Shown here piece after piece: positions 1-64,000 of a stretch of DNA of 64,000 nucleotides. This DNA is from Octopus bimaculoides (Eukaryota). The notes below the pieces were generated by a model that saw nothing but the letters and a program-made list of their open reading frames with translations, did not search any database and had not been told where the DNA came from. Position numbers and translations under genes: made by a program. Each line of letters begins with the position of its first letter. Positions within the stretch are counted from its first letter, which is position 1. Where the stretch lies: NCBI RefSeq assembly GCF_001194135.2, contig NC_068991.1, positions 22,617,330-22,681,329 on the forward strand. Direction: 5' to 3'.

Positions 1-271
1 GGTGTATTTTGGCCAGAAATATAGTAACGAAAGGGTTAATGGATGTTGAACCAATTATGCCTCTCTCTTTCTCTCTCAGATACAGTTGCTTATTTTGAGA
101 AGTTACAGGTGGGTTATGAAACGCAGTCAATTCAAAGACAACTTATGTGGAGCTTTCTTTTTGAGACAGTAAAAAATGATTACCCTCAAACCCATGCTGA
201 TGGTTCTTGAATAAATCCTCAAATCCATATTGATGCTTGTTGAATAAGTTCATTATAATGATATACCATAT

Positions 272-483
272 TTAACCTTTTGCCTGTCCTAAACATCCAT
301 GCCTGTTTTTAGATTTTGATTTAGTCCTAGTTTCGTGCCCTCTGAGTAATAATATAAAGCTTTCTATTCATAAGTCCCAAGTTACTCTGATGGTTGAAAA
401 AAAATCGGAGTATCTGATATCTGGACGCCAGAGAAATATGTCCTATGTATCCCATGTGATACATTGGACAGGCAAAGAGCTAA
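272..483. mobile_element. piggyBac-type MITE, family 1, copy 1
   Basis: TTAA-CCTTTTGCCTGTCC at the left end and GGACAGGCAAAGAG-CTAA at the right end; internal sequence similar to 1032-1280. Confidence 0.7.
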
Positions 484-1031
484 ATATGTGCCTGTGGAGA
501 CACTTGCTATAACTGTTGTTGCTGTTATTGCTGTTTGTATATCAAGTACATTAGGATGATGCAAAACTATTGTTACAACAACTTTAGTAATCCAGGCACT
601 GCCTGAATTTACTAACCTTTTTTTTGCTGTTGTTCTCCAGTGAATCTAAGCTTCAGTTTTTGGTTGAGATTATTTTCACTTACATTACTAATATTTGTGA
701 AAGTAACCAAAAATGTTACTTTCCATTAAGTATTCATCCTTTGCCAGTTAAATAATCTTTCATCCAACCCACATCAATTTCTTTTTTGTCTTTGGTAAAC
801 CAGTTTTTCTCCATTTTTGACCTCACTAGCCTTTCTCACTTGTTTTATTGAGTATTTCAATTTTATTCATCCTATTGAGATGGCTGTCCCCACGCATTCC
901 CACAACTTTTTTTTTTCCTCTTGAACTGATCTTGGTAGCAGTGTTTCACTGGTTACTTTGTATTTCATATCATCATTATATTAATAACCCTGCAGATTTT
1001 CGGGTTGCACACAAAGGGAGATCTTGCATTG

Positions 1032-1280
1032 TTAACCCTTTCCCTATCCAAAACATTTTGATAAGTTTGTTCTAAAATGTCCATGTTTGTTTTCAGACTT
1101 TTAGTTAACCCTTGTTTCCCACATTCGGAATAATACTAAGGTTTCCTTTCACAAAGTCCCAAATTACTCTTGTTGAAAAAAAAAAAAAAAAAAAGGTAGG
1201 AATGCGTATCATTTGTGGTGCATGTATGCCAGGGAAATATGTCCTGTCACATATGATACATGGGACAGGCAAATGGTTAA
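1032..1280. mobile_element. piggyBac-type MITE, family 1, copy 2
   Basis: TTAA-CCCTTTCCCTATCC ... GGACAGGCAAATGG-TTAA; TTAA on both sides; shares GAAATATGTCCT..TGATACAT.GGACAGGCAAA with copy 1. Confidence 0.75.
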
Positions 1281-2543
1281 ATTGGCAGAGTTGAAATGGT
1301 TTCCTTATGATTTGAAAGCATTTTGTTTTCAGCTTGTAACACATTGTGTTAGTGTTTTGCTAATACTTCTTAAAATACAAATTTCAAATTCCTTGATTTG
1401 TTGTTAATTTTCATAGTTTTTGTTGTAAGCTTTCTTTGTATGTTATTTGGGGGATAAGCATGGTCCAGTACTTTATACTAGGATCAGATGTCTATGAGTT
1501 AACAGGAGAACCTCTTTGTAGCTGCTTGACCTACTAAGAATAATAGTCGAATGTCCCTTGAATCACATCTTACTGGCTTAAGCCAGGAAAGATAGTATAG
1601 TTTGAGATTAAATATGTTTGAAAAAAGAAGTAAAGGAAAAAGACAGCAAGAACTCTTATCATATAAGGTTTGCTAGATCAGAGCTGAATTGGGAGTTAAA
1701 CAGCAGCTGTGATTTTGACCAACTCAAAGCCATCTGTGGTTTTGTATATTTATTGATGATGGCTACAGTTGTGCAACTTTGTTGTCATTAAACTATGTAC
1801 TGTTATTCTTTAGGTGAATCATTACTTGAATGACGTTGGCCTTTTAAAACTGTTTGCACTAAGAGCTTACATAGGCTAACTCAATTTTCTAGAAAGGGCA
1901 CCCAAATCTTTCTAAATTACAAATACTATGTTGCAAAAGGAGGGACACATTGAATAATGGTTGTGCTAGACATACACTGCTCAAGAGAAAGACTGAGATG
2001 GTCATGACTGGAAGGCCATTAATTATAGGTCTACTCAGGATTAACATTGAACCTAACAAATAATGATGATAAAAACCATACAAATTAACTTTTAGCTGAA
2101 TATGAATTCCGTGTGAGCACTTTGTTGAGGTTTCTCTTAACTTGCAAGACTAAACTCAAATATTACTCTGGAAGTAAGCTGGCTAATTAATTCTTGATTA
2201 AAGTCTTATGTAAAAGGTTATGAATATTCACCATCACTCAATTCTTATGTCTTGTATGTTTACATGTTATTTGAAGATGATTGAAGCACAAAAATATGTA
2301 GTCTGAACAAAACGCATATGACTCTAGACTTCTAGAATTTGGATAACATTTTGATTCTGGTGTTTTCTATTAATATGATTGTTATTAGCATCCAGTCTAT
2401 AAATAAAATGAAAACCTTTGATATACGATTAGGTGAATGTCTCCAGGTTGAGTTGACATTTTCGTTTTTACCTCAATTGAAATGGTAGAGAAGTCCAAAG
2501 CTGAAGTTAACATTGTATTGTATAAAGTTAACAGTGTGCATGA

Positions 2544-2579
<36 letters not shown>

Positions 2580-4104
2580 CAGAGGTGATGGTGAACATTT
2601 AAACTGTCGTTGTTATATTTATAGATATGTGTGTAGAGTGTTACCTCTGTGCAGGCACTTGCCTATGTGCATGTCTTTAAATTGAGATGTGAATGTATTT
2701 GTAAGTTATTATATGTATGAGAGTCTAAATAGTTAAGTGTATATGTGTAACTGTAAAGATGATTACCTGTATGTGTGTGTGAGTGTATTTGTAAGTTGTT
2801 ACATTGTGTGTCTGTGTATCTGTAGGTTGTTACAGTGTGTGAGTGTGTCTGTGTAGATGGCTAGCTGTGTGTATGCATAACTGTATAGATTATCTTTGTC
2901 TTGGTGTGTGCGTGTGAAGAGAGAGAGAGAGACTGCTATTTTATAATTTTAAACTCAAGGAAATTAAAAATCCTATCTATTAATTAAGCTGTTGAGGAAT
3001 TTCTAAGATATTTATTATAAAAAGGTTGAATATTACATTCCAAGAATTATGGAAATAATAGTTTCTCATCAATCTCTTAATCTGTTTACACCCTTCTAGG
3101 GTTATCATAGCATGATGGGTGTGTATTTGCTGATTTTGTAATGATACCTTAAATTGCTTTGAGGCTTCAAGCCCAATAGGAATCTTACCTTATCTATCTT
3201 CATAATGTAATTATGGTAGTGAAATAGAATCTCACTATACTTAGGTGAAGTATTATGGCACTTTTAATGTCTTAATGCATAAATATTTATGTACATGTTA
3301 AATAGAAAGTGACTCTGAACAAGGATTTCATGAGGACTGTAGAGGACTCTTGTATCACATAGAGCACAGAAAATTTGTACAGACTTTTTCTCTATTTAAA
3401 TTACATTAGAGATTATAAACACTAGTATGCAACAAAACCAGAGCACCTGGCATGCTTATGGAACAGGAACCCCCATTTATTATCGGTTACACCACAAAGT
3501 GTCTGCCACTCAAATTAGGCAGTATATGTTGTTTCCACTTCTATCAGTTTAATTGTACTATTAAGCTACTTAATACTTTACTATGAAGACGCAGGGTGTT
3601 TGGTTTACGATCATAAAATCCACATTCAATTCCTGAACCACACAGCATACAATGTCCTTGAGCAAGACACTTCATTTTATGTTATGCCAGTCTACTCAAA
3701 TAGCCAAGTAGTGGTACAGTCCTCTCAGCCTCCTGCTGTAACATCCTGGTTGTTTCACAATGTTAAAGGTGAGAGCACTGAGAAGCCAGCTGTGTCTACT
3801 CATGCTTATCAAATTAAATGAAAATATGATTCATATCATTTGGCTATACTTACTTGCAAGTTTCTGTCTTTTGTACTTTATTGTATTGCTAGTACTGTTG
3901 AAATGATACTAAATTTGAAAGGGGAGTTTTTAGCTGCTCTAGTGTTATTAACTATGTAGTCATTCACCTAGTAAATGATGAATATGTGTTTCAAATCCCT
4001 TCACTAGGCCTATTGCCTCATTCCAGTTTCAATATAATTTATGTAGAATATTTTTCAGAAGTTTGCAGGGATTGTAATCTTATACTGATGCTTCTTTGAT
4101 GCTT

Positions 4105-4332
4105 TTGACCCTCAGCATTTATATTACTCTGTCAAACATAATGCTTATTTATTCACATTGTTTTGAATTAATCATGCATCAGAATCATAACTTTGAGATT
4201 TTGATGACATGATTGTTTAATTTTAGAATGACTTTGTAAAGTCGGTGTGAGAGGCCAGATCTGGTTGGTTTGAAGATAAAACAGATAGAATATTTGGGCC
4301 AGATATGGCCAGTTTAAATGCTAAAGAGATAA
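4105..4332 (-). mobile_element. piggyBac-type MITE, family 2 (reverse orientation)
   Basis: Reverse complement of the 11034-11261 element, with degenerate CCCTCAGCATT / AATGCTAAAGAG termini. Confidence 0.7.
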
Positions 4333-5245
4333 GACAAATGTTAATGGGAGATGGTTTTCTGTAAACAAATTTCGATAGCTAATTGCTTGCTGTCTATAAA
4401 CCATCTGTTTTGTATTAGGCATATAAACTAATGATGATGATTATATTTGTCATAGGTCCGCCCTATAATCAGTGACATACCACCCATATTACTAATTATA
4501 CCATCCTGACTTTTTCACATATTGTTTATTTGGGACTGCATTAACCACTGTGTCTTACCATTCTTTTTTTAAAAGATGTTTGGATGTGAGTTGAGAGATA
4601 TTTTATTGTTATTTGTAGTAAGTTAAAAGACTATGTAGAACTTCCTTGTTGATTGTAGGCTCTTAAGCTTATAGAAAAAGGGAAAATAATGACTGTGACA
4701 TTCAAAACTTAAGAATCTTATGAACTTTAAGTGAAATGTAATGATTGCTAACATAAAAATAAAGCCAAGAGGCATGCTTGCATTGTCAGAAGTTCATTTT
4801 CTGCTTTGCATCACTAAATAATTTTATATGTTAACAAATATTGCTTTCATTTGGGTATGATTGTTAAAATATGATAAATATTATTGTCACTATGAACCAC
4901 TGGTGCTTCTCTGTCTTTAGCTATAAAGAGACAAAAGATGAAACTTGCTTTGGAAAGTCTCTTAAAGGCAATTTTCCCAGATGACCTGGCATGAATTCCT
5001 CTCAACCCATTGCACTGAGATGCATTCATGTTTTTTGCAGAGTACAATCTGTTGCAAGAATTCAGGCTAGGTCCCTGCTGTGAAGGTAATTTCTTCCCTC
5101 ACTCCACTACAACTGTTGAGGGTGTATGAAAAGGGTTGCAAGTGATCCTTTCTTCCTCTGACTTAACTGTTAAAAAAATATAAACACAAAACTCCTGAAC
5201 TACCTGCTGATACCTTAGCTACTCAACTGTTTTCACAACAACTGT

Positions 5246-5295
<50 letters not shown>

Positions 5296-5779
5296 ATTAT
5301 CATCATCATTTAATACCTTTTTTTCCATACTGGCATGGGTCCAATGGTGTGAACGGATACAAGCCAAAAGACTGTGTCGTGCTCCATTGTCTGTTTTTGC
5401 ATAATTTTTATGGCTGGATGCTTTTTCTAATGCCAACCACTTTACACAGTGTACTGGGTGAGTATTTTTTTTTTCATGACATCAGCATTAATGAGGTTAC
5501 CAAATAACTTACATGACAAAGAAATTACTCTTTAACTGTGTGGAGTTGCATTAGAGAGAGGTGTAGCTTTATACCAAGTGTTGATAGGCTAAAGTACACA
5601 CACACACACACACACATGCATTAATATTTATGTACACATACATTACAAATATACATGCACACATGTATATACACACATACAAACATACATATGCACACAC
5701 ATATGCACACATGTATGTGTGTGTATATATGTATCTGAATGTATGTATGTGTTCGTGTCTATGTGTGTTTATATGCTCA

Positions 5780-6910
5780 ATAACATTCCAAATTTGTACT
5801 CAGTATGTTATTGTCACCTTCACATTTGTGCCAATTATTGAAAACATTATTGCAAGTAATCAAGTTTACCATCAATTATGCATAGTCTTTTGCACTTCAG
5901 TGCAATTGTCGAACTTTTCATGTTGTTCCATGCACAGCAGTTTGAAGCAGCTCAGTTACTATATCAGTTCTTTAATGCACTGTTTGCACTCAAAACACTC
6001 CTGCATTCTGCAAATCTTGTTTCTTCAGAAATTTAAGATGCAGCTTTGTTAATCTTTGATCAGCTATTTTGGGTTTTCTCCTGCGTGCTTTTCTTCTGAC
6101 AACACCTTTATAAAAAGTTTTAGGTTTCATGTACTGGGCCTTTGCTTGGATGTTTGTCCTTGTTATTTTTGTAATTATTTAGAAGCTCCGTGTTTTGTGT
6201 GTTTTTAGCTTCACCTTGAGTATCTGTTCTTTGTGTAGTACTTTGTAAATCTCTATATTTCATTTTTTGGGCTGGCTTCATTATGTTTTGTTTCATATGT
6301 TGCAGCACTTTTTATTAAGCTATACCTTTCATGTACTGGACTGTAGCCAATGTTGTTCTTCATGTAGCATTTAATAAAGCTATAAATTTAAACTATTAAC
6401 CCTCAGTTTTATTTATTTGTCCATGCCATAACACTTTATAATCTATAAGTATTATGTGTTAGGCTTCAGCTTTGATTTCTTTTCTTCCTTTTTTTTTTTT
6501 TTTTATTAATTCATGGGATACATTAGAAAAGCATCCAGAAAAAAAAATATATATACGATCATCTTTTTAATTGATATAGTTTGAGGCAATATAAATATCC
6601 CACAATGAGTTATGTCACAAGAAAATTTACATCAGCTTCTTTTGAATTCACTCTGTAAATGTTTATCCAAAATTTTTGCAAGGTGATCTATTGAAAATGT
6701 ATCCCTTTTGTACGAGCTGCTGTTTCTGTTGTGCTTTTTAATCTTTCAGCGATTACTCTGACACTGAAAGTACACTCTTTCTTAACTCTTTTCTGTTGGT
6801 ATCATTTGATGAGTGTCTTTTGAAACTTTCTTTCATGAGTTATTAATTCAAAACTCATTCTTGGATGAATTTGCAGGCGAAATTCCGTAGAAATTCAAGA
6901 TCACGTAATG
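5780..6910 (-). pseudogene. Possible highly decayed piggyBac-like transposase C-terminus
   Basis: Broken minus-strand peptides DLEFLRNFACKFIQE and a Cys-rich CCAWNNMKSSTIALKCKRLCIIDGK...CF resemble the piggyBac LxFRxxLAxxLI motif and Cys-rich domain. Many stops; interpretation is by eye only. Confidence 0.3.
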
Positions 6911-6989
6911 TATTGGTAAATAATTTACAATTCTAAACATTTTTGCTATTTTTTTTTTTTAAATTGTAATAGTCGTTTCAAATACTATA

Positions 6990-7118
6990 TATATCTGTAT
7001 ATGTATGTATGCATATGTATGTGCCTATGTGCATATATTTGTGTATGTATATATATGCATCTATATATATATATATATATATACACACAAACATATACAC
7101 ACACACACACATATGTAT

Positions 7119-7187
<69 letters not shown>

Positions 7188-7240
7188 AATACACACACAC
7201 ACACACATGTATGTATACATGTTATATATATTCTTTGAAG
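6990..7240. repeat. Compound (TA)n/(CA)n/(GTAT)n microsatellite; similar tracts at 5248-5292, 30690-31125, 39160-39640, 49880-49966 and 63430-63600
   Basis: Visible directly; explains the YIYI/CVCV/HTHT ORFs. Confidence 0.95.
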
Positions 7241-8114
7241 GCATAAACAATTTGTGTAACTAATCGAAATAGCCATCAACTCCCATACTTCCATCACGCC
7301 TACTTAATAATATTTGCATGAAGGCTTTTCAATATTTTTCCTTGGTCTGTTTCAATATTTTAATGCTGAGCTGTGCACCTCAAAGGCAAGGCAGTATTTT
7401 TGGTTAATCAGCTTTTGTGATTTTATTATTGTATCTCAGCTACTATTTATGTAAGCTGCATGCACCAACACGCTCCTGTTTTATAGCCTTGCTACCGTCA
7501 TTAGTCATGTCTCTCTAACATGATTAGAAATTTCCAACAATAAGGTAACCATTTGCAAGCACATGCATTTCATTACTAACCACTAAGAAAAATGTTTTCC
7601 AGTAGAAGCCACAGTTTATGAATCGTCTTAACTAAGTTGGCTTTGCTAATTCTTATGTTGTTAATGAAAAACAATTTGTGAATTACTGTTGTCATTTGTT
7701 TTTGTTTAATTTACTGACACTGATATTTTTGCAAAATTATCAATTTTTTAAAATTACTAATCCAAGTGTAAATATATAGAATAAGAATGCATATGAACAG
7801 AGAGGAACAAGGTTGAAATTAATTGTGAGAGCTGCCAATGCATGTAGCTCTGACTGCTGATTCCTGTTTGTTTATATACATACTTATTGAGGAGCATAAT
7901 TTTTTTATGTAAACTGATCTCAAATTTTATTAAACACAGTAATTTTTTTTTTTTTTTTTTTTGTTCATTATCAAAAACAAGTTTCTACATTTTTGAAGTA
8001 TTAGTTTAGATATTCTATTCTTCATTTCAATGTCTTCATCATTTCAGTGTCTCCACGTGTTTTATGATTACATATCACCGTATATTGCATTAATCAATGT
8101 AGTTAATGTATGTG

Positions 8115-8426
8115 NNNNNNNNNNNNNNNNNNNNNNNNNNNNNNNNNNNNNNNNNNNNNNNNNNNNNNNNNNNNNNNNNNNNNNNNNNNNNNNNNNNNNN
8201 NNNNNNNNNNNNNNNNNNNNNNNNNNNNNNNNNNNNNNNNNNNNNNNNNNNNNNNNNNNNNNNNNNNNNNNNNNNNNNNNNNNNNNNNNNNNNNNNNNNN
8301 NNNNNNNNNNNNNNNNNNNNNNNNNNNNNNNNNNNNNNNNNNNNNNNNNNNNNNNNNNNNNNNNNNNNNNNNNNNNNNNNNNNNNNNNNNNNNNNNNNNN
8401 NNNNNNNNNNNNNNNNNNNNNNNNNN
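8115..8426. other. Assembly gap; others at 26535-27125, 30777-31080, 36814-36823, 37304-37313, 39405-39414, 44146-44315, 48625-49183, 49967-50073 and 62269-62406
   Basis: Runs of N, mostly abutting microsatellites. Confidence 0.99.
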
Positions 8427-8463
<37 letters not shown>

Positions 8464-8467
8464 CATA

Positions 8468-9362
8468 CAAGGTGCAGCAAAATGATCTGACACATTTGTA
8501 GGCTTAGTAAAAGTGAAATAGAGAAAAGAATGAAAAATGTGTTTTTATTTTTGAAATGTACATATAATGCCATTTTGTTTTATTTGGTTTTAGAAATTAA
8601 ATCAGTCAGGTGGATGCTGTTACTGTCCACATACTGTCGAAGGCGTTCACAAAAGTTGTCCATAACCTGACAGGCAATTTCATGTGGAATGGCAGCAATT
8701 TCTTTATGAATTGTATCTTAATTGTTCAATAGATTGAGGGCAATAAGTGTATACCTCTGATTTCAGGTATCCCCACGGAAAAAAATTGCATGAGTTCAAA
8801 TCAGGTGGGCAAACCAATGTCACCGCTCAATGAGATCAAATGACCAGGGAACATTTCCCTCAAAATTCCCACTGCACTTTGAGAAGTGTGGGCTCTTGCC
8901 CCATCCTGCTGAAACCAAACATTGTCCCTATCATCAAGTTCATTCAATTTGGGTTTCAGAAAAGTCTCTAGCATCACACAATATCAATCGGAGTTTACAG
9001 TCACTGTAACATTGTCTTCTTCCAAGATGTACAGACCCCAAAATGCCAAATTCTGCTGCTGTACAATTTCGAGTAGGTACAGGATCATGTCTACCAAGCC
9101 TGAAGTGCACATTGAACACTCTTCGTGTTGCAGTTATGGATTTGTTGTTCTTGATAAACATTTCCACAATGAAAGTGTGATGCTCAACCATTCAGTTCAT
9201 GTTGGCAACTGAAAATGAATTGAAACAGAATGTCACAAATGGCACCAATTGAAACAAAATAGCATTATATGTACATTTCGAAAATAAAAATACATGTTTC
9301 ATTCTTTTCTCTATTTCACTTTTATTAAACCTACAGATGTGTCAAAGAATTTTAGTCACCTG
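8468..9362 (-). mobile_element. Internally deleted Tc1/mariner element with ~115-bp TIRs
   Basis: Left TIR (8468-~8585) matches the reverse complement of ~9245-9362; TA on the left. Minus-strand peptides MVEHHTFIVEMFIKNNKSI (N-terminal HTH), VWFQQDGARAHT and PDLNSCNFFPWGYLKSEVY. Confidence 0.92.
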
Positions 9363-11033
9363 TGTGTGTGTGTGTATGCAGAACTGTTACAGAATTTGTT
9401 TATAAAGATGTTGCTTGATTTTCAATTTTGAATACTTTACCTGACTAGAAATAGGTTTTTAAAAAATGTGTTTTAATTTGTGTATGAGTGTTTAATCAAG
9501 TTGAAATTTTATTAACTAAGGAATGATTAGTTTCTTTTATGGGATGTCCAAGAATGATAGTCAAAAAACTTAAGTAACTAAGGGATTTTCTGTCAATGAT
9601 GAGTTAGTCTCAGTATACACAGATGCTGTTTGAATAGAGAGTATAATTTTTTTAAAAAAGGAGAGTAGAGCAGTTGGATGTATTTAGATTTAGAGAATAA
9701 CACCCTCACCTACCTACTTGAAGTTGACGAGCATGTTGCTCTCATTCAGAATGAGATAATTAGCTGCAGTTGTTTGGGTGCTGACTATTTGGCATGGCTG
9801 ACTGGTCATCCGACCTGTTTTGGTACAGTACATTTTGACATTAAAGGCAAACATGCACATGCACACAAAGAAATATACACATTCCGGTAGAAACTGAGAG
9901 GTGGGGAAGAACAAGAGAAACATTAAAACATCTGATGTCAAATAAGTTGGTATTGAATCGATGATACCAAATAGGCAGCACCATAATGGCTGTGCCAGAA
10001 TGTCTCATATTCATTCTGAAAAGCTACATACTATCAAACAGTGACTCTGGGAGTATTTTCTTGCCCTTTATGGAACACTGGTGATGGTGTTACGTAAAAA
10101 GCACCCAGTAAACTCAATAAAGCGGTTGGCTTTAGGAGGGACATCCTGCTGTAGAAACCAAGTCAAAACAGACTATAGAATCTGGTGCAGACCCTGGCCC
10201 TGTTAGCTCCTGTCAAGCTGTCCAACCCATGCCAGCATGGAAAATGGACGTTAAAGGATGATATTTCATGCTAGCTTAGCTATATGGTCTTTGTGGAAAG
10301 TAGTGTTTTTTTTTATACATACACTGCATGATTTCCTTACACTCTCATTCTTTGCAGTGAACTTGATGTAATTCTGGGCAGTTTTTTTCCCCAACCATCT
10401 TTAACATTGGTGATCGATACCTGGTTTTTATCTGTTTACATAGAATTGTTTGAATGCTCTGAATTATCCTCCTAGCCACTGTCTATGTAGAGAAAGTATG
10501 ATATGATGAAGAAGCAAAACTCTTCCTTCATATTAAATGTCTAAATGTCTGAAATACATTTTTGCTATCCTACACCGTGTTTCGATTGGATGTTAAACCA
10601 GTTGAAACACAGATGTAAATATTGAAAACATATTTCATTTCTAAAAATGCCCTTAATAATTTGGAAAATTATAATTGTATTTCATCATAGATTTCTTTAA
10701 ATATCCTTTTACGAAAAAGATTTTCATCAAATTCCTTATAGTGTAGAACTAACATAGCTTCTGCTGTTGAAGCTTTACTAAAGTGCCAGCACATATATTA
10801 CACCAGCTTGTTCCTGAGCTCACAGTGTGTTGATAGTGAAAGGCTTTGTGCAGCTGCAATGTGAATGCACCTTTCTTTGTATGCACCTTCATATAGACGA
10901 TTTAGAGGGGAAGAGGAGAAATTAACCCCAATATTTGACTGGCATTTTATTATCAACTCTGAAAGAACGAAAGGCACATTTGGCCTTGGTAAAATTATAA
11001 TTCAGAACAAATATCACAAGGTATTCTGATACC

Positions 11034-11261
11034 TTAACCCTTTAGCATTTAAATTAGTCATATCCAGCCCAAATATTCTACTTGTTTTATGTTCAAATTG
11101 ACCAGATCCAGCCTCTCGCATCTAGCTTAGAATGTAATTTTAAAAATAACAATCACATTTTCAAAATCTTGAAGCTACAAGATAATGGATAATTAATTTT
11201 GAAAAATGTGGATAAGCAAGCATTATATTTTGATAGATTAAACTGAATGCTAAAGGATTAA
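11034..11261 (+). mobile_element. piggyBac-type MITE, family 2
   Basis: TTAA-CCCTTTAGCATT ... AATGCTAAAGGA-TTAA: terminal inverted repeats with TTAA target duplication. Confidence 0.85.
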
Positions 11262-11584
11262 CAATTCTGCTAGTTTGCCATCTTCTGCATTACTGAAGAT
11301 AGGCAAGAGGGGGAGGAGTAAATAGTCCACAAATTGTAGGGATTTCAGATAAGTTTAGATTTTGATAAAAAAAAAAATCAAGATATATTAACTACATTTG
11401 ACTGACCATCATTTCATGATCGGCACTATTGCATCAGCAATACCTCGGTCTATTCGTTTAATTCCTGGCCATATTCTTGACAATAACTTCTGTTATTTCC
11501 TTTCAGGACTTCGTTAAAGCTGCATTTAAGCCTTTGTGGGGGAATAATTTGTTTTTTTTTTTTAGTTTTACTATAGTAATATGT

Positions 11585-11880
11585 GGAGGCCCATGGCCTA
11601 GTGTTTAAGGTGTGTCACTCATGATTGCAAGAATGCTGTTTTGATTCCCAGATTGGCAGTGCATTATTGTTTTTGAGCTAAACACTTTCATTTCATGTTA
11701 CTCTAGTCCATTCAGATGTAAATGGGTAACCCTATGAGAGACTGGCCTCTCATTCAGAGGCAATGTTGGCCAGCCCATCTCACCAGCAGGGTGGCATCAT
11801 TCAAAAGTTACAGTAATGCAAGGAAGCACATTGTGAATATCAGTGTGCAACAACATCCGATAATCTAGTTGATACAATAA
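11585..11880 (+). mobile_element. tRNA-derived SINE family B
   Basis: Head GGAGGCCCATGGCCTAGTG with B-box-like TTTTGATTCCC. Similar copies at 46221-46535 (+), 31480-31715 (-) and a decayed copy near 3595-3720. Confidence 0.8.
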
Positions 11881-12640
11881 ATATAGGAATATGAAGTAGA
11901 CATTGTTTCTTTTATCATTGTTACAATGGCTTCTTTTTAAAGCTAGTTGATTTCATGCCACCTCCATTTAGTCCTACCTGATCACTTTCTTCTCTTCCTG
12001 TCATAATCCATATTGTGTCCAACATCACCTCTGTGCTTTGCACTAACCACTAGTTTTTCCCCTGTCCTAAAATATCAGTTTCCTTGGACTCTCGCAATAC
12101 TCCATCCCAGCTGAAATTGTTCAAGGAGAATATTAACTGCACTAATTTCACTTCTGATGGAGGACCTTCTGATGGAAAACCATCAAATCATACAAAAAGA
12201 AAAAAAAATGCTTCAACTGTCTTCACTCCTTCGACATTTTCCAAATACCATCTTCCATGGGTTGATAAAATAATGTTGTAGTCAGGACTTGCAGCCACTA
12301 TGAAACAACTATAACCTCCCTCTAAATTTGAAACCTTGTAGTTCTGTTAGAAGTAGTACTGTTTGACAGATTTGGACAACAATGATAATGCACAAAGTAT
12401 ACATAAGAAGGTTGATTTACATTGAATATGTTGGAACCTCAAATTTCAAGCATCTTGTGAGAAATCAACTTATCCATTCAACATTCTAAGGTTAACTGAA
12501 TCAGACAGTATTTGTTGTTGACATTGCAGCACTCAGCAACAAATTAGTTCTATTCTAGTTAGCACTGTTTAAGCAGACATTTAGTAGGGAGGTAGTTGAT
12601 TAGGCATTTGAAAATAGCATTCCACAGGTTATATTGAATT

Positions 12641-12853
12641 TTAAATGTATAGCATTTAAACCAGCTCAAATATTCTAGTGTTTTATGTTTATTCTGACCA
12701 GTTCCAGTCTCTTGCACCTATCATACAATGTCATTCGAAAAATAAACACATCAATGAAATCATGACGATATGAGATAATGCATGATTAATTCAGAACAAT
12801 GTGAATAGATAAGCGTTAAATTTGACAAAGAAATCTGAATACTAAAAGGTTAA
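12641..12853 (+). mobile_element. piggyBac-type MITE, family 2
   Basis: Collinear similarity to 11034-11261; ends AATACTAAAAGG-TTAA. Confidence 0.75.
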
Positions 12854-14829
12854 TCTGCTCCAGCACCAGTAGTAGTATCAATGTTTTCATCTGGAATGGT
12901 TGTACTACTTCTACTGCCTGAGTAGCTTGAGTTCACTGGTCTAGATGAAAGGTATTGATTCCTGCATCACAAAATAAATTAGGAATGCCAGTAATATGCT
13001 ATAATCTAGACAATTAATTTATGCACACACACCCTTTTTTTAATTATAAATTAGAGGATGAGGGAAAAGTACCCATGATTTCTGCAGGCTCTCTCAAGAC
13101 TGTGATTGATGCAGTTAATATTCAGGTTAATGTGTGTAATGAAAATGTGGGTGAGAAGAGGGTTCTAGTGGGAGGAAAAGTTTGAGCAAAGTTATTTAGG
13201 ACATGATTTTTGAGGGTGATGAGGAGAAGAAGCAGGAAGGTGTGTCAGGAGGACTCAGGTGAAGTGGAGATGTGCTATTATCTAGTATAAGGCAAAGTTA
13301 TCGATGTAGTAGATGCTGCAAGAGAGGAAACAATATCTATGAAGTAAAAGTTATTGTTTTAGCTTCTATCAGTCTTAATTGAACAGACTTATTGTCAAAT
13401 ATTCCACCTGTATCTATCCTAGCTTTTCATTTCTATATCTTTTTTCAAACATAGCGTATCTAAGGCTATATTACCTAATATGATTTTTCCTTTCTAAGAT
13501 GATGTGGGTGTAAATTGTGGGAGATTTGGCTACTACTTTTTGCAGGTACCTTTGACTCATATCATCTAGCATGAGTGTGATGGATGATACAAACCAATGA
13601 AAGGTCTTCTCTGTGGTCACTTGAGGTCGTATGTGTTGCAGAGTAAATCTTTGTCATTCAGTCAAATGGCCTTCTTTTGGATGTGACCCAGGGCAACGCT
13701 GCTCAGACTTGGTTTAGGATAGAACCCATTATACAATTTTCAAAAATTTGCAGAACCTATGCCTATATTTCGAAGACAGCCTCAGAATCAAAAATTGTTT
13801 TAAAGAATTGATGCATATAAAAAAAATTGTTTTTAAAACTTATAACTTATTTTCAAAATACCTCTTACTTCATGGTACCCTCGCATTTTTACAAAAGCAC
13901 TTGTAGACTGTTTGTGTGTGTGTGGTTGTAATAATACTAGGAATAGCAGCACTTTCATAAGTTATGTAAACTGTACTCCATTACTTGAGCTTTGCACACG
14001 TTCAGCAAATGATTTGATGGCTAAAATATTTTCTGACCTTCAAGTGAATGCCTTGAGAACTAGTCAGGTAGCTTGAATTTAGGAATTGTAGCAGCTGGTT
14101 GTCTGTTTATTTTCATATGCAGAAGTAGTGAGGTACAACACTGTTTCTTTGGTACATGTAGAGTTTGACTATAGTGAAAAAGATTATGTTGTCATTTCCC
14201 CCATTGTTTTTGAGGTGTGTTCATGAATGCAGTGCAGGTTTAGTGTGAGCTTTCCAGGATTTTTCTCTCTTTGTGAATGATGCCTTTGTGTGGATTGTTA
14301 GAGAAAAGTGAAAAGTGTTAACTGCATAGGTGTGTGTTGTTAGAAGTGCCAACAGGTAGGTATTTAACTCTAACTACTAACCCGTGTGAGACTGCCCTTA
14401 GGTTTATAATGCAAACTTCCTGTTTTAAAGTAATCCAAATTGAATCCTTTCATCGAAATTTCATGTTAATTTATGTTCCATTCACCAGTTTATTAATGTG
14501 GAAGCCATTTTACTACACTCTTCTTTATTTATTTCAACCAAAATATGGAAACTAAAGAGTTAATACATAGAACGAATTGTGCTGTGGAGCAGTCTGGAAG
14601 GAAGTTTGAAAGTAAATAAATAATAGAGAAATAGATGGATCCATAGACAGGCAACCCATCTAGGAGGTTCTCATATCAGACACAATCAAAGCTCTTGCTA
14701 GTGTCGGCTGCTGAGATATTGCTTTCAAATGAAATTTATGAAAATCAGTATCGAAACAAGCCTCTGGTAGATCTATTTCTGCAGAAACCATAGAACTGGG
14801 AATTAATTGAAGGAAAGAGAAAGGAAGAG

Positions 14830-15090
14830 AAAGACTACTTCTTTTACTCTTATTCTTTCTTCCTCCATTGTCATTCTCATTTTCTTTCTGCTCCTTTTCC
14901 TGCTTTCTCTCCTACTTCCTTTCCATCATTCCTATCCCCTTCCTCCTCGTTCATTCCCCCTCTCACATCATACTCTTCCTCTTTGTTCTCACTCCTTCCA
15001 CTTCTCGTAATCACTGTCTCTTCATACTCTCCCCTTCCCCCAAATCCTTCTCATTTTTATGCTCTTTCCCCTTCCCTCTTCTTGTCTCCA
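14830..15090. repeat. Polypyrimidine low-complexity tract
   Basis: Almost entirely C/T on the + strand; source of the spurious L/S/F/P-rich ORFs. Confidence 0.8.
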
Positions 15091-15905
15091 ACTACAAAGA
15101 AATCTGTTGCAATTAACCAAAGCTATCATTAATCTTATTCATTCCTTGCCTCGTATTCTTTCAACAAGGTTTCCATTATTATTATCATCAAGGTGCAGAT
15201 ATGATTGTGCACAATACTGGAGTCAGCCGACTTTATTCTAAAGAAGCTACTATGACTGGTTCCAGAACTGGAATACTGCTACCTTACCTGCTGTGTGTGG
15301 GATGAGAGAGCAGAATATATATTTTTTAAAACTAATTATTGTTATTCTATTGAGTGACATGTAGGTGCAGGTGTTAATATTGAAGGTTACATTGGAATAA
15401 TTGTAGTGTTGCTAGTTGTTGTTTAGCCCATGGCTGACCCTGATCCACTACATCTATGATCAAGCACTTTCCTAACAATCAACCTGTCTTTTGTTTTTCC
15501 TAATGGTAGTTCTTGCTCTACTCACCCACAAACTTTGTCTTGCACTAGCCCTCAGACATTAATAATAATAATGATCATGTGTCAGCTGATCCATTTTTCA
15601 GCCATAACTCTCATCCTCTAGGTAATTACTTGACCTGACAGAAAGAACAAACAAATCCTCATCAAACCATTCCTGGTTGTTTATTGTATATCACAATTTG
15701 TAAACAGAAATATAATTCGACCAATCACAGGTTCTGTGATTCAGAAGGAGTATCTAACTCAGTGCCAAACAAATACCTGTAGGAACTTCATTCATAATTG
15801 ATTTTTCTTATAATAATTGTATCCTTCGCCAATGTGTATAAGTGAAATATATATACACACGCGTGTGTGTGTGTGTGTATGCACATATATAAATGTGTGT
15901 ATATA

Positions 15906-17158
15906 TTGGGTCATCCCATAAATAATGCAGTTTTTTAATACTTTTACTTTTCAAAATTAAGATAAACTTCTTTTTTAATCTAAAATATACTCTCCTTCAT
16001 TTTCTACAAAGCTCTTTCATTTCCCTGGTAGACTTGCAAGACCTTTCTTTCAAAATTCACTTATCCATCACAAAAAATACTCCTCCAGTACTGTTCTGAC
16101 CTCATCTACAGAATTCATATTTTTTCCATCCAAATGATTTTGAAGACTACAGAATAAATGATTATCAGATGGGGCAATGTCTGGCAAATATGGTGGGTGG
16201 GACATCATTTCCCATTCAAACTGCTCCAGCCTTTTAAATGTTATCCTCACTGTATGTGGCCAAGCATTATCCTGATGGAAGAACACCTTTTGTCTTGAAA
16301 CCAAAGATGGTCGTTTTTCTTGTAGCGCTGACTTATGCTGCTCAAGCTCGCAATAGATTTCCTTTATCATTTGGTTTAAGCTTAAAAGTTCAAAGTGGAC
16401 TAAGCACCTCATATCCCACCAAACAGGTAACACCACCTTGCATAGATAAAGACCTTCTTTAGCCTGGGGTGCCTGTGTTTCTCCTTTCCCTGCCCACTGT
16501 CTTCAGCTTTTGGTATTTTTATGGAGAACCTGTTTCTGGCACCAGTCACTGTTCAGTCCAAAAAAAGGTTCATTCGTGAGATGTGATGGCAAAGAAGAGC
16601 ACACATTCATTCTCTACATGCAATTAGACTCAGAAAGTTTTTGAGGAACCCATTGACCCAATTTGCTGACTTTTCCGAAGGCATGCAGGTGTCGATGAAT
16701 GGTTGAATGACCAAATCCAAGATTCTCTGCTAATTCCTCAACAGTTACAATGGGATTTTGTTCCACCAGGGTTTGCAGGACATCCTCATCAAGCTCTACA
16801 GATCTTCCAGGATGAGGCTCGTCTTCTAGGCTGTAGTTTCTGGCTCGGAATTTCTGGAACCACCATTGACACTGGCTTACACTTATTATCTAATCCTCAT
16901 ATACTGCATTAATATTCTTCACTCTTTCTGTTGTGTTGTTGCCTTTATTGAACTCTTAAAACAAAATATGCTCCTTTGTCACTTCCATCGTAGTTTGTTA
17001 AAATTGAAGTGTACTTTTCAAAACTTACACTAAGAATAAGGACAAGGTAAAATTACTACCTGCTTTTATAGCAAGTTGATGCAGGTGGTTTATCCCATCC
17101 CCCTCTGACTTTTAGTTCATGCAATTGAAAAAACTGCATTATTTATGGGATGAACCAA
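15906..17158 (-). mobile_element. Near full-length mariner (DD34D-type) with decayed transposase, 1253 bp
   Basis: 31-bp TIRs TTGG(G/T)TCATCCCATAAATAATGCAGTTTTTT (30/31 identical) with TA on both sides. ORF 16068-16436 contains FHQDNAWPH and HPPYLPDIAPSDNHLF; upstream WFQKFR..YSLEDEPHPGR in broken frames. Confidence 0.95.
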
Positions 17159-17167
17159 TATAAATAT

Positions 17168-17427
17168 TGGACTGGCTCTTGTGCGGGTGGCACATAAAAG
17201 ACACCATTTCGAGCGTGGCCGTTTTCGTGCGGGTGACACGTAAAAGCACCCACTACACTCTCTGAGTGGTTGGCGTTAGGAAGGGCATCCAGCTGTAGAA
17301 ACTCTGCCAAATTAGATTGGAGCCTGGTGTAGCCATCCGGTTGCACCAGTCCTCAGTCAAATCGTCCAACCCATGCTAGCATGGAAAGCAGACGTTAAAC
17401 GATGATGATGATGATGATGATGATGAT
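17168..17427 (+). mobile_element. 3' end of (GAT)n-tailed retroposon
   Basis: GGCGTTAGGAAGGGCATCCAGCTGTAGAAAC...CATGCTAGCATGGAAAGCAGACGTTAAAC(GAT)n. Other copies at ~5298-5460 (-), 10075-10262, 24285-24497, 46560-46943 and 48558-48624 (-). Confidence 0.85.
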
Positions 17428-17789
17428 ATATATATATATGTATGCGTGTGTGCGTGTGTGTGTGTGGATGGATACAGGTAAATAGATAAGTAGATAGATT
17501 GACAGATTGAGTGTTAAGGTTCTGCAGTTTCTCTATAGCAAATTTCTCTCACACAGTTAACTTGAGGCTATGGTAGAAGACACTTGCCCAAGGTACAGCA
17601 CAGTATTATGAAAACTAGAACCACATGGTTGCTAACCCTGCTTTTTTTTTCCTCTTCCCCCCCCACTTCTGTTTTTTCAACTAAATGGTGTACTGGAGAT
17701 GGAACAAAAAATTATTGATGCACTTCAGGTAGGAAGTTTAGGAAAACTGTCTTCCATCCATCCATCCATCCATCCATCCATCTTCTCTG

Positions 17790-18095
17790 CCCACTACTCA
17801 TGGGATTGTCAGACCTCAATCACCCCTCCCCCTCCTAAGGATCCTGTCAGAAGCAGTTACCATTATACTTTTCAGCTGGATTCTCAAGTATGGCCAACTG
17901 AGACCATAGATATTATCCAAACTTTTCGTTCTTGGTCTACCCTTAGGTCTCCTGCTGGTTGGCTCAGCTTCAAGAATTTATCCTTGCAATTCTTTCCTGC
18001 AACACTCCAATCACATGTCTATAATACCAGAGCTGTGACCTCTCAATGCAGAGAAGTAGCAGTTTCACCTGGAGAGACTTCCTGATCTCCAAGCT
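17790..18095 (-). mobile_element. RTE-clade LINE 3' ORF remnant
   Basis: Minus-strand peptides EIRKSLQVKLLLLCIERSQLWYYRHV and RRPKGRPRTKSLDNI, typical of the RTE C-terminus; frameshifted. Confidence 0.7.
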
Positions 18096-18508
18096 ACACA
18101 CCTGGTTGAATTACCTTACTTCAGAGATTCTTCAGAGGAGCCCCATTTTAGTCACTTGTATTCACAATCATATTCTTCTGGTCATTGCCCAAAACTGTAT
18201 TAAAGTTGAGGAAAAATAGAAAGCTTTTGCTTACTATGTTTTATTAATCATACTTTTACATAGCAAAATTGTGAATAACATTATTTTTCAAAATGCTCAA
18301 ACATTATTAATATTGCCCTTCTCAATCTTTAAATTATGTTTTTAAAAAATCTGCAGGTCACTGTTTGAGAACCACTGCTATAGATAATTTTATACTGTGA
18401 GTGACCTTGTACTGTAGATCATTGTTTCTCAGCTTTTTCACTCTTGGGAAGTCCTTGAAATATACTCCATGTATCAGGGATTCCCTCCATGAGAATTACT
18501 ATATAGTC

Positions 18509-18934
18509 GCAGGAGTGGTTGTGTGGTAAGTAGCTTGCTTACCAACCACATGGTTCCGGGTTCAGTCCCACTGCGTGGCACCTTGGGCAAGTGTCTTCTA
18601 CTATAGCATCATGCCGACCAAAGCCTGTGAGTGGATTTGGTAGACGGAAACTGAAAGAAGCCCGTCGTATATATGTGTGTGTGTATATATATATATATGT
18701 GTGTGTGTGTGTTTGTGTGTCTGTGTTTGTCCCCCCATCATTGCTTGAAAACCAATGCTGGTGTGCTTACGTCCCCGTAACTTAGCGGTTCGGCAAAAGA
18801 GACCGATGGAATAAGTACTAGGCTTACAAAGAATAAGTCCTGGGGTAGATTTTCTCGACTAAAGGCGGTACTTCAGCATGGCCACAGTCAAATGATTGAA
18901 ACAAGTAAAAAGAGTAAAAAAAGAGTAAAGAGTA
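18509..18934 (+). mobile_element. tRNA-derived CORE-type SINE (family A)
   Basis: A/B-box-like head, CORE-like CACCTTGGGCAAGT, internal TA/TG microsatellite, GTAAAAGA tail. 17-bp direct repeat CATGAGAATTACTATAT at 18488-18504 and 18947-18963. Confidence 0.9.
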
Positions 18935-19471
18935 ATATGTCTGGAACATGAGAATTACTATATGTCTGGGACACCAGGGCCCATTGATCGGCCCAAGTGA
19001 TACAAGCTGAAAAGTCTTTGAGGCTGATCCATCGGCCCGATGAAACAAACATTTTGAAGTGTAACAGCCAATCAGAGATCATCTTTCTGTAGATATAATA
19101 TATAACTATATAATATATATAGTTTTACATACTAATAAGGTAGTTTTAGGCACTTTATCCTTTGTTTTCTACATGCACCCATCAATTTCAATCTTAACAG
19201 AAAGAAACATTTTGGTCGTTTTGGTTACACATACCAAAACACTGTGTCTTGAAAGGGTTAATAATTCTCTTTCTCTTTCATAAATTAAATTTCAGAAGAG
19301 TAAAACGAATAAAGCTTGTCTTTCAAAAATTTCTTAGTTCTAAATCCATCAGATACCACGAAGATAATTAACCCTTAAATTTTCATAGTTATTTCAGTAA
19401 TGATGTCAAATATCCACCAAAAAATGGAACTGGTATTTTCTGCAAGTCATGTTGCCTCAATAAGCTTGACA

Positions 19472-19713
19472 TATTCTTTTATTCTTTTACTTGTTTCAGT
19501 CATTTGACTGCAGCCATGCTGGAGCACCACATTGAAGTGTTTTTGTCAAACAATTCAACCCCAGGGCTTATTTTTAAGTTCAGTTCTTGTTCTATCAGTC
19601 TCTTTGCCAAACCATTAAGTTACAGGGACGTAAACACATCCACACCAGTTGTCAAGTGGTGGTGGGGGGGACAAACACAGATACAAAGACACACACACAT
19701 ACATGTGTGTGTG

Positions 19714-19744
<31 letters not shown>

Positions 19745-19872
19745 CCGACAGGCTTCTTTCAGTTTCCATCTATCAAATCCACTTAAAGGCTTTAGTTGGC
19801 CTGAGGCTATAGAAGACACTCGCCCAGGAACCATGTGGTTGGGAAGCAAGCTTCTTATCACACAGGCACGTC
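19472..19872 (-). mobile_element. CORE-type SINE family A, inverted copy
   Basis: Reverse complement of 18509-18934. Confidence 0.88.
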
Positions 19873-21944
19873 TTCACCTTATATCTCGGCAAAAAATAAT
19901 TTCAAATGTGACATTCCTCAACAAAAGATAGATTGTGCCTTCTGAAGTTAAAGATAATGAAAATTTTAGTGGATATATCTGATTTCTACAGCAAAAGGAT
20001 TAAGTAATTTTATCTTAAACCAAAACCTTGTTTAGACCAAACTCTTCTATAATTCCCTATTAATCACTACTGTATTGTTTTTTTTTTATTACATACAGAA
20101 GCCAGGACTTTTTTTTACCTTAATGAGTTTGTCATGAGTGTATATGATAAAATTACAAATATAGAATTAAACATAAAAATGATTCCAAATGATTTGTATA
20201 TAGATAGCAATATTTATCACTGTTTTTTTTGTGGTGTCTCATTGAACCCTAGGGTTCCTAGAACCTTAATTGGAAATGCTGCTTCAGTCAGAATAAACTT
20301 CAGATAGAATAGAATGACACAGTTTCATTTTTCCTTCATTAGATTATGTCCTTTGCCTCTGTCAAAAATCAATATGCTATCATGGTGGCATAACTTGGAA
20401 ACATAACGTTGTGTTGATCCAGTATTGATGTACTTAGCACTTTTAAATGAAGGGTTAAGTGGTGCAACTGTTGCGCATGTTCTGTTTGATATGTTTATTG
20501 CATGCAACATGTTGTATTCAGTTGAGTTTTTATTTGTTTTTTTTCTTTGCTTCTGAATGACATTGCTAACTGTAGTACACTTTGTGTAGGTAGTGCTACG
20601 TTTGTACTGGATGATGAATGAAGCAATTATTGCAAATGTCAACTTTCAGTTAAATACTACACACAGAGCAAATGACATGTCGAAATGTGTAGAGTGCACC
20701 CAAATGTCACTACCATGTATAATATTTTCTGTTCTTCTCTCTTACTCTCTCTTCCTCTCTCTCTCCTCTCACTCTCTCTGACACAACAAATGCTTGTCTA
20801 GGCAATTATGAACCAACCCATTTTGAAGCTAGGCTGACACTTGTACATTTTTTCATCTCCCAATGCTTACTGATTGGTGTACTGTTTACTGGTACAGATT
20901 ACAGGAAGCACCACCTTTTATTTATTTTTTTTTTTTCAGCTAATGTCTCTCATTTCATACCTGCAGAGGACAGACGGTTTACTCACTTTTAAATCAAGGC
21001 ATTATAAAGAGTAGTTGAGCTTTTTAAGCCAAGGTGTCAACACTTGGCTTGCTCTCACTGCTTAAGTGTGTTTTTCTTTTTCTTTGGATTTCTTAGCTAA
21101 CAATCTATCCAACTGCATCTCTCTATATTTCTGAATGTAATAGATATAGATATATATAGGTATGTGTGTATGTATGTATGTATGTATAGTTTACCATATT
21201 CAAGCTCATTTCCATTTCTCTGTGTATATCAATCAATATTTTAGTCAATTAATCAATCAACATTATAGTTTCCACCCTTTCATCTTTATATTTCTAACAA
21301 GTTGTCTGCCAAGAGTGTTTCACCAGTTTTCAATGTAATCAAGGTTTTGGACGGATTTAGTAAATTCTCTCTCTCTCTCCCCCTCCTCCCCTACCCCATC
21401 AGTATTTATAGCTTTATCTACTTTAAGTTCCATCATTAAAACTGACTTATTTCATGTCTTTCGGTGTTTCTAAATTCTTATGATATATTCCTATATAATT
21501 AAGTTGGTGTCAGCTTGCTGAAATCTTATGCTGTCATTCACATTGCACTTTGCTTGGTTTGAAACCTGTTTGGTAAGGCCATACTGGAGTCCCATATAGG
21601 CGTTTCAATTGGGATTTTTAAATTCGTACATTGGTACAGGTGATATTGGTCAGTTTCATATTCATTGATGTTTGGTGTGATATACGGAGAACTATCAACT
21701 GTTTTTTTTGCAGGAACCCATCTATTTACCCTTGTGTGTGTGCTGTTTGTTTGATGATGATGATAATAAACTGAGTTGCACTTGTTCAACAAGTGATATG
21801 ACCTGAATGTTGGAATTATTACAATTGCTTTGCATTTGAGTCAGCTTTTAAACACACATACACAATTCTATCCACTTTTACTTTGTTGTTATTTTATGAT
21901 AATCAACTATATGTTTATGAGGTGTGATACATCTGTGACATAAC

Positions 21945-22840
21945 TTGGCAATGGGCTGGACAATCATTAGAGCACCAGAAGAAATGCTTTGCAGAATTTC
22001 TTCCAACTTATTACGTTCTATGTTCAAATTCTGCCAAGATCAACTTTGTCTTTCATCCTTTTGGTGGTTGATAAAATAAATACTAGTCAAGTACTGGTGT
22101 CAGTGTAATTGACTAACACACTCCCCTTAAATTGCATGCCTTATGCGAAAAGAATTATTATTTAGAGCAATGAGCTAGCAGAATCATTAAGCATGTCAGA
22201 CAAAATTCTTAGTGGCATTTCTTCTGGCTTTATGTTCTGAGTTCAAATTCCACTGAGGTTGATTTTGCTTTTCATCCTTACAGGGTCAATGAAGTAAAGT
22301 ACCAACGAAGTACTTGAGTCAGTGTAACTGATTTACTCACTCCTTAAAGATTGCTGGTTTTGTGTCAAAATTTTAAATAATTATTAAGACAGGGAGCTGA
22401 CAGTGTCATTAGTGTTGGACAAAATACACTGTAACATTTCTTTTGGCTCTCTACATTCAGAGTTCATATCTTGCCAAGATCAGCTTCGACTTCCATCCTT
22501 TTGAGGATTGGTAAAGTAAAGTACCAGTCAGTTACTAAAGTTGATAGTTAAACTAACCCTCTCCCCATAAAATTGCTGGCCTTCTACCAAAATTTTAAAA
22601 AAATATTATTATTAAAAGGTGTGGAACTGGCAGAATCATCAGTGCAGCTCCGAAAGTGCTTATTGGCATTTCCTCCAGCTCTTTATGCTCTGAGATCAAA
22701 TTCTGCTGAGGTTGATTTTGTCTTACATCCTTTCAGGGTTGCTAAAATAATTGCCATTTGAGCAATGAGGGTGATGTAATTGACTTAGAGCCTTCTCACT
22801 ATAATTGTTGTCTTTGTGCCAAAATTTGAAACAATTATTA
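21945..22840 (+). mobile_element. Four head-to-tail copies of tRNA-derived SINE family C (ATT-tailed)
   Basis: ~225-bp units starting near 21945, 22165, 22388 and 22617, each with GAGCTGGCAGAATC head, GAGTTCAAATTC B box and TTTCATCCTTT..GGTCGATAAA centre; joined by ATTATT. Confidence 0.85.
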
Positions 22841-23518
22841 TGACGTATGTGCGAGCACGCACACACAATTTCAGCTATTTCCTCTGGCCATGTAACATTA
22901 TTACCGCATGATCTCTCATTTCCTTCTCTTGAGAATGTGTCAGCTGGAAATCTATCAGAGTGTGATATATTAAACAGATCAAAATATCACTAGTATTTAC
23001 ATTCAATTCAAGAGAACACCACACACACACATTTTGTCCATAGTATAACTTCATCATTTTAGCCTTTCATTTGCTTGATACTGAAGCGAGTCACATACTC
23101 CTACTTCAGATTGTGATTTCTTACTGAGACAATGTTCCCTTGTAGAAGTCTAAAAGACAAACATGAAGCAGATAATGTAGCAATACAAGTTATCAGCTCT
23201 TTGAAGCTTACACCAGTTACATCCCAGTCTCAGCTACGATGGCTTTTGAGGTTTGCTTATTCTAGTCATGTTCACAGCATGAAAGAGTGTTACTATTGAA
23301 AGTGCTTTATTAAAAAGAGCAATCCGTTTCACATTGTGTTTTGGTAATTCCCTGAAAGCAATCAATAATCCTTCTTAATAAATTACACTTGGCAACCTTA
23401 TTCTTAAAAAGCAGAAAAGAAAAACATGTAAAATTGTCTTGCACATTTGTCATTATTGCAAAGTTTATGTTACATAAATGTACACATTTATATATGTTGT
23501 GTATATATTTATGTGTGA

Positions 23519-23561
<43 letters not shown>

Positions 23562-24043
23562 TCAGTAAATAGTGGGGTTGTGTTAACCGCATGTGAAGAA
23601 ATAATAGGAAAATGAGAAATAATAATAAAGCAGAATGCTAAACTGGAAGCATATTTTAATAAAGATTTCTAACCGGCTTTCATTGCATGGCAAATTATCA
23701 AGAAGAGGGAGAATGAAAATGTTTTTTACAAAAAAGTAAAAAATGAAAAAAATAATATATAAGAAAAATAATATATAAAAAAATAAATATACCAATACAT
23801 TATATTGTCTTTGAGCTTTTAAAGTTCAATGGTAATTCATGTAGATAATGGTTGGAAAGATAAGGATGCATGAAAATTGAGTTGTTAGGTTTAAAAAAAA
23901 GAGAAAAGGAGCTAAAAGTTTGTGTTAAGCAGGAAGTGTGGTGTCAAAACAGGAAGTGTGTGTAAGGGGAGACAAATCTTTTTAGTTGGAGTTATGAACT
24001 CTTTTTCAACAGGAAGTTTATGTCTGTTCCTAGAGAAATAAGG

Positions 24044-24268
24044 TCACTGAGGGGTATGTGTGTTAAGAAATGGTTGGAATTTCTCTATGAAAAGATTCTC
24101 CTTGTTGATTCTTTCTTGTGTGAAGATTCTGTCTGTACATGCGGCAGCATACCTGTTTCTGTCTTCAACTTTGATCTCTTTCTCTGGCCATTTCAGTCTC
24201 TCTGTCTCACTATAACCTTTCACCATCTGACACAAGATCAATTCCTCCAATGCCCCCTCCCCTCTCAA
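24044..24268 (-). pseudogene. Possible Penelope-like GIY-YIG endonuclease C-terminal remnant
   Basis: The peptide end QERINKENLFIEKFQPFLN resembles the E..FI.KF.P.LN terminus of PLE endonucleases. Weak. Confidence 0.3.
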
Positions 24269-25680
24269 AAGATTTTTGTCTTACAAGTTACTCGGTGACC
24301 TGTCAGTGCAGGTACCACTTAAAAAGCACCCAGTCCACATTGTAAAGTGGTTGGCATTTGAAAGGACATCCAGTTGCAAAAAATCCTGCCAAAATGGTCA
24401 CAGAAATCTGATGCAGGCTTCTGCTCATCTGGCTCCTGTCAAACTGTCCCACCCATGCCAGCATTGAAGGTGGACATTACATGATGATGATGATGATATA
24501 TATGTATATGTATATATCTGTAATGTGTGTGTGTGTGTGTGTGTGTGTTTGCATTTAAATATGAATTTGTGATGTATGTATGTTCATCTTATTAGTATAT
24601 TTTCTAGAATGGGAGTACTGTTTTCTAACAAAGAAACCAACTTTCCATCATTGGTGTTTGGATCACAACAATGATAATTGTTACATATGAACAATAAGAA
24701 AGTTTTGCAGATTTTTACTGTTTCTCTTAGGCATTTACTAACATAACCACTTGCACTAGTGATTATTAGAATGAATGTAAATTTATAGTCAGGGTAGGAG
24801 TTGTCCATAGGTATTCTTCCTCTTCCTGATTTTGGAAGAGATGTTCACATTTGCAGAACAGCTAGCTTCTATGACTACATGGCCTTTCTTTTCTGTCCCA
24901 AATAACTATATATGTAGAGTCTATTATGTTTACATTTGGTAGAAACTTTGTTAGGAATGTACCACCAATAATCTTTGTGCTGTTATTTATGTATTCCATA
25001 GCAAAGATTTATTAAATACTTATCATAGGACACTCTTTTTTCTATGGATGACATTATTTATTGTTTTAGCAACATCATGTCATAGGTAGTATCCAGACTT
25101 TTTTGGACAGCTGCTGATTCCATGTGCTATATCCTCTACAGAAGAGTGACATAATTGATACTTGCAGTTGCATCTTGAGGTTTTAAGACTTTACTGTCCC
25201 ATTTGTTTATGAGATATTTTCAAATTACCTCTTGCACTTGCATTGCAATAGCATAACCTTATAGATTTGATGTGATGTAATGGTCACAAGTCCAGGAGAG
25301 GCTATACTTTTCACATTAATATTCTCATCCTTTCCTAGTTTACAGGAAACAAATCCATATGTAATCTTTTTGTGGTATGCAAAGTATTTTTCTTTTAGAT
25401 CTTTGCTGAGATATGCAAACCCTACACTTCTGGATTCATACAAGAGGTTTGGCCACTTAATTTTTCAGCATTTTATTGATGTATCTATTTTTGCTGCCTC
25501 TTGTTTTATAATGGTGCTACCTAAACAATATTGTACTACACTTGAAGGCTGCCTTTGCTGATCTTAAGTCACTTCCTCCCACTTTCCCTCAGAGATGTGT
25601 ATGTGTGCGTGTGATTGTATGTATGTATATATGAATAAATAAATTCAATTAGTTTGGTTAAATTCGTATGTTGTGAGGGA

Positions 25681-53499: not shown

Positions 53500-53730
53500 T
53501 TCTCTACCATATGTTCTCTTTGAATGTCTGTCTGTGTGTCTGTCTCTCTGTCTGTCTGTCTCTCTATCTGTCTGTCTGTCTCTCTATCTGTCTGTTTGTC
53601 TCTCTATCTGTCTGTCTTTCTGTCTGTTTGTTTGTCCTTCTATCTCTATCTTTCTATTTGTTTGTCTCTCTATCTCTCTCTCTCTTTGTTTGTCTCTCTC
53701 TCTCTATCTATCTCTCTGTCTGTCTCCCTT
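53500..53730. repeat. Compound (TCTG/TCTA/CT)n microsatellite
   Basis: Visible directly in the sequence. Confidence 0.9.
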
Positions 53731-54449
53731 CCCAAGAGGATAATGTGCACTACAGAAATTACTAGGTGACCCATCAGAAGAAAAACCAATACTGAATGAA
53801 GGAATGAATGAAGGAATGTATGCATGATTGATGACAGAATCAATTTTTCTAAACAGTTCAACAATGTACCTTTTATTCTACTGATGCTACTATGGTAAAA
53901 AGAACCCATTAAACTAATGATGATGATGTTTATTCAACATTTTGTGTGACACTAATGGTACTGTTGTGGGCTGTCAATATTTCATAAAAAGCCATTAAGC
54001 GATTCATTTAATAAACTTCAGCCAGTGAGGTCTCCAGGTCAGTGAAATCATTATTGTAATACCAGCAGGATGCATTAACAAGCCCAACAACATTTATTTT
54101 ATTCAGGTCTGGTTCATTAAGGTGTTTGTGCAGAATACAGTTCAATACTTGTTACATTCTTGTATGTTGCAAGTGTTACAAATGCCTTAGAATAAGAGCT
54201 AAGCTCTTGGCAAACAGAATCTGCAATCAGGTTGTTGTTTCAGCCCTGGATCAATCTTGATCAATAAAGTAAACCTATGATAAAAGACATTCTATATGTA
54301 ACTGTCTCATACGTTTTTCAGGCATTGTCTACCTACCCCACACTACCCCACCAGACCAATGTCTTTCATTCAGCAGTCTCCTCTGCATAGGTTCACATTT
54401 AATAGATGTTCCTGCCATGACCATATTGTATCATATATCTTTTTTACAG

Positions 54450-54815
54450 TGGCGGCGCAATGGCCCAGTGGTTAGGGCAGCGGACTCGCAGTCATAGGAT
54501 TGCGGTTTCGATTCCCAGACCGGGCGTTGTGAGTGTTTATTGAGCGAAAACACCTAAAGCTCCACGAGGCTCTGGCAGGGGATGGTGGCGAACCCTGTTG
54601 TACTCTTCCACCACAACTTTCTCTTACTTCCTGTTTCTGTTGTGCCTGTAATTCAAAAGGTCAGCCTTGTCACGCTGAATATCCCCGAGAACTATGTTAA
54701 GGGTACACGTGTCTGTGGAGTGATCAGCCACTTGCACGTTAATTTCACGAGCAGGCTGTTCCGTTGATCGGATCAACTGGAACCCTCAACGTTGTAAGCA
54801 ACGGAGTGCCAACAA
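54450..54815 (+). mobile_element. Young tRNA-derived SINE with 13-bp TSD
   Basis: A box TGGCCCAGTGG and B box GGTTTCGATTCCC; CpGs intact. Exact direct repeat ATCTTTTTTACAG at 54437-54449 and 54816-54828. Confidence 0.93.
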
Positions 54816-55455
54816 ATCTTTTTTACAGGTATAGCATATCTAGAACCACATTATTGAATGCGTCCATTTTTTTCTAAGGCCATAGTATGTGATTAAGGGA
54901 GTTTTGGGCTGTTATTTCTAGTACATTGAGCACATTGAACAACCACATAATAGATTGCTTGATGGCTCAGTCAACCAAGTTATCATTGACTGGTTTTGTT
55001 TCTAAATGTGAAGGTAATAGTTTGAAAATAATGGTTTGATCTTGCTTTCTTTTATTTGCCTTTTTTGTGACTGGGTAGGTTGTGGACTTAACATCAGTTT
55101 ATCATAATCATGGGCAAACTGCATGCAGCTTGTAAGATTCTTTGAATGGCTTGCCAACAGAATAAAATTACCTTGGATTGTTTTAATAGTGCAACCCATC
55201 TGATGATTAGCCATATCTCATGCAGCCTGCTTCTCATAAAAGGTTGCTCATGAATTCGAATATGTTATGGAAATTTTCCTTCATTAGCCTCTTTTTTCTC
55301 ATATCACACATATCCTTAGAAACAATACTTGGATAAAATAAAATAATTGACTATCTGTTGTTTCATTATTCTATGTTAAAGGTGTACAATGTACAGAAAG
55401 TGGCTGTCTATGAATAAAAAACTATTAGGAAATATTAAATATTAAGCGTATAAAC

Positions 55456-55822
55456 GTAGGCACAGGCATGGCTGTGTGGTGAGAAACTTGCTTCCCAACC
55501 ACATGGTTCCGGGTTCAGTCCCACTGCATGGCACCTTAGGCAAATGTCTTCTACTATAACCTCACGCCAACCAAAGCCTTATGAGTGGGTTTGGTGGAGG
55601 GAAACTGAAGGAAGCCCATCTTGTGTGTGTTTGTGTTTGTCCCCCTCCTCATCACTTGACAACCAGTGGTGGTATTTTTACAGTCCTGTAACTTGGTGGT
55701 TCAGCAAAAGAGACTGATAGAATAAGTACTGGGGGTCAATATATTCAACTAAAATTTCTTTAAGGCAGTGCTCCAGCATGGCTGTAGTCAAATGACTGAA
55801 ACAAGTGAAAGATAAAAGATAG
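55456..55822 (+). mobile_element. SINE family A
   Basis: Full head-CORE-tail similarity to 18509-18934. Confidence 0.88.
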
Positions 55823-55876
55823 TATGACATCTTGAATCATTTACAATTATTAAAAAAAAGAGGGAAAGAATCTTAA

Positions 55877-56285
55877 TAGGTGCAGACATAGCTGTGTGGT
55901 TTAGAAGCTTGCTTCCCAGCCATGTGGTCTTGAGCTCAATCTCACTGCATGGCAGCTTGGGCAGGTGTCTTCTATAGTCCTGGGCCTACCAAAACATTGT
56001 GAGTGAATTTGGTAGATAGACACTGAAAGAAGCCTATCATGTGTGTGTATCTATTTGTGTCTCCTTGTCTTAACATTGTATGATCGTCGTATATTGGTTG
56101 TCACTATCGTACAAGCAGTGTCATTCATTTCCAATATTCTGCAAGAACATGGAAAAATACTACTTTGCTTGGAAACAGGTGAGGGTTGGCAACAGAAAAG
56201 GCATTCAGCTATAGAATATCTGCCTTAGTAAACGCTGTCCAACTCATGCAAGCATGGAAAAGTGGATGCTAAAATGATGATGATG
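55877..56285 (+). mobile_element. SINE with family-A head and (GAT)n-type tail
   Basis: Head as in family A, then CATGCAAGCATGGAAAAGTGGATGCTAAAATGATGATGATG. Confidence 0.8.
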
Positions 56286-56354
56286 GAGGTAAATATTTCC
56301 CTCCAACTATTCTTAAGTCAATGTTGCTAATTCTTACTTTTGTGACTTTTGCAG

Positions 56355-56406
56355 ACCATTCTTCACTGACCGAGGGAATTTAATTGAAATGGCTGATATA
56401 CCTAAG
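56355..56406 (+). CDS. PACS2: PACS exon, (R)PFFTDRGNLIEMADIPK (52 nt, phase 2-0)
   Basis: Acceptor gacttttgcAG and donor AAG|GTAAAG. Completes the split Arg codon and continues the conserved KPxLRP(F/Y)F motif. Confidence 0.92.
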
Positions 56407-56640
56407 GTAAAGGTTGTTTATTTTGTTTAACATTGTTCATTGACTTTGTCCTGTTTGGTATCATATGTTTTAATGCAAAGCCGTTTTCAAGATAAACTTA
56501 TTTCAATGCTAACCTATTTGTCTTTTAGAGATTAATGCTGTCAGAATTTATGTCTTTAATTTTACTCATCCATGGTCACCAGCCTTTATCATGTATTGTA
56601 TCATAAACTCTCATCACATACTTGGTTGGCAACATTTGGT

Positions 56641-57237
56641 ACAGATGTGTTAACCAACCCTTGCCACAGCTGTCATCACCTACCCATGCTGCAGCTGTCT
56701 CCATCAAGCTTTGCCACAGCTGTGTTCACCAACCCATGGTGCACCTGTGTTCATCAACCTATGGTGCAGTTGTGTTCACCAACCCATGGTGCAGGTCTGT
56801 TCACCACCTCATGGTACAATTGTGTTTGCCATTCCTTGGTGCAGTTGTGTTCATCAATTCTTAGCACAGCTTTGTTCACCAACCCTTGTCACAGCTGTGT
56901 TCATTAACCCTCATCACAGCTGTGTTCATTAGCCCTCGCCTCAGTTGTATTCACCAACCCTTGACACAGCTGTGTTCAGCTTTTGCCTCATCTATGTTCA
57001 TCAATTCTTGGCCCGGCTGTGTTCACCTACCCTTAGCACAGCTGTTCACCAATGCTTCACACATCAGTGATCATCAGTCCATGTAACAAGTGTGTTCACC
57101 AACCCATAACACAGCTGTGGTCACCAACTAACAGGTCAGTTGTGATTACCAATCCTTGATACAGCTATGATTATCAAACCATGACACAGCTAAAGATACT
57201 AATCTTTGGTACAACTGTTTTCACCAAACTTTGAAAC
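56641..57237. repeat. Degenerate 25-bp minisatellite (~24 units)
   Basis: Consensus ~CACAGCTGTGTTCACCAACCCTTGG; CANNTG recurs at 25-bp spacing (56667, 56692, 56717, 56742, 56767...). Confidence 0.92.
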
Positions 57238-58225
57238 GGCTGAGAAGTTAACAGTTCATTTACTGACATTGGCACTGCATTATGTCTATTCAAGGCACTT
57301 GGCTCAAGTCCACCTAAATACATACCAGAGCAGCAGCTGCAACACTAGGAATTGATGAGATGTGTTGGCATGCAATTAAGAAAAGCTACTTGTGGTAGAC
57401 CAACATCACATCCAGTGGCAGTTTTATCCCGTATCCAATTAACATTAATTGAAAATGGTATGGTTAGCTTAGATGTATGTTTCTTACTATATATGTTTCT
57501 CTTCGCCAGCATCATCCTCATCCTTTCACCATCATTATCATCATCGTCATATCACTGCTTCACTGTAGTATATCTGAACTATTGTCTCATCAGTTTTCTA
57601 CATTCTTCTTTTCTACTTGCCTACACCCAATCAGGTGAGCAATTTTGTTTTACAAAAACCTTCTCTGATCAGTAAAACCAACCAACCAACCAACCAACCA
57701 TCCAATCAACCAAATACCTGCATGCCACCTTGGTGTTTGGTATATATTCGCTGGATGAATGCAGTTGCCATTAATGTCATTGTAATTGTTTGCAGTTGTA
57801 TCTGTTGCAGTGATGCTGTGTTGTACCATTTAGTGATGAGTTGAAGATTTTGCTAAATGACAGAAAAGTCTTTTGCTACACTCCCAACAACACATTTTCC
57901 TCATTTACAAATAGTAGTCGCTTTTGCCTTTACTCCTATCCCTCAATCCTTACAGGGTTTCTGATACCCACCCACCATTGCTTTTGTCTTAACTGAGGTA
58001 GAATAAAAAATATATAGTCGCCCAGCTATCATTCAAAACCTGACATGAACAGTGGCTCTGAGATTACCTAAATTAAAAAGGTGAGTTTAAGACTCTGCTT
58101 AGAAAAATAGCTAAACACAGAAAATATATATATATTCATGATAGAGAAAATTTTCACAAAACCCTCAATGCACAAATTAAAAGTTAATTTTTTTATATAT
58201 TTAATTTTCTCTTTCTTTTGTCTAG

Positions 58226-58231
58226 ACACAG
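58226..58231 (+). CDS. PACS2: Probable 6-nt PACS microexon ACACAG (Thr-Gln), phase 0-0
   Basis: Context ttttctctttcttttgtctAG-ACACAG-GTATGA: long polypyrimidine tract, strong donor, frame-neutral between two phase-0 junctions. Confidence 0.6.
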
Positions 58232-61200
58232 GTATGAGATATTTTTTTATGAAGGTACCATGATTAGCTTCACTTGTAATACATATGTTATGCATCTTGT
58301 GTACACAATCAAAAAGGGGCAATCAAAACTGGTAGGATTCGATTTCAAACTGGTTCTGCTGCACACTATGTACTTCATACAAGTAATTTCTGTATATGTT
58401 CAGTTCAGTATCTCCATATCCCCATTTGACTGCACACTTCACTGTTAGTGCCCTTTGTCCTTTAGTATCTCTTCAGAATGAGATGCACAACAGGAGATAA
58501 CATCATAAGAAATCTTTGAAGTAACAAACCCAACATGGCCTCATATTAGGAATGAATGACTTCATTCATTATACCTCCATCAAATAATACCAATTGCCAC
58601 CTGGGGAGAAGGGTAATTACCAAATTCAAGAATTATTGGTTTGCACTGTTTCCATGGCCCTTGATAAAGCTTCTTACAGAATGTATATTGTAAAAATTTG
58701 TCCTCCAGTTTCAGATGAATGGGTAGTGTTACTACTTTAAAATTCCCTCAAATCCTACATAGTTAGGCAAATTTCCTCTAATCTTTTTGTTTTTTCTTTT
58801 TGTAACTCAGTCTATTATTTTGTTAAGTCAGTGCTTTGATAATTGTATTGATATCAATAAAGATATCCCAGGGCTGTGACTGCAACCAGTTTGCCTGTGC
58901 TATATCAAGAACTGGTCCTGCTCAACATATATAAAATGTATTTTTATCTGTAATTTCTGTATGAAAAAAAGTGTATGTGTGGCATGGTTCTTGACATAGT
59001 ATTGTTACAGTCATTTTCTCTTCACTAAGCTTTGCTTTGGGACTGTATGCTATATGATGAGTTGTTTGTTATACACTCTAGTGTAGCAAATAGTCATTTG
59101 CTCATCCATTTGATCAGTAGTATCTTTCAAGAGACAACAATCTCAAATCAGCTTCAGAGAAAAAAAAATTAGAAGTTGTGAAGTTCATGTCCTTCATAAG
59201 TGTATTATTGGAATAGACAAAACAGTTCAGAGTTTGCTGAAAGCTTACCACCAGTACTACCTTTTGCTATCTTTATAACTGTTGTGTATTGACGTAGTCA
59301 AAATATCGATTTATTCTGAGAGATGTGTATCATGGTTATAACAAGACTTGTGTGTGTGTGTGTGTGTGTGTTTATGTAGAAGGGTTGTGATTTATTGCAT
59401 TGATACCCTTTATGTTACTGGTATTTATTACATCGAACCCTGTTGGAGTTGGAACTCAACAGTGTAGGAAATTTGCATCTAGCCTAGCACTCTACTGCTT
59501 TATAACCTACCATTCTCTATTAGTATATATGCAGGGGAGACAACTATTTCGGAGTGGCTATAAAAGTAGAAGGTTGTTGATAATCCAGCATTTATGATCC
59601 AAAATTTTCTTTGACCAACCCAACTTTCATTCGGACACAACATCCTCCATTCGTTAGGGTTGACCATGTGTCTGTGCCTGGAAAGTTCCCCCTCCCCTCA
59701 AGATGTAGACTTTGGTGACATTTCTTGATTGAAAAACCAGTAGCTATCCATATAGCAAATCTCTCACCATTCCACTGAGGTTGTTCAAAAAAAGTAATGG
59801 CTGATAGAGTTTGGTAACATAGTCATTGTTGGTAAACTCAGAATGTAAAGAGCCACAAGACATTTAGTCCAACACACCAACAATTCTGTTAAATCCACTG
59901 TCTTCACTGTGTGTCTAATCTCATGTCATTCGTTTTTTAAGGTAGTAGGGTGTGATTTGATTAAGATTTGGTGGCTGTTTCCCATAGGTTGAGTGGTCAT
60001 GGAAAGTTCCACCCTTCAACTGTAGAAGCATGTGACAGAGGTTAAATAGAACAAGATGAGGTGACACAGGATAGGACTGAAGTATGAAGAAGTGATGTAT
60101 TGCAGAGCTTTCTTACTCCTGGCAGCATGGAAAAATTGCTGTCAGATCAATGTTAATGATGATGATGATGATAGTGATAGTGATGAGAATAAATTGTTTT
60201 GAAATTCAGTGTTATTTATAACTAAACTTTGAGTGACAGAGCCACTGGTTGACATCAGGTCAGATATGCAGCATTTGTCACTGCAGTGTGTCACTACATC
60301 CACCATTTGTCACTATCTACTTAGGTCATCCCGAGCAACCCTCAGAGTAGTGTCTAACTCCACAAAATACTTCCTCATTTGGGTTGGACACATGTGGCAT
60401 ATGGCCAACCAACACAAGCTGCCATCCCAGCTGAATCTTCAGAAAAGAGAATATGGTATGCAGGATCAAACTAATAAAATTGAGCAACATGACCAAACAA
60501 TCTAAGCAATGTCACATTGCTGAATCATAAAAATAACAGGCAGCATCCCAGTTTCTGAGTATCGTCATTGGTTGGGTACAAAATCTAACCAACAATAACC
60601 CAAGCCTCCTGGTACCAAAGGAGTTCAGGTAGCCCCTAAGAGCTCCAGACATTGTCTAAGTTTCACAGCTGAATAGGGAGAAGCAGAGACCCAAAGACTC
60701 AAACCTTTGTCCTCCTGCTCAGCTATAAGCAGCACCAAACATCCTTGTCCAATGAATGCACAACTGCACCAGCACACCCAAGTCTTTGTACTTGCAGCTA
60801 ATGCTGAGATATTCATTATTTATTTATACTTTAAGTCTCTTCTGAAAATACTGCTATTTGTGTGACATTTCATTTTCATGAAGCTTACAACTACCAGATG
60901 GCAGTTGATCCATGTCCCATGCCCACCCATACTAAAAGGTATGGGTGGGTATGAATCAGAATAATGTCTGATAATAAATGTCTTGAGTGATATCTAGTAC
61001 ACTCAGTTTTTTTTTTTTAAGTGTCTGTTTCTTTGAAGTCTTTTTATTCACTTAAAAAAAAAAACAAATTACTTACCCTTTCAAGATGTTTTAGGTGATC
61101 TTTCAACCTGCTATATTTGTTTTTTATTTTTTTTTTATTAAGTGTATGTACTTTTTTTAAAATCTATTTAGTTTTTATCAAAGAATTTTAAATAATGACA

Positions 61201-62414
61201 CCCTTATTCTTTAATTGTCTCTTTAGGAAAAACTTTTTTTTTTAGTACAGAACCTTCAGTAGGTTTTTGTCTTGAGTCAAAATGATTTACTCAATGTCTA
61301 ATGTTCTTTTGAATGTAATTTTTCTCTCTCATTGTGACTATAGAGTGCCACATGAAACACTTTAGTGTATTTAGGAGGGTTCTACAGGAGTGTGGTAAGT
61401 TCAGTTGCTGTTAGCATGAGAAGTGTATTTACTTTCCACTATTTCACTTCTCTCATTTCAAATTCCACCAGATTCAATTTCACTTTTCATTCTACCTAGG
61501 ATAAATACCAGTATTATTTTGGAATCAACTCAAGTCAAGTGACTTTTCCTTTCTCTCAAACAAAATTAGCCTTTTAACTAGTCCCATAACCTCCAACAAT
61601 TTCAGTTTGAATTCATCAGAGTCAATTCTTGTTTGGTCAAGAATTTAGTACTGGTTTGGCCATCTATATTAATGAAATACTTTTTTTTTTTAAGAAGTAG
61701 CTTTCAGGTTTTAAAATCAATGGATTCAAGATTATAGAATAGTGGAGAAATAAACCAAAGGGTTAATGGTTTGTATCTTGTGACTGGTGCTGAGCTATAT
61801 TTATGACAAAAGCCCTCAGTTGCAGTAGATATTAGATAGTTACAACTTATAAATGTAGAAACAAGCAGCAGTAAAGAAATCGATCAGTGCTTTTCATCTC
61901 TTTCAATATTCTCTTCAAGTCTTCTCATGGATATTGTTTGGAAAAGAATTCTACCAACCTCTCTTTCTCTAAATACGCTACACGAAGATGAAATTTTCAG
62001 CAGTGGTGCCCTTACAATTCATAGAGTTCTAGGCCTCATCAAAATGTTTTCTAAAGCTCATGCTGTATATGTGTGTGTGTGTGTGTGTGTATAAGCAAAT
62101 TAGTTAGTTAGAAAATCTCTATAAGAGGTGAAAGCAGTAGCCACACTGAGAAGTCATGCTTATTACCACTTAAATATGGCTGTGTGTTTCTAATGACCAA
62201 AGAGCATATAACATCATATCTGAACATATTACTCATTTAAATTTGGTGAAGAAGGAGCCAAGTTTAATNNNNNNNNNNNNNNNNNNNNNNNNNNNNNNNN
62301 NNNNNNNNNNNNNNNNNNNNNNNNNNNNNNNNNNNNNNNNNNNNNNNNNNNNNNNNNNNNNNNNNNNNNNNNNNNNNNNNNNNNNNNNNNNNNNNNNNNN
62401 NNNNNNTCTGCACC

Positions 62415-62650
62415 ATTTGACTAACTACACCCCTCTTTCTGCTGGAGGACTAACCATTCTCCCTCTCTCTCTCTCTCTCTCTCTGCCAGAGGACTAACTA
62501 TCCCATCTTGCTTTCTACCAGAGGACTAACCACATCCCTTCTCTTTACCAACTTAACTACTCTCTTCCCTCTCAATACTAAATAATTAACCACTCTCCCC
62601 TCCTCTTTCACATACCTGATTACTAACTCCTTCACTCCCCTTATTGGTAG
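62415..62650 (+). promoter_or_regulatory. Array of ACTAAC + polypyrimidine (+AG) units, candidate splicing-regulatory element
   Basis: ACTAAC at 62420, 62449, 62493, 62525 and 62622 (TACTAAC), each followed by a C/T tract. Sense to PACS and 120-350 nt upstream of exon 62771. Confidence 0.5.
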
Positions 62651-62770
62651 ATGGCAAACTCTCTCCCACAATGCTTAGGTGGCTAAAACTTCCTTCCAAT
62701 CAGCTCAAAAGCTGGTCTTTTCAGAAATGCCACCTTATTATCATTGTCTTTGAATTCCGTCTGTTAACAG

Positions 62771-62833
62771 GCTAGTCCCGTGAAATCTTTGAGTGAAGAC
62801 AACTACAAGAGACCCGACTCTGACACTCATGCG
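62771..62833 (+). CDS. PACS2: Probable PACS exon, ASPVKSLSEDNYKRPDSDTHA (63 nt, phase 0-0)
   Basis: Acceptor gtctttgaattccgtctgttaacAG and donor GCG|GTATGT. Open frame compatible with the upstream phase and CpG-retaining. It lies in the poorly conserved linker, so support is splice-signal based. Confidence 0.75.
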
Positions 62834-63438
62834 GTATGTGACTCCCTAATGCCTAGAAACTCTTTCTCTCCCTCGCTCTCTCTCTCTTTCTTTCTTTCTT
62901 TCTCTGTTTCTCTTTCTCTCTCTTTATTTCATTTCTTAATTATTTAAAAATTTTTTAGAATAACAAAATTATTTTTTTCCTTCATTGTTTTGTGTTGTTT
63001 TTCTTAATTTATTAATTTATTTCCTTAGCAGTGTTTCTCAAGTACATCAATTGTGTCATTGGGAACTTATAAACGGACATACAATTTGAACAGAAAACAT
63101 TGAGTTTTCTTTTTTTTAGTGTTTTTCAAAACTTACAAGATAAGATTATAACTTTTTGGACTATTAAGGCTATATTTTAGCAATGAAGATCGTTTTCATT
63201 TTTCTTTTACATTCCATTCTAGCAATGTATATTCCTTTAAAAGAGATTAGGTTTAATAAACTGAAAAACTATAATCCTATTAATTCATGTTAGGCATTTA
63301 ATTAATTATTGATTGTAATGTTTTTGTTTGTATATTTCTTTTTTGTGTCTTCATATAAAAAGAAACATGGTTATAGGTGTCTCATTAATTATTTGTCCTT
63401 TTCTTTCTGAATTTCTAAGTCTCCAGCCTATATGTATA

Positions 63439-63503
<65 letters not shown>

Positions 63504-64000
63504 ATATCTGTGTGTATATATATGTGTGTGTATATATATGTATGTATATATATATCTGTGTGTGTGTGTGTATATATATGTGTGTGTGGATATGTATATA
63601 TATTTTCACGAAACAATCGTAAGATAATTTTAGATTACCAACATACACATATTTGCACTCACACATACATATTTTTATATTTAAACTTATATTCATTATT
63701 ATATTTTTACATCTATTTTTTTATATATATAATATAATTTTTTCTACATTTTTATAACTTAAGGCAAAAAGTATGTGATATAAAAAAATTATATATCATT
63801 TTGAAAGCTTCGAATATTGATTTCCTGACTCCAACATATCTACATATGTTTTTTATAAATATATATATAATAGCTCGTATTAACTGTATTAATATTTTCA
63901 AATTTATAAAAAAATTTTAATATTACTGATACCATAATATATACGAGCACTCAATATAAATTCAGCATATCATATTCCTATTGAATATTTCTAATCAATG

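What the first reader, a model, noticed from the sequence alone, without database searches (positions are those of the whole stretch)
58200..58240. 6-nt frame-preserving microexon inserting Thr-Gln next to an SPVK motif in PACS
Seen: strong acceptor and donor around ACACAG, with both neighbouring exons phase 0, giving ADIPK-[TQ]-ASPVKSL. SPVK fits the S-P-x-K CDK consensus. Known: 3-27 nt microexons are often neuron-specific and are missed by annotation pipelines; the PACS middle region is phospho-regulated. Inference: a tissue-specific switch tuning phosphorylation or binding in the disordered linker. No UGC enhancer is seen just upstream of the AG, so classical eMIC/SRRM control is not indicated.
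Basis: partly seen in the sequence, partly recalled or inferred. Interest (0 to 1): 0.7.

Follow-up and report, generated by a model that had tools for sequence, protein, structure and literature searches.

The report
Unverified 6-nt microexon candidate in PACS
Inside an intron of a cephalopod PACS trafficking gene, six bases sit between very good splice signals and would add Thr-Gln in frame, but no transcript or conservation evidence could be reached, so it is more likely an unused look-alike than a real tissue-specific microexon.

Summary
ACACAG (58226..58231, + strand) lies between a 17/18-pyrimidine tract plus TAG and a CAG|GTATGA donor. It sits in the 6,364-nt intron between two phase-0 PACS exons, 56355..56406 (...ADIPK) and 62771..62833 (ASPVKSL...). 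Inclusion would give ADIPK-TQ-ASPVKSL.

Gene identity is secure: the four window exons are 79-81% identical to cuttlefish PACS2 (CAE1271385.1).

This is the best-scoring AG-N(1-28)-GT pair on either strand of the window, but not a large outlier. Equally good frame-preserving pairs of 3-27 nt are expected 0.085 times per 64 kb, or about 0.01 in this intron.

No spliced octopus transcript and no orthologous cephalopod intron could be reached. The one cephalopod orthologue model shows the skipping junction (DVPK|GSPVK). RefSeq isoform sets from a snail and sea stars vary by short segments elsewhere in PACS, never at this junction. No UGC lies within 50 nt upstream and no GCAUG within 500 nt downstream.

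My estimates:
- About 0.6: unused or noisily used pseudo-microexon.
- About 0.25: real microexon. The regulated-switch reading takes about 0.1 of that.

S-P-V-K is conserved between octopus and cuttlefish, but its phosphorylation is untested. Junction-read counts would settle the question.

The parts
58226..58231 (+). Candidate 6-nt microexon ACACAG; it would encode Thr-Gln in phase 0
   Evidence: Sequence; translation of C + hexamer + D.
58204..58225 (+). Candidate 3' splice site: polypyrimidine tract ttttctctttcttttgtct (17/18 Y) followed by TAG
   Evidence: one of 6 such YAG sites on the + strand and 0 on the - strand; 11th of 3,309 AG sites by PWM.
58232..58237 (+). Candidate 5' splice site, CAG|GTATGA (7/9 to MAG|GTRAGT, G at +5)
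   Evidence: Donors this good make up 138 of 3,998 GT sites on the + strand.
58184..58205 (+). Possible branch points (TTAAT at 58184..58188 and 58201..58205) inside a 41-nt AG-free zone
   Evidence: Read from the sequence. The nearest upstream AG is at 58182. These are pattern matches only.
56355..56406 (+). PACS exon C, (R)PFFTDRGNLIEMADIPK, ends in phase 0, donor AAG|gtaaag
   Evidence: 61% identity to cuttlefish PACS2 residues 304-321.
56407..62770 (+). Intron between exons C and D (6,364 nt). It contains the candidate, a 25-nt tandem array and an N gap.
62771..62833 (+). PACS exon D, ASPVKSLSEDNYKRPDSDTHA, phase 0 at both ends, weak acceptor (11/18 Y), donor GCG|gtatgt
62774..62785 (+). 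Codons for S-P-V-K, a match to the [ST]-P-x-[KR] pattern
   Evidence: SPVK is also present in cuttlefish PACS2.
50339..50398 (+). PACS exon A, QRNFKQKIIALLRRFKASEE, donor GAA|GTAAGT
52538..52689 (+). PACS exon B, ALDSEADHE...STPKPQL(R), ends in phase 2
   Evidence: The protein is 100% identical in a related octopod contig.

Best explanation
Most likely this is a pseudo-microexon: a chance pairing of a T-rich tract ending in TAG with a good GT donor six bases later, inside an ordinary AT-rich, T-biased PACS intron. By default an exon this short is skipped. U2AF at the acceptor and U1 snRNP at the donor cannot both sit comfortably across 6 nt unless a dedicated enhancer system helps, and no such element is visible here. 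The normal mRNA therefore joins ...ADIPK directly to ASPVKSL..., as the cuttlefish orthologue model does. At most a small, unregulated fraction of transcripts would carry the harmless in-frame Thr-Gln. Shown: the sequence, the phases, the gene identity, the site strengths and the chance rates. Inferred: that the site is unused.
For: - Equally good frame-preserving pairs are expected 0.085 times per 64 kb of sequence with this composition, and 8% of simulated windows have at least one. The independent-rate estimate from the real window agrees.
- Another equally strong AG...GT pair (80..108, 29 nt, frame-breaking) exists in the same window.
- The candidate tops the ranking only narrowly, 31 against 30, 30 and 29.
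- Strong pyrimidine-tract acceptors are a + strand property here (6 on +, 0 on -). Two of the six are (CT)n microsatellites, so the transcribed strand breeds decoy acceptors.
- There is no UGC within 55 nt upstream, no GCATG within 500 nt downstream, and few YCAY motifs.
- Cuttlefish PACS2 (CAE1271385.1) has DVPK|GSPVK with no inserted residues.
- Physella and Asterias RefSeq isoform sets show no variation at this junction, although they capture other 2- to 15-residue differences.
Against: - For this intron alone, the expected number of decoys this good is only about 0.01 (scaled to 6.4 kb).
- Both sites equal or exceed most sites of the four real exons: all four acceptors, and the donors of exons A, C and D (exon B's donor is better, 8/9).
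- The hexamer preserves the frame and has no stop codon.
- The surrounding 900 nt are unique in the window.
- Gene predictors routinely miss 6-nt exons, so the cuttlefish model is weak negative evidence.
- PACS linker regions do carry short alternative exons in other invertebrates.
Confidence: 0.6

Rival explanations
1. It is a real alternative 6-nt cassette microexon. Its very strong polypyrimidine tract and its U1-complementary donor compensate for its size. Removal of one flanking intron first may also help, so that the hexamer is recognised together with a neighbouring exon. Inclusion inserts Thr-Gln two residues ahead of the conserved S-P-V-K in the disordered PACS middle region. That could change kinase or partner recognition, and TQ is itself an [ST]-Q motif. 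The tissue-specific switch version of this reading takes about 0.1 of the 0.25.
For: - It is the best splice-site pair among about 5,700 short AG...GT pairs on both strands.
- The intron-level chance is about 0.01.
- It is in frame and has no stop.
- The locus is unique, not a repeat.
- Plausible branch points lie 21 and 38 nt upstream.
- SPVK is conserved between octopus and cuttlefish.
- Short alternative exons exist in PACS of Physella (27 nt) and Asterias (24 nt, 45 nt).
- From general knowledge, strengthening splice sites rescues inclusion of very short exons, and annotation pipelines miss microexons.
Against: - No transcript evidence of any kind was obtained.
- The only cephalopod orthologue model skips it.
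- No event is annotated at this junction in other phyla.
- No UGC or GCAUG motifs are nearby.
- The window-level chance is 0.08, with thresholds set after the fact.
- Six-nucleotide exons are the rare extreme of the microexon class.
Confidence: 0.25
2. The strong acceptor at 58225 is used, but with a different outcome. One possibility is a longer frame-breaking poison exon using a downstream donor, for example 58255 (29 nt). Another is an alternative terminal exon. Read-through past the GT gives ...ADIPK-TQV-stop, and an AATAAA lies 630 nt downstream. Either would yield a truncated PACS lacking the C-terminal Pacs-1 domain, or a transcript destined for decay.
For: - Translation past the GT is TQV*.
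- Downstream donors matching 6-7 of 9 positions sit at 58255, 58332 and 58383, and there is a single AATAAA at 58856.
- The acceptor is among the strongest in the window.
Against: - The nearest and best donor is the one at 6 nt.
- AATAAA is expected by chance about once per 1-2 kb in DNA of 35% G+C.
- No transcript evidence exists.
Confidence: 0.08
3. It is a recursive-splicing intermediate (ratchet point or RS-exon) used to remove the intron in two steps. It would leave no trace in the mature mRNA.
For: A strong 3' splice site lies next to a 5' splice site in mid-intron.
Against: - After the first step the junction would read AAG|ACACAG. That does not rebuild a GT 5' splice site, so the 0-nt ratchet definition fails.
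- The intron is only 6.4 kb, whereas recursive splicing is characteristic of introns of tens to hundreds of kb.
Confidence: 0.02

Closest known systems
Neural 3-27-nt microexons dependent on the SRRM3/4 eMIC domain (Irimia et al. 2014; Torres-Mendez et al. 2019; cited from memory)
   Same: Very short, frame-preserving, located in a disordered region of a trafficking or neuronal-disease gene next to a possible modification site, and easily missed by annotation.
   Different: The defining UGC enhancer between the polypyrimidine tract and the AG is absent (nearest TGC at -55). Inclusion, neural bias and flanking-intron conservation are all untested.
6-nt mini-exon 17 of chicken cardiac troponin T, recognised as an exon-intron-exon unit (Sterner and Berget 1993; cited from memory)
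   Same: It has the same length and shows that 6-nt internal exons can be spliced when helped by a neighbouring exon.
   Different: In that case the neighbouring intron is very short. Here the flanking introns are 1.8 kb and 4.5 kb.
Intronic pseudoexons, i.e. decoy splice-site pairs (Sun and Chasin 2000; cited from memory)
   Same: A good-looking acceptor and donor pair deep in an intron with no evidence of use. It occurs at roughly the rate expected from composition at window level.
   Different: Its sites equal or exceed most sites of the real neighbouring exons, and it happens to preserve the frame.
Annotated short alternative segments of invertebrate PACS: Physella acuta XP_059160272-75; Asterias rubens XP_033625247/54/62/69; Asterias amurensis XP_071787095, XP_071787103, XP_071787109
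   Same: They are in the same gene family and in linker regions, and are short: 4-aa and 9-aa segments in Physella, and 2-aa, 8-aa and 15-aa segments in Asterias.
   Different: None lies at the ...PK|[AG]S... junction that is homologous to the candidate.
Recursive splice sites / RS-exons
   Same: A 3' splice site and a 5' splice site lie close together in mid-intron.
   Different: They are separated by 6 nt, no 5' splice site is regenerated after the first step, and the intron is short.

Membership tests
Alternative cassette microexon (3-27 nt) | AG acceptor and GT donor flanking 3-27 nt inside an intron of a coding gene | tested here: met
   tAG|ACACAG|GTatga, inside the PACS intron 56407..62770.
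Alternative cassette microexon (3-27 nt) | Length a multiple of 3 with no in-frame stop, given the phases of the neighbouring exons | tested here: met
   ...ADIPK-TQ-ASPVK... Exon phases were worked out.
Alternative cassette microexon (3-27 nt) | Spliced transcripts containing the exon (inclusion junctions) | not testable with these tools
   Searches returned only unspliced ORF calls. Searches found nothing on record. No read archive can be queried.
Alternative cassette microexon (3-27 nt) | Conservation of the exon and its flanking intron sequence in related species | not testable with these tools
   Only exon B of a related octopod was retrievable (L001/L002, 87.6% nt identity). No other cephalopod locus was reachable. 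At protein level the cuttlefish model lacks the two residues, which is weak evidence.
eMIC/SRRM4-dependent neural microexon | UGC motif close upstream of the 3' splice site (within about 40 nt) | tested here: not met
   the only TGC in 58100..58225 is at 58169, 55 nt from the AG.
RBFOX-enhanced neural exon | (U)GCAUG in the downstream intron | tested here: not met
   no GCATG in 58232..58800. The only TGCATG in the intron is at 57719, which is upstream.
Recursive splice site | A 5' splice site is regenerated when the upstream exon is joined to the site | tested here: not met
   The junction would be AAG|ACACAG, with no GT.
[quoted passage not shown] | Orthology of the flanking exons to PACS proteins that carry the Pacs-1 domain | tested here: met
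   - 245 hits; the best is P0004 (E = 1.5e-43).
- P0004 is PACS2 of Acanthosepion pharaonis.
- P0004 has PF10254 (E = 9.7e-152).
- 79% identity over 111 aa.
The Pacs-1 domain exons themselves lie beyond the window.
CDK / proline-directed phosphosite | [ST]-P-x-[KR] sequence | tested here: met
   One search shows SPVK, also present in cuttlefish. This is a pattern match only.
CDK / proline-directed phosphosite | Demonstrated phosphorylation of the serine | not testable with these tools
   No phosphoproteomic resource is available.

The most novel reading that the evidence does not exclude
A real, cephalopod-specific 6-nt microexon that is included without the classical UGC/eMIC or RBFOX signals, relying on an exceptionally strong acceptor and donor. 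It would place an [ST]-Q dipeptide two residues before a conserved S-P-V-K site in the PACS autoregulatory linker, giving a tissue-specific change in phospho-regulation of a cargo-sorting adaptor.
Probability: 0.1. Interest if true: 0.45.

Novelty: not a real feature. Interest (0 to 1): 0.2.

Why it matters
If real, this would be one more microexon in a gene whose human paralogues cause neurodevelopmental syndromes. It would also be an example of 6-nt exon definition without the known enhancer code in a lophotrochozoan. That would be useful, but it is not a new kind of mechanism.

If it is a decoy, as I judge more likely, it shows that splice-site strength alone cannot call microexons in AT-rich cephalopod introns. 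About 1 window in 12 is expected to hold an equally convincing frame-preserving look-alike.

Tried and rejected
**Searches for transcripts or related loci**
- Protein search with the 40-aa and 109-aa inclusion peptides returned only genomic ORF calls and no spliced octopus PACS. The word index also missed cuttlefish PACS2 even though that protein is in the collection. Absence there is therefore uninformative.
- Fishing for related-octopod contigs with 792 aa of six-frame ORFs around the hexamer found no hits.
- Exact look-ups of two window ORFs overlapping the hexamer were not on record.
- Genomic loci of cuttlefish PACS2 and amphioxus PACS2 were not on record.
- A JGI metagenome scan with exon B found no relatives.

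**Other databases and literature**
- A PDB sequence search with the linker peptide found nothing.
- Rfam on the whole window found nothing.
- Literature: no paper pairs 'microexon' with PACS1, and the one paper pairing it with PACS2 is irrelevant. A 2026 preprint uses Octopus bimaculoides splicing data, but no supplements are held.
- A search on the Logan run accession number led to an unrelated paper.

**Ideas considered and set aside**
- My first log-odds PWM for donors over-rewarded G in this AT-rich background. It ranked real donors below many decoys, so I relied on consensus-match counts and simulation instead.
- The ENA locus L003 is a non-cephalopod, mollusc-like PACS whose linker is too diverged to test conservation of the hexamer.
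- Amphioxus PACS2 reads EIPQ-TQ-VMDISDD at the equivalent position. I treat this as coincidence, since about 0.1 such matches are expected across the taxa inspected and the exon structure could not be checked.
Full report
**What is in the sequence**

The + strand at 58200..58240 reads tttaattttctctttcttttgtctAG|ACACAG|GTatgaga. The hexamer is 58226..58231.
ATACCTAAG is at 56398..56406 and GCTAGTCCC at 62771..62779.
- Reading the flanks gives exon C = 56355..56406: acceptor ttttgcag, donor AAG|gtaaag, ending in phase 0 with ...ADIPK.
- Exon D = 62771..62833: acceptor ttaacag, donor GCG|gtatgt, phase 0 at both ends, beginning ASPVKSL.
- The intron between them is 6,364 nt.
- Joining C + ACACAG + D translates to PFFTDRGNLIEMADIPKTQASPVKSLSEDNYKRPDSDTHA.

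**Gene identity**

I refined them to exon A = 50339..50398 and exon B = 52538..52689. My first boundaries for A and B were wrong and were corrected.
- A full HMMER scan of 1.84 billion representatives with the four joined exons gave 245 hits.
- The best hit, P0004 (E = 1.5e-43), is PACS2 of the cuttlefish Acanthosepion (Sepia) pharaonis, CAE1271385.1. It carries Pfam Pacs-1 at residues 366-789 with E = 9.7e-152.
- The window exons align to P0004 residues 235-342, just upstream of that domain, at 79-81% identity.
- No other PACS exon was detected in the first 50 kb of the window. That stretch is presumably one very large intron.

**Is it more than chance?**

- *Acceptor.* It has 17 of 18 pyrimidines before a YAG. 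Only 6 of 1,710 YAG sites on the + strand and none of 1,824 on the - strand reach this. Of the six, one is real exon B, two are (CT)n microsatellites, and one begins another strong pair at position 80.
- *Donor.* It matches MAG|GTRAGT at 7 of 9 positions, as do 138 of 3,998 + strand GTs. The donors of exons A to D match at 7, 8, 7 and 6 positions.
- *Ranking.* Among about 5,700 AG-N(1..28)-GT pairs on both strands the candidate ranks first, but narrowly: 31 against 30, 30 and 29.
- *Simulation.* 400 simulated 64-kb sequences from an order-4 Markov model of the window contained on average 0.085 equally good pairs of length 3, 6..., 27. Eight per cent of the simulations had at least one, and the mean was 0.0075 for exactly 6 nt. 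Scaled to this 6.4-kb intron, the expectation is about 0.01.
- *Agreement with the real window.* A rate estimate from the real window agrees, and the window contains one other equally strong pair (80..108, 29 nt, frame-breaking).

The configuration is unusual for this intron.

**Context**

- The 900 nt around the hexamer are single-copy within the window.
- Nothing in Rfam matches anywhere in the window.
- The nearest upstream AG is 41 nt away, and TTAAT branch-point-like motifs lie about 21 and 38 nt upstream of the 3' splice site.
- The nearest TGC is 55 nt upstream of the AG. There is no GCATG within 500 nt downstream, and only three YCAY motifs occur in the first 170 nt downstream.
- Read-through past the GT gives TQV-stop. 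Weaker donors lie at 58255, 58332 and 58383, and an AATAAA lies at 58856.

**Attempts to get transcript or comparative evidence**

- The indexed protein search returned only prokaryote-style ORF calls on genomic contigs for this locus.
  - The 40-aa inclusion peptide found nothing.
  - The 109-aa peptide found only exon B read together with its intron: one hit from two Logan runs of a related octopod (P0001; L001/L002, 87.6% nucleotide identity to the window), and two from a non-cephalopod animal in an ENA assembly (L003/L004).
- A 792-aa concatenate of all six-frame ORFs around the hexamer found nothing.
- Exact look-ups of two window ORFs, and of the cuttlefish and amphioxus proteins, found nothing on record.
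- A metagenome scan found no relatives.
- No paper links PACS1 to microexons, and the single paper mentioning both microexons and PACS2 does not connect them. The one preprint using Octopus bimaculoides splicing data has no held supplements.

The decisive data, junction reads and orthologous cephalopod introns, were therefore out of reach.

**What the orthologues say**

- The cuttlefish model reads ...NEISDVPK|GSPVKCVTDDNLKRTDSDSHA. When aligned with the inclusion form, it shows a clean two-residue gap exactly at TQ. This is a gene prediction, and predictors usually miss 6-nt exons, so it is weak negative evidence.
- Genomic ORF fragments from many arthropods break at ...NVP(G). Together with the mollusc and annelid proteins, this shows that the intron position after ...PK is ancient.
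- RefSeq isoform sets, which are based on RNA-seq, show short alternative segments in PACS.
  - Physella acuta X1-X4 differ by DRSP (4 aa) and by a 54-aa exon, which X3 replaces with a 9-aa segment SVLLDLSQE and X4 lacks.
  - Asterias rubens and A. amurensis isoforms differ by VH (2 aa, probably an alternative donor), by 15 aa and by the 8-aa REDFVMET.
  - None of these lies at the junction homologous to the candidate.
- Amphioxus PACS2 happens to read EIPQ-TQ-VMDISDD there. I could not check its exon structure and regard it as coincidence.
- S-P-V-K is conserved between octopus and cuttlefish. Physella has T-P-V-K a few residues further on. That gives mild support for constraint on a proline-directed site but is not evidence of phosphorylation.

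**Weighing**

From general knowledge, roughly 1-3% of introns in such genes hold a microexon of 27 nt or less. Perhaps 10-20% of real microexons would have sites this strong.
- That gives about 0.002-0.005 for 'real and this strong' in this intron.
- Against it stands about 0.01 for a decoy in this intron, or about 0.085 against about 0.01-0.02 for the whole window.
- The posterior for a real microexon is therefore about 0.1-0.3.
- The lack of enhancer motifs, the extreme shortness and the orthologue data push it down. The tendency of PACS linkers to carry short alternative exons pushes it up.

I settle on these estimates:
- About 0.6: unused or noisily used pseudo-microexon.
- About 0.25: real microexon. 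The 'regulated switch near a phosphosite' reading takes about 0.1 of this.
- About 0.08: the acceptor serves a poison or terminal exon.
- About 0.02: recursive splicing. This fails its defining test because AAG|ACACAG regenerates no GT.

**Comparison with known systems**

If real, this is an ordinary member of the microexon class, at the rare 6-nt extreme. It is comparable to the chicken cTNT 6-nt mini-exon, and it fails the UGC criterion of the eMIC-dependent subclass. If not real, it is a textbook intronic pseudoexon. Neither outcome is a new kind of system.

**Verdict**

- Observation: confirmed.
- Interpretation: cannot be decided with the data reachable here, leaning against.
- Interest: low (0.2).
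- A k-mer count of the two junction strings in existing octopus RNA-seq would settle the question.

Noticed in passing
window 80..108 (+): This is the only other AG...GT pair in the window as strong as the candidate: ctctctttctctctcAG|ATACAGTTGCTTATTTTGAGAAGTTACAG|GTgggt, 29 nt and not frame-preserving. No frame resembles PACS. It could be a decoy or an unannotated exon, and it sits at the window edge.
   Followed up: partly
window 56636..57128 (+): A tandem array of about 20 copies of a 25-nt unit (TTGGCACAGCTGTGTTCACCAACCC, 69% matches) lies in the same intron, just downstream of exon C. An (AACC)n microsatellite follows at 57676..57713.
   Followed up: no
window 40084..40512 (+): A 143-aa open frame gives a weak, sub-threshold match to Pfam DDE_3 transposase (E = 0.008, 16.5 bits against a cut-off of 28.6). 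It is probably a decayed Tc1/mariner-type element inside the large upstream intron.
   Followed up: partly
window 62269..62406 and several other N runs (e.g. near 8110-8420, 26500-27100, 48620-49200): Assembly gaps occur in a very repeat-rich, 35% G+C sequence full of (CA)n, (TA)n and (CT)n tracts, which indicates a draft scaffold. One gap lies inside the C-D intron, so the intron length is approximate.
   Followed up: no
L003 11311..11390: In a non-cephalopod, mollusc-like PACS locus from ENA assembly ERZ25071447, the exon homologous to exon C begins ACCATTTTTCACA followed by GTGAGT. This suggests a possible 13-nt exon encoding only (R)PFFT. The linker exon structure seems to vary between lineages.
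   Followed up: partly
P0047 (Branchiostoma lanceolatum PACS2, CAH1263290.1): The protein reads ...SQEIPQ-TQ-VMDISDD..., a Thr-Gln at the position equivalent to the candidate insertion. Its exon structure could not be retrieved. This is probably coincidence.
   Followed up: partly
P0009, P0152-P0154 (Physella acuta); P0062, P0157-P0162 (Asterias): RefSeq PACS isoforms differ by short segments: DRSP (4 aa), SVLLDLSQE (9 aa), VH (2 aa), REDFVMET (8 aa) and a 15-aa block. Invertebrate PACS genes do use very short alternative exons or splice sites, though not at the junction in question.
   Followed up: yes
tool behaviour: the search for homologous proteins did not list cuttlefish PACS2 as a candidate. 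That protein shares 10-15-residue exact stretches with the query and is in the collection. Negative results from that index for eukaryotic annotated proteins should not be read as absence.
   Followed up: partly

What the first reader, a model, noticed from the sequence alone, without database searches (positions are those of the whole stretch)
62415..62650. Tandem array of branch-point / 3' splice-site mimics upstream of a PACS exon
Seen: five ACTAAC (62420, 62449, 62493, 62525, and a perfect TACTAAC at 62621) plus CTTAAC and ATTAAC variants, each followed by a pyrimidine tract. Units end in GAG (62447), CAG (62489, 62521) or TAG (62650), and 62524-62648 is AG-free. All are on the PACS sense strand; the array abuts a gap and may be longer. 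Use of the in-phase AGs at 62521 or 62650 hits TAA before exon 62771. Known: ACUAAC is both the branch-point consensus (SF1/U2) and the STAR-family QKI/HOW motif, and QKI regulates microexons. Inference: a repeat-built decoy or STAR-protein platform controlling the microexon/exon 62771 choice or NMD coupling. This is the best candidate for an undescribed mechanism in the window.
Basis: partly seen in the sequence, partly recalled or inferred. Interest (0 to 1): 0.75.

Follow-up and report, generated by a model that had tools for sequence, protein, structure and literature searches.

The report
Branch-site-like repeat beside a cassette exon
A decayed, single-copy tandem repeat in an intron puts five perfect ACUAAC motifs and CU-rich tracts 120-360 bases upstream of an alternatively skipped 63-base exon; none of its AGs is spliced to, so it is a plausible but untested protein-binding splicing silencer of a known kind, not a new mechanism.

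Summary
Five ACTAAC (62420, 62449, 62493, 62525, 62622) and two near-variants lie on the + strand, each followed by a pyrimidine tract. The stated GAG/CAG/TAG positions and the in-phase stop codons are also correct.

The cluster is a degenerate ~30-nt minisatellite of about seven units. It is too decayed for Tandem Repeats Finder and is single-copy in four DNA data sets, so it is not an interspersed repeat.

RNA reads show that exon 62771-62833 is a real cassette exon. It is mostly skipped in one library and included in two others. Its own polypyrimidine tract is weak, and it sits between two of the four most pyrimidine-rich tracts in the window.

None of 44 exon-spanning raw reads lies in the array. 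One unbroken unspliced contig runs through the array in each of three RNA assemblies. The pseudo-acceptors are therefore not used at detectable levels.

The AG-free stretch is not significant. Related taxa are too close to test conservation.

My preferred reading, by inference only (about 0.45), is an upstream silencer platform for STAR proteins (QKI/HOW) and PTB. A neutral passenger repeat is almost as likely (about 0.40).

Tandem ACUAAC/CUAAC elements and decoy-3'ss-plus-PTB elements are already described. If the array is functional, it is a new member of a known kind.

The parts
62411..62650 (+). Degenerate minisatellite of about 7 units of 29-44 nt. Unit pattern: (T/C)ACC-N5-ACTAAC-YAY followed by a C/T-rich tract. 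Composition C 37%, T 33%, A 22%, G 8%.
   Evidence: in-register families D1, D2; not found by TRF even at score 30
62420..62425 (+). ACTAAC core of unit 1. The first AG downstream lies 23 nt from the branch A (GAG ending 62447).
62449..62454 (+). ACTAAC core of unit 2, followed by the (TC)13 tract and CAG ending 62489.
62458..62484 (+). (TC)13 microsatellite inside unit 2. It is 6 nt shorter in the contigs of two other DNA runs.
62493..62498 (+). ACTAAC core of unit 3, followed by CAG ending 62521 (in phase, reaches a stop codon).
62525..62530 (+). ACTAAC core of unit 4. There is no AG for the next 121 nt.
62551..62557 (+).
62577..62590 (+). ACTAAA-TA-ATTAAC, the decayed core(s) of unit 6. In related taxon B, 62584-62585 read GG, giving GTTAAC.
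62621..62650 (+). TACTAAC core of unit 7, then a pyrimidine tract and TAG. This is the best pseudo-3' splice site. It is in phase and meets TAA at 62684-62686. No use of it was seen.
62269..62406 (.). Assembly gap of 138 N. The true gap is at least about 299 nt, and its sequence could not be read.
62651..62770 (+). Proximal intron with five further AGs. The real 3' splice site is AG at 62769-62770, with a weak pyrimidine tract (65% Y, longest run 5). The exon's own AG-free zone is 62725-62768, and the likely branch site is CTTAT at 62734-62738.
62771..62833 (+). 63-nt in-frame cassette exon (ASPVKSLSEDNYKRPDSDTHA). It is included or skipped depending on the library and joins three alternative downstream partners that lie outside the window.
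62847..62937 (+). CT-rich tract and tandem repeat just downstream of the cassette exon, with the highest density of PTB-like motifs (25 per 100 nt).
56355..56406 (+). Upstream exon (..PFFTDRGNLIEMADIPK), donor of the 6.4-kb intron that holds the array.

Best explanation
Shown: the feature is a locus-specific, old and decayed minisatellite inside the 6.4-kb intron 56407-62770. Each unit carries an ACUAAC-type core and a CU-rich tract on the transcribed strand. The RNA is predicted to be largely unstructured. None of its AGs serves as a splice acceptor at detectable level.

Inferred: the array acts as a multivalent binding platform on single-stranded RNA. STAR-family proteins (the QKI/HOW orthologue, in competition with SF1) would bind the five ACUAAC cores. 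PTB-type proteins would bind the (UC)n and UCUU tracts. The array sits 120-360 nt upstream of a 63-nt cassette exon whose own polypyrimidine tract is weak, and a second CU-rich tract lies just downstream of that exon. In tissues that express these proteins, occupancy would repress the exon's 3' splice site and promote skipping. The same occupancy would keep the pseudo-acceptors, which look strong on paper, silent.
For: Structure:
- Units lie in register.
- There is exactly one contig per DNA run, at single-copy depth, and no other copy in the window.
- Folding is not better than shuffles (z = -1.5), and the array is mostly unpaired.

Regulated exon:
- Reads leaving exon 56406 join the skipped form in most X40 reads. 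They join the included form in X41 and X42.

Weak real site against strong silent mimics:
- The real 3'ss is 65% Y with a longest run of 5. The pseudo-sites are 78-96% Y with ACTAAC 23-36 nt upstream.
- There are zero reads in 62487-62768 among 44 exon-spanning reads.
- One unbroken unspliced contig runs through the array in each of 3 RNA assemblies.

Motif emphasis:
- ACTAAC is the only 6-mer with at least 5 copies in the array; its neighbouring 6-mers do not reach that count.
- In the old units U1 and U7 the core matches U4 at 12 of 12 positions, against 23 of 40 in the flanks. Fisher p = 0.005, but the alignment was anchored on the core.

CU context:
- The exon is bracketed by the 3rd and 4th most pyrimidine-rich 200-nt windows of the 64 kb.
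- PTB-like motifs reach 12 and 25 per 100 nt on the two sides, against 2.1 for the window.

Precedent:
- QKI represses exons through tandem ACUAAC upstream of the 3'ss (PMC13004596).
- ASD-2 binds CUAAC repeats to block a 3'ss (PMC3469465).
- PTB represses an exon through distant flanking pyrimidine tracts (PMC2905242).
Against: - There is no binding, mutational or expression-correlation data. The mechanism rests on motif content alone.
- The strict QKI bipartite site (ACUAAY-N1-20-UAAY) is absent from the array. The cores lie 144-351 nt from the 3'ss, not at branch-site distance as in RAI14.
- The array evolves no more slowly than the proximal intron between related taxa: 8 events in 164 nt against 3 in 118 nt. 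The cores escaping change is expected by chance (P = 0.28-0.52).
- One variant core differs in the related taxon.
- The better-kept parts of the unit are exactly the G-free parts. A general loss of G on this strand could mimic motif conservation.
- The window carries many other minisatellites, and a reader looking for this motif will find some by chance across a genome.
Confidence: 0.45

Rival explanations
1. Neutral passenger. An ordinary decayed intronic minisatellite whose unit happened to contain ACTAAC and a CT tract. It has no measurable effect on splicing.
For: - The window is full of minisatellites with unrelated units: 56636-57128 in the same intron, 36106-36424, 45248-45492 and 53527-53726.
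- The sense strand is pyrimidine-rich throughout.
- The array shows no extra conservation between related taxa.
- The AG-free zone is not significant.
- No RNA product involves the array.
- The motif was found by a reader who was looking for it.
Against: - The core hexamer is kept intact in 5 of 7 otherwise strongly diverged units.
- The array sits directly upstream of a demonstrably regulated exon with a weak 3'ss, and a CU-rich tract lies on the other side of that exon.
- Five high-affinity STAR sites on accessible RNA would be expected to be bound wherever the protein is present. This last point rests on knowledge of the family, not on a test here.
Confidence: 0.4
2. True decoy or NMD-coupled acceptors. 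The pseudo-3' splice sites at 62489/62491, 62521 and 62650 are used at a low level, or engage U2 non-productively. They yield stop-containing transcripts that NMD removes, which lowers PACS output or competes with the real site.
For: - Four units have a consensus branch site, a strong pyrimidine tract and an AG at 23-36 nt.
- In-phase use meets stop codons.
- Decoy 3'ss plus PTB sites is a known element type (PMC2082412).
Against: - No junction read or graph branch at any of these AGs in 3 raw-read libraries and 3 RNA assemblies.
- The AG-bearing spacer is the least conserved part of the unit, and three units have no AG.
- In100-type decoys act on the exon upstream of them. Here that exon lies 6 kb away and was present in all reads.
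Confidence: 0.07
3. Distant branch points. One or more of the ACUAAC are the real branch sites used to splice exon 62771, as in exons with long AG-exclusion zones.
For: The real 3'ss has no consensus branch site and a weak tract. Exons with distant branch points are often regulated (PMC1431707).
Against: - Five AGs (62649, 62677, 62702, 62710, 62723) lie between the last ACTAAC and the real AG. The exon's AG-free zone starts only at 62725.
- A plausible CTTAT branch site lies 33 nt upstream of the real AG.
Confidence: 0.04
4. Fragment or tail of a transposable element.
For: - A multi-copy element lies just left of the gap at 62095-62183.
- Gaps often mark repeats.
- A mariner remnant lies elsewhere in the window.
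Against: The array itself is single-copy in four DNA runs at 85-90% likeness or better. It has no other copy in the window, and there is no tRNA-like or Rfam match.
Confidence: 0.03

Closest known systems
Tandem ACUAAC branch-site elements with QKI/SF1 competition (RAI14 exon 11; PMC13004596)
   Same: Repeated perfect ACUAAC on the pre-mRNA upstream of a cassette exon. The predicted outcome is exon repression by a STAR protein that masks sites SF1 could use.
   Different: RAI14 has two elements at 34 and 43 nt, which are the exon's real branch sites. Here five cores lie 144-351 nt upstream, separated from the exon by five AGs, and were built by a tandem repeat. Binding was not tested.
CUAAC repeats bound by STAR protein ASD-2 in C. 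elegans unc-60 intron 1A (PMC3469465)
   Same: An intronic run of CUAAC repeats next to a second repeat-like element for a partner protein (UGUGUG for SUP-12 there, CU tracts here). That complex represses a 3' splice site in a tissue-specific way.
   Different: The nematode repeats are short, adjacent to the branch site or 3'ss, and conserved among three species. The array here is a 240-nt minisatellite further upstream, and its conservation is unknown.
In100-like decoy 3' splice site plus PTB sites (caspase-2; PMC2082412)
   Same: A branch-site-like sequence, a pyrimidine tract and an unused AG, combined with PTB-type CU tracts in an intron near an alternative exon.
   Different: In100 is a single element downstream of the exon it silences. 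Here the element is multi-copy and upstream of the alternative exon, and several units lack the AG.
PTB repression through distant flanking pyrimidine tracts, and exons with AG-exclusion zones (PMC2905242, PMC1431707)
   Same: A regulated exon with a weak proximal 3'ss, bracketed by long CU-rich tracts.
   Different: The AG-exclusion zone does not reach the exon, so the array does not qualify as its branch-point region.
Ordinary intronic minisatellite
   Same: Head-to-tail units of about 30 nt, a single locus, decayed, with an embedded microsatellite of polymorphic length.
   Different: The unit core coincides with the branch-site/STAR consensus and is kept better than the rest of the unit.

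Membership tests
STAR-protein (QKI/HOW/ASD-2) response element | Two or more (A)CUAAY cores close together on the transcribed strand | tested here: met
   Five ACTAAC on the + strand, start-to-start spacing 29, 44, 32 and 97 nt
STAR-protein (QKI/HOW/ASD-2) response element | Bipartite QKI site ACUAAY-N(1-20)-UAAY | tested here: not met
   The regex scan finds such sites elsewhere in the window but none in 62407-62650. Neighbouring cores are 23-38 nt apart.
STAR-protein (QKI/HOW/ASD-2) response element | Lies in an intron beside an alternatively spliced exon | tested here: met
   Exon 62771-62833 is skipped or included depending on the library
STAR-protein (QKI/HOW/ASD-2) response element | Direct binding by the protein, and a splicing change on motif mutation or protein loss | not testable with these tools
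   Needs EMSA or CLIP and a minigene or knock-down
STAR-protein (QKI/HOW/ASD-2) response element | Motif conservation across species | tested here: inconclusive
   Cores are intact in two related haplotypes, but divergence is only 1-5%. P(no hit by chance) is 0.28-0.52.
Decoy 3' splice site (In100-like) | Branch-site-like sequence, pyrimidine tract and AG that is not productively used | tested here: met
   Four units qualify. No junctions to them were seen. The other three units lack an AG.
Decoy 3' splice site (In100-like) | Promotes skipping of the exon immediately upstream | tested here: inconclusive
   The upstream exon 56355-56406 lies 6 kb away. In reads laid on exon 62771, the only upstream partner shown was 56406. 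Skipping of 56355-56406 itself was not tested.
Distant branch point / AG-exclusion-zone exon | No AG between the branch point and the used 3' splice site | tested here: not met
   AG at 62649, 62677, 62702, 62710 and 62723
Recursive (ratchet) splice site | A 3' splice site directly followed by a 5' splice-site consensus (AG|GTRAGT) | tested here: not met
   The contexts are AG|AGGACT, AG|GACTAA and AG|ATGGCA
Interspersed repeat / transposable element | Many copies dispersed in the genome | tested here: not met
   One contig per run on 62407-62457 at 90% or better. Single-copy word depth over 62492-62824. No other copy in the window.
Minisatellite | Head-to-tail units of 10-100 nt in register | tested here: met
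   Families D1 and D2 at 65-73% identity. Too decayed for TRF.
Known RNA families (Rfam), tRNA-derived elements | Match to a covariance model or a tRNA fold | tested here: not met
   No hit in the array. The only hits are sub-threshold microsatellite matches at 63419-63674. No tRNA.

The most novel reading that the evidence does not exclude
The array is a selected, repeat-built 'branch-site sponge'. Its copy number of ACUAAC plus CU units sets how strongly SF1/U2AF or their STAR and PTB competitors are held away from the weak real 3' splice site. Expansion or contraction of the minisatellite would then act as an evolvable rheostat for inclusion of the PACS cassette exon. Such sense-strand arrays might recur near regulated exons in cephalopod genomes.
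Probability: 0.1. Interest if true: 0.6.

Novelty: new member of a known kind. Interest (0 to 1): 0.3.

Why it matters
If the array does control the 63-nt exon, it would show how a tandem repeat can create a multivalent STAR/PTB silencer in one step. It would also extend ACUAAC-repeat splicing control, known from nematodes and mammals, to molluscs. That would give a simple, testable handle on tissue-specific splicing in cephalopods.

If the array is neutral, it is a useful caution. Strong-looking branch-site, tract and AG mimics can sit unused next to a weaker real site, and motif-rich repeats in repeat-rich introns are expected by chance.

Tried and rejected
1. Closing the gap. Contigs extend 292-299 nt into it, but the tool does not print sequence that runs past the stretch.
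3. Laying RNA on 56300-62858 was swamped by microsatellite joints, and the real junction rows were not shown. Narrow stretches solved this.
4. Finding orthologous loci through the protein database. The 99-aa exon concatenation returned only one 77-aa ORF from an assembled public run (Logan), identical to the window, and no cephalopod PACS proteins. No orthologous introns could therefore be fetched.
5. Pfam on the exon-encoded peptide gave nothing, so the PACS label rests only on remembered resemblance: KPQLRPFF and PRKVLLDQL against human PACS1 KPKLKPFF and PRKVVYDQL.
6. Rfam and tRNA scans gave nothing in the array.
7. RNA structure is not better than shuffles. The 13-nt inverted repeat 62508-62520 / 62645-62657 is treated as chance.
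8. Self-BLAST of the window gave only microsatellite matches.
9. Recursive splicing and distant-branch-point readings were rejected on sequence.
10. The significance of the AG-free zone was rejected.

Full report
OBSERVATION. ACTAAC occurs on the + strand at 62420, 62449, 62493, 62525 and 62622, the last as TACTAAC from 62621. AG dinucleotides start at 62446, 62488, 62490, 62520, 62522 and 62649, and none lies between 62524 and 62648. Acceptors ending at 62491, 62521 and 62650 are in phase with exon 62771 and meet stop codons. The whole window has only 26 ACTAAC on both strands against 39 expected, so five within 208 nt is not chance. The AG-free run is not significant: the array is 7.8% G, and 31% of composition-matched shuffles have as long a run.

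ANATOMY.
- The cluster exists because the region is a degenerate tandem repeat. In-register families of 4-5 copies show 65-73% identity and spacings of 29-44 nt. The repeat is too decayed for Tandem Repeats Finder even at score 30.
- About seven units can be laid out as (T/C)ACC-N5-ACTAAC-YAY followed by a C/T-rich tract of variable length. Unit 2 contains a (TC)13 microsatellite.
- Units 2-4 are clear recent copies (CTGCYRGAGG-ACTAAC). Units 1 and 7 keep ACC and the hexamer, but their 5-nt spacer AGAGG has become ATTTG or TGATT. Unit 5 has a one-base insertion in the core and unit 6 a C>T change.
- ACTAAC is the only 6-mer that reaches five copies here. The overlapping neighbour 6-mers do not, unlike in the other repeats of the window.
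- Against unit 4, the old units U1 and U7 match at 12 of 12 core positions and 23 of 40 flanking positions. Fisher p = 0.005, inflated because the alignment is anchored on the core.
- The AG-bearing spacer is the least conserved part, and three units have no AG. What is kept is the core plus the tract, not a complete acceptor mimic.
- A caveat applies: the kept parts are also the G-free parts, so general loss of G on this strand could give the same picture.
- The RNA is predicted to be mostly unpaired and folds no better than shuffles (z = -1.5).

COPY NUMBER AND RELATIVES.
- Each of four DNA data sets has exactly one contig matching 62407-62457 at 90% or better. Region 62492-62824 sits at single-copy word depth.
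- Nothing else in the window resembles the array apart from CT microsatellites. There is no Rfam or tRNA-like match. It is therefore not an interspersed repeat.
A search for diverged, analogous arrays could not be run.
- The gap is understated: contigs run 292-299 nt left of 62407 without reaching the left flank. The array may therefore be longer, but I could not read that sequence.
- A related taxon (coded organism B) carries the array in two haplotypes. One has 5 substitutions in the array. The other has 7 substitutions and a 4-nt deletion in 62487-62650, against 3 events in the 118-nt proximal intron and none in the exon.
- No change hits an ACTAAC core, but that is expected by chance (P = 0.52 and 0.28). 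ATTAAC reads GTTAAC there. These taxa are too close to test conservation, and the array is not slower-evolving than its surroundings.

GENE CONTEXT AND RNA.
- RNA contigs and reads define three exons: one ending at 52689 (..TSTPKPQLR), 56355-56406 (PFFTDRGNLIEMADIPK) and 62771-62833 (ASPVKSLSEDNYKRPDSDTHA; 63 nt, in frame). The array lies in the 6.4-kb intron 56407-62770.
- Exon 62771-62833 is a true cassette exon. Reads leaving 56406 mostly continue into GAGCAGGCTGACC (the next exon, so the cassette is skipped) in library X40: consensus agreement 0.67 over 10 reads. They continue into GCTAGTCCC (inclusion) in X41 (11 reads) and X42 (4 reads).
- The exon joins three different downstream partners, all outside the window. 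No microexon was seen between 56406 and 62771.
- In three raw-read RNA libraries all 44 reads on the exon are spliced at both ends, and depth is zero across 62487-62768.
- In three RNA assemblies of the related taxon, an unspliced contig of 637-661 nt runs without a break from about 356 nt upstream of 62487, through the array and into the exon. Its depth is about a quarter of the exon's. The only branches are at the real 3'ss and 5'ss.
- Junctions to 62490, 62492, 62522 or 62651 are therefore absent at the level these data can see, roughly a few percent. NMD could hide rarer products.

SPLICE-SITE COMPARISON.
- The real acceptor is weak: 65% pyrimidines at -25..-3, longest run 5 nt, and no consensus branch site. 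CTTAT at 62734 lies 33 nt upstream.
- The pseudo-acceptors have 78-96% pyrimidines, runs up to 28 nt, and ACTAAC 23-36 nt upstream.
- Five AGs separate the last ACTAAC from the real AG, and the exon's own AG-free zone starts at 62725. The array is therefore not its distant branch-point region.
- No pseudo-acceptor is followed by a 5'ss-like sequence, so recursive splicing is excluded.
- The exon is bracketed by the third and fourth most pyrimidine-rich 200-nt windows of the 64 kb. PTB-like motifs reach 12 per 100 nt upstream and 25 per 100 nt downstream, against 2.1 for the window.

MECHANISM.
- Shown: a decayed, single-copy minisatellite with ACUAAC cores and CU tracts on accessible sense-strand RNA, next to a regulated exon with a weak 3'ss, and not itself spliced to.
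- Inferred (about 0.45): it works as a multivalent upstream silencer platform. A QKI/HOW-type STAR protein binds the ACUAAC cores in competition with SF1, and PTB-type proteins bind the CU tracts on both sides of the exon. Together they repress the exon and keep the strong-looking mimics silent.
- This follows established behaviour of these families. QKI represses exons via tandem ACUAAC and blocks SF1 (PMC13004596). ASD-2 on CUAAC repeats blocks a 3'ss together with a partner protein on an adjacent repeat (PMC3469465). PTB acts through distant flanking tracts (PMC2905242).
- Almost as likely (about 0.40) is a neutral passenger repeat. The window has many minisatellites, the sense strand is pyrimidine-rich throughout, there is no conservation signal, and the motif was found by a reader looking for it.
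- Minor rivals are low-level decoy or NMD acceptors (0.07), distant branch points (0.04) and a TE fragment (0.03).

COMPARISON AND NOVELTY. Every element of the proposed mechanism has a described precedent, including decoy 3'ss plus PTB sites as a family of intronic signals (PMC2082412) and exons with AG-exclusion zones (PMC1431707). Three things differ here. The sites were generated by a minisatellite. There are five cores rather than two. They lie upstream of, not at, the branch-site position. The strict QKI bipartite spacing is not met. If functional, the array is a new member of a known kind; if not, it is an ordinary repeat. The claim of an undescribed mechanism is not supported.

LIMITS. 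Organisms are coded and no cephalopod proteins were in the searchable database. The PACS and octopus labels, deep conservation and genome-wide strand or exon bias all remain untested. Read counts are small (about 6% of each raw run is read).

Noticed in passing
window 56636-57128: A large minisatellite (25-nt unit TTGGCACAGCTGTGTTCACCAACCC, about 20 copies) begins 230 nt downstream of exon 56355-56406, in the same intron as the array. It is open in all three + frames.
   Followed up: no
window 62847-62937: A CT-rich tandem repeat lies directly downstream of the cassette exon. With the array, it brackets the exon between the 3rd and 4th most pyrimidine-rich 200-nt windows of the 64 kb.
   Followed up: partly
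window 62771-62835 and beyond 64000: Exon 62771-62833 joins three alternative downstream exons that lie outside the window (GAGCAGGCTGACC.., GTGCCATGTGTG.., CCTCGTAAAGTT..). The exon itself is skipped in one library. This is a complex alternative-splicing hotspot in the disordered middle of the protein.
   Followed up: partly
window 62095-62183: A multi-copy interspersed repeat lies just left of the gap. DNA word depth is in the hundreds to tens of thousands, with many contigs at about 88% identity.
   Followed up: no
window 62269-62406: The gap length (138 N) is underestimated. Contigs from three DNA runs extend 292-299 nt left of 62407 without reaching the left flank.
   Followed up: partly
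whole window: TACTAAC occurs 8 times on the + (sense) strand and never on the - strand (7 to 0 outside the array, binomial p = 0.016). ACTAAC outside the array is 14 to 7. This may be a sense-strand bias of the branch-site consensus in this gene's introns.
   Followed up: partly
window 62458-62484: The (TC)13 microsatellite inside the array is 6 nt shorter in the contigs of two other DNA runs of the same organism, a length polymorphism.
   Followed up: no
window 16071-16889 (- strand): A mariner-type transposase remnant lies antisense in an intron (Pfam Transposase_1 E = 1e-11, plus an HTH ORF). A possible second remnant is at 8804-9191, with no Pfam hit.
   Followed up: partly
window 45248-45492: A young tandem repeat: 61-nt unit, 4 copies, 96% identity.
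   Followed up: no
window 610-640: TACTAAC followed by a strong pyrimidine tract and CAG 25 nt downstream looks like a genuine 3' splice site. No open reading frame or RNA evidence was examined.
   Followed up: no
window 62487-62858 in RNA runs X25-X27: Unspliced intron on both sides of the cassette exon is present at about a quarter to 40% of exon depth in three RNA assemblies of the related taxon. It is absent from the three raw-read libraries of organism A. This could be slow splicing, intron retention, or a difference in library type.
   Followed up: no
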